Below are positions 1-64,000 of a stretch of 64,000 bases of DNA, one piece after another. This DNA comes from Gracilinanus agilis (lineage: Eukaryota). The notes under the pieces are model-generated. The model did not search any database, was not told the DNA's origin, and worked only from the letters and a program-made list of their open reading frames with translations. Numbering within the stretch: the stretch's first letter is position 1; each line of letters opens with the position of its first letter. A program made the position numbers and the translations under genes. The stretch covers positions 277,017,566-277,081,565 of the forward strand of contig NC_058135.1 in NCBI RefSeq assembly GCF_016433145.1, given 5' to 3'.

Positions 1-633
1 TTCTTCATTGCCCTTGTCCATGTAGAAATATTTATTTTGGCTGTGATGGCTTTTGATCGCTACATGGCAATTGGTAACCCTTTGCTTTATGGCAGTAAGA
101 TGTCAAGAACTGTCTGCCTTCGACTGATCTCTTTCCCATATATATATGGTTTCCTCACTAGTTTGGCAGCAACACTGTGGACTTATGGGTTGTATTTCTG
201 TGGCAATGTTGAAATCAACCACTTCTATTGTGCTGACCCTCCACTTATCAAAATGGCTTGTGCTGGAACATATGTAAAGGAGTATACAATGATCATTCTC
301 GCTGGTATAAATTTCACATACTCCTTATCTGTTGTAATTATTTCTTACCTGTTTATTCTCATTGCTATCCTTAGAATGCGTTCTGCAGAAGGAAGAAGGA
401 AAGCGTTCTCTACTTGTGGATCCCATCTGACAGCAGTAGTTATATTTTATGGGACACTCATCTTCATGTATCTCAGGCGTCCCACTGAGGAGTCAGTAGA
501 GCAGGGGAAAATGGTGGCTGTATTCTATACCACAGTAATTCCCATGCTGAATCCCATGATCTATAGCCTGAGAAACAAAGATGTGAAAGAAGCCATGATA
601 AGATTGATTGGCAAAACATGTTCAATCAAATAA
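1..633 (+). CDS. OR5M3: Olfactory receptor, OR5M3-like, 3' part only (5' end lies outside the window)
   Basis: The frame is open from base 1 ([21 protein letters not shown]...) with OR motifs [23 protein letters not shown] and [15 protein letters not shown]. Stop TAA is at 631-633. The track's start at 37 is a TTG artefact. The symbol comes from recalled similarity to human OR5M3. Confidence 0.93.
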
Positions 634-1493
634 AAATATTCTCTATCCTTCTAAGTCCTGTGAATATTTGAGCTTCTGTGGGGATTGTGTTTAAATGTCA
701 AAATGAATCACCATGATTCGCTAGATTTTTGTTCCACCATTTTGATGGGGTAAGAGAAGAAACAATGAGACATTCATCCTCTTAAGCTCCAGAGAAGGCA
801 TCTATAATAACTATCAATTTTCTCCGTGAATGGAACTATTGAAGCACATTAATACTATAATGAAAAAAATACTACACTGACATATCTGTTGTGAAGTTAC
901 TAACTTCTTCAAGTCTAGTAAAAAAAAAACATTTATTAAGCACCAACTCTATGCCAGGCATTGCACTCAACAATAAAAATATGCAGAAATACCAAAAAAA
1001 ATCAAACAAACCACAAAACAAAATCAGAAGTCCCCACCCTTAATGAGCTAGCTATCTAATGGAAAGACATTTAAATAATTCTGTACAAATTATTTTTGGA
1101 CATGTACATATGACAAATTGTACATAATCACAGAGGGAATTCACTAATATTAAAGGGAATCAGAAAAGACTTTCTGTACAATTTGGGGTTTTAACTGGCA
1201 CCTGAAAGAAACCTTTAGTTGGAGATGAGGAGAAAGACAGAGCATGACAAACATGGGGAATTATTAATGATAATCGCTCAAATTAGGAGATGGAGTTTCT
1301 TGTGTAATGAATAGAAGAGACACAAGTGTTGTTGTATGTATGTAGAAGGGAAAATGGTTTGAGAAGACTAGAGGAATAGAAAGGGTTCAGGCAATATGGG
1401 GATTTTAGAGTAAAATATGTTTTTAGATTTCATTTTGAGGGTAAGAAGAAGCAATGGAAATTTGAAAAAGTGTTTTTCTTTTCTTTAAAAAAG
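1..1493 (+). repeat. Segmental duplicate of 7630-9084 (OR5M3-like CDS plus about 850 bp of 3' flank)
   Basis: By hand count there are 34 nucleotide differences over the 633 shared coding nt. The 3' flanks align up to ...tttctttaaaaaag (1493 / 9084). Confidence 0.95.
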
Positions 1494-2029
1494 GTTATAT
1501 AGGCAGTTTTCAGATAAAGAAATCAAACTATCAATAAGCTCAAGAAAAACTATTCTAACTCTCTTATAATTAGACAAATGCAAATCTAAACAATTCTGAG
1601 ATACCACCTCACACCTAGCAGATTGATTAATATGATAGCAAAAGAAAGTGATAAATGTTGGAGGGGCTGTGGCAAAATTGGGACAAGAATGTATTGCTGG
1701 TGGAGTTGTAAATTGATCCAACCATTCTGGAAGGCAATTTGGAATTATTCACAAAGGACTTTAAAGACAGCCTGTCCTTTGGTTCAACCATACCACTGCT
1801 GGGTTTGTACCCCAAAGAGATAATAGGGAAAAATGGGTACAAAAATATTCATAGATGCTTTCTTTGTGTTGGCAAAAAACTGGAAAATAGGTACGTCCAT
1901 TAATTGGGGAATGGCTGAACAAACTGTGGTATCTGATGGTGATGGAATACTATTGTGCTTAAAGGAAAAATAAACTGGAGGAATTCCATGTGAACTGGAA
2001 AGGCCTCCAGGAACTGATGCAGAGTGAAA
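1491..2029 (+). mobile_element. L1 fragment (ORF2 C-terminus into 3' region), no poly(A)
   Basis: Matches the L1 copies at 36390-36930 and 50880-51420 (ctgagataccacctcacacctagcaga; CWRGCGKIGT...CWW zinc-knuckle remnant). It ends at gcagagtgaa. Confidence 0.9.
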
Positions 2030-4599
2030 CAAATGACAAAAGATATTTCTTAATTTTTCCATTAGTGATTATTCTCAATTCATTAAATGTATTCTATGAG
2101 TCAGTATAATATAGTAGATAACAAACCAGCTTTGAAGTCAGAAATGTTGAGTTCTATTCTTGCCTCTGACACCTGTTCTCTGTAAAACTATAGGTATACT
2201 ATATAGTCTCTCAAAGTTCCAGACAATTCTCTAGTACTCTAAGTGGGAGAGTTGTGATTCATCCTCAATTGTAGAAATTCTTTGCACATAGAGAGGTCTC
2301 TATAACAATAAAAATTGCAAGTCTCATAACCATTATTTTATACTTACTTCTCTGTTCTCCTGGTGAACACTCTAACCATAGCTTTACGCAAGTTACTTGA
2401 AGAAGGAAGCTTATTTGGCTTTCTTTTTTGAATCTCATACATAACAAAAAGCACAGTGACTGGTACATAATAGAAACAATGCACATTAAACTGAATGGGG
2501 ATTAATTCAATCACTAATAACTTTTTGGTAAATCTATTGGAATGAAAAAGATAAATATAAATAGATATGAATGCTTGCTTTAAAAAATTTCATTTTTATA
2601 TGCTTTCATTGATTTTTCCCATAGTTAGTTTGGGACAAGGAAGTCATAATTCCTGGGAGGAGCTAACCAGATAGGGAAGCATTGAAGGTGAGAAGGAAAA
2701 CGATCATCACTTCCTTACTTTAGGATTCATTCTGATTAAATGATTTTTAAAGAAAGCTTTCAGGTGTATTTGGAAATAGAAGATTCCCAAGATCTCTAAA
2801 AGAAAATAATTTTTATATTTTTCTATATTTGTTGTAGTCTTAGAAGGCTCCTAACATAATTCAGTTTCCAATATGAAGTATATTCACAGGCACAATTGGG
2901 GGGGGGAAGTAAATAAATAATTAATGGTTGGGTTTCACTTAGAGAACATTTCACTTTTGGGAAAAATTGTATTATAGTAATCATGCCACATACATGTTTA
3001 ATTTTATTTCAGTTGAAGTTACTCCAAATAAAAATCTAAAATGAGATTACTTGATAACTGTTTCTTCTATTACTATTTCCTTTATAAGGACATGGGAGGC
3101 AGATCAGTGAGGGGATCATTGTAAATGAGTTCATCATGGCTGAAAGAGGTGAGATGACTTTTCTGACATGGAAAATATCTGAGACACAAGTCCCAAAAGA
3201 TTGGGTCCATATGGTGAACAATGAGACTTCTCATTAATGAAGTATCAACTAACCATTTGTTTAGAAAAATAGCCAATTATTATTCTATGAGCCTCTTGAA
3301 AATTCCATCAGTACACCTTAGGCTTCTTTTTCAAGTTGCACATCCCATAGGGATAGCTGAAATCGTACTCTGTAACCCACTATTTCTACCTCCAACTCAA
3401 GGTTCCTTCTCTTCCCTTAAAAAAAAAAAACAAAAAAAAACAACATATCCAAGATATTTCAGGATATAGTCAATATCCAGGGCATCAATGATTGTTTAAA
3501 AGGATCATCAGAAGACAGACATGAAGGAGACTGAGAAGAGGAGTATAATATAAAATATAATTAAAGTATAATTTACAGCAAAATTAAAATAGCTATTTTC
3601 AGTCAAAATATAAACCATTCTGTAAAAGTACCAAGTCTCTATCACATCATTCTCAAGCCTCCATCTTCAAAAATCATAGATTTGAATCAAATGCAGATAA
3701 GGAAACTAAAGTTAAGCCGTCTCTTATCCTTTACATTCACTTTGCTTCTCATTTTTTCTGCTCATTATCATTGTATTCCTTGAAGGATAATTTACCGTAG
3801 CCAGAAAATGATTTTTAAATAATTGACACAGTAGCATTATAATAGTTTTCCATATTTCCCACTCACACTCTTCCAAGCTTTTCGTCTCCATAACTCAGGT
3901 AGCACATTTGAAGGATTTATCTATATTTATCTTTCCTTCATCTTCCCATTTCATTTCTTTTAGGCACCAGATATACTATTTCAAGTGAATTCACTGCTTT
4001 TGTCCATTCCCCTTACTCTATGAGTCCAAGGATTGTAGGTTCGTCTCTTGACCATATACTCAAGTGGTCATGTTTTTGACCTGTCAATGAGGGACACAGG
4101 TAGGAATTTCATGGTCCTATGATGGCAGCAAAATGGAAAAGAGGGCTTTTTCTATGAGAGGAAGATGAGAAAGGGTTTCACTGATCATAATTATAATTAA
4201 AAGCAGAAGGGTTTGTAAGAAATATAGACCCATTCAAAGAAATCTAAGTAATTTTTAGACACATTGGCTAATAGATTTAGAGTTTAAAGGTATTTTAGAA
4301 AAAAAAATATGGGTATAGAAGTAAGTTAACCCGAACAAACATTACACATTAGTGACTAAGCAGAATCTAGATTCAAAAGAACTTTTCTGGCTGCAGTCAG
4401 TTTTTCTTCTACTATTTTGCAGTTGCCTAATTCTGGTTAATCTGCTGCTTTTCTTTATTAAAGTCTTTTTTAACTTTTGCAATCTACATTTAAAAGTTCC
4501 ACCTAGTTCTAGAATCCTGTGTTCCAAGATCCTCCCAGCTCTGAAAAGCTTTCATCTATGAATTGGTGAGGTAAATCAATGGCATTTTTCCTCAACTAA

Positions 4600-4937
4600 A
4601 ATGCTGGCAGCCAATTGCACACTCCCAGGACACACAAATCCTAATTACCACTTGCACAAGGAGGAAAACATCTAAACTCCTTTAAAATTCTCATTAAAAA
4701 AAAACAAACAAAACTACCAAAACAACTATGAATTAAGTGGTAATCTTTTCCTCAAGGATTTCTCAGGAAGAGATATTTTAATTATCTTTCCTAGCTCTCC
4801 TGGAGAAATGCTTCAGGGAGAAGTCTTAATTTGGGCCCCTCCTCCTTTCTCATTTGTAAATACTTCCAAATGCTATAATTGTCACATATATTACTTGCAT
4901 GAAATTATTGCAAATATCAAACTTCACATAGGTAAGT
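4600..4937 (+). promoter_or_regulatory. Candidate promoter and non-coding exon 1 of the OR at 7330, ending in a splice donor
   Basis: Homeodomain-type CTAATTA at 4641-4647; several O/E(EBF)-like sites (TCCTCAAGGA 4749-4758, TCTCCTGGAGA 4796-4806, CTTCAGGGAGA 4811-4821); strong donor TAG|GTAAGT at 4931/4932. Motif-only inference. Confidence 0.45.
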
Positions 4938-6799
4938 TTGAAGGTTCCTGCTTAGAAATTCAGCATCATATTTGCATCTCTTTCTCTACACTGAAATTGA
5001 TTCATTCGACATTGATATATTTGGTGCTTTCTTCACATTACAGTTTTTGGAAGCTTAGTCTGGAATGGATCTTAGAGATCACTCAGTTTTATTTTTCAAT
5101 TGAAAAAGTGGTACCAGAGAATGATGTTGAGTTATAGAAGGAAGAACTCTAGATGTGAGTAAGAGGATCTATGAATTAGTACTGGATCTCTATCGTACAG
5201 TTGAAAAGAACACTGGGACTAGAGTCAGAGAATTTTATGCTGACAGTTAGGTTTGGAATCCATATGGATCCCACATAGGCTGACTCAAGCATCCATTGTT
5301 CTTAGGACTATTTGTCAATTAGTGTTGAGGGGAGGAATCATTCAGTGCAACTTTCTGTTCCCTCTTATTTGTCATTTAGTCAAGTCACCCTCTACCTGTT
5401 TGCATTTGGAAATTGCCATATGTTTCCTACATTGGGGAGGAACTGAGGTGCAAAGGCTCAATCTCTTTTACTGATATAAATGTATTCCAAATTTCTTTAT
5501 GAAAGTTACCGAAAAAAGCTGACCACATTTCCAATACATTGCTGATGTTCAGTGATCAACAGTGATTAATCAACAATGTGTTGCTACCTGGACATATTTA
5601 CAATAAACTCATTTTAGTTTTTGTTCTGAATCTGGCTCATTAATCAAGATGAAAATCCAAAGAATTGGTGTTTAAATATTGGCTTCACATCCAATTTCTG
5701 CCATTTACTATTTATGTGACTTGACAAAAGATACAATCTCTCTAGACATCAGTTCCCTCATTTGTAAAATGAAGAATTTGGATTAAATAAACTTTGTGAT
5801 TCCTTCCATCTCTAGATCTACTGTCTTCTGATCCTAATACTAGACTTCAAATCTTAGCTCTCCCTTTTGCTAAATGTGTGAGGTTAGGCAAATTTTAAAA
5901 CCTCTCTGGGTGAATAATCTGAAAAATAAAAAGTTTTGATTAATGATCTTTAGGCTATTTAAGTAATTCCCAAGGTTCCTGTGGGGGTCAAGTTATATAT
6001 AGAAAGGAATTTGTGCTAAAAATTGAACAGTATAATATATATATATTTGCTTTCCTTCTAATGACTTTTAGAAACTGTTAAAAATATAAAATCAACAGAC
6101 AACAATAATACCAATAATTTGAAGCTTTAGTCATGGAATTCAAACTCTACTAGAAAACAAAGTGTGGGTAAGTAATATGCTATTTAATTGTTCTAAGCCT
6201 CTCTGTCTTAATTTGTTAATGAAATGGACTATATGATTTCTGAAGGTGCTTTCAGCTGGAAATCTCATTTGAAACCTAGAAAACTGAGGTTTATTGACTC
6301 TTAATCCATTATACTTTCCCTTCTATCATGTTCTTCTCTGGATGGTTGTTGGTATCTGTGAGATCAAGAGGGAATGTGCTTCTCTAGATGTTAGAGACAT
6401 AGTGTTCCTAGGTATACTCAACTTTAGTTTTAATCTTGATAGTGTGTCTAATTTTGTTTGCTAAATTTAAGTGCTATACTCATTCCTACCTCTGCTATAA
6501 TAATCATGATTTAAGATAACTTTTAAAACAATAGAAGAATTAAACTTGGGAAAAGTTATGTATGTATATATCATCTTGCTCAAATTTTTTAATGTTGACA
6601 AATTATTAGTGGAAAGTGTCAAGTTATCCTTGTGACACCAACAACCATTTCTCATGAAATTCACTATATGTTTCCAGAACATTTGTCTGATTCTGATGAT
6701 TTTTTCTACTCTATTTCAATTCCTTACAGTGGATGACTTGTCAGCTATCTAACGTTCACCTCCAGTACACTGAAGAGTCATGAGTTTGTTTGTTTCCTA

Positions 6800-7055
6800 A
6801 TCTTTTTTATATGGCTTGTTGTTGTGTCTGATTCTGTGTGACCCCTTTTTTGGTGGTGGTGGTTTCCTGATACATATACTAGAGTGGTCTACCACTTCCT
6901 TCTTCAATTCATTTTATGGATGTGGAAATTGAGGCGAACAGGGTTAAATGATTTGCCCAGGCTCAAAAAGCTAGTAAGTGTCTGAAATCAGATTTTAAAT
7001 TCAGGAAGATGAGCCTTCCCAATCTCAATCTAAAACTCTATCTACTATGCACTTT
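6800..7055 (-). mobile_element. MAR1/MIR-type CORE-SINE
   Basis: CORE sequence gaaattgaggc...gggttaaatgatttgcccagg...agctagtaagtgtctga with an RTE-like tail. Confidence 0.7.
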
Positions 7056-7267
7056 AAGTTCCATCTTCCTTATTCCTCTATTCTGTCCTCAAAGGACATT
7101 ACCCATGGTTAAAAAGCTAGTACCTATGTGAGGTTGGATTAAGCTAGTAGGTGTGTGAAGTTTAATGTGCACTCAAAAAACTAAGTCTTCCTGACACCAG
7201 GCCCAGATGAAGCAATATTTAGGAAAATATAAATGAAAATTGAAATAATGATGCATATATTTATCAA

Positions 7268-7285
7268 CTGTCTTTTTCTCATTAG
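7268..7285 (+). promoter_or_regulatory. Splice acceptor of the OR coding exon
   Basis: ctgtctttttctcattag|, 44 nt before the ATG, which is typical OR gene structure. Confidence 0.7.
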
Positions 7286-7329
7286 GCAACAGAAAGAAGC
7301 ATATCTGTATCAAGGCCAGATTTGAGAAA

Positions 7330-8262
7330 ATGCTCAATTTCACTGATGTGACAGAATTTATTCTTCTTGGACTAACAAGTCGCAGGGAATTACAAGTTAT
7401 CTTCTTTGTCATCTTTCTAATGGTTTATATAATCACCATTGTTGGAAATATTGGCATGATTATACTAATCAAAATCAGTCCCCAGCTCAGCAGTCCCATG
7501 TACTTTTTCCTCAGTCACCTCTCTTTTGTGGATGTATTGTTCTCCACCAATGTTACCCCCAAAATGCTAGAAAATTTGATATCAGAAACTAAAACTATTT
7601 CCTATGCCAATTGTTTAGTTCAGTGCTTTTTCTTCATTGCCCTTGTCCATGTAGAAATATTTATTTTGGCTGCAATGGCCTTTGATCGCTACATGGCAAT
7701 TGGTAACCCTTTGCTTTATGGCAGTAAGATGTCAAGAACTGTCTGCATTCGATTGATCGCTTTCCCATATATATATGGTTTCCTCACTAGTTTGGCAGCA
7801 ACACTGTGGACTTATGGGTTGTATTTCTGTGGCAATATTAAAATCAACCATTTCTACTGTGCTGACCCTCCACTTATCAAAATGGCTTGTGCTGGAACAT
7901 ATGCAAAGGAATATACAATGCTCTTTCTTGCTGGTATAAATTTCACATATTCTTTATCTGTTGTAATTATTTCTTATCTGTTTATTCTCATTGCTATCCT
8001 CAGAATGCATTCTTCAGAAGGAAGGAAGAAAGCATTCTCTACTTGTGGATCCCATCTGACAGCAGTAGTTATATTTTATGGGACACTCATCTTCATGTAT
8101 CTCAGGCGTCCCACTGAGGAGTCAGTGGAGCAGGGGAAAATTGGGGCTGTGTTTTATACCACAGTAATTCCCATGCTGAATCCCATGATCTATAGCCTGA
8201 GAAACAAAGATGTGAAAGAAGCCATGATAAGATTGATAAACAAAATATGTTCAGTCAAATAA
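7330..8262 (+). CDS. OR5M3: Olfactory receptor, OR5M3-like, intact, 310 aa
   Basis: Single-exon ORF with N-glycosylation sequon NFT and motifs [29 protein letters not shown] and [12 protein letters not shown]. Confidence 0.96.
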
Positions 8263-11200
8263 AACAAATTCTCTATCCTTCTAAGTCCTGTGAATATTTG
8301 AGCTTCTGTGGGGATTGTGTTTATATGTGGCAATGAATCACCATGATTCACTAGATTTTTTGTTCCATCATTTTGATGGGGTAAGAGAAGAAACAATGAG
8401 ACATTCATCCTCTTAAGCTCCAGAGAAGACATCTATAATAACTATCAATTATCTCCATGAATGGAACTATTGAAGCACATTAATACTGTAATGAAAAAGT
8501 ACTACACAGACATATCTGTTGTGAAGTTACTAACCTCTTCAAGTCTAGTCAAAAAACATTTATTAAGTACCAACACTGTGCCAGGCATTACATTCAACAA
8601 TAAAAGTACACCTAAAAGGCAAAAAGTACCACAGGAATTCCCCATTCTTAAGGAGCCAGAAGTCTAATGGAAAGATAACATCTAAAGAACTTTTTTACAA
8701 ATTCTTTATGGGTATATGTGTATGACAAATTGTTCATAATCACAGAGGGACTTGATTAGTATTAAAGGAGATCAGAAAGACATTTTGTACAATGTGGGGT
8801 TTTAACTGGCATCTGAAAGAAATCAGGAATTGGAGATGAGGAGAGGGGAAGCGTTTCAAACATGGGGAATGATCAATGATAATCTCTCAAATCAAGAGAT
8901 GGAATTTCTTGTGTAATGAATAGAAAAGACACAAGTGTTATTGTATATATGTGGAGGGGGAAATGGTTTGGGAAGACTAGAAGAGTAGAACAAGAAGAGC
9001 AAAATAAATGATTTTAAATTTCATTTGGAGGGTAATAGGAAGCTATGGAAGTTCAAAAATGTGTTTTTCTTTTCTTTAAAAAAGATCATTATATTATATC
9101 ATATTAATTTTTAGGAATGTTCAACCTCCATCTCTTTAAGAAATTCCCTTTTAACAAAGTTTTAAAAGGAAACTTAAGAAAGGTCAGTATTACTAGTCAA
9201 TACATCTACTACATCTGGAAGCATATATACCTTTTCATGCCCTTTGCTCACTTCCTTTGTAATTAAGATGGGAAAGTGTTCTTTATTCAACTCTTCTCCA
9301 TATCTAAGCTAAAAATCATTATAATTATAGAATACATACGTTTATTTTGTTGCTGTCACCTTTTTAATTGTTATAATCATTGTACAAATCAAATCTCAAA
9401 TGTGCATCTCAATTAAGAAATATTTCACAAAATAAATAAAAATAGAACAGAAGGTAGTTAATGTTAACATGTGATTTTCTCAGTCAATATGCATCCTACA
9501 GGAATATATAAATATGTTTCTTTTTCAGTGTGACATCATTGAGATATATTTTCTTTCCGGTTCTTAATTCACTAAACATCCTTTTATATAAGTCTTTTCA
9601 TATTTTCTTGTATTCATTAAATTCATCATTCATTATGGTATAGTAATATTTCATGTAATAGTGATTTGATTAGCCAACCTCCACCTATTGGACGCCTTAT
9701 TTCTTTTCAATTCTTTGCTCACAAAAAAGTGAATGACTGTTTTTTTTTTCCCTTTTGTTTTTTTTTCCTTCTAGAGTCTTGGTGAAATGCCATTTATCCA
9801 AATGATGTTATTCATGTTCCATGGGAGGGACCTTACTTCCTTTAATTATTCATTCATTCTTTATGTTAAACACTCTCTTCTCCCTCTTGTTCTCTTTAAA
9901 ATGCAAATGCTTTTAAAGGGCACTAGACTACTTTCAGACTGGGGTCTTGGACAAAAGAATTTAATTTTCCTGATTTTATGCTACTAGATCTAAGGAAAGT
10001 TTGGCAATACCCACCCTAACTCCTTCATAGAATTAGTTGACAAATAGAATGAGAATTAATGAATATAACTGTTTTATAGCAAACAAATACAAGGTGACAT
10101 TTGCTTGCTATGACCTTGGTCAAATTATAGAATTTCTTTAAACCTCAGTTTCCTAATTTACAAAATGAAAAGATGAGACTAGATGACCTCGGATATAATT
10201 CTATGGCATATGATCTGTAATCCATAATTTTTGACCTTTCAGTTTCTTTGTCTTTAAAATGGATATAATGTTTCATGGATTATCCATCCCCCAGCTTTTT
10301 GGAATTATTCCCTGGTCTAGGTTCTGGCTTTTTTACTTAAAATATAAGAAGCTCTTCTTCACAAATCATTGATAATTTTCCTGCTAGGTCTGATGTTGTT
10401 GCTATATATGTTTGTCATTCTATGTCTCTGGATTTTCTTTTCCTCTTTGTAATAAAAGAAAATTGCAGTAGACAATGGTCTCTTCTAGCTCTTAAATTAT
10501 ATGCTTCAATTATTCTTCATGTTTCCTTTTTTTTTTTCAGCCTAGAAAACTAGAGTAGCCTTTGACTAATTCATTAATTGTCTCAATAGGTTAAACGATA
10601 AATGAATCAACACTGATTATACTCAGGCTATGTGTAACCACTGAATTTACCAAAATGAGAATTAAAACATTTTTAACTTCATAAACTTTACATTTAGCTG
10701 GGAAATGTATACACATTAAAGTAGAATTTACAATGTATAACACATTTTATTCCAATGTTGGGTGAAAAGCTGACTGAGTTATATACTATTTCCCTTGATG
10801 ATCAAACAATATCTGCTTTCTTTGGTGCAAACCAAATCTCAAGGTATTAGGAGTCAAAATGTAAAACAAATAGGCCAAATGGAATGACAGGGTGGATTAA
10901 TATGAAACTTTTGAAAATCTAGGTCTAACAACTTTTCAGAGGTTATATCTTTGTAGTGGAAAAATATTTCATCAGAATATTAAGAGTCCTAGGATTATTA
11001 TGAAGGACAGTAAGCTGTTGCAGTGCAAGGAGCCTCCAGGGGCTTAGGAAAGTTCCAGGTGGAGCTAGTAATAGAGGAAGCATCATGCTGAAATCTATTG
11101 GAAGTCAAGAAAAAAGCTGGGATAAAGATGACAAATTTGCAAAATTTCCCATGCAGATAGAAGATTGATTTCTTAATTAAGGTTTATTTATTTGTTTGTT

Positions 11201-11905
11201 TGTTTGTTTATTTGTTTGTTTGGCATCGGTGTTGAATGTGAGTAATGAGCTGGACTCCAAAAGGGATCAGAAATAGGGAACTAATTTTTGGACTTTGGTA
11301 TATTTGGTATATATGGAAACAGGCTATTCCTGTTTCCATCCCACAACATCCTCTTTTAAAACAAACACTCTTATAGCACTGAAATATAATTTCAAGAAGT
11401 TGAAACTGTCTTTGAAAAATAAGGGGCAGATGTTAAGAATTAAGAATTAAGTTAATTAATTCCAAGACTATATGATCACTATATAATCAGTTCCAACTAT
11501 AAATTCTATGTTCTATTAATAGAGTGAAAAAGACAAATAAAGGAGGCAATATAGTGTACAGGAATGCATGTTGCATTTGAAATCTGAAGATCCGAGCTGA
11601 AATTTCAACTCTGCTATTTATTACCCTTGTGACATTTGTCAAGTCCATCAACTCTTATGGACCTTAGTTTCCTGATCAAAAAAAAAAAAAGAATGAAATG
11701 TGATTATATGACCTCTAATGTACCTGCCAACTCAAAAGATATAATCCTATGATCTAGAATTTTATAGATATTCAAACAGCATATACTCAAGAAATAAAAT
11801 TAGGTTATAGAATAGAAGATCTAGGATAAACTTCAGTTTCTGCCCCTTATTAGTTATTTAACATGAGGCAAGTCACTTAAGCAAACAAAACCATGAAAAC
11901 TCTTC

Positions 11906-12135
11906 TATTTTATTTTTATTTTTATTTTATTTCATTTTTATTTTGAGTATTCATGTTCTTTCCCTCTCCCCCAACCCCCCCTAACCCCCCTTAGCTGATG
12001 CACAATTCCACTGGGTTTTCCACATATCATTGATCAAAATCTAATTCCATATTATTGATAGTTGGACTACAGTTATTGTTTAGTGTCTGCATCCCCAATA
12101 ATATTCCCATCAGCCCGTGTGTTCAAGAAGTTGTT
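11906..12135 (-). mobile_element. 5'-truncated L1 3' end with 14-bp TSD
   Basis: CATGAAAACTCTTC at 11892-11905 and 12136-12149. T-rich tail on the left. The body is antisense to the L1 3'UTR seen at 37100-37330. Confidence 0.88.
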
Positions 12136-12574
12136 CATGAAAACTCTTCCAAACAATTACACATTTTGGATATGTGAACTACAGCCATTCTAATTCTGAT
12201 GTCTTGTGTTCTATGTCCAATGAACTAATGAAATGAAAGTATGTAGACAATGGTTTACATGGTACAAGAATGTTATAAGGGACCTGTTATTCCATGCACA
12301 TGTAAACTTTACTCACCATTGAACCATAGTCATTTATAAGTTAGTGTGTTATAAAACTGAGTAAAGCATAGAGAGAAAGTAACTATTCATTGATAATAAC
12401 ACTAATTAGTGTCAAAGGCAGGACTTGTAATAAGGTCTTCATGATTTTGAATCTAGTGCTCCATCTGCTATGATCCTCCACTTCATCAAACACACTGAAC
12501 TGAACAATTCAAGATCGTTAAATTTGTACTTCACAAAATTATATAACAGATTTTAAAATAATTAACTTTCATAT

Positions 12575-12690
12575 GCGCGTCAGCTTTGGGGGAGTGAAGG
12601 GGGGTGAAGGGGAAAGTAAAAACATCAATCATGTAACCATGGAAAATTTTTCTAAAAAAATTAAGAAAAAATTAAAAAAATAAAAAATAG
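12575..12690 (+). mobile_element. Extreme 3' tail of L1
   Basis: ggggtgaaggggaaagtaaaaacatcaatcatgtaaccatggaaaa followed by an A-rich tail; the same as the ends at 37270-37350 and 51750-51830. Confidence 0.85.
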
Positions 12691-12779
12691 TCAAAAAATA
12701 ATTGTTTCATTGGATATTATGAGACTGCATCTGATTGCTGTAAGTGAGGTTACATAATATTACATAATATGTCACTGCA

Positions 12780-13098
12780 GGTAGCAAATGCAAGTCTATT
12801 CCTTAAGGCATGGCATTCCCATGAGACCAATCAAAATCTGGGAAACATAAAATAATGTTGAAGGGTTCCAGTTGATTGTTTAGAATGATATTAAGATAAA
12901 TGATTTGATTTATTAGTATCTTCCCTTCCCTTACTGCCAGTAAGATTTTGAGAAATAGTTTTGAATTTATTCCTAGATAAGACTGTAATACTTCTGAGAC
13001 ATCACTAGTCCCTAGGGAGAAAACTGCCATAAATCTTGCTTGATCTGTCAGCCCTTCTCACTTTGTGGTAAACGAAGAACACGTTTACAAAGGTAAGT
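12780..13098 (+). promoter_or_regulatory. Candidate promoter and non-coding exon 1 of the OR at 14963
   Basis: Perfect O/E palindrome TCCCTAGGGA at 13009-13018, TCCCATGAGA at 12817-12826, and donor AAG|GTAAGT at 13092/13093. Homologous to 25080-25200. Confidence 0.62.
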
Positions 13099-14890
13099 TT
13101 AACAGGTCTTCGAAATATGACCATGGAAGTGATTAATGATTATTTTTTAAAACAGCTTCAAAGACATTTCAAAAATGCTTGTGGTATTCATGTCTATCTA
13201 TAGGTTCTAAACCAGAGTTACATTAGTTCATATCTGTTAGTTATCATGGAAGATTCATGTTCAAGTCTCAAAATTAGCAGAGAGTGGTCCTATAATTTTG
13301 GTAGAGTTGTGTTCTTTTCTGATGTAGGCAATTTTCTATGGCTACATATTATGGAGGAGAAAGAGAAGAAGCTGACTTACATTTATAAAGGATCTACAAC
13401 GCCAATGAAGTAAAAAGTCTATTACTATCATTAGTGATGCTGACCAGGTGTTTGAGATAAAGGAATGTTTTGTAGATTAAATTATTGTATTTATGCATGA
13501 ACTCTTTGCAATTAGGCATCTTTTAAGGAGTTTCATAAGGTTCTTATTCCTCAGCTTCTTGCTAGATCCTTGTGTTTGCTTTTGTTAGTTTTTTAATGGC
13601 TGTAGTTGATTCTTTTATACAGTTAAATATAAACAGATATATTAAACCATGATATGTAAGTGTACCTGAAATTATCATTTAGAAAATTACTTTCAAAATT
13701 AATAAAATTCAATAGGAATATTGCTATTGTTTTAAAATTAAATTATAAATTAAACTATGAAATTCTAATAAAAGGCAACCTAGCATTGATGTCCCAAGAA
13801 ATTTTCACTATATTTACTAGATTAAAAAATGATTGAAGTAAAATTCTTAGAGAAGACCACAGAATAGCTAGAGTTGCTTCCCTCTTCTCTAAAGTCTTCA
13901 TTTAAAATGTTTCATAGATGGAATCAAATGGTCCTTCTAATTCCTTTCTTTAAAAAAATCAATTTTATTATTATATCTTCTTTTAATAGTATCTGTATTT
14001 ATGCACATATCTCTCTGCCTACCCCAGCCATGGACACAGAGCTGTTACTTATAAAAAGAACACCACAGAGAGATACATATGTATATATGTGCATGCACAT
14101 GGGTGTATCTGCAACATCAAATTGTGAAAAAGATTTCATACATCTGTCACTTCCAAATTTATAAATTTCTGATTTTTGATTTGACAATTTTATAGTTCAA
14201 ATAACGTATGGCCAAGTAAGAGAATCAGCCTTTGCAATAGAAGTCCTGTGGTCAAATTTTGTCTCCATAACATGTGCAATTTCAGGTAAATTACTTGAGC
14301 AAATACAGCCCATGGAAGATTTTATATACATAGGGTAGATGAACTTTAGCCATTTTAATTCTGAAGGCCTGTGTTCTATATCTAATTATCTAAGGAGTTG
14401 AAAATATATAGCAATGACTGACTTAGTTCAAGAAAGGTATGAAAGAACTGTGATTTCATCCACTTTGAATTTCTTCTCACCAAAGTCAAATCAAAGAAAT
14501 TTAAAAGTTAAAGTGTAATGGAGTTGATTGAGTCACAGAGATTAAATAACTATACACTCAAAATGAAACTAATAAGTGTCAGAAGAAAACCCCAAATGTG
14601 GTTATAAAGAGTTGGATACAACTGAAAAATGAGACAACCACCACAAGAAGGCTATATATTAAATTATCTTCCTTTCCATGGTATAAGACATACTGAATTA
14701 AGTAATTCAAGTACTTATATTTTATTTCATACCTAGAATCTCAGTCCTCTTTTCTTCTTGGATACTCTTTGGAAACTACAATGCTGTTGGGACTTGGGAA
14801 AGAGGAAGTAGGCAAAAATTAAGAGAAGATGTAAGGGCTAAGTATTTTAAAAAATAACAATAAATGGTAGTGTTGACATTGCTAAGGACA

Positions 14891-14916
14891 CTCACAATTT
14901 ATCTTTCTCTCTACAG
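14891..14916 (+). promoter_or_regulatory. Branch point and splice acceptor
   Basis: CTCAC (14891-14895), a pyrimidine tract and ctacag| at 14916. The same spacing is conserved at 30814-30839. Confidence 0.75.
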
Positions 14917-14931
14917 AAAAAAACACAACCA

Positions 14932-14958
14932 ATGACTTTAAGTGTGAAGCAGAAGTAA
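14932..14958 (+). other. Upstream [11 protein letters not shown] ending 4 nt before the OR ATG
   Basis: ATG ACT TTA AGT GTG AAG CAG AAG TAA. The paralogous uORF is at 30854-30880. Confidence 0.5.
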
Positions 14959-14962
14959 AGCA

Positions 14963-15901
14963 ATGCCAACTCCAAATTATACAGATGTGACTGAATTTAT
15001 TCTTTTGGGTCTAACTAGTCAACAAGAACTCCAGGTCCTCTTTTTTGTGATATTCTTATTTGTATATATTATCACTCTGGTGGGGAATCTTGGCATGATC
15101 ATCCTAATCAAGGTCAGTCCCAAGCTTCAGAGCCCTATGTACTTCTTTCTCAGCCATTTGTCCTTTGTGGATGCCTGGTTCTCCTCCAATGTTACCCCTA
15201 AGATGCTGGAAAACTTATTATCCAAGACAAAAACAATTTCTTATGTTGGGTGTTTAATACAATGTTATTTTTTTATTGCTCTTGTACTTATGGAAGTTAA
15301 TATCTTAGCAGTGATGGCCTTTGATCGATTTATGGCAATCTGGAACCCTCTCCTTTATGGGAGCAAAATGTCAAGGATAGTTTGCATTTGGCTAATCACA
15401 GTCCCTTATGTTTATGGGTTCTCTATTAGCATAATTTGTACCTGGTGGACCCATGGATTGTATTTCTGTGGAAACTTTGAAATCAACCACTTCTATTGTG
15501 CAGATCCACCACTCATCAAGATAGCCTGTGGTGGTATTCATATCAAGGAATATAGCATGCTTGTTCATGCAGGAATTAATATCACATGCTCTCTGACTGT
15601 GGTACTGATCTCTTACACATGCATTGTAGTGGCCATCCTCAGAATACGCTCTGCAGAGGGGAGAAGGAAAGCATTTTCCACCTGTAGCTCTCACCTCACA
15701 GCTGTCACAATCTTTTATGGGACTCTCATTTTCATGTATCTCAGGCATCCCACAAAGGAATCTGTAGAGCAGAGCAAAATGGTGGCTGTATTTTATACAA
15801 CAATTATCCCTATGTTGAATCCTATGATCTATAGCCTAAGGAACAAGGATGTAAAAGAGGCAATGAATAAAGCTATTCATAGAGCTTTTTTCACAAAATA
15901 A
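14963..15901 (+). CDS. OR5M9: Olfactory receptor, OR5M9-like, intact ORF (312 aa) but diverged
   Basis: Full OR motif set; about 87% amino-acid identity to 30885-31823 (40 differences by hand count). Unusual residues include MAIWNP, VLME and STCSSH. Confidence 0.92.
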
Positions 15902-18009
15902 TTCAGACTCCAATATCTTCAAACATGAAAACATCAGTAATCTATCATAGAACAATAGAATCTTAAAGGATGCCATAGTAAATCATGTCCAACTTCCACT
16001 TGAATAAGAATCACTGCTACAATATTCCTGAAAAAAAATCATATATTTAGAGACATATGGGTCAAAAAGTAGCTAGAGTCAAGAAGACTTGAGTTCAAAT
16101 CCCACCTCAGAACTTAGAAGCTTTGTGACTGATGGCAGTAATTCAATCTCTGCCTCAGGTACCACAAGTATAAAAGAAAGATAATAATATCATCTATCTC
16201 ACATGTTTGTTTTTGGGATCTAAGGAAATACTTATAAAACTCTCAGAATAGGACTTTTACTTATTCCATCTCAAATAAGGTCCAAATAAGAAGAAACTCA
16301 CTACCTCTTGTAATTTCCCATTCGAATTTTCATCCTTCACAGTTGAAGAAATCTTTTTTCTTATATTGAAATTTACCTAAAAGTACTAACATATTCTTCA
16401 TTTATCTTCTTAGGTAAATGAGAACACAAAATATATCTATATTTATAGAAATTGATTTATCATCTAATAGATACTCAAATTCAAAGATTTCTAAGTTAAT
16501 TTTTAATATAGAATATTACACACAGTATAAACTCCACTAAAGTAGAATAATCTAACTGGATTCCTTACTGTCCCTCTAATGTGTTTTATACAAGGAAATT
16601 GAATTAAAATGATTTCTTGACTCGTCAAATAGTCAGTAAATGTTTACTCCTCACTCACAGGAGTGGGAATATGAGAAAAATTTAATAGATAATTGTATAT
16701 AAGTTACTTGAATGAATTTGTAAGTGTTAGTTATCCTCTGGTGTGGAAATATTTGAATCATATCAATATTAGAACAAGTTAAGTTGACTAGTAATTCTAG
16801 AAGCAACATAAGACTTAAATATTCTCGACATCAAATCCAATAAGGCAACCTGTATCCCATAATAGCCCCAAATTGTAGAAACTTGGTTAATATCTCTTCC
16901 TAAATAAAACTTAACTAATTTTTGGTTTTGTTTGGAGGAAAAAGGAATATTACTTTCTATGGAAGAAAAGATTCCAGAAATTGATTAATATATGAATTAG
17001 AAGTATGGGTTATATGAAAGGAAAGATATAGATGGTTCTTTTTAAGTTCTTTAGAATACAGGATGTACTTATATTTATTCAAATGAGAGTTTTGATATTA
17101 TATGAGGAAGATGGCTTTCCTTCTTTAGTAAAAATTGGACAGTGCATTATACATAGTAACTACTTATTATATGTTGAATACAATCAAATTAACTAAATGA
17201 CTGTGGTTTTTCTATTTTCTGGAAATTTGATTGCTGACTACATATTATAAAATTTATTATAAAATTAACTTTATTCCATTTAAATAGGACCTTTTTCTTT
17301 ATGAGAATTTAGAGAGAAATCCTTGTAAGGTATGACAAATGAACTCTATATAATTTTTTCCAAGTTCGTATAGTCAAGCCACACTTGCCAAATAAATTAT
17401 ATGTACGAATTTCTCCAGTTTCTTAATTGAGTGGAGATAACACTAAGACATTTCATATCAATAGAATTTTATTGAATGTGGAACCTAGTACTCAGTTGAT
17501 TATCATGAATACTTTTTAAAGCATAAAAACCATGTTGCCCAATAAATAGTCAAAAGATATCACTAGATGGTTTCCAAAGGATGAGATACTAAATTAAATA
17601 ACTGTGAAATAGTCACATCAAGAGAAATAAAAATAAAACAACTTTGAGATACCATCTTTAAAACACAAAAATATATAAAATCATTTTAATGGACAAAAGT
17701 AATGATGGTAAAAAATGTGAGGAAATAGAATGTTCCAGAAGAACATTAAATGGTGCAAAAAATTTCTGAAACAGAAGTAATAGGTCAATTTAGAGTTTAC
17801 ATTACTAAAACAATTTTATCTTTGAAATATCACCAAAAGGGGGAAAAGTCATAATATCTCTGTTTTCAAAAGCAAAAAAATAAAAGTATATGTGAAATTG
17901 TAAAATTTTGTCATTACTATTTTTATATTTCATCCATATTCTCTTTTCTCCACTTAAAAGAATCACCACTCTCATTTAATCTCTTCGCTTTCACCTCCAG
18001 TATAACATT

Positions 18010-18810
18010 AACTATTAATTTATTCTCCTTACTTTAAGTTTTACCTCCCATCTGATTTATCCTCCCATTAGCTGCTGAAATGATTTTCCTAAAGAGTAGT
18101 TCTGCCTATGTCATCCTCCAATCAATAAACCCTACTTTGTATAGTTAGAAATTCTTGAAACTTTGGACTCCATCTCCCAGAATTCTTTTTGATCTCTCCA
18201 CTACATTGTGTGGTCACATTTTGAATATTTTGTTGTAAGCATTTCTTCTTCCTTTTTTTTCACTCCTGGGGGCTAGGTGAACTTTTTCTAGATTTTATCT
18301 TCCTTTGCTTCAAGTAATTATTAATAAACTTTATAAATATAATACTTTGGAGATATTGTATATTAATTTTAATCTCTACAACCTCTTCCCCTAAAAACAA
18401 ACTTCTTTATTTTCAGAATCTTCACAATTTGACCCTATTCTATCTTTCCAGACTTGTTATATTTTACTTCTCTCCAAGAACTCTCTGTGAACCACCTATA
18501 CTTGCCTACTTGCTGTCTTGAACATGTGCATCAAAATTGGAAACTGATCCATCTTCACATTTTCCTACATAGGCTATCTCTCATATCTGGAATGCTCTGC
18601 CTCCTCACCTCTGGCTTCCTTAGGATTTCAACTCAAATCCCAGATTATTCAAGAATTACATTCCATCTACTTAGTATGTAATTGTGTTGTCTTCTCAATT
18701 AGAAAGTGAAATCTTTGATGGTACCAACTGTTTTTACCTTTATATGCCTCATACTTAATAGTGTCTAGCAAAGGAACTATTAAATAAATACTTGTAGACT
18801 GACAATTGCA
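18010..18810 (+). mobile_element. Degenerate L2 3' end
   Basis: L2-type phrases gctgaaatgattttcctaaag...tcttgaacatg...ttaaataaatacttgtagactgac. Confidence 0.6.
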
Positions 18811-18849
18811 GAATGTGTGAATTAATTCATAGGTTATTGTGATGCCATT

Positions 18850-21800
18850 AAAATAAGTACAGGTAATAGTAAATATAGAAATATGGAAGTATACAAAACA
18901 ATACCAAAAGAACTTGAATTATATCACCATTGTCTATAAAAATATGAAAGAAAGCAAAGTATATTTAACAATATAAGAGAAGTAGAAGAACACTTACAAA
19001 AATTCTTTAGATAATCTGATCAAAAAGTATAAATAAGTTGATTTTTAGAAAAATAAATTGAAAAAGTCATAAATGAACTTCTCATGAAACATATACTGTG
19101 CTGATACCTAAACCAGAAGGAGCAAAAAAGGAGGAAGAAAATTGTATACTTATCTCATTAATGAATATGGAGCAAAATGCTAAACCAAATGTAAGCTTGG
19201 AGACTAAAACAATATGTTATAAAGAAAATAAATATAATGGTTTAATATGAAGAAAACTCTCAACACCATTGATAATATAAAAAACAAAAGTAATAAAGTA
19301 TGATAATATTAATAGATAAAGAAAAAGCCTTACACTTGTTCCTATCAAAATCTGTGGAAATGATAGGTATAAATGGATTTATGTTAGAAGCCAAGAGAGA
19401 AACAGGGTCTTTAGCAGAATCTTTTTATCTGGACCCTATCAAAGATCAACATAGACTGGCAAAGCTGTGCATTTTGATTTTTCTGCCCTGCAAGTCAGGA
19501 GACAGACAGGATGGATTGTCTGAGATAAAAATCTTTGACCCCTCTCTGTGGCTCCTTTCATTATTGAAAGCATGTCAATTTAATTTCCTAAGACAGCCTT
19601 AAGTTTTATAGAAAGCATCTAAGTACTCTATAATAAACAAGCAATTAAGGAGTTAACAATTTTTCCTGAGAGAAAAGAGCAGAAGTCAGTAGAAGCTGGC
19701 CTGGCCCTGTATCTATTCCTAGACAGCCAAGTTCAAAGCAGGCAGTCAGCCAGTTTCACGTTCAACCAGGTACTTTCCAACCCATAATGTTAAAGACTCA
19801 TTCATTAAAGATATCTTTTGAAGTAGGGAACCTTTTCCCTGAAATGACTTTTAGATAAAATTGAGGCTCATTTCTAACCTTAAATCTTGTCTCAATTGGT
19901 ATTAATCTTCATGGGAGAAACTGGTATAAAATAAAGAAACCTCAGAGGCTTTTTGGAGCGGTCATGAGCTGAAAGACAAATGTTTCCTAGATTCATTTGT
20001 TCTCACATAAACAGTGCACCTCTCAGACCTAAGAAGCTGTTGATAGCTTCTGACAGATTTATATACAGAATGATCCTAAATATCTACCTAAAACCATTAG
20101 AAATTATTATTATATGTAATGGGGAGAAACTAGAAGCCTTGCCAATTAAACTGCAGTGAAACAATTTCCATTATCACCAGTAATTTTCAGCATATTACAT
20201 ATTAGAAATGCTAGCAATAACAATAATAGTACGAGAAAGTGAAAGAATCGGAATGGACAAAGAGATAATAAAACTTTCTCTATTTGATGAATACATGATA
20301 GTATATGTGAAAAATCACATAAATTTTACCTAAAAATTAGTTGAAACTCTCATTAATATTAGTGAAGTATTTACACAAATAAAATCATATGTAAATAACT
20401 AGAGAAATATTAGTTATTCAAGAAAGGGGAAAGATAATATAATTAAAATGACAATACTATCTAAACCATTCTACTTATTCGATGCCATCCCAATTAAATT
20501 ACCAAAAAACATTAATTTTATTGAATGAAAATAATAGCAAAATTATTTGGAATAATAAAATATCAAAAATATCAAAGGAATTAATGAAAAATATATAAAG
20601 GAAGGAGATCTAACAGGACCAGATTTTAAATTATATTATAAGGCAGTAATTATCAAAACTATATGATACTAACTATAAAATAGAAAGGTACGTATTGGTG
20701 GAATAGAACAGACAAATAAACAGCAGTAAAAGATTGTAGTAATTTTTTATTTGACAAAATTATAGATCCATGTTTTTGACATAAGAAATCTCTGTTTAAT
20801 AAAAATTGTTGGAATACCTGGAAACTAGTTTGGCAGAAACTTGACATAGACCAATATCCTACACCATTTACTAGATAAGTTTAAAATGAATATATGATCT
20901 AATCATAAAAGGAGATATCATACATAAATTAGAAGAACTCAAACATACTATCTATAAAATTTATGGAGGAATTTTTGAGTTAACAAGAGATAGATGACAT
21001 GAAAAGTAAAATGAATAATTTTGAGTACATTAAATTGACATATTTTTGTGCAAATAAAATAAATGTTGCCAAGTTTAGAAAGAAGGCAGAATATTCAGGG
21101 GGAAAAACAACTTAGATATAGCTTCTCAGATAGAGGTCTTATGTCAAAAATCTATAGAGAACTTTATCAAATTCATAGGAATAAGTCATCCCCTAACTTA
21201 CAAATGGGCAAAAGATATGAACAGACTATTTTCAGATGAAGAAATCAAAGCCATATATAGGTATATGAAAAAATGCTGTATATCACTACTGATTAAATAC
21301 CAACCAAAACTATTCTGAGATGTCACTGCATACCCATTAGAATTGCTAAGATGACAAAATAGCAAAGTTGAAGGGGATGTAGAAAAACAGCAACACATGC
21401 ATTGTTGATGGAGCTGTGAATGGATATAACCATTTTGGAGACCAATTTGGAATTATAATCAGAGAATTATAATACTACATACTACTGGGTCTGTTTCCCA
21501 AGGAGATCAGGGAAATATGAAAAATAACCTAACTGTTCCATTTATAACTACTCTCTCTGTGGTGGCAAAGAATTAGAAACTGAGGTGATACCCATCCGTT
21601 GAAGAACATCTGAACAAATTTAGATATATGGTTGTGATGGAATACTACTTTGCCATGAAAAACAATGAACAGTCTGATTAAAAAACTTGGAAAGAATTAC
21701 ACAAAATAATTGACAGTAAAATAAAAAGAACCAGGAGAACATTTTACACAGACACAGAGTTAATGCTAGTATACTCTGTGAATGTTACCTCCAGAAAGTG

Positions 21801-21960
21801 AACAGAAATGTGAAATATGAAAGACTTAATTTATATGTTCATGTTGGCTGCCCTGATGATCTTTTGTGATACAGTGAGGCTATAGAAAAATTGGGACATT
21901 TGTGGGCAGGATTGATTATATTGAAATGAAGAAAAATAAGCTAAATAGGTAGAATATTTG
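18850..21960 (+). mobile_element. Ancient degenerate L1 (ORF2 to 3'UTR), interrupted by an LTR
   Basis: A-rich ORF2 remnants (ggggagaaactagaagcc, aaattaccaaaaaac, ctgagatgtcactgcatacccattag) with many stops and indels. Confidence 0.8.
19382..20055 (+). mobile_element. Solo LTR (ERV) with 6-bp TSD, nested in old L1
   Basis: TG...CA termini flanked by GATTTA (19376-19381 and 20056-20061); TATA/AATAAA-like gtataaaataaag near 19925. L1 sequence resumes on both sides. Confidence 0.75.
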
Positions 21961-23039
21961 AGATTTCATTTGTGTACTATCTTCTTTTTCCTTGCTTATG
22001 GAAATGTTTGCTTTGTTTGGTTTTATAAAATTTTTGGGAAAAGAAGCAATTAGCACTGTATCTGGAATTATTCTTATAAGACTCATTTAGAATGTCACCC
22101 TCTATATGACTTTTATAATACTCTGGTAATATCTTTCTCTCTAAAGATTTCCAAGTACTGCCCAAGTTCATCTTATATTTCATCATTACAATATAAATTC
22201 CTTGAGGGCAAGGACTTTTTTTAGACAATGTTAAGTGCTGTCCTTTGTATTAGTTAACTATGTATGATTGGTCAATTTCACAGAATTAGAAGGTAAACAT
22301 GTACGCCACATAAGTGACTAAGACACTTCCTCTAGGGCAATTCCTCAGTCAACTGTTAAAGGTCCTAGCCCACCTCTATTTCAGTCTTTTCCGATGATAT
22401 ACATCAGAGTGGACGTAGAAAAGGACCAGGTCTGGTTTTTCATCTTTGATATTCTTCAGTAGTATTTTAGCAACTATTTCATAAGTAAATAAGAAATCTG
22501 TCTGAAAGGAAGATTGGATTATAAACTCTTTTATGTAAACTAGTGACTTAGTCTCAGAGTGTCTCTATTTCTGTCCCTTGCTGTTGCAATTTCATCTAGT
22601 TACTTGGAAGAACTCAAAATAAAATGGTCATCCTTTCTTTCTCCAACCATGAACTTCAACATGAAATGCTATTTCTAATTTCATTCAGACTAAGCATGAA
22701 ACCAGCCCCACCATCTCTTAAACTGACCTCTCCATGGAGATTTCTCTTCATAATTTCTCAAGAGTTGAGCAGCCAGGTTTCCCAGGGGAAAAAATGCCAG
22801 ATCCAAACTTGGCAAGATCTGAGTTTAAATCAGACCTGTATGTGATGAACATAATAATTTCTCCTGCTTCCCAGGATTGTTATAAGTATTGTTATTGTCC
22901 AAGATGGCAGAGTAGGTTTAGTGATTCATTTCAAATTACATTCCAAATAGCACTGGATATAAGGCCTCAAAATGAATTCTGGATCATCATTATGCACATA
23001 AAAACAAAGTAAAGTAATTTTCCTTACCCAAATGACTTA

Positions 23040-23470
23040 GAAGCTCACATGAGGGATCTAGTGCACTAGGGTAGAGGTGGAGCACAGTATACCAGGGTAG
23101 GACCTATCACAGAAACAGGCCTGGGACACAACTGAAACAGTAGTTCAGGTTTCCAGAACTCTCAGTCACAAATGCTAAGAAGAAGTGGGACAGATGCTCC
23201 AGAGATTGCGGGGTTCCATTTTCTGGCTCTGAATGCAAAGCCCTTATCATATTGCCCAAATACAGAACCAAGTCACAGTCTTGGAGCCAGTTGCAGGATG
23301 AGGAGGTACACCAGCCTACAATAGCACTTGTGGCCACAGGTGATCAGGAAATATTGGTCACAGTCCAAAGAGGTGGAAGAATGCTTAGAGTACTCACAGA
23401 CCAGAGTAAAAGCAAGGAAAGTATTAAACATACCTCTCCTTACATCACATCAGCTTGGAAGAACTGAAAG
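23040..23470 (+). mobile_element. Probable old marsupial L1 5'UTR fragment
   Basis: Resembles the recalled marsupial L1 5'UTR (catacctctccttacatcacatcagcttggaagaactgaaa). Confidence 0.5.
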
Positions 23471-23529
23471 CAGATAAATCCCTGGATTTACTGTCTTTGG
23501 ACTTGCTTGCTAACTAATTGCCATGACCA

Positions 23530-23813
23530 TGTAAGGCATATCCAGATGGTGCCCATTCATTCTAAATGGACCTCTGCTGATTGAGACCCAGGATTTGTGG
23601 CTGAATATTGGGATGGGATCTAGAATGATGCAATTTCCTGGTATAAAAAAAGGGGAAAACTCATTCAATTCAAATTCATTGATTATAGGAAATCTAAAGA
23701 GCCAACTTTGCTAAGAGACACTGGTCGCTCTCAATAAATCTATTATTGGCCTGGACTTTTGCTTCTTTGTTTTATTTCAGATTAACTGAAAAAATATTTG
23801 TCAAGAAGTCACA
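23530..23813 (+). mobile_element. Possible short solo LTR
   Basis: TG...CA ends, gtataaaa and aataaa in the expected order; no clean TSD found. Confidence 0.35.
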
Positions 23814-24059
23814 TGTTTCCTTGGCTCCATCTTCCAGTTGTGGCTCAAGTGGAGCATTAGATGTTCCAGAATAGGGAGTGAGAATCCTGCACAAAAGTAA
23901 GGATGCTACCACTACTTCCTCTTTCTAATAAGGTCAATGATGTCACTCTTCAGAAGTTTATGATTGACCAGGCTTAACATGTCACTTGTCATGAGGAGGT
24001 TTCTTTCAGCCCCTTCCATAAGTCAGGACTCCAATCACCACACAAGTCTTTAATCACAA

Positions 24060-24450
24060 AACTTGCTGATATCCTGCTTTAATATACATGTCCATGTAAG
24101 GAGTTTTCAAACAGAATAAGATGGTATATTGTATATTAAATTCACATAACTTACAGGAATATTTAAATTCCCAATTCCAGTTCAAGGAGAAAATGTTGCA
24201 AGTAGCCAAACAGAAAAAATCCAAATATTGTGGAGGTACAGTCAGGTTAATAAAAGACTTTGCAGCTTCAACATTAAAGGATCAGGGACCCTGGAAAAAA
24301 TGTGTATTCAATGAAATAGAGGATTTCCAAATATTCCTGATGAAAAGACCAGAGATGAATGAAACATTTGACTCTGAAAATACAAAACTCAAGGGAATTA
24401 TAAAAAGGTAAACAGAATCAAAAGATATTCAATAAAGTGAAATTGTATAT
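24060..24450 (+). mobile_element. Old L1 ORF1 C-terminal fragment
   Basis: ORF 24121-24411 (...GTVRLIKDFAASTLKDQGPW...EDFQIFLMKRPEMN) resembles the L1 ORF1 C-terminal domain. Confidence 0.7.
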
Positions 24451-24459
24451 GTCCCTACA

Positions 24460-24566
24460 TTCTAAGGCAGAAGAGTGATAAGGGCTAGGCAATGGGGGTT
24501 AAGTGACTTGCCCAGGGTCAAACAGCTGGGAAGTGTCTGAGGCCAGATTTGAACCCAATTGCCTCC
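24460..24566 (-). mobile_element. Partial opossum SINE1
   Basis: Antisense to the SINE1 body (ttctaaggcagaagagtg...aagtgacttgcccagggtca...ctgaggccagatttgaacc). Confidence 0.8.
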
Positions 24567-25079
24567 TAAATTTTTTTCTGAGATAGTTATGAGATATAAT
24601 GAGATTGACATCAAGAGAACCAGAATTTAAATCCTGCCTAAGATACTTATGATACTGGTTGAGTCTTTTAAGATTTCTCAGTCTCATTATATCTATGTGT
24701 AAAGTGGAGAAAATGAAAGCTTCTATCTCATGCCATTTCATGAGGATCATGTTAGAGGTTGTAGGCAAAGCGCTTTGCTATGTTTATATTGTGGATATTC
24801 AAATCCATGAGACTCATCCAGCATTAAGACTTCATTTGACTAGTAGAAATGAGGAAACCTTCTTCTTGATGAATACCAACAGGCAGAAAATCCAATTCTG
24901 CTCCCATATGATCAGTTGAAAACTAGGAAAGAGACACATAATGTCAAAGGGTTCCATTTACTTATTTAGGTTGATGTTAAAACAAAACAAACAAAACACA
25001 ATTTGGCTAATTAGTAATTACACTTCTGTACTGCCAGAGAGCTTTTGAGAAATATCATTACAATCATTTCATCCTGATT

Positions 25080-25198
25080 TAATTGTAATACTTCTGGGAG
25101 ATCACTTCTCCCAAAGGTAACATCTTTGACATAAAACTGGCTGGATCCCTTAGTATTTCCACTTCTGTGATAAACAGAACACATTGCCAAAGGTATGT
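25080..25198 (+). promoter_or_regulatory. Candidate promoter and non-coding exon 1 of the OR at 30885
   Basis: Aligns to 12983-13098 (tgtaatacttctg...aacac....caaag|gtatgt); donor at 25192/25193, implying an intron of about 5.6 kb. Confidence 0.58.
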
Positions 25199-26707
25199 TT
25201 AATAGGTCTTCATATTCTTAAAATGAAGGTGGTGCATGATTATTCTTTAAACCAACTTGATAAACCTATCTAAAGTGCAGACATAGGAGAAAGTTAGTAG
25301 GACCTACTTATAGGTCATAAACCACAAAGAGATATTTTCATTCTTGTTTTTAAAATGCATAAGAAGCAGAGCAGATTAGTGCATAGAGAGCTAGCAAGGA
25401 AGACATTTGTTCAAGTCTTCCATTCAGAAAGAGTAATTTCATAATATTGGTCAAGTCATGTAACTTCACGTTGTAGGCAATTTTTGGAGAAGGGGAAAAA
25501 GAAGGATTTGCCTTGTATTTTTAGAGGAAGTTGCCAATGCCATTGAAGTCACAAATGCAGTTTATTTTATTAATAATGCTGTCCTAAGTGCATGAAAATA
25601 GAAAAAAAAAGTTTTGTAGATTGAATTCTTATGTTACACATCTAATACAGTAAGGTATCTTTAAGGGGCCCCATACTATACTTGTTTTTTTAGCTTATTT
25701 TAATCTTTGCTGCAGTATTTTTAGGTTGATGAAATTGCTATTTATATAAAGCTAAAAAGGAATATGTGCTGATTCATAGTAAATAAATGGAGCTCCAGAA
25801 TTTCTCATTTAGAAAATGATTTTTAAAAGAAAATTCAATGAGCAGTGCCATTATTTTAAAATTAGATTAAGTGTATTAAACTTAAATATTTATTTAAAAT
25901 ATTTAAAATAATTTTAATAAAATAAAAAATAAATGTTCTTAAAATACAAAAGTATTAGAGAAAACTTGTAAATCTCAATTAATTTTCACTAGTATCACTA
26001 TATTAACAGGTTAATGAAATAGAATTTTTAGAGAACACAGGCTAGAAAGGTGATCTTGTCTCTCTACAGTCTTCTTTGTTCTACAAAGGGAATAAAGTAG
26101 TTCTTTTATATCTTATTAAAATAAATTTTATTGTTATCCTTTTTACTAGCATGCACATTTATCAAAACATTCTCCTTCCTCTCTGCTATAAAGTCATCCC
26201 TTCTAAAAAGAATGAAATATAGGGAAGATAAATATATATATATATATAATCTGCCAAACCAAACTTTGGAAAAGATATGACACTTCCCTGGACTTCTCTC
26301 AATTGCCAAATACCAATGTAGTCAATAATATCAAAACAGGGTGGGATGGCTAGATCTTGACTATAGGATGCAGAAGTTCAGGTTGCTAATATTATTGGTA
26401 CTTCAAAAGAAAAACAACTGAAATGGCATACAGGTTAAAGTTAAGTTGTTAAAATAATATGCTCTAAAGTATTGTACTTCTTTTCCTGCATATCTACACC
26501 TGAAGAAAGCTCTTCTGTGGCCTAGTCTTCCCTGATCCCTGGACAAACTCTCTAGTAATACTTTTTGTATGACACATAATCTTCACTTAAGAAGGGGAGT
26601 TATCCTAGTTATATCTCTTCCCTCACAGTACCTTTACTGCCATAGAGTAATGATTGCTAAAATCTCTTCCCCAAATTAATTTTGATTCTTTAAAAGTTTA
26701 TATGAGA

Positions 26708-27062
26708 GAGGCAGCTGAGTGGCTCAGTGGATTGAGAGCCATGCCTAGAGATGGTTGGCCGTAGGTTCAAATCTGGCCTCAGACACTTCCTAGCTGTATG
26801 AACTGGATCAAATCACTTAATCCCCTTTGCCAAACCATTACCACTCTTTTGCCTTGGAATCAATACATTGTAGTGATTCTAAGGTGGAAGGTAAAGTTTT
26901 TTAAAAAAAGACTTCTTGAGCTCAAATCTGACCCCACATACTGCCTGGCTGTGTAACCTTGAGCAAGTTACTTTACCCCCATTGCATAGACCTTACCACT
27001 CTTCTGCCTTGGAACCAATACAGTATTGATTCTAAGACAGAAGGTGAGGGTTTAAAAAAATT
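26708..27062 (+). mobile_element. Opossum SINE1 followed directly by a second, 5'-truncated SINE1
   Basis: tRNA-like head ggcagctgagtggctcagtgg, CORE, and tail gaaggtaa..tttaaaaaa. The second copy starts at about 26910. Confidence 0.88.
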
Positions 27063-28679
27063 ATCTGAGAACATCATTTGTCTTGCTCCTGTTATAATAA
27101 CTTGCTAAATCTGAAGCAATTATCTAAACAATCCTTTTTTAGGTACTTATTAAAACAATCAAACAACAAATTATATAGCCCTCTTCGGGAGAGTGGTTGT
27201 GGATTTATGTGGGGTCCCTTGGAGTCATCTACAATAAGGGAGGTGAATAGTCCTTCAATTTCACTTTTTAATAATCTTTCCTAGTGGGAATTTGACTAAC
27301 CTTCTCCAAAAATCCATAATGTCATGTATATAGCCTCTGCCATCAAGGGAAATAATCGTCTTTATTAATTTTTCAATATGAAACTAAGTGAGACATTATT
27401 AGCTGACATTATCATTAAAAGATGTCTTGTAAATGCCATAGACAGGAAATATGCCATTTGACCTAGGATAAGTCATTGAACCCTTCTGGGATCCTAAGAA
27501 TTTCATGTAAATCAGGGTAAACTCTAAGGTTTCCATCTGTTCCAAACTTATTTCATAACTCATGTGTGATAAAACCACATCATTACTGATGTTTAAGTTT
27601 TAGATGAAACCTACCTGCCAGAATGGATATAGTCTATAGAGAGAGAAATTCAGCTGAAGGTGTTGATAATATTCAAGTTGTGAGAAATCTCCCCACAGAT
27701 TCAGATCATCAGCTGCTTTGTAATGTTTGAGAATTACCAGTGGGAAATAGATGTCTTCCTTACTAGTGCTCATATAACAAATTTGTAAATATCTGAAAGT
27801 CGTTATTTAGCCATTTTTCAGTCCTCTCTTGCATTAATGAATCCTTTTGTGAATTACTTGGCAAAGATTCTGGAGTGATTTATTCCTTCTCTGGCTAATT
27901 TTATAGATGAGAAAAATAAGGCAAATAGGGTTAAAAATTGCCCAGAGGTCCACAGTTAATAAGTACTTGAGACCAGATTTGAACTTTAATATTCCTGGCT
28001 GTAGGCCCAGTGCTCTCTCCACTGTACCACCAACTTGCCCTAATAATTGAGGCTATATATGAATTCAAAGCTTCCTGATCCAAAGGGAAGTCAACTGCCT
28101 CTTAGGATGAATTTGTAGAATGCTAACAGAGAAGATAGTTGTTGATACTTATTTTATATAAAATAATATGATAGATCCAAGGAGGTGGATAATGTATAAG
28201 TTAGATAAGACATAGTTCCTATTCTCTCAACATTCATAGTGTAGGAGGACTAGATTTTGCCATCTCAAAAAAACTGTCATATAAAAATAGTGTGTTATGA
28301 AAACATTAAGGGAAGTATAAAACAAAGTGTTTTGTAAGGTTTATGAGTTAAATTATTAGATAAGAGTCCTGGACTCTTAGTCATAAAAACTCGGTGCTCT
28401 CTAAATCTCTGATATCAATTAGTTGCAGTACCATGGCTAAGTGACTTGCTATGTTTATACATCAAATTCCTCCTTCAGTTTACCCTGTTACCTACTATCT
28501 CCACTCTGATAAGGGAATTCTCCTGTTCATTGATCAAACAATACAAATAATTATTAGAGAATGTATTAGCCTATTGATATTTGGTGTCTCTAGATGTTCA
28601 TAGTATTGCCATGAATAAATCATTTAGCCTTTTGGTAATTCAGCTTCTCCCTCTAGAAAATAAGACAATTGGATTAGAG

Positions 28680-29016
28680 TAATGATGGCAAACCTATGAC
28701 ACGTGTGTCAGTACTGACATGCATAGCCATTTTTGATGACGAGTGGCTGCTTGTGGCTGCACACAGAGAAGTATGGGACCTTATGCCAAGGATGAAACAT
28801 TTGCTGTAGTGTAGTGTAGACACTCTGTGCACTATAGATAAATTTTCCTATTTTTTGCTTTATTAAATAGTTTCATATTACAATTATACATTTTTTGTTA
28901 TTTAAACTATAAATATCATGAAATTATGTATTTTTCTCAAAGTGACACACCACCTGAGTTATGCTCTTTTTTTGGTGAATTTTAACACACCAAGCTCAAA
29001 AGGTAGCCCATCACTG
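28680..29016. mobile_element. hAT MITE, hAT1-like, 337 bp
   Basis: TIRs (t)aatgatggcaaacct / aggtagcccatcactg; perfect 8-bp TSD GATTAGAG (28672-28679 and 29017-29024). Confidence 0.9.
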
Positions 29017-29054
29017 GATTAGAGCATAGATTTTTAAATTTTGTTGTGTTTGTT

Positions 29055-29265
29055 TTTATTTTATTTTTTTTAAAACCTTACTTTCCATCTTAGAATCAAT
29101 ATTGTGTATTGGTTCTAAGGCAGAAAAGTGGTAAGGGTTAGGCAATGGGGGTTAAGTGACTTGTCCAGAGTCACCCAGCTAGGAAGTGTCTGAGGTCAGA
29201 TTTGAACCTATGACCTCCCATCTATAGGCCTGGCTCTCAATCCACCGAGTCACCCAGCTACCTCC
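29055..29265 (-). mobile_element. Opossum SINE1
   Basis: Full-length antisense copy with a T-rich tail. Confidence 0.9.
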
Positions 29266-29624
29266 TTTTGTTGTGTTTTTGATGAATTTCTTTTGTCAAC
29301 AGGTGAAGCCTATGGATACCTTTAAAAATGTGGTTCAATATATAAAGCAAAATGTATGGAATTACAAAGGAAACTAATTATTCTGAAATAAAGTTACTGA
29401 AATATTGGGGAACAAAACAAGTTTATTGACCCAAAGATTGGATCATTACTGGGGATAGCCAGATGACCTAGTGAATAGAGTGTAGGGAATGAATTCACAA
29501 ATACTTGAGTTCATATCCAAAACTGGACACATAATAGTTGTGTGACAAATCAAAAGTTGGTTAATTTCCCTCTTTCTCCACATACATTTTAGCAAAGTCA
29601 CTTAGCCTATTAGTGTAGGAGACA

Positions 29625-29860
29625 GCTCTGTAGTTCAATGGATTGAACATTGAACCTGGAGTTAGAAATATGGAAGTGCAAATCTTGCTTAAAACATTTA
29701 CTAGATGTGTGATCTTGATCAAGTCACTTAACCTCTATTTGCCTTAATCCACTGTAAGAAGAAATGGGAAACCAAACCAGTAACCTTGTTAAGAAAACCA
29801 TATTTAGAATAGAATCAACTATATCATGAAGAATCCAAAACACAGCTGAAAGACTGAACA
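29625..29860 (+). mobile_element. MAR1-type CORE-SINE
   Basis: CORE plus RTE-like tail (gaagaaatgggaaaccaaaccagt...aagaaaacc). Similar copies lie at about 52385-52610, 53565-53810 and 54950-55190. Confidence 0.7.
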
Positions 29861-30813
29861 AGGTCAGTTCTTCTAAATCCTATGATCTATACAAATAGTG
29901 GAAAATACAAACACAGGAATCAATGTAGTACAATGGAGAGTATATTGAATTTAAAATCAGAAGACTTAGGCTCAGATTCCATCTTTGTAATTCATTCCCC
30001 TGGTGACCTTTGTCAAGGTCCTTAACTTCTCTCAACTTCATTTTTTCTTATCTACCAAATGAAGGAATGGAATCATATGACCTCTATAATACTGTTCCTT
30101 CAAAAGCTACAAATCCATGAGCTTTAATTATAGATATTTGAATAGCATGTATCCAAAAGAGAATTTTGTTTTAAAAATAGAAGTCCAAGGCTCAAATTCT
30201 ATCTCTGCCACCTGTTGCCAAGTTTGGAAAGATCATTTAAACAAATATAAATAGTGAAATGTCTTTTTCTATACAATTAGGCATCAAGGCTAGATGAATT
30301 GTATTAATTTGGAGTCTCCTGGCCATTAGTTTAGGTCTAATGGTTTAAGGGGGTGAAAATATATAGAAAATGGCTAACTCCTACAAGAAATGTATCAGGT
30401 TATCTGTGATTTCATCTATGATTTTTATCCTATTCACCAATGATAAATCATAGTCTTTATAATGTAAAGTGTTATGGAATAGATTGAGACACAGATTTAG
30501 GAAATATCTATTGTTAATGACACTAAAAAGTGTTAGAAATGAGAATTGCAACCATTTCACCATGAGTTTGAGACCAGTATTCTATCTACTAGGTCATTTT
30601 CCATTTAATTGTATGATAGATTGAATGAAATAATTCAGATGATTGTGTTCCTCTATTCCAGTTCTTCTTCTCTTCTGCGAATACTCTGTGAAAACTACAT
30701 TGGAATTGAGGCATAGAGAAGAGAAAAAAGGGAAAAAATAAGGGAGAATTGAAATGCTAAGATTTTATTTTTAGAAAGAACAATAATCAGAAGTGTTGCA
30801 GTTGTTGAGGGAA

Positions 30814-30839
30814 CTCACAAATTCTCTTTCTCTCAACAG
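30814..30839 (+). promoter_or_regulatory. Branch point and splice acceptor
   Basis: CTCAC...attctctttctctcaacag| at 30839. Confidence 0.75.
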
Positions 30840-30853
30840 AGAATAAAGATCCA

Positions 30854-30880
30854 ATGACTCTAAGTCTGAATCAGAGTTAA
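30854..30880 (+). other. Upstream [11 protein letters not shown] ending 4 nt before the OR ATG
   Basis: ATG ACT CTA AGT CTG AAT CAG AGT TAA. Confidence 0.5.
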
Positions 30881-30884
30881 GGCA

Positions 30885-31823
30885 ATGCCAAGCCCAAATT
30901 ATACAGATGTGACTGAATTTATCCTATTGGGCTTAACCAGTCGCCAAGAACTCCAGGTCATGTTTTTTGTTATATTCTTAGTTGTTTATGTTATTACTCT
31001 GGTTGGGAATATTGGCATGATTATGCTCATCAGCATCAGTCCTCAGCTCCAGAGTCCCATGTACTTCTTTCTAAGTCACTTGTCTTTTGTGGATGTCTGG
31101 TTCTCCTCCAATGTTACCCCAAAGATGCTGGAAAACTTATTATCCAAGACAAAAACCATTTCTTATGTTGGGTGCTTAATACAGTGTTATTTTTTTATTG
31201 CTCTTGTCCATGTAGAAGTCTATATCCTAGCTGTGATGGCCTTTGATCGATTTATGGCCATCTGTAACCCTCTGCTTTATGGGAGCAAAATGTCAAGGAC
31301 AGTTTGCATTCGGTTAATCTCGGTGCCTTATGTTTATGGCTTCTCTGTGAGCCTCATTTGTACCTTGTGGACGTATGGGTTATACTTCTGTGGAAACTTT
31401 GAAATCAACCACTTCTATTGCGCAGATCCACCACTCATCAAGATAGCCTGTGGAGGCATCCATATCAAGGAATATACCATGATTGTCATTGCAGGAATTA
31501 ATTTCACATACTCTTTGTCTGTCGTTCTGATCTCTTACACATTCATCGTGGTGGCAATTCTCCGCATGCGCTCTGCTGAGGGGAGAAAGAAGGCTTTCTC
31601 CACTTGTGGCTCTCACCTCACAGCTGTCACAATGTTTTATGGCACTCTTATTTTCATGTATCTCAGGCGCCCCACAGAGGAGTCTGTAGAGCAGGGGAAA
31701 ATGGTGGCTGTGTTTTATACCACAATCATTCCTATGTTGAATCCCATGATCTATAGTCTAAGGAACAAGGATGTAAAAGAAGCAATGAACAAAGCTATTC
31801 AGAGGTCTTGTTTTATGAAATGA
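30885..31823 (+). CDS. OR5M9: Olfactory receptor, OR5M9-like, intact, 312 aa
   Basis: Canonical motifs ([31 protein letters not shown]); very close to recalled human OR5M9 ([48 protein letters not shown]). Confidence 0.95.
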
Positions 31824-33989
31824 TAAATAGTATCCTTTGTCTTCAAACATGAAAACATCAATACTTTCATCATAGAATATTCGACTTTTAAGGGATGCCA
31901 AATATAATCAAGTCTAATACTCATACAATCAAAAATCATTGCCACAATATTCCTGATAACATATTTATATACATATATATCATTATATATAATATATGTA
32001 ATAATATATAATCATAGACTTGGAGGCATCTGGTTTGGACATTAGCTAGAGCACTGGACCTAGAATCTGGAAGTCCTGAATTCAGTTCTCACCTCAGAAT
32101 TTTAAGAGCTATGTGATGCTAGAAAAGACATATAAACTCTCTTTGCCTCAAACTTCTTTATTGCAAAGTAGTGATAATAATATCACTTCACAGAATTGTT
32201 GCAAGCATCCAATGAAAGAATAAAGAACAATTAGCATAATGCCTGAAATATAATAAGCAGTACATGATGGTAACTTCTTGTTATGGTTAGTGTTCTTAAA
32301 GACTCATTTCAAATGCTACTGTGTACAGAAGGACATTTATAATCTTTCTCTCTAAACTTGATTTCCAACTGCTGTCTGATCTTATATTTCCTTCATTAAA
32401 ATATTATTGTAATGAATAAAAAATTCATTAAAATATAAACTACTTCAAGGCAAGAACTTTGTATAAGCAGTGGTGAACAGTGTCCCTAGTATCTGTTAAA
32501 ATATATAGGCAACACAAGTGCCCCAAATACTTCCCCCAGGGGCAACTCCACTCTCAGTTTTTACAGGTCCTTAACCATCTTTATTTAGTCTTCTTCAATG
32601 ACCCATATCTATGAATGGATGTAGAAAGGGATGAGCATCTGCTCCTTCATCTTTGATAATCCTCAGTGGAGTTTTCTAACCCCTTCAGAAAAGAATGCAC
32701 AATTTATCTGAAAACAATGTTAAATTACACACACTCCTTTGAAAATGAACAATTCATAGTCAGAAAGTGGACTCTGTATCTTATTGTTTCTATTTTCTGC
32801 CTTTTGCTACCATAATCTCATTTGTTAATTAGGAAAAATCAAAAGAATATTGTAAGTCTCTCCCTCCACCAATTAATTTTGCTATGAAATTCTATTTCTA
32901 AATACTTTTGAGCTAAGCCCCATCATTTCATTAATTGACCTCTCCATGGTGATTTTCATTCCTAATTTATGAAAAAGTTGATCATTCAGGTAGTCCAGGT
33001 AATAGTGCCAGACCTGGAGTTTGCAAGACCTGAGTTCAAAACACACTTCCAAAGAATAGAGGTAATATTAATACCTACCTCTTAGGTTTGTTACGGCAAT
33101 TGAATGAGAAAATATTTGCAAAGTACTTCATACATTAACTGGCACATGGTGATAAATACTTGAGAACACCAGTCCATCAGAAGCTTACGTTAAATTAAGG
33201 GAAAATAATAATCAATGATAATTGAAAAAGAATGGGGACTAAAAATGTCATACTTGGGTATTTGTGGCTGTCCAGTGATATGGAAATTATAGAGTAAATC
33301 TGGAACAGGGTAGAGAAGAGAATGAAGACAGGCCAGTATTGGTCCCTTCACAAAATTAGGAAGATACATCCCAATGAGAGAATCAGAATACAACTTGCTA
33401 AGAGATATCTTGTGGAAGGTAAACTGTAGGGACAGTAGGCTGTTGAAGTATATAGAGGTTCTAGATGCTGAAGCAAGTTTCAGGATTAGCTAGTAGTAGA
33501 AGCGACTAGGTGTGGAAAATCATAAGAAGTCAAGAACAGAACTGGAAGGAGAAATGTGAATTTCATGAGGATAGAGGGTTTGTTCACTGAATGAGTACTA
33601 CCATATTCATTTTTGGGCCATGTGCTGAAAGTGGTCAATGAGTTCTTCTCAGAAAGGAATCAAATATAGGGAGCTAATGTTTGCTTTGTGATACTCTATC
33701 CTGTGTTAATGATCCCTAGTTAGCCTATTCAACTCACCACTCCTTATTTTAGGACAAATGTTCTCCCAGTGATGTGATATGGTACAAAATTATTTAAATC
33801 CTTTCTAAGGTGAGTAAAACAAGGATTGGACACATACAATGTAGGTTTCAGTATATAGCAATATATTTATATTGATGATAAAAAGGATGGCATGATGGGT
33901 AAATCGCTAGACAACATCAGAAAGAATCAAGTTCAAATTGAGTCTCAAAATGTTGGTAACTATATATCAATTCACTAAATTCATATCTA

Positions 33990-36900
33990 CCTAAATTTTC
34001 TAATTTGAAAAAAGGAGATAATAATAATATCCATTTCCAATGTTTGTTTTAAACTTTAAAAATGAAATAATATTTTAACATAATTGTTTTCACAACTGTA
34101 AATATAATAGCAAAACTTGGCCTTTTCCCCAAGGATTTACATTTAGATAATATCAAATTTAAAAACATTTAAAAGATTTGGCAGTTTATAAGGTGTTATC
34201 ACTACCTTCATCTTAATACATAATGATAATGATGCGAAATTACTTTGTATAACCTGGTATTGGCTAAAAAATAGAGTGGTGGAACAACAAAGTAGATTAG
34301 GTATAGAATACAGACAAGTAGATAACCATAGTAATCTTTTACTTGAAAAACCAAAAGATCAAAACCTTTGGAATAAGAACTGATATTATTTGGCAAAAAA
34401 TTAATAAGGAAACTGGAAGGCCATTTGGCAGTATTTAGTTAAAGACCAAAATTTCAAATTATTTATCATAATAAGATCAAAAAGGGTACATGAGTTAGCC
34501 ATAAAGTGTAATATCATCATCAAATTAGAGAAGCTTGAAAAATTTTGTCTATCAGATATATGATAAATGAAAGCATTTATAACCAAATGAGAGAGACAGG
34601 ATAATGAGAAGTAAAATGAATAATTTTGATCACATGAAATTAAACACTTTTTGAAGAAACAAAACTAATAAACTCAAAATTAGGTGGAAGGGGAGGTTCC
34701 AGGTTAAGATGGTGGCAGAGTAAAAAGAAGCTCTTAACCTCTCCTGACCAAAACATACAGGACTCCTCAAGGGGACATAAAAACAAGTCCAGACAAACGG
34801 AGGGACCCCACAACAGGGTGCAGCATGGAAGGTAGGTGGAATCAGAGCATTTCCATGCTATAAAGGGGTGAAACAACTCTCACTAAATTGAGGGCTGAGC
34901 AACCACCCCCCTACCCCCTCCACACACACCACCTACAATGCCAAAGCCAGCTAAAAAGAAATAGAGCAATTTTGGGGCACCCATTGAGTCACTGGCAGCT
35001 TTAGGGCCTGTTCCTGAGAGCAGCAAGATTTAGGACCCCAAAAAGCTAAGGAACACGCACAGACCCTGAGCTCAGACACGGAGCGCAGGTGCAGGTGGAG
35101 GCGCGGGCAGAGGCAGACACAGGTGTGAGCAAAGGCTCTGAAACCCTGAGTGGGGAACAAGTGCATACGGGTATACGACTGTGGAAGCAGCGCCCTGAGA
35201 CTTCTAAAGGAACCTCTGGCAGAGGACCAAGCAAGGGGGTCCACCAGGGGGCTTGACCTTGAGAAAAACCAGACCTCAGACCTCAGGACCCAAAAGACCG
35301 CAGACAGACTCTGACCGCAAGGATAAAGCTGATAAGCTGCTGGGCTAATGATGGGGACCCAGAATCAGAAAGTTCAGAAGAGAAAGATTAACAACAAGAA
35401 AAATAAATCTTTAACTTTTACACAGAGAAAATCCACAAAACCGAGCAAACAGAGGAGGAGAACAAACAAGCATCCGGACCCTCCAAAAATAATGAAAACT
35501 GGTCACAAGCTCTTGAAGAGTTACGAAAACAACTACAAAACACTTTCCAAACAAATAAAACTGGATCTAAACAATTGGAAAGCCATTGATTGCTCATGGG
35601 TAGGACGAGCTAACATAATAAAATTGACCATTCTACCCAAATGAATTTACCTATTTAGCTCCATACCTATCAAACTACCAAAAAACTTCTTTACTGAACT
35701 AGAAAAAACTATAACAAATTTCATTTGGAATAACAAAAGATCAAGAATTTCAAGGGAAATAATGAAAAAAAATGTGAAGGAAGGGGGCCTAGCAGTACCA
35801 GATATTAAACTACACTATAAAGCAGCAGTCATCAAAACAATATGGTACTGGCTAAGAGATAGAGAGGAGGATCAGTGGAATAGACTTGAGGTAAATGACA
35901 TCAGCAAGACAGTGTATGATAAACCTAAAGAGCCCAACTTTGGGGACATGAATCCACTATTTGACAAAAACTGCTGGGAAATTTGGAAAACAATTTGGGA
36001 GATATTAGGTTTAGATCAACATCTCACACCCTACACCAAGATAAATTCAGAATGGGTGAAAGACTTGAATATAAAGAGGGAAACTATAAATAAGTTAAGT
36101 GAACACAGAATAGTATACTTGTTACATCTCTGGGAAAGGAAAGACTTTAAAACCAAGCAAGAGTTAGAGAAAATTAAAAAATGCATATTAAATGGTTTTG
36201 ATTATATTTAACTAAAAAGCTTTTGTACAAACAAAAACAATGTAGTCAAAATCAGAAGGGAAACAACAAATTGGGAAAAAAACTTTATAACAAAAAACTC
36301 TGACAGGGGCCTAATTACTCAAATATACAAGGAGTTAAATCAATTGTATAAAAAATCAAGCCATTCCCCAATTGATAAATGGGCAAGAGACATGAATAGG
36401 CAATTCTCAGGTAAAGAAATGAAAAGTATCAATAAGCACATGAGAAAGTGTTCTAAATCTCTAATAATTAGAGAAATGCAAATCAAAATAACTCTGAGGT
36501 ATCACCTCACACCTAGCAGATTGGCTAAAATGAAAGAAGGGGAGAGTAATGAATGCTGGAGGGGATGTGACAAAATTGGGACATTAATGCATTGCTGGTG
36601 GAGTTGTGAACTGATCCAACCATTCTGGCTGGCAATTTGGAATCATGCTCAAAAGGCTATAAAAAATATCTGCCCTTTGATCCAGCCATACCATTGTTGG
36701 GTTTGTTCCCCAAAGAGAACATAAATAAACAGACTTGTATGAAAATATTTATAGCAGTGCTTTTTGTGGTGGCAAAAAACTGGAAAAGGAGGGTATGCCC
36801 TTCAATTGGGGAATGGCTGAACAAATTATGGTATATGATTGTGATGGAATACTATTGTGTTAAAAGGAATAATAAATTGGAATAATTCCAGGTGAACTGG

Positions 36901-37990
36901 AAAGACCTTCAGGAACTGATGCAGAGTGAAAGGAGCAGAGCCAGAAGAACACTGTACACAGAGACTGATATACTATGGTAAAATCGAATGCAATGGACTC
37001 CCGTACCAGCAGCAATGCAATGACCCAGGACAATTCTGAGGGATTTATGGAAAAGAACGCTACCCACATTCAGAGGAAGAACTGCGGGAGAGGAAACATA
37101 TAAGAAAAACAACTGCTTGAACGCATGGGTCTGGGTGGACATGATTGGGATGTAGACTCGAAACTACCACACCAATGCAACTATCAACAATTTGGAAATA
37201 GGTCTTGATCAAGGACACATGACAAAACCAGTTGAAATGTGTGTTGGCCATGGGTGGGGGAAGTGAGGGGGGTGAAGGGGAAAGTAGGAGCATGAATCAT
37301 GTAACCATGTTAAAAATGAATATTAATAAATGTTTAAATTTAAAAAAAGGAACCTTTAAAAAATTAGGTGGAAGGAATAAATTCAGAAAAATATAGCAAA
37401 TTTATCTGACAAAGGTTTCATTTCTTAAATATATAGAGAACTGCAACAAATTTATAAGAATATGAGTAGTTTTCTAATTGATTAATTATCAATGGATATG
37501 AATAAGCAGTTATCAGAAGAAGAAATCAAAACTATCTGTAGTCATATGAAAAATGTGTTCTTAATTGCATCTGATTAAAGAAATGTGAATGAAAATAAAC
37601 TTGAAGTACTACCTCATCCTGTTCAGACGGACTAATATGAGTGAAAAGGAAAATTAAAAATGTTTGAGGGAATATAGAAACATTGATACACTAATGCACT
37701 ATTTGGTGGAGTTGATAACTGATTCAAACATTCCAGAGAACAATTTGAAACTATCCCCAAAGGGCTAATTGTGGATACCATAACTCAAATTAAATTTAAA
37801 AGAGTTTGCACTAACCAAACCAAAGCAACCAAGATTAGTAAAGAAATAACAAACTGAGAAAAGAAAATCTTTATAACAAGTATCTCTTACAAAAGGTTTC
37901 ATTTCTCAAAAATATAGAGGACTGAGTCAAGTTTAGAGTATAATGCATTTCTCAATTGACAAGTGGGCAAAGGATAAGAATAGACAATTT
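33990..37990 (+). mobile_element. Ancient L1 ORF2 remnant (33990-34675 and 37376-37990) split by a younger L1
   Basis: Degenerate ORF2-like sequence continues on both sides of the TSD-flanked insertion. Confidence 0.7.
34692..37359 (+). mobile_element. L1 with intact 5'UTR and 3' end but a large internal deletion (most of ORF1, EN and RT)
   Basis: 16-bp TSD AAAATTAGGTGGAAGG (34676-34691 and 37360-37375). GC-rich 5'UTR, then an ORF1 stub (…[10 protein letters not shown]) joined at about 35520 to post-RT ORF2 ([20 protein letters not shown]), then 3'UTR and A-tail. Confidence 0.9.
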
Positions 37991-38029
37991 TTAGATTAAG
38001 AAATTAAAAGTATCTAATTTCTCTGAAAA

Positions 38030-40030
38030 ATATTCTGTAATTGTGTTATTATAGTTACTAAGTTTGTTTTGGAAGGTATTTTAATTCATCAATAGTAATT
38101 TTAAATGGAATTTTCATGTCTATAAATTTCATATCTATCTATTTGTTATACTTTGTAGATGATAAATAGGAATGTTGATAATTTATGTGGTTTTATTTTA
38201 TATCCTGTAAGTTTTCTAAAGTTAGTTTTTTTGTTTGATTCTTTGGAGATCTCTATGTATATCATCATATTGTCTTAAAAGAGAGATAATTTTGTTCCTT
38301 GTTACCTAATTCCTTCAATTTTTTCTTCTCTTATTATTATGGCTAATATTTCTAGTATAATATTCAAGAGTAGTGGTGATAATGGGCATCCTTTCTTTAC
38401 CCCAATTGTATTGGAAAGGGTTTCACTTAATTCCAAGTACAGATAATGATTTCTGGTGGTTTTTAATAGATGCCAGTTATTACTTTAAGGAAAGCTCCAT
38501 TCATTCCAAAGTTTACTAATGACTTTTTTCTTTATTTATTTAGAATATTTTTCCATGGTTACATGATTCATGATTTTTCCCACCGCTCTACCCTCCCCAC
38601 TCCTGGAACTGACAAGAAATTCCACTGGGTTATATATGTATCATTGTTCAAAACTCACTTCATGTTATTTATATTTGCAATAGAATGATCTTTGAACATC
38701 AAAATCTTAATCATATCCCAATAGAACCATGTGATCGATAATATGATTTTCTCCTTGATTTCAGTTCCCATAGTTCTTTCTCTGAATGTGAATAATGTTC
38801 TTTCTCATGAGTTTCTCGGGATTGTCCTGGATCATTGCATTGCTGCTAATTTAAAAATCTATTACATTCTATTGTGCTACAATGTATCAGTCTTTGTGTA
38901 CAATGTTCTTCTGTTTCTGCTCCTTTTGCTCTGCATCAGTTCCTGGAGATCTTTCTAGTTCAAATAGAAATCCTCCAGTTCATCATTTCATTCAGCAAAA
39001 GAATATACCATAAATATAAGATATATTCTTATGAACAAACCACAATTTGTTCAGCCATTTCCCAATCAATAGACATCCCCTCATTTTCCAATTTTTTTTT
39101 TTGCCACCACAAAGATCATGGCTACAAATATTTTTGTACAAGTTTTTTTTTCCTTATCATCTCACTGGGATAGAAACCTAGCAGTGGTATGGCTGGATCA
39201 AAGCACAGGCATTCTTTTAAAATTCTTTGTTCATAGTTCCAAATTGTCCTCCATATTGGTTGGACCAATTCTCAACTCCACGAGCAATGTATTAGTGTCC
39301 CAATTTTGCCACATCCCCTCCAACATTTATCACTTTCCTTTGCTGCTATATTGACCAATCTGCTAGATGTAAACTGGTACCTGAGTTGTTTTAATTAGAA
39401 TTTCCTTAATCCTTAATCCTAAATACCGGAGGTATTTAGAGCACTTTTTCATGCGCTTATAGTTGGTTTTGATTTCTTTATCTGAAAGTTGACTCTTCAT
39501 GTCCTTTAGCCATTCGTCATTTGGGGAATGGCTTGGTTTTTTATACATTTAACTTAGTTCCTTATATATTTGGGAAATTAAACCTTTGTCAGACAGTTTT
39601 GTTATAAAAATATTCTCCCAGTTTGTTGCTTTCCTTCTAATTTTGGTTGTATTGGTTTTGTTTGTACAAAACAGTTTTAATTTGATATAATCAAAGTCAT
39701 TCATTTTACATTTTGCAATGTTCTCTGTCTTTTGCTTGGTTTTAAATTCCTTCCTTTCCCACAAATCAGATAGGTATAGTATTCTATGTTCACCTAATTT
39801 AAGATTTCACTCTTTATATTTAAGTCATTTAACTCTGTTGAATTTATCTTGGTATAGGGTGTGAGATGTTGATCTATACCTGATTTTTCCCATACTGTTT
39901 TCTAATTTTTCAAACAATTTTTGCCAAATAGTGAATTCTTGTCCCCAAACCTGGGATTTGTGGGTTTATTGAACACGGGCTTGCTGAGACCATTTTGTGT
40001 TTCCTATTCCATTTGGGCAATCCTATTCAT
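38030..40030 (-). mobile_element. Antisense L1 pieces (old RT fragment 38030-38520; 3'UTR to ORF2 C-terminus 38525-40030)
   Basis: Reverse complement of L1 ORF2/3'UTR; T-rich tail at about 38525-38545. Confidence 0.85.
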
Positions 40031-40041
40031 TAAGGATTTTT

Positions 40042-40096
<55 letters not shown>
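40042..40096. repeat. (TG)n microsatellite, about 27 units with one interruption
   Basis: Read directly from the sequence. Confidence 0.97.
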
Positions 40097-40098
<2 letters not shown>

Positions 40099-41374
40099 CT
40101 TTTCTTTTCGCTCTTTTTTTCTTTTTTGCTTCCATCTTCATTACATCCATTCCAGTCCTTAAGGATTGTGCTGTTTCCCTGCTCTGCCACTTTGTTGCCT
40201 CAGTCACTCTGCCACTACATGGAAGTGCATTGTTTTTGTGCCCTCTTTGCTTCCAATACTTCTGCTGAAAGGTTTGACTAGACTGGTCCCCTACTCTGCT
40301 CTCTTGCTGTCTTGAGTGTTCTGCTGCTTTCTGCCTGAGATGCTCTGCTGCTATGTAGAAGTGTGTTAGTCTTATGCCAGCTTTGCTTTTTCTACCTGTT
40401 GTGAGTGGCTTAAGCTGCACCAGTCCTCAATTCTGCTATCTGTGACATTCTGAAGTTTCACTGCCTCAGACTAAGTGGAAATTCATTGTTCTTGTGTCTA
40501 CTCTGCCTTTGCTATCTGCACCTAGTGGCTCAAGCTGGATTCATCCTGACCATCATTTTGTTCCCTCTGGCCCTTTTGCAGTGTGTTGGGCTGGTCTACA
40601 TTCTTCCAGTTCTCACAGATGCTATGTGACCTGGGCTCCTCTCTCTTCTTATCCCAGTGAGACATTCCTCATATTTTCCTTTGTTTTGAGTCACTTTTTG
40701 TTTGTTTGTTAAGGGTTTATTTGAGGGTAATGTTTTTTATTCTATCATCTTAGCCTCCAGCATGTACCTTATAAATGTTTATTGCTTAACTATTATTATT
40801 TCTTTCATTTCTCCTTATAAGAAACACAGACAATTTTTGGAAGATACATTTAGAGACTTTCTCAATTCTTAAGGAACTGAGGAATTGTTCTTTCAAACAT
40901 TACAGGCAATGAATCCCCATATTACAGAGATCTCAAATACTGCAGAATTTTAATGAATAAACTCTCCCATAAAAGAAGATTCAGCACAGTCAAAATCGTT
41001 ACCTAGAATTCCCAGACTTAAAAAAACATCCAACATTTACAAACAAGGTTTTCAATAGAAGGGACCAAAGTCAATCTCCAAACATTATGAAAAATAAGTA
41101 AAAAATATGAACATTTAGTAGAATAGTCAAACTACATTGAAATTAGATTAAATTAAATTATCTCGGTCATTCTACTTCTTATTCTTTTGGTCTTAAAGAT
41201 GTTTTCAATGGGTTTATAAAATTTTATTTTCTTTCCTAATATGTCACACAATTATAAAAATTATGTATTGTTCTGTTTGTGCAAAATATTAAACAAATAA
41301 TAAAAGGATAGATGTTTGTTTATACTTATATCTCATTTTTAATTCCTTCAAAAAAAAGATAAGAATAGGGATCA

Positions 41375-41570
41375 TGTAGTTGGCGTTTTGGATTGACAGC
41401 CAGACCTAGACACAGAAAGTCCTATGTTTAAATCTGACCACGGATACTTCTTAATTGTGTGATCCTGGGCAAGTAACTTAACCATCATTTCTTTGCCCTT
41501 ACCACTCTTCTACCTTAGAACTAATACCTAATATTGATCCTAAGGTGGAAGGTAAGGGATTAAAAAAAAA
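41375..41570 (+). mobile_element. Opossum SINE1 (diverged)
   Basis: SINE1 body and tail gaaggtaagggattaaaaaaaa; short aagataaga direct repeat on the flanks. Confidence 0.85.
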
Positions 41571-42103
41571 GAACAAGATAAGAGAAACATTATCATACAT
41601 TTGCATTAACTTCATGTCCTTTTCAAATAAATTTCATATGCATTTGTTCATTTAATACTCACAATAACCCTGTGATGTATTGCTCAGCACAGGGCCTGAT
41701 ACATGGTTGGCATGTAACAAATGTTTGTTGACTGATATATGTAGAAGAGATAATATTTTTCCCATCAACAATTGAGTTTAAGGAAAATAGCATGACTGAC
41801 TGAGAACAAGATAATAAACTAAATGTATTCACACATTCATTAAAATAATAATTTAAATAACTTCATAGAAACACTTCCTACATAATTAAAATATCTTCTG
41901 TTTCCTGGAAATTAACTTTAAATGATAAAAAAAGAATTAAAGAAGCATAATTTCAATATGTAGTAATCACTCTTAAAAAACTTTTTTTTTCAATTTTACA
42001 TTTTTAAAGATGATAGAAAAAATAGAATATAAAATTAAAGCTGAACTTCTGGGCAATTAGGAAAGAAATGATGGTGTTCTTACTTTGTCATTTCCCAACT
42101 TGA

Positions 42104-43060
42104 TCAATTTTTTAAATATACCAAGGGCAATGAATGCAACTTTTCAAAAACTTTTCCAAGGGCATTTTTCACTTCTTTATTCCTCAGGCTGTAGATCATA
42201 GGATTCAGCATGGGGATCACCATTGTATAGAACACTGAGGCCATCTTATCTGTATCCAGGGAATGGTTGGACTTAGGCTGTAGATACATAAAAATCAGTG
42301 TTCCATAGAATACAATGACTGCTGTCAGGTGAGAGGCACAGGTGGAGAAAGCTTTGAGTCTGCCTTCAGTGGACTGGATCTTCAAAATGGCAATGACAAT
42401 GTATAAGTATGAAATGAGAACTGTTGAGAGGGAGCTGATCATGTTGAACCCAGCAAAGATAAAAATCAATATCTCTTTCAGACTGGTGTCTGAGCAAGCA
42501 AGTGACATCAGTGGGACATCATCACAGTAGAAATGATTGATGATATTCGGACCACAATAGATCAAGCGAAATGTAACCACGGTGTGAAAGAAAGCAACTG
42601 AAAAGCTATACAAGTAGGGACCTATTACCAATTGTACACAAACCCTTTGAGACATAATCACCATGTAGAGAAGGGGATTACAGATGGCCACATAGCGGTC
42701 ATATGCCATCACAGCAAGGAGGAGCATCTCTGAAATTAAGAATGTAAGAAAAAAGCCTAGTTGAGTTGCACAAGCATAGAAAGAAATTCTATTATCCTTG
42801 GTCAAGAGGGTTGACAAGAACTTTGGAGCTATCGAGGAAGAGTAACAGAGGTCAACAAAGGCCAAGTTACTGAGGAAAAAGTACATGGGTGTGTGAAGTC
42901 GGGTGTCTAATCGAATTAGTGAGATCATACCAGTGTTCCCTAGCACTGTTAGAGAGTACACCACAAAGATAAGCACAAAGAGGACAATTTGCAGCTCTCT
43001 AGAAAGCAAAAATCCCTGAAGAATGAACTCAGTAACCAAGGTGATATTTCTTTCAGCCAT
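42104..43060 (-). CDS. Olfactory receptor, OR8U-family-like (resembles OR8U1 and OR8U3/OR5R1), intact, 318 aa
   Basis: NIT sequon, [71 protein letters not shown]. The exact ortholog cannot be resolved by eye. Confidence 0.94.
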
Positions 43061-43081
43061 CTACTCCATGATATTCATATC

Positions 43082-43105
43082 CTGAAGGAAAAGAAAAGAC
43101 AGAAT
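43082..43105 (-). promoter_or_regulatory. Splice acceptor of the OR8U-like coding exon
   Basis: The minus strand reads ttctgtcttttcttttccttcag|G, so the exon starts at 43081, 21 nt before the ATG. Confidence 0.8.
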
Positions 43106-44959
43106 TTTTAAAAGGCATCAAATAACGTTTCTATGATCTTGGAAGTTTTATCCAATGTCATGTCTTTTATATGATATTTTCTTGGAGGAGATGCTTCAGA
43201 TATACCAATTTTTTTGGGGGAAACACCTTTCATCTTCCCATTCCCACTAAATTCAGCAATAGAGTAAATTAGCATCTGTTCCAAGCATCTTTTATGGAAA
43301 ATTTTAGTTTGCATTGTGAAGTCCCACTATGGGAAAGAAAGAAAGAAAAATTGGGGCAAGAAGTAATTTAGTTTTAATAGACATGAATGCAATATGTTAG
43401 TTACAAAATTCTATGTATTTAATGAAAAATATTGGCCAAATAATGAGTCGTTATACTTAAACGAATGTTATGTATGTTTTTAACCAATAGATAAACTATC
43501 AAACTGAGAGGATTACCTAATTTAGCTCTTGGTTTGACTTCTTATTTCTGTTTTTTTTTTTTGCATGCATTAAATATCACAAGAGGTTAAAAAGAAGTGG
43601 CCTCTAATCACTATGTACTTCTGGCAAGAGAGTAGAGAAGGGCAAGAAAATCAAATTGTTGACTGTTGAGCAAAATTTAAAAAGACTCATCTAGTAATGC
43701 ATTTATTTCATCTTAGATTTTTTTGCGGTGGCATTTTTTTTGTTTTTAGAAATGCCATGTTCTATAAGGGATTATTATGGTCATGCTGTCTTAAAGGACT
43801 ACTGATAGCAAACATACATACCAAGTATAAAAAGTAGAAATGAGATGAAGAAAAGAGTGAAAAGGTGACCATTGCATTAAGAGCACTTCTTACTTGGCTT
43901 TTTCAAGTGATCTGTTCTTGTTTTTAATTTAGATGACCATTCTGAAATAAAAGAAACAATGGAAAGATATAGTTAAGTAGAGGAAAACATTGATTCTGGA
44001 AGCAGCTAGATAGCAGAGGGGAATGCACTGCTATTTTTTGAATTAGGAAGAGCCAAGCTGCTTTCTGTCTGAAATATTTACTAGCTGTGTAACCTTAGAT
44101 AAATTATTTAAATTCTTTGTGACTCAATTGCTGTTTGTTTCATCCATCTATAAATTGGGGTTAGAATGAAAGACCTCTAAAGTCCTCTCCAGTTCTAATT
44201 CAATGAAGTTACAAGTTTCTATTTTCTTGGGCAAAAAGACCCTTAGTTTTCCCTGGAATGATCAATTTCCTTACTCACTAAAGATGTAATTCTTTCCTTT
44301 TTGAGATGCAAAGTAGAATAATATAGGATGGAGTAAGAACGATTATATTAGTCATCTCATACCTGAGGTGATAGAAGATAAGGTGAGGCAACAATAGATA
44401 GATGAGAAAGGTGAAAGAGTATTAAGACAGAGTAAAGAGTGGCCCAGATTTAAATTTGCAAAAGACATTTACTAGTTATGTGAACATGAGAAAGTTGAAT
44501 AACATCTCTGAGCACTAGCTGCCTTATCTGTAAAAAAAAAAGGACAATAAAGCATGTAAAAATATGGCTTTTCTGAGGCTGTTTCATTTGAGAATGTATT
44601 CTTTTTTCCCTAAGAAATAATGATGAGGAAAAAGATAAGTTATAATAATACATTCTTACATGTTAATATAATTCTTATAATTATTTTATGGCAAGTAGCT
44701 TTAAAACCACTTTAAAGTTTACAAAGCACTTTATATGCTATTTCATATGATCCTCACATTGACTCTGAGAAGTAGGTGTCTTTATTATCCCTATTTTATG
44801 CATGGGGAAACTGAGAATGTTATAAGTTATCTCTTGAATCTAAATGCCTTATAAAGATTTAAGCTTTTATTATTACTCCACACAGCCCTGAATTTTGTCT
44901 CCAACAATCCTGGCAAGGTCGTGTTTGATGCCTGGTGATATTTGGTTGCCTCTTGAGTG

Positions 44960-45260
44960 GGGAATCACCTGTGCAGTGCCCAAGCACACTCTTTTTCTTG
45001 TACAATCTCAACAAGCTAAGTATACATACAACAAACTCCATTTTTATCTCCTGGGATTGGTTCTCATATTTGCATATGATCTCCAAGTGCTTTTCCATCT
45101 CTATCAAAACCTGTTTCTGAGAAGGGATCTGTTAATAGGATGTAATATCTGAATATTGGTCTCCATCCCTTGAATCTTCCTTCCTTACATAACACGTGCT
45201 TTTGAAGTTTGATCTCTCATGGGATACAAAAAGGTTCTTCCTTCTCAACTCTATTAAATT
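44960..45260 (-). promoter_or_regulatory. O/E-site cluster, candidate OR promoter
   Basis: TCTCCTGGGA 45047-45056, TCTCATGGGA 45215-45224, octamer ATTTGCAT 45068-45075, E-box CACGTG 45193-45198, and a possible donor CAG|GTGATT at 44969/44968. Confidence 0.45.
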
Positions 45261-45451
45261 AGACTTCCATATAGTACTATATGCATATAGTAGTAAGTAT
45301 AAAAGGTATGTGTAAATTAAGATGAGGGAGATTTTCCCTCACTGTTTTCCTAAAGTGATATATATTTTCAAATTTGATATTTGATTTTCTGACAGAGAAT
45401 ATAGAGGAGTTATCATATTATTCCATATAAAATGTATTTTAATCATACTAC

Positions 45452-45481
45452 CTGGTCATGGGAAAAACTGAATGAATCCAT
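45452..45481 (-). other. Candidate upstream mini-exon copy 1 (ATG...CAG|GTAGTA), encodes MDSFSFSHDQ
   Basis: 30-nt phase-0 ORF ending at a donor-like site; part of a ~120-bp duplication with 46881-46997. Confidence 0.4.
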
Positions 45482-46950
45482 GGGGTCTTTTATTTTAATA
45501 CATACTTAAGGCTCCATTTTCCTTAGCTGGAAAAGGGAAGCTGCTACCATCTATGGAAAGAAGCAGCAGTATGAAAGAATAGAGAGATTGCTGGTGTAGG
45601 AAGCAGGGAAACTTAATTTTCAGATCTATCCTCTAACACTTACTATCTCTATGATCATGAACATGTCAATAACCTCTCTGAATTTTAGATCTCTCTTTTA
45701 TAAGGTCAAAATAACAATAGATTCAGTTCCCATTTCATAAGGTGATATATTATTCAACTTAGAATGAAATATTCACTTTAATTGGGATTTTCTGAATAGA
45801 AGCTACATTTTTTAATATTAAAGGTTTATTTGCTTCCCAACATTTCCCAATAATTAATATTCAAACTATGTGGTTTTGTTAAGCTTTTTTAAGATAATAA
45901 GTTTTCATTAAAATTCTGAGCTTCTAAGTAGAAGGGGTTTATATAGTATTTTGAATATGATAAAATTTTTTAGATGTTACTAAAGTCAGAATGGGAAGAA
46001 TGACTCCATAATTTTTTCCTCCACATATATACATATAAACAATATGTACTATCCAAAAGGGCAGAGATGGAAGTCCTTTTGTGCTCTATCCTACTCAACC
46101 ATATCTAAAGAATTGTGTTCAGTTTTATTTTCAGATGAGCATTTACAGGATGGAAATTATCCAGAGGATTATAGGACTATCAGTTGTAAGTTAAAAGGAT
46201 CTTAGGAAATCATCTAATTCAATTCCTTCATTTTATGAATAAGGAAAATCATGTCCATTGCTATTTAGTCAAAGGTTATAGAAGAAAATGACAAAGTCAG
46301 GTTTTGAACTCAGTTTCTTTGACTCCAAACCTGTCACTGAAACTTGTTACCTTGTTACCTCAAGCTAAGGGCATTCAGAATGGTGAAGGATCTCATGGTC
46401 ATGCCATATGAGAAATTCCAAGTTAAAGGAAATGTGAATGTTCTGCCTGACAAAGGGAAGATTAGGGAAGGCGAGATGGGACCATGAAAACTTTGTCCAG
46501 GTATCAGAAATGCTTCATATCAAGGAAATTCAGAAATTATTTGCTCTGTTCAAAGGGAAGAACTAGGATATTGAGGTGGAAGTCGTCAAAGGGTAAATTA
46601 TATTAGTCTATATGGGAAGAACAAAGTGAAACAAACTAAAAAACAAAACAAAACAAAAAGAACAAAACCAATGGAAACCTCCTGACAATTTAAAATGCCA
46701 CAAAGTAGAATGAACTGTCTGAGAAGTTATTTAATTCCCTATTAAAAGTTTTTCTAACAAAAAATTTAATGGCCACTTGTTGATGCTTCCCCATCATGGA
46801 GACATTTATGGAGATTTTTATCTAGGATTGTGCTGATCTAAATTGTCTCTTAGTTCTCTTTCAAATCTGAGATTGTATTATTTTCTGATATAGAGAATCT
46901 TGAAAGAATTCATTTATTAATCTATTTAATATGAATATTGATCATCTTAC

Positions 46951-46980
46951 CTGGTCATGGAAAGGACTGACTGAGTCCAT
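46951..46980 (-). other. Candidate upstream mini-exon copy 2 (ATG...CAG|GTAAGA), encodes MDSVSPFHDQ
   Basis: Near-consensus donor; same length and frame as copy 1. Confidence 0.45.
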
Positions 46981-48104
46981 GGGGTCATTTCTTTTGACAT
47001 AGACTGGAGGAAATCTACATATATATTATACTGGTGTACATATAACTATGAAGATTGTATCCCTTCTCCCCTTGGGTATTGATTATCTTGCTTAGTAATG
47101 GTGCAAAATTTTTGTTAACTAGACAAACACTCTAGAGGGTCAGGTCTCTCAAAGCCCAATTGCCATTGGCAATGCTTATTACTGAATGATTATAAACTGA
47201 AGGGATATAAATAGAGAAATGGGTACAAAAGAGAATAGTTGTTGAACTAGATATAGTTTACTGTTTTGTAGCCAGTCATCAACAAGATATTCTCTAGGGG
47301 CATTGCTATTTAGTCATATTTGACTCTACATGACCCCATCTGGGGTTTTCTCAGAAAAGAAACTGGTCTTGGACAATTCCTAGGTGTGCAACTTTGGGAA
47401 AATTACTTATAGAGATTATTTCTTTCTGTCCTTCTTTCTTAGAATTGATACTAAGACAGGAGGTAGGGATTTAAAAAGAAACTAAAACTCTTAATTTATT
47501 TTCCAGATCATTTTATAGATAAAGATAATTAGCAGTCTATTAAGTGACTTAAGCATAGTCAAACAGCTGAGACATGATTTGAACTCAGGTCTTCCAGATT
47601 CTAGGTCCCATACTCAATGCACTACACCACCTAACTGCCCCAGAGATATTAGAAACAGTAATTACAAAATCACGGAAATGGTGACTTTTCCAAGAGGTAA
47701 AAGTAAGAGTAGCAACTCATATTCTTATAATTCTTTAAGCTTTTGAAAATAATTTCTTCACAATATTTCTGTGGTGGAGATAATCAAAGGATCCTGTACC
47801 ATCCCACAACATTTTTTAAATCACTAACTAGAGTGAGGTCCAGAGAATTAATGGATTCTCCAACTCTGAAGTTCTTCCAATTGAGGCTGGACACCCTTAT
47901 ATCAATGAGCCTACAAGCCCACTCTGTGGAGATAGTCATGCAACTAGATGGCCTCTAAGGTTGCTTCCAACTTTAAAGTTCAATGACTACAAGTACAAAG
48001 ACAGAAGGGACCTGAAATGAAGGGACAATAACATTTAGGGTTCTGTCCTTGGTCCCATCATCTCTATATGTAAGCTTTCTCTCTTGAAAACATCTTTCCA
48101 AGAG

Positions 48105-49268
48105 CAGGGGTCTGCAACCTTTTTGGCCGTGAGAGCCATAAATGCCACATTTTTTAAAATGTAATTTTGTGAGAGCCATACAATATGTTTAATTAACACT
48201 GAATACAAGTAAACATGTGAATTTTATGTAAGAACAACAGTTTTAAAGTACAATAAGTCTCTGAACTATTTTTAATAACATTATTATGTGCTAAACAATG
48301 ATGAATAAATTACATTAATGTGACTTCGGGTGTTGCATGATTTTGTTGATTATTAATCAAAATTATTTTGATTACCAATCAAAAAACAAGACTTAATGGG
48401 GCACTATAGTAATGATATAACTGCTCACATACATATAAAACTCCTTTACACTAAGAAAATTGCTAAATAGAGAAAAATTCAGGGAAGAATACTTTTTCCT
48501 CTCCCTCTCTCAAGTCAGGCAACAGGAGAAGAAAAAGCTGCTGGCCTGCTGGTTAAGCCATTTGGCCACATAAATTAAGTAGGAGATCAGGAGATTACAG
48601 AAAATAACATGACTTGTGTGCAGGCATTAGTAAGTAGTTGGGGAGGAGGGTATCTTTTTATGGAAAACTGGCCAGGACACATCACACACATTTCCTGGTA
48701 CAGGTGTTTATCAGTGCTGCCTACTCAATCATTCTGTATCAAATGAAACAACTACTGGGGAAAAATGCTTCTCACTAATGAAGCATATGTAAAGATGTAA
48801 TCTGACTATAGTTCCCCTTTAAGAGCAGGTAGAAAAGTTAAAAACAATTACAATCCCACAAATAGGGAGTGCAGACCCCATGAATGCACTGAGATAAAGC
48901 CATGTAAATCAGAGGCAGGGGGGTAGAGAATGTAGACAGAAGTGATCAATCACTATATAGAAACCTAGATGTCAGTAACAGGTGTGGAGAGTAAAAGGAG
49001 GGCAAAAGGAGGAACACACAGCACACCTACCAAGCCAAACTAAAGACCAGGATTCATCTCTTATGGCAATATCAAGGAGGGAGCCTTCTATCTTAGAAGA
49101 TAGTCTAGGTACTGAAAGGATCACGTGATGTACCACATGACACACAAAGTCATGGGTAAACTGTTAGTTACTGTGCTGCAGTTGACTTTATGGCTCCTGC
49201 AGAAAGAGCCATATCTGGCCCTCAAAAGAGGCAGATATGGCTAGAGAGCCATACATAGCTGACCCCTG
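48105..49268. mobile_element. Non-autonomous hAT (Charlie-like) element, 1164 bp
   Basis: Termini caggggtctgcaacct / ...gctgacccctg; 8-bp TSD TCCAAGAG / CCCAAGAG (48097-48104 and 49269-49276); repeated gagagccata sub-terminal motifs. Confidence 0.87.
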
Positions 49269-49356
49269 CCCAAGAGTTTCAAGCAAGTAGCATAAGTAGG
49301 AAGATAATATAAAACTCTTTCAGTTTCAGTTTATTAACTCTAAAAGTGAAAATAAT

Positions 49357-51837
49357 CACACATTGTTTTGCTGATGTCACTTAACCCAAGTCTATTCCAC
49401 TGATCCTCCTTTCTATCTCTTAACCAGTACCATATTGTTTTGATGACTGCTGCTTTATAGTATAGCTTAATATCTGGTAATGCTAGGCCAACTTCCTTCA
49501 CACTTTTTTTCATTATTTCCCTTGATATTCTTGATCTTTTGTTATTCCAAATAAACTTGGTTATAGTTTTTTTCTAATTCAGTAAAAAAGGGTTTTGGTA
49601 GTTTGATAGGTATAGCACTAAATAAGTAAATTAATTTGGGTAAAATGATCATTTTTATTATGTTAGCTCATCCTACCCATGAGCACTCAATGTTTTTCCA
49701 GTTGTTTAAAAGATCTAGTTTTAATTGTTTGGAAAGTGGTTTGTAGTTATGTTTGTATGATTCCTGTATTTGTTTTGGTAGATAGATTCCTAAGTATTTT
49801 ATATAGTCTAGGGTGATTTTAAATGGTGTTTCTCTTTCTACCTCTTGCTTCTGCGATGTGTTGGAAATATATAGAAATGCTGATGATTTATGTGCATTTA
49901 TTTTGTACCCTACAACTCTGCTAAAGTTGTTGATTATTTCTACTAGCTTTTTAGTTGATTCTCTAGGATTTTTTAAGTAGACCATCATATCATCTGCAAA
50001 GAGTGATAGCTTAGTCTCCTCCTTGCCTATTTTGATACTTTCAATTTCTTTTTCTTCTCTAATTGCTACAGCAAGTGTTTCTAGCACAATGTTAAATAAT
50101 AGAGCTGATAATGGGCATTCTTGTTTCACACCTGATCTTATTGGAAAGGCATCTAATTTATTCCCATTGCATATGATGCTTGTTGATGGATTAAGATATA
50201 TACTGTTTATTATTTTTAGGAAAGGACCTTCTATTCCCATACTTTCTGGTGTTTTCAGTAGGAATGGGTGTTGTATTTTTTCAAAGGCTTTTCCAGCATC
50301 TATTGAGATAATCAAGTGGTTTTTGTTGTTTTTCTTGTTGATATAGTCAATTATGTGGATGGTTTTCCTAATGTTGAACCATCCTGGTATAAATCCCACC
50401 TGATCATGATGGATAACCCATCAAGAGCCCAACTTTTGGGACAAAAACACACTATTTGACAAAAACTGCTGGGAAAATTGGAAAACAATATAGGAGAGAT
50501 TAAGTTTAGATCAACATCTCACACCCTACACCAAGATAAATTCAGAATGGGTGAAACTGTAAAGAAGGAAACTGTAAGTAAATTAAGTGAACACAGAATA
50601 GTATACTTGTCAGATCTCTGGGAAAGGAAAGATTTTAAAACCAAGCAAGAGTTAGAAAAATTACAAAATTTAAAATAAATACTTTTGATTATATTAAATT
50701 AAAAAGTTTATTGTACAAACAAAATCAATGCAACCAAAATCAGAAGGGAAACAACAAACTGGAAAAAAAATCTTTATAACAAAAAATTCTGACAGAGGTC
50801 TAATTACTCAAATATACAAGGAGCTAAATCAATTGTATAAAAAATTAAGCCATTCCCCAATTGATAAATGGGCAAGGGACATGAATAGGCAATTTTCAGA
50901 TAAAGAAATAAAAAGTATCAATAAACACATGAGAAAGTGTTCTAAATCTCTAATAATTAGAGAAATGCAAATGAAAACAACTCTGAGGTACCACCTCACA
51001 CCTAGCAGATTAGCAAAAATGATAGCAGGGGAGAGTAATAAATGTTGGAGGGGATGTGGCAAAATTGGTATGTTAATGCACTGCTGGTGGATTTGTAAAC
51101 TTATCCAACCATTCTGGATGGCAATTTGGAACTATGCCCAAAGAGCAATAAAAGAATGTCTGTCCCTTGATCCAGCCTTACCATTACTGGGTTTTTACCC
51201 CAAAGAGATCATAGATGAACAGACTTGCACAAAAATATCTATAACTGCACTCTTTGTGGTAGCAAAAAACTGGAAAGCAAGGGTATGCCCTTCAAATGGG
51301 GAATGGCTGAACCAACTGTGGTATATGCTGGTGATGGAATACTATTGTGTTCATAGGAATAACAAACTGGAGGAATTCCATGTGAACTGGAAAGATCTCC
51401 AGGAATTGATGCAGAGTGAAAGGAGCAGAGCCAGAAGAACTTTGTACACAGAGACTGATACGCTGTGGTAAAATCGAATGTAATGGACGTCTGTACTAGC
51501 AGCAATGCAATGACCCAAGACAATTCTGAGGGATTTATGGAAAAGAACGCTACCCACATTCAGAGGAAGAACTACAGGAGTGGAAACGTAGAAGGAAAAC
51601 AACTGCTTGAACATTTGGGTTGATGAGGACATGATTGGGCATGTAGAACTGAAAGGACCACACCAATGTAACTATCAATAATATGTAAATAAGTCTTGAC
51701 TGACCCCACATGTTAAAACCAGTGGAAATGCGAATTGGCTATGGGGGCAGGGTGAAGGGGGTGAAGGGTAAAGTAAAAACATGAGTTATGTAACCATGGA
51801 AAATTTTTCTACAAATAAAATTTAATCAAAATAAATA
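49357..51837. mobile_element. 5'-inverted (twin-primed) L1: antisense RT part 49357-~50415 plus sense 3' part ~50415-51837
   Basis: Minus ORF 50399-49668 carries RT motifs ([13 protein letters not shown]). The sense part runs to the 3'UTR and A-tail. The two pieces abut in L1 coordinates. Candidate TSD TGAAAATAAT at 49347-49356 and 51838-51847. Confidence 0.87.
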
Positions 51838-52978
51838 TGAAAATAATATAAACATCTAATTAATAAAATTATTATGGGGATTAAATGAGATTATATCAAT
51901 GGAAACAAGAATAATACATTAATTGAAAGCTCTTTTATTAAGAATTCAATATGTGCCAAGCACTGTGCTAGGGACTGGGGATTTTTAAAAAGGGAAAGAA
52001 AATCTCTACCTTAAATGATTTCAAAAGTGAATGGATTCCTATGACGAACATCTTGTTATTCAAACTTGTTGAGATGGGAATGGTAAGTGAGAGCATACGT
52101 GAATTGATTGCCCAACCACTTGATGGAACAGATATGGAACAGATTTGTTTTGATCAAGGCTCTTTAAATTGAAACTAGATATGGCAGGTGGTGAAGAAGG
52201 AAAGAAAGTTGTGTAAAGGGAAAGGTTACTATTGCTTGTAGTAAGTGAAGGGAAATATACTTGGGGTCTTCCTGAAATAAATACAACATGAATATTAGTT
52301 GGCAATTAAGACAGAAAGAACTTAAAAGTCAAATTGATAGAAGAATTTAAATACCTAGGTTATTGCTATATTATTGACAGGATTCTGTGACTAGATTGTC
52401 AGTCCTGGAGTCAGGAAGACTCATTTTTCTGAGTTCATATTGACCTGAAACACTTTCTAGCAATGTGACCCTGGGTAAGTCACTTAATCTTGGTTTATGT
52501 CAGTTCCTTATCCATAAACTGAGCTGAAGAAGGAAATTGCAAACCACTCTAATAGCTTTGCCAACAAAATCCGAAATGGCATCATGAAGAGTCAGATATG
52601 ACTTTAATGATGGGACAATAAAATTCTTATTTTGCCTTCTTATCTCACCTCTCTTTACATCTTGTCTTTTTCTGTTGAAAGCATCATCATCTTCCCAGCT
52701 ATATCCTTGATGCCAAGGTTTGATTCTTCTTCATCTCTCTCTTTTCCCTCTTTTTCCAATTCAACCAGATAATCAAATTAATTACATCTACATAATAGCT
52801 CTTGATGATGGCTATTGGCCCAGAGTCATGGTACAATGGAAGTCAAATCAAGAAACACTCAAAAACAAGTGGAGCAACTTACACTGGGAAAAATTAGAAT
52901 ACATCACATAAGAAATTGTAACAAAGTACTGTAATGGATATCATCAGAGAATAGTTCAATTATTAAAAAGTTGTGTTA

Positions 52979-53165
52979 CGGGGCAGCTGGGTAACTCAGT
53001 GGATCGAGAGTCAGGCCTAGAGATGGAGGTCCTAGGTTCAAATTTGGCCTCACACACTTCCCAGCTGTGTAACCCTGGGCAAGTCCCTTGACTCCCATTG
53101 CCCACCCTTACCACTCTTACACCTAGAAGTCAATACACAGAAGTTAAGGGTTTAAAAATTTAAAA
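52979..53165 (+). mobile_element. Opossum SINE1 with 14-bp TSD
   Basis: AAAAAGTTGTGTTA at 52965-52978 and 53166-53179; A-box/B-box-like head. Confidence 0.92.
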
Positions 53166-55389
53166 AAAAAGTTGTGTTAGTCATGTAGAGAAGATCATTA
53201 ATAAAGCATAGAAAGCCTATTGAGTTTAAATGCCATATCAAGAAATCTTCTGATAACATTGAATAGATTCCTTGTAGTGAACTTAAGAGAGAGTATGGTT
53301 AAAAGTTGCACACATTAATAGAAACAGGAAGGAAGAATAAAAGAAAAGTAAGGACATTTTATTAGGTTCCTTTTATGTAGTCAACATTGTTTTAAGTGCG
53401 TTAGATATATTAGCTGATATTGGCTCTCAAAACAACCATGGTCAGGAGGTAGAATTGTTTTTCCCACTTAATAACTTAAAAACTGAGGCAAAGAGGCTAA
53501 ATTATTTTCTCACAGTCACAAAGCTAATAAATGTTTGTGGCCAGATCTAAACTCAGGCCTTCTGGCAGTTAGCTGGTACAGTGGAGATAATGCTGGGCTT
53601 AAAGTCAGGAAGATCTGACTTCAAATCTGTCCTCTGACACTTACTACCTGTGTGATTCTGAGCGAGTCACTTAAGCCTGTTTTCTTGATTTTTTTCATCT
53701 TTAAGAGGAGTTGGATAAGGAAATGGAAAACTACTCCAGTATATTTTCCAAGAAAACCTCAAAAAGAGTCACAAAGTGTTGGACACAAATGAAAAATGAC
53801 TGAAGAACATAACTTCTGACTAAAATTCTAATACTTAATCCATTGCACCATAAAATTTATAAATGGTTTATCATCTGTGCTGTTTTACAGGATAGTCACA
53901 TTGATTATATCTCATAGATTTGGAGATAGGGGGACCATTGGAAATCATCTAGTCCAATTACTTCATTTTACATATGAGTAAACTGAGGCACAAGAAATTA
54001 AGTGGCTTGCCCAAGATCATACAGGAATTAAGTGAAAGAATTATGATTTGAGCTCAAGACATCTGCCTCCATTCAACATTCTTTCCATTGCCCTATGCCA
54101 TCTCCATTACATCAATGATATCACATGTATCAGTGTATATAGAAGTAACTTCTTTGAGATCCATTCCCTTTTTTCCCAATTTTAAACTCATTTTATTAAC
54201 CTTCTTCTCAGCATCTCTACCTTAATCTCTTTTCTATCAATCCAGCCATCTGCATATTTGTCAAAATATGTCTTTTAAAGTATATTTCTCATCACCCAGA
54301 ATAGAATGTTTTAATGGTTCCTTATATCTGACCTTAAGACTTACTACTTTCCAACTGTATTACACTGAATACGTCACTTACCCTCTGTTTGCCTTAGTTT
54401 TCTCATCTATAAAATGGAAATAATAAAAGCATTGACCTCCCAGGATTGTTATAAGGACCAAATGATGAAATAATAATTATACTGAACCTAGCACAATGAC
54501 TGGCACATAATAAGCACTATATAAATGTTGCATATTCTTATTTCTTCATGGATAAGACAAAAATCTTTACGGAGGCATTTAAAACCCTTGGAAGTATGAT
54601 TTATGGTTATTTTTCTAGGCTTATTCCATCCTATTCTTTCATCATTTCTGCATTTCTAGAAAACTGGGTCTAATTTTTTCCATAATTCACATTTTCTGTC
54701 TAGAATATATTTCCTCATCAGCTATATCACTGAGAATCCTTTCTTTTCCCCTTTCATTTTTAGTTCAGTTGCTTCCTCTAACATGAACCCATTATGGACC
54801 ATGATCTCCTACATTTTTAGTGCTTTCCCCACTTCTTTACTTTTCTTTTAAACAAATCTATCTTTGTTCTTGACATATCTTTCTAGGAGAAAGTATAATC
54901 ATTATAGAAAGGAATTGTTTCATTTTTATCTCTGAATCTAGTACTTGACAGCTAGGTGGCACAGTAGATAAAGTATTGGGCTTGAAATCAGGAAGATTCA
55001 TCTTCCTGAATTTGAATTTGTCCTCAGATATTTATTAGCATTTTGAGTATGGACGAGTTATTTAACTCTGTTTACCTCACTTTCTTTATCTGTAAAATAA
55101 GCTAGAGAAAGAAATGGAAACATATTCTAATACATTTGCTGAGAAGCCTCAAATGGGGTCACAAAGAGTTGGACACTATTGAAAAATGTTTGAATATAAC
55201 TCTAATGTTTATTATATATAGTAGGTGCTTTAAAAATGCTAAATTGAATTGAATCCAATCAATATTTAGTAAACACTTACTAAGTATCACATATATTTGT
55301 TATACTCAGGTGATACAGTTAAAAATTAAAAAAAAACAAAACATTGCCTTTGTCCTCAAAGAGCTTCCACCCTATAAGAGAAAATGTTA

Positions 55390-55562
55390 NNNNNNNNNNN
55401 NNNNNNNNNNNNNNNNNNNNNNNNNNNNNNNNNNNNNNNNNNNNNNNNNNNNNNNNNNNNNNNNNNNNNNNNNNNNNNNNNNNNNNNNNNNNNNNNNNNN
55501 NNNNNNNNNNNNNNNNNNNNNNNNNNNNNNNNNNNNNNNNNNNNNNNNNNNNNNNNNNNNNN
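55390..55562. other. Assembly gap (173 N)
   Basis: Run of N. Confidence 1.
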
Positions 55563-55753
55563 CAGTGGTTCCCAAACTTTTTTGGCCTACCACTCCCTTT
55601 CCAGAAAAAATATTACTTAGCCCCTGGAAATTAATTTTTTTTATTTTAATAGCAATTAATAGGAAAGATAAATGCATCTGTGGCTATCATCAACCTCTCT
55701 GGATTGCTGCAGCACCCACCAGGGGGAGGTGGCACCCACTTTGGGAATCACTG
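55563..55753. mobile_element. hAT MITE, OposCharlie3-like, 191 bp
   Basis: TIRs cagtggttcccaaact / actttgggaatcactg. The left TSD is hidden in the gap. Confidence 0.85.
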
Positions 55754-58700
55754 ACATACACACATAATTGTATATATGATCAGCATAAATGACGGGCTCA
55801 TGGATATGGAGCTGGAAGGTATTATACCTATTAAGGTGCAGAGTGGTATTTATTTGTGCAGGGTTACAAGCTAGAAAGTGCCTGAGGAAAGATTTGGACT
55901 TACACCTTCCTCATCTAAAGACCTGTTTTCCTATCTCCTACTCAGAAGTTTCTCATTTTAGGGAGAAGGCACTAGCATTTAGGGATTTTAGGAAAGGTTG
56001 TGTGTTGAATATATCAATTAGCCTTAGTTATGAAAGAAACTAAGGATTCTTAGAAATGGTGATGCATATAAAGTAGAGGGGACAGCTTGTTCAAAGGTTC
56101 TGAGATGGGAGGTGGAATGCCATGTATGAGAACTAGCAAGACAATATAGAATGTAAAGGGATGTAATGTATGATGAGCTTTGACAAGTATCTTGAAATCT
56201 AATTGTGAAGTTTTTTAAGTGCTGAATAAAGTTCATACTTGACACTAGAGAAGAAAAGGAGTGGCTAAAGTTGATTGGGTACTGGAGTAGCCTCCACATA
56301 CCTGTTAAGAATATGAACCTGCCTTTATTGAGTTCTATTCAATGGATATTTACTGGACACTTGATGAGTAAAAGGTCCTGTTCTAGGCACTAGATTTCAA
56401 AAGTTGAAGTATGATAATGATGCTGTTCTTAAGAGGTTTATTATTCTTGGGTAGAAATGAAGAAGAAGATTTATCATGTGAAATGAGGAAATCAGATTTG
56501 ATGGAATCTATGTCTCCAGTTCTAAATCTATACTCCTTCAATCCTTTGTATATAAACATAATGCAAAAATAAATGAGAGAAGGCCAAAGAAGAGATCCAG
56601 AAAAACAATACTGATGAAACATTTGAAGATGAGAAGATTCTTTTTGGATCCTTTATTTATCAGTTTTAATCTTAACCTACCCTTTTAAGAGCTAGTTTAG
56701 GGAGCCAGCTTCCTTCATTACATCTTCCCTGATTACCCAGAATTCCTAGTCTTTTGGTCCTCTCAAATTCTTTGGTAATTACAATATGAAACCTTTTTGA
56801 ACCCTTATCATATATTGCCTCTGAACTAGGTAGTGTGATTAATAGGGTATTTGCCCTGGAGTCATGAGGGCCTGAATTCAAGTCCTATCTGAGATAACCT
56901 GGGCAGATCCTTTAACTTCTGTTTGTCTTGGTTTGCTCAACTGTTATATGAGGAAGATGATATCATTTATCTCACATACAAGTTGTGAAACTCAAATGAG
57001 ATAATATACCTAGAGGACTTGGTTTAGTTCTTAGCACCTAGTGGGAACTTAGTAGATAATTATTCCCTTCCCCATACCTTTATCCATATCCATTTTCACA
57101 TTGTTTGATCTAACCTGTGAGGTCTTTGAGAGCAAGGATAGAGCCTGGGCATGGGACTTCATTGGTACAGCTAAATCTCAGGTCAGGAAACTTTATCTAC
57201 GTGTGGAAGTTGGCATCTTCTACATATCTAATAGATCTGGGATATAGAGATTAAGAGAATTACCCAGGTCCATACAATCAATATGAATCAGAGATGGAAT
57301 TTGAACCCAGATATACTCAATATCAAAAATGATTCTCTATGCATCTGTGAAGTCAAAGACTGATACTTCAAATGGAGTAAGCATTTGTAAATGTGTCCTA
57401 TCCCCCACAAAGCTTTCCATCATCCCTCCACCCATTGGTAGTTTTGTTTTCCCCTTCTTTAATTTATTTGTGTTCATGTTGTATATAGTTGTATGTAAAT
57501 ATGAGCACATATATTGTAAACTAGCCTCTTTCCTTGATCTCTTAGAATATTAGTTCTAAGCAGTTAATATTATTCAGCTCTCATCACTTAGATCTAGGAA
57601 GGAATTTAGAGTTAGGTTAGGTAGAGACTATTTTAATTGAGGAAACTGAGGCCTTGGAGGGATTGACTTGCCATAAGTTCACCTAGATAGAAAGTAGCAT
57701 TTATGAGATTTGAATACAGGTCCTCTGATTTCATACCAGAACACTCATAAAAGTGTCTAGATGGAATTAATTAGATTTTATTAAAATTAAAAGAGATTTT
57801 AGATACTTCATTTGGATGGAACCTAAAGGACATTTAGCTAAGTTACACTTATTGAGAGGCAAAAGGATAAATGGATTTCCATAAAGAGTATAAGACCAAG
57901 GTATTTAGAGTCCAAAGAACCAAGGCCAATTCTCTCATTTCAGGAATGGAAAAGCTGAGGCCCAGAAAGGAGATGGGTTTCACCCAAGGGGACCCAGATA
58001 ATATAATGTCAGATTCAGAATTTGAAATCATTTTTCTGACTTCAAACCCAATTATCAATCTCCTATATTCCTCTTCTTAAGGAGATTAAGAGACATCCCT
58101 CTTTAGGTGTCCATCATTCTTTCATATTCCAACTTTAAAATAATTGGACTATTATGGGTCTTGTCTAAATGGGAATGAACTGAGATGAAGTTTGCTCACA
58201 ACTAATGAGGAAAAGCCTCTGGGTCCTATTACAGAGTCAATGTTTGCAAAGAGATAATTCCCTTCAGTAATGATTATAAGAAAGTGAAGCTGACAGGTTA
58301 ATAGGTTTCCAGGGGCCTTATTATGCAACTGAGTTTGTACAGAAAAAAAAACTTAACTTAATGCATCCCTTTGAAAGTTGAGTTTAATAGTCCCAGAGAA
58401 TGCCCATCAAGGCTAACGAATGCAACAGAACATTTGAAATGCTGTCACACCTGAGTCCTCAATTCTGTGTCCTCTACTAGGGAAAAATTAATAGAGATAA
58501 TTTGCTGGTTCTCATTAAGCTCATCCTTTGGTGCTCTTGGTCAAATCACTTACTATTTCTCAGCTTTGTTACTTGGTAGCTATAGGGCAATGGTAAGTGT
58601 GCTGGTTCTCAAGTGTGTAGACCCAGGTTAAAATCTCTCATCTATTCTTTAGAAAAATATATCTTTTTAAATTTACTATATGGAGAGCATTAGGAAAGCC

Positions 58701-59268
58701 ATTTAACTTTACTTGGCCTCAGTTTCCTTATCTGTTCAAATGGAGGCTAGACAATATGGCCACTAAGATTTCTTCTAGATATGAATCAATGACATGATCT
58801 ATAAAATTACTAACTGATCACTGAGATACTGTCTAGCTGTGTGTGCTATGCAATGGATTTAACTTAGGCCTGAAGAATTGGTGCTTATTTTTATGGCTAA
58901 GCTGAAGTTAGAAAGGCAACTTCTTCCTCTTGACTTACCATGTGAATAAGAGGAAGTCATCCAAAATCCCATAACCTCAGTTTCTGCATCTGTCAAAAGG
59001 GACTAATAATAGTTTTACTACCTGAATCATAAAGTAACTGTTGTGAGAGAAGCATTCCATAAACTTGACAGCATCTTGTAAATCTTAAAGGCCTAGGGAA
59101 ATATGAGTCATCTTCATCTTCAACACCACCACCATCATCATCAACATCATGGACACTAGTGGCCTCAGACTCTCACCACACTATTTACCTGACATCATTT
59201 GCATTCATTCCCAGGAATCATGCAGTTCTATGTAAAGAATGACCTTTCACATAGACTAGATAGTCTAT

Positions 59269-59454
59269 ATCAGTGATGGTCAAACTTTTTAAAGAGGGGG
59301 CAAAGGAAAGGAAATGCTCATCTGTCAGTCTGTTTCTAAGGCAACTCTTTCAAAGTTTCATTGTATTTATCCTACTCATTGTAGTCATCAGATTAGGAAT
59401 AATGTCAAGGAGTCCGATAGAATATTTCAGGAGGCCTCAGTTTGTCCATCACTG
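59269..59454. mobile_element. hAT MITE, OposCharlie1-like, about 186 bp
   Basis: TIRs cagtgatggtcaaact / agtttgtccatcactg; perfect 8-bp TSD GTCTATAT on both sides. Confidence 0.9.
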
Positions 59455-61049
59455 GTCTATATGATATAATGTTTTTAGAAAATGACCTCCTTGCAGGCCC
59501 AAAGATATCTACAGCATGAGATGTCTGAAATTTCACCAACAGAGATTAACTACTTTGGGTATAATACTTATTTTTTGCAATACCTTTTTGAAAATATACC
59601 TATCCCTGTAGGCACTAAACTATGAAATATCTTTATTTTTAGCTTGAATGAGTTTCAGATCACCTTCCCCTGTAATAGGAGCAATATAATTTAGGTCAAC
59701 TTGAAAGTTATAGGAATTATAGGTGTGGAAACTTCCTACATCATAGGGGTAGGTTGTCTGTAATTTATTGCCATCCAGAGCCATATGGAACACTGAAAAG
59801 GGATGTGATCTACCTAGTGCTACACTGTATGTGGCAGAAGAAGGATCTGAACCAAAGTTTTAATAATGTCAATAGCCACATCCAGTCTACAACATTACTT
59901 CTCCTCATAAATATATACATCCAAGGATATATATATGCATACATATGTGGAAACAAATTTATACATATATGCCCAGAGGCATATGTTTATTTTTATATCA
60001 TATGTACAAATGTAAAAATAGCATAGTAGAATAGATCTAAGTTTAGCTTCAGAACTAGTGAAACATGGATTTAGGATCTATCCAGAAAAATACAATGTGA
60101 ATACGGGGAAATATTTTCATATCTGAGCAAGCATTTTTTGCATCTCTCTAAGATGTGCGTGCATACACACACAGTCACACACACTCAATTATATTCATTG
60201 AGAGACACAAAATAGAGTCATGAGAAATAAATAGGAGACCAGAAGAATGTCTTAAATCCTACTTTTCACGTATGAGTATAGTTCAGTCCCTTAATTTCTT
60301 CAATTTTTATTTTCTTCAAGCACAATAATCAAGGTAGAATTCATCTATAAAAAGATTACTTGTGAGGCTCCAGAGAGAAACACACACAAACAAGTACATA
60401 TATGTATATATGTATATACACACATATTTTTACATGGGTTTTAAAAACTTTAAAGCTCTATATAAATATCAGTTATCTCTATATTTTTTGTCTTATCGCT
60501 TCCTTTTATTTGTCACACTTATGATTTTCCCTTTATAAGGGGGATAACTATGATACTCTACAAATATGTAAATATAGTTAGTTTAAATCTTCGATCCATA
60601 CAGAATTGTTTTCCTTTGTATGTTGTACATTGTACATTGGCTCACAGTTAATTTTTCTCCTTATGGCTATTCATTAGATCTGAAACCATTTGTTAGTGAC
60701 ATTCGTTTTCTCCATTGTTGTGCTTTTAAATCAGGGAGAATAACTCTTTCTCTTGAAATGTATAATTTATTATGGAGTAAATACCATTCTAACTTAACTT
60801 AATACCCTGGTATTTATGCTTTTCTTGCTATTATAAATTTATTTTCTCTTTGCTGTCATGTTTTATAGCTAAATTATTAGTAAAAAGGAAACAAATAAGA
60901 ATGTTGTGAGTCCTGTTTATTTCTTGCTATATGCACTGGATGTCTTTATTATCTCTAAAGATTATATGATTTAATTCCTTTATTTTCCTTAAGTATATGC
61001 TTATATCATTAGTTAGGAAGATAGTAGCATCCTTAACCAGGAAGAAAAA

Positions 61050-64000
61050 AAATAGAGAAAGGAAAGTATTGACCAATTTTCCGAATGGATATTAATGCAA
61101 AAATGTTAAATAAAATACTAACAAGGAGATTAGAGTAATATATTACAAGTATCACACACTATGATCAGGTGGGTTCCGTGCTAGGGTTGCAGGGATGTCT
61201 TCACATTAGAAAAACTATCAGCATAAAATATGAGTAACAAAACCGACAGAAAGCATATGATTAATTCAAGAGATCCAGAAAAAAAAAAGATTTTGAAGAA
61301 ATTCAACAGTCATTCTTATTAAAAACACTAGAAGAGAAAACTAGTTGGCTTAGTTGTAGAAAGCCTGGCTTGGAGATGGGAGATACTGGCTCAAATTTGT
61401 TATCAGACAGTTTCTTGTTTGGCTTTGGGCAAGTCACTTAATCCCACTTGCCTAGTCCTTACCATTCCTCTGCCTTGGAATTGATACATAGTAATAATTC
61501 AAAGATAGAAGTCGATTAGTAAAAAAAAAAAGAGAACATTGGAATGAATGGAACATTCCTCAAAATAATAAATACTATGTATCTTAAATCATCAAAGAGG
61601 ATTATCTTTAATGGGGATAAACTAGAAGCCTTCCCAACAAAATCAGGGGTGAAGCAAAGATATCTATTATCACCACTACCATTGAATACTATACTAGAAA
61701 TATTATCTATAACTATAAGAGAAGAAGAAATTGAAGGAATTATAATAGGCAATAAGGAAACAAGTCTATCACTCTTTGCAGATAATGTGATGATATACTT
61801 AAAGAATCCTAGAAAATCAACCAAAAAACTAATTAAAATAATTAACAATTTTAGATAAATCAAGGCATATAATATGAAACCATATAAATATCTGATCTTT
61901 ATACTACCATAAAAGCCCTAAAGCAAGAGATAGAAAGAGAAATTCCATTTAAAATATCTGTAGACCATATGAAATATTTGCAAGTCAACCTGCCAAGGCA
62001 AATTCAGGAGCTATATGATCACAACTTCAAAACACTTTTCACACAAATAAAGTCAGATCCAAACAACTTGAAAAACATTAATTACTCATGGATAGGACAT
62101 GCCAGTATAATACCAATGACAATTCTACGTAAATTAGCTTATCTATTCAGTGCCACACCAATCAAACTATGCAGAAATAATCTCATAGAGCTAGAAAAAA
62201 CAATAATAAAATTCATCTGGAAGAACTAAAGGCCAAGAATATCAAGGGAATTATTTAAAATATATGAAGGAATGTGGCCTATCTGTATAGGATCTCAAAC
62301 TCTTTTATTTATTTTTTAAATGTTTATCTTATGCCTTAGATACAATATTGTGTATTTATTTTATTTGTTTTTAAAAAATGTTTACCTTCTGCCTTAGAAC
62401 TGTGTATTGGTTCTAAGGCAGAAGAGTGGTAAGGGCTAGGCAGTGGGGATTAAGTGACTTGATCAGAGTCACACAGCTAAGAAGTGTCTGAGGCCATATT
62501 TGAACCTAGGATTTCTTGCTCTAGGCCTGACTCTCAATCTGCTGAGCCACCCAGCTGGCCCCCTCAAAATCTTTTATAAAACTGAAAGCATCTAAATAAT
62601 GTTATACTGGTAATAAAATAGTGTACTTTATCAATGGAATAGATTAAGCATTCAACATGTAGTAGTAAATAATGTAATCTGTGACAAACCCAAAGAACTA
62701 AACTTTTGGAAAAATAACTAACTTTTTGGTCAAAACTGATGGAAAAATGTAAAATAGCATGGCAGAAACTAGGCACTGACCAATACCTCACACCATACAC
62801 AAAGGTAAAGTCTAAATGGATACATGATTTAGAAATAAAGGTGATATCATAATCAAATTAGAGGAATATGGAATAGTTTGCCTAAGTATAAAGGAAGAAT
62901 TTATGTACAAAGAAGATACAGAGAATATAATTCAATGTAAAAAAGATAGCTTTGAATACAAAATTAAAGAAATTTTGCACAAACAAAACTAATGCAACCA
63001 AGATGAAAAAAGAAAAAAACAAACTGGGAAAAAAACATTCATAGGAAGTATCTTTGGCAAAGGTCTCAATTCTCAAATACATAGATAATTCAGTAAAATT
63101 TATAAGAATACAAAGCATTCTCCAATTGACAAGTGGTCAGAGGATATGAAGAGATAGTTCTTTGGTGAAGAAATTAAAAGTATCTTTATCCATAAGAAAA
63201 AGTGATCTAAATCACTATTAGAGAAATGTAATTAAAAAAAAAAACTCTAAGGTACCACATCATGACTATCAAACTGGCTAATAAAACAGAAAAGGAAAGT
63301 TGGGACTCTAATATACTTTTGTCAGAGCTCTGAACTGATACAGCTATTCTGGAAATTTTGAAACCATGCCCAGAGCTCCATACAACTGTGCACATCCTTT
63401 GGCCCAGCAATACCATTAGCATGTCTCTATTCAAAAGAGAACAAAAATAGAGAAAAAGGACCATTTGGTAAAAAGTATTCTTAGCAGCTCTTTTTGTGGT
63501 GGCAAGGAACTAGAAACTGATGGGATATCCATCAACTGAGGAACTACTAAATAATATGTATGATTGTAATGGAATAATATTGTGCCATAAGAAGTAACAA
63601 GCAAGATAATCACACATACATGCACATAGAAAAAAATGGAAAGGTTCATGTGAAGTAATGGAAAATGAACAATTCCAGGAAACATTGCACAAAGTAACAG
63701 CAATAGAATATGGTGGTCAATTATGAATGACCATTTAATTATTATCAGTAATGCAAGAATCTAGGACAACTCCAAGGACAACAAATCCAATTGTGATTAA
63801 AATATTGTCCACCATCATAGAAAGAATCCAAAGGAAGATCAAAGTATTTAATTATTCATTTAATTTCCACAATTATCTTGCATCACGTGTAAGTGATATA
63901 TGACTTTTTTCACAACATAATGATACATCTAAACCCATATCATTTTACCTAATATTTTTGGGAGAGTAAAGAAGTGGGGAGGAAGATGGGGGAGAATGTG
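61050..64000 (+). mobile_element. Old degenerate L1 (ORF2 to 3'UTR) with two nested SINE1 insertions
   Basis: RT remnant ORF 61544-61858 (SGVKQR.LLSPL....LSLFADNVMIYL); SINE1 at about 61345-61530 (+) and 62309-62562 (-). Confidence 0.85.
62309..62562 (-). mobile_element. SINE1 with a duplicated 3' tail and 15-bp TSD
   Basis: CTCAAACTCTTTTAT (62294-62308) / CTCAAAATCTTTTAT (62563-62577); two tail copies of aaatgttta.ctt.tgccttaga. Confidence 0.85.

Follow-up and report, generated by a model that had tools for sequence, protein, structure and literature searches.

The window analyzed in this work, a 64-kb stretch of DNA of the opossum Gracilinanus agilis, carries on its minus strand an intact olfactory receptor (OR) gene, the ortholog of OR8U3/Olfr1038 (Table 1). 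Over its full length the receptor protein shares 93% identity with Monodelphis OR1038, 88% with the koala and 86% with the dunnart protein, and the full-length identity with the eutherian OR8U3/Olfr1038 orthologs (318-321 amino acids) is 82-84%. The main exon has its own start codon and encodes a complete N-terminus, so that the product aligns end to end with the mammalian orthologs of 318-321 residues. Between the putative acceptor site and the receptor ATG at 43060 there is a leader of 21 nt, which reads DMNIME followed by a stop codon directly adjoining the ATG. Two further in-frame ATGs are found within this leader in opossum and are missing from the other marsupials; it follows that upstream ATGs come and go at this locus.

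Table 1 Features of the OR8U3/Olfr1038 upstream region in the 64-kb window. A slash in a motif marks the exon-intron boundary; minus-strand elements within a feature are given in the direction of reading.
Feature	Position	Strand	Remarks
Intact OR gene of 318 amino acids, OR8U3/Olfr1038 ortholog	42104..43060	minus	7tm_4, E 3e-53
Leader of the coding exon, 21 nt	43061..43081	minus	polypyrimidine tract and CAG ending at 43082; TAG at 43063-43061
Candidate extra non-coding cassette exon	43826..43943	minus	from acceptor-like TTTCAG to donor-like TTG/GTATGT
Copy A	45366-45511	minus	ATG 45481-45479; last base of putative exon 45452; donor CAG/GTAGTA, 45451-45446
Second conserved block	46848..46897	minus	~55-100 nt into the putative intron; 0.84 over 50 bp in four marsupials; aligns in copy A
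Copy B, full alignable unit	46859-47010	minus	paralog of copy A
Copy B, donor	46945..46950	minus	GTAAGA after CAG
Copy B, putative non-coding first exon	46951..47001	minus	upstream ATG 46980-46978; last exon base 46951
AT-rich TATA-like run	47018..47030	minus	~40-50 nt before the upstream ATG; ATATAT kept in four marsupials
O/E (Olf-1/EBF)-like site	47067..47077	minus	core CCCNNGGG intact; ~90 nt before the ATG of the putative exon

A duplicated unit upstream of the receptor gene

Two paralogous units of ~150 bp, designated copy A and copy B, are located on the same (minus) strand 2.4 kb and 3.9 kb, respectively, upstream of the receptor ATG. They are 74-77% identical: the gapped alignment extends over 152 nt with 73.7% identity (E 6.6e-23), an ungapped stretch of 96 nt shows 77% identity, and the start-to-start spacing of the copies is 1499 bp. 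No third copy of the unit was detected in the 64-kb window, where the next-best matches have E > 0.004, and no copies were found upstream of the other three OR genes of the window. The scan of the region 43100-48100 against Rfam gave no match, and no open reading frame of at least 40 amino acids overlaps either unit.

Each copy contains an ATG in a CCCATGG context, an open frame of 30 nt and a GT donor; the translated piece is MDSVSPFHDQ in copy B and MDSFSFSHDQ in copy A. In the core of the unit, which begins with GACCCC and ends with the donor GTA, 34 of 39 positions are identical between the copies (87%), compared with 81 of 132 (61%) outside the core (Fisher p = 0.003). The ATG, the frame and the donor are common to both copies by descent and thus may not be counted as independent coincidences, while the in-frame relation of the upstream ATG to the receptor is a one-in-three event. 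An earlier note on this DNA had described a unit repeated 1.5 kb apart, with CCCC-ATG-G, a 30-nt frame and a donor on the minus strand of both copies and with a core better kept than its flanks, and all these points were confirmed. The same applies to its phase-0 frame arithmetic, by which splicing to position 43081 would bring the upstream ATG into the frame of the receptor: when the frames were counted as 30 + 21 nt and each piece was translated separately, the arithmetic held for opossum, with the TAG interrupting the frame.

Conservation of copy B among marsupials and the repeat hypothesis

The 10-kb regions upstream of the koala, dunnart and Tasmanian devil orthologs were compared with the window, and the whole upstream region was found to be collinear in all of them. 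Koala, dunnart and devil each have a single copy of the unit, located 3.5-3.9 kb before the ATG and orthologous to copy B. In the conservation profile derived from the four-species marsupial alignment (opossum, koala, dunnart and devil) of the 5-kb upstream region, the segment 46997-46948 is the most conserved 50 bp, with a value of 0.93 against the mean of 0.55, which is higher than in the acceptor region or at the beginning of the coding sequence. The second-best conserved upstream blocks, 43864-43815 (0.91) and 43967-43918 (0.84), fall in the region of a candidate additional cassette exon, both splice-like sites of which are kept in 4/4 marsupials.

Two copies in the same orientation might also be fragments of an interspersed repeat that came to lie upstream of the receptor by chance. 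This explanation is hardly credible, since in the 148 kb searched the profile of the unit finds the two copies of the window and one orthologous place in each of the three marsupial loci (next-best E 0.45), the unit is the conservation maximum of the region and it is conserved at a syntenic place in eutherians, as described below.

Putative splice sites shared by marsupials and placentals

The profile built from the five marsupial copies matches the rabbit sequence 2.4 kb before the ATG of the rabbit ortholog (E 1.9e-8), and the rabbit block is orthologous to a block in cat (70% identity, E 3e-27); weaker matches to the conserved block were obtained for hamster and Mus caroli. Direct BLAST of the unit against cat gave nothing significant, and the homology with cat was traced only from the marsupial profile to rabbit and then through the rabbit-cat orthology. 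In the alignment of seven therians (opossum, koala, dunnart, devil, rabbit, cat and hamster) the donor and ~30 nt preceding it align in all species, and the invariant letters are those of the CAG/GTA donor, which is found also in copy A, and of the pyrimidine-rich stretch in front of it. The acceptor TTTCAG, located 17-21 nt before the start codon, is likewise invariant in 7/7 therians. As the donor and the acceptor are both kept in marsupials and placentals, the exon-intron layout that they define predates the marsupial-placental split.

For the mouse ortholog, Olfr1038-ps, an entry in the supplement of Ibarra-Soria et al. (2014, PMC4154679) gives a span of 2814 bp with 1210 nt exonic, and an entry in another supplement (PMC7055050) gives a curated model of 6.1 kb. 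By these mouse models the gene is spliced. A donor of the same type is present in Mus caroli, and the intron of 1476 bp that it implies appears roughly compatible with that of ~1.6 kb in the older mouse model, the two differing by ~130 bp, which is a fit and not a proof.

Promoter-like motifs upstream of copy B

OR promoters have been reported to contain sites of the O/E and homeodomain types no more than 200 bp away from the start site, where conservation reaches a peak (Young et al. 2011, PMC3247239); O/E sites are considered the hallmark of OR promoters and TATA boxes occur in a subset of them (PMC3247239). The O/E-like site upstream of copy B occupies one aligned position in the four marsupials: it is perfect in koala (TCCCNNGGGA), has one mismatch in dunnart and in devil, and two mismatches, in the outer bases, in opossum. 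Shuffling of the sequences yielded 0.4-0.7 O/E sites per 5 kb when one mismatch was tolerated. Between this site and the putative exon a homeodomain-like AATTA is present in six of the seven species and has been lost in opossum. The AT-rich run, which is also located between the O/E-like site and the putative exon, might play the role of a TATA box.

The proximity of O/E-like and homeodomain-like motifs, together with the second conserved block beyond the donor, might suggest that the conserved DNA is a promoter or an enhancer lying outside any spliced exon, and that the GT after CAG is incidental. We consider such a purely cis-regulatory role very unlikely: the most invariant letters among the seven therians are precisely those of CAG/GTA and the preceding pyrimidine-rich stretch, they are matched by an invariant acceptor before the start codon, and the model of the mouse ortholog comprises several spliced exons.

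Origin of copy A

Copy A is a partial duplicate, which begins ~28 nt ahead of the ATG and ends ~95 nt beyond the donor, and it is located inside the putative intron 1; the part of copy B with the O/E and TATA-like motifs is not included in it. Copy A maps onto the orthologous place of copy B in koala, dunnart and devil, and in its own position it forms a clean ~150-bp insertion between sequences that are adjacent in koala. As judged from these alignments, copy A is an insertion into intron 1 that took place in the opossum lineage. It retains ancestral letters that have been changed in copy B, for instance GTAGTA, as in dunnart, and its divergence outside the core equals that between opossum and koala; the duplication is thus old and does not reflect a recent conversion. 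The 5' junction of copy A falls in a short stretch similar between the source and the target, and one may speculate about a microhomology-mediated event.

The core of copy A has been kept better than neutral decay predicts, and it may serve as an alternative donor or, in combination with the acceptor-like sites near 45550 that are conserved in koala, as a cassette exon. It may also be merely in slow decay.

Reading frame across the predicted junction

Within the upstream frame 8 nt are present in koala, dunnart, devil, rabbit, cat and hamster and are missing from both opossum copies; the 30-nt, phase-0 state of opossum is therefore a derived deletion. In the Australian marsupials the distance from the ATG to the donor is 38 nt, which gives phase 2, and after splicing the frame would pass the receptor ATG out of frame and stop 26-28 nt into the coding sequence. 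In opossum, assuming the same splice, the upstream open reading frame (uORF) would consist of 48 nt of codons and a stop, with G at +4, and would end at the TAG before the main ATG. A stop codon stands directly before the receptor ATG in 4/4 marsupials (TAG) and in cat and rabbit (TAA), and there is none in hamster. The earlier note named a lack of conservation of the ATG, the frame and the donor in orthologs among the observations that would refute its reading. Of these three elements the donor is kept, with CAG/GTA in all seven therians, and the other two are not: the ATG is restricted to marsupials, being absent from rabbit, cat and hamster, and the frame at the donor is in phase 2 in koala, dunnart and devil versus phase 0 in opossum.

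These data bear directly on the main proposal of that note, a relic or latent split-exon N-terminus, according to which the mini-exon was formerly, or might become once more, the coding sequence for the receptor's first 10 residues. The frame does work in opossum (30 + 21 nt), where the TAG alone intervenes, and split OR genes are known, with 41 cases in mouse and 13 in human (PMC7055050). Nevertheless, we find this proposal highly improbable and do not uphold it. Phase 0 arose by the 8-bp deletion, and neither the other marsupials nor the eutherians, which retain the 8 nt, share it; the ATG is a marsupial feature, missing from the three placentals aligned; the junction is closed by a stop in the four marsupials, cat and rabbit; and the main exon is complete, with its own start and an N-terminus that aligns with those of all orthologs. 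Moreover, the 30-nt frames of copies A and B differ at five nucleotides, and four of these five differences change the amino acid.

It might alternatively be assumed that the upstream ATG of marsupials has been selected as a translational regulator, i.e. that it starts a functional uORF tuning the translation of the receptor, that the two opossum exons provide alternative leaders and that the 8-bp deletion re-set the end of the uORF to the receptor start. The ATG is kept in 5/5 marsupial copies (CCCATGG context, CTCATGG in koala), the core of both opossum copies is constrained, and a lowering of translation is ascribed to uORFs and upstream ATGs (PMC7055050). Against this assumption, eutherians lack the ATG in spite of their conserved exon, the uORF peptide differs between lineages after residue 4, the conservation of the ATG is inseparable from that of the surrounding DNA, and the opossum-specific ATGs of the 21-nt leader illustrate how readily such codons are gained and lost. 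A selected regulator of this kind seems unlikely to us. Quite unlikely, too, is the more specific variant in which both opossum copies are alternative leader exons under purifying selection and the 8-bp deletion turned a uORF overlapping the receptor start out of frame into one that stops immediately before it (UAG-AUG); if true, it would represent a lineage-specific re-wiring of translational control in one of the most conserved mammalian olfactory receptors.

A probable leader exon with an incidental uORF

The evidence at hand is best explained by the assumption that copy B is probably a non-coding exon proximal to the promoter, either the first or at least an upstream exon of the OR8U3/Olfr1038-type gene at 42104-43060, and that its uORF is incidental. 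The exon could be internal rather than first, as an acceptor-like AG is present ~20 nt before the ATG in some species. From the observed duplication, conservation, indel history and frames we infer the following course of transcription, splicing and uORF translation. The therian ancestor would have possessed an O/E-type promoter, a short non-coding first exon ending in a conserved donor and, ~20 nt ahead of the start codon, an acceptor. In opossum, transcription would start near 47000, downstream of the O/E-like site and the AT-rich run, the short exon would end at the 46951 donor and it would be spliced over ~3.9 kb to position 43081, where the acceptor precedes the start codon by 21 nt. The exon of marsupials contains an ATG, which would give rise to a uORF, as in most OR mRNAs, with a peptide that is not conserved. 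In the opossum lineage the 8-bp deletion would have replaced phase 2 at the donor by phase 0, and the uORF, which no longer overlapped the receptor start out of frame, would have come to end at the TAG abutting the receptor ATG. After this deletion ~150 bp, comprising the transcribed part of the exon and the first ~95 nt of the intron, would have been copied 1.5 kb downstream to form copy A.

The suggestion of the earlier note that there is a spliced 16-codon uORF in two versions can be retained in part under the leader exon model: the unit is a genuine element kept by selection, the upstream exon is very probable in view of its conserved donor and acceptor, the uORF follows if the exon is spliced as predicted, and the existence of two versions is conceivable. 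For the annotation of OR genes the present case serves as a correction: when an ATG followed by an open frame and a donor precedes an OR gene, even if the frame is that of the receptor, this is the normal appearance of a leader exon, and such exons should be given no hidden-coding reading without the support of orthologs. The putative first exon of OR8U3/Olfr1038, its donor and the O/E-type promoter can be traced between marsupials and placentals and supply a start-site candidate for marsupial annotation. Tracing of this kind at the sequence level may be uncommon for OR regulatory DNA. The partial duplication of the exon with a kept core may also be regarded as a small natural experiment on the origin of alternative OR leader exons.

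Comparison with known olfactory receptor gene structures

A typical OR gene has between one and six non-coding 5' exons that undergo alternative splicing, and uORFs have been found in 86% of the OR genes in mouse and 55% of those in human (Barnes et al. 2020, PMC7055050). In-frame upstream ATGs occur in 21.5% of mouse and 13.6% of human OR genes (PMC7055050), and of the expressed mouse Olfr mRNAs 67% have uORFs of at least 30 nt (Shum et al. 2015, PMC4627058). As uORFs and 5' exons that are non-coding and alternatively spliced are the norm for OR genes in the literature (PMC7055050, PMC4627058), the suggestion of the earlier note that the unit is a candidate for an undescribed system is not supported.

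The predicted structure resembles the described non-coding OR 5' exons (PMC7055050, PMC4154679) in having a short exon a few kb 5' of a long coding exon and an acceptor ~20 nt ahead of the ATG; here, too, there may be alternative 5' exons, and the mouse ortholog Olfr1038-ps has a spliced model. What distinguishes the opossum locus is that the putative exon and its donor are unusually well kept, are recognisable between marsupials and placentals, and have been partly duplicated within their own intron. The region in front of the putative exon is similar to the OR proximal promoters analyzed by Young et al. (2011) with respect to the aligned O/E-like site, the AATTA, the AT-rich run and the conservation peak at the putative start site, whereas in opossum the O/E site deviates in two outer bases and the AATTA has been lost.

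OR uORFs have been defined by a length of at least 30 nt, a purine at -3 or G at +4, and a main ORF that is not contained in them (PMC4627058). On the assumption of splicing, the opossum uORF would correspond to those of Shum et al. (2015), being at least 30 nt long, with G at +4, upstream of the main ORF and with the latter outside it. It would differ in spanning a splice junction and in stopping directly against the receptor ATG, while the Australian-marsupial version would overlap the receptor start out of frame.

Split OR genes have been recognized by the conservation of their Met and of their junction, together with an open frame (PMC7055050). Like the split-coding OR genes of Barnes et al. 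(2020), the locus has a small putative exon upstream, containing an ATG and ending in a donor, which is predicted to be spliced to the main OR exon. Here, however, the junction is closed by a stop, neither the ATG nor the phase is conserved and the main exon has its own conserved start, and these differences place the gene outside the split class as delimited in that work. The unit is probably an element of ordinary OR gene architecture, and neither a lost coding sequence nor a new system.

Conserved elements in and around the receptor intron

Past the donor of the duplicated unit, every marsupial copy, including copy A, the partial duplicate of the opossum lineage, retains a conserved block, which is faint in placentals. 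The intron itself contains a second strongly conserved stretch, at the edges of which an acceptor-like TTTCAG and a donor-like TTG|GTATGT are both retained in the four marsupials compared; the OR gene for which copy B is the putative first exon may have here an additional, alternatively used cassette exon that is non-coding. A further O/E-like site lies about 1.55 kb upstream of the receptor ATG. Koala, dunnart and devil share it at a single position of the alignment, the opossum version being weaker, and an internal promoter or an enhancer might be located there.

Features located in and around the OR locus
Feature	Position	Strand	Basis
Block 55-100 nt past donor, core CAGAAAAT ... ATTTG	46848-46897; 45366-45400 (copy A)	-	cross-species conservation
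Second strongly conserved intron stretch	43826-43943	-	conservation in four marsupials
Further O/E-like site, TTCCNNGGGAA type	~44600-44620	-	alignment with koala, dunnart, devil
243-aa ORF, reverse-transcriptase domain	49671-50399	-	Pfam RVT_1, E 2e-26
Intact OR gene	7330-8262	+	7tm_4
Intact OR gene	14963-15901	+	7tm_4
Intact OR gene	30885-31823	+	7tm_4

Neighbouring genes and repeats

The three further intact OR genes (310-312 aa) lie on the strand opposite to the receptor (42104..43060), and the duplicated unit does not recur upstream of any of them in the window. The RVT_1 ORF is probably a LINE remnant; the adjoining 247-aa ORF (50728-51471, +) has no Pfam match, and related sequence is also present at the koala and dunnart loci. 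Two segments, 47300-47650 in the promoter-distal region and 45750-45900 in intron 1, have no counterpart in the alignment with koala, dunnart and devil and are probably repeat insertions of the opossum lineage. A run of 173 N (55390-55562) corresponds to an assembly gap or masked sequence.

The stop codon before the receptor ATG in placentals

Two rodent protein models of the receptor, P0134 (Mus pahari, 340 aa) and P0139 (Meriones, 327 aa), carry N-terminal extensions. In some rodent models, such extensions seem to be translated from the leader and across the acceptor without interruption, so the stop before the receptor ATG is not universal among placentals; it is also missing in hamster.
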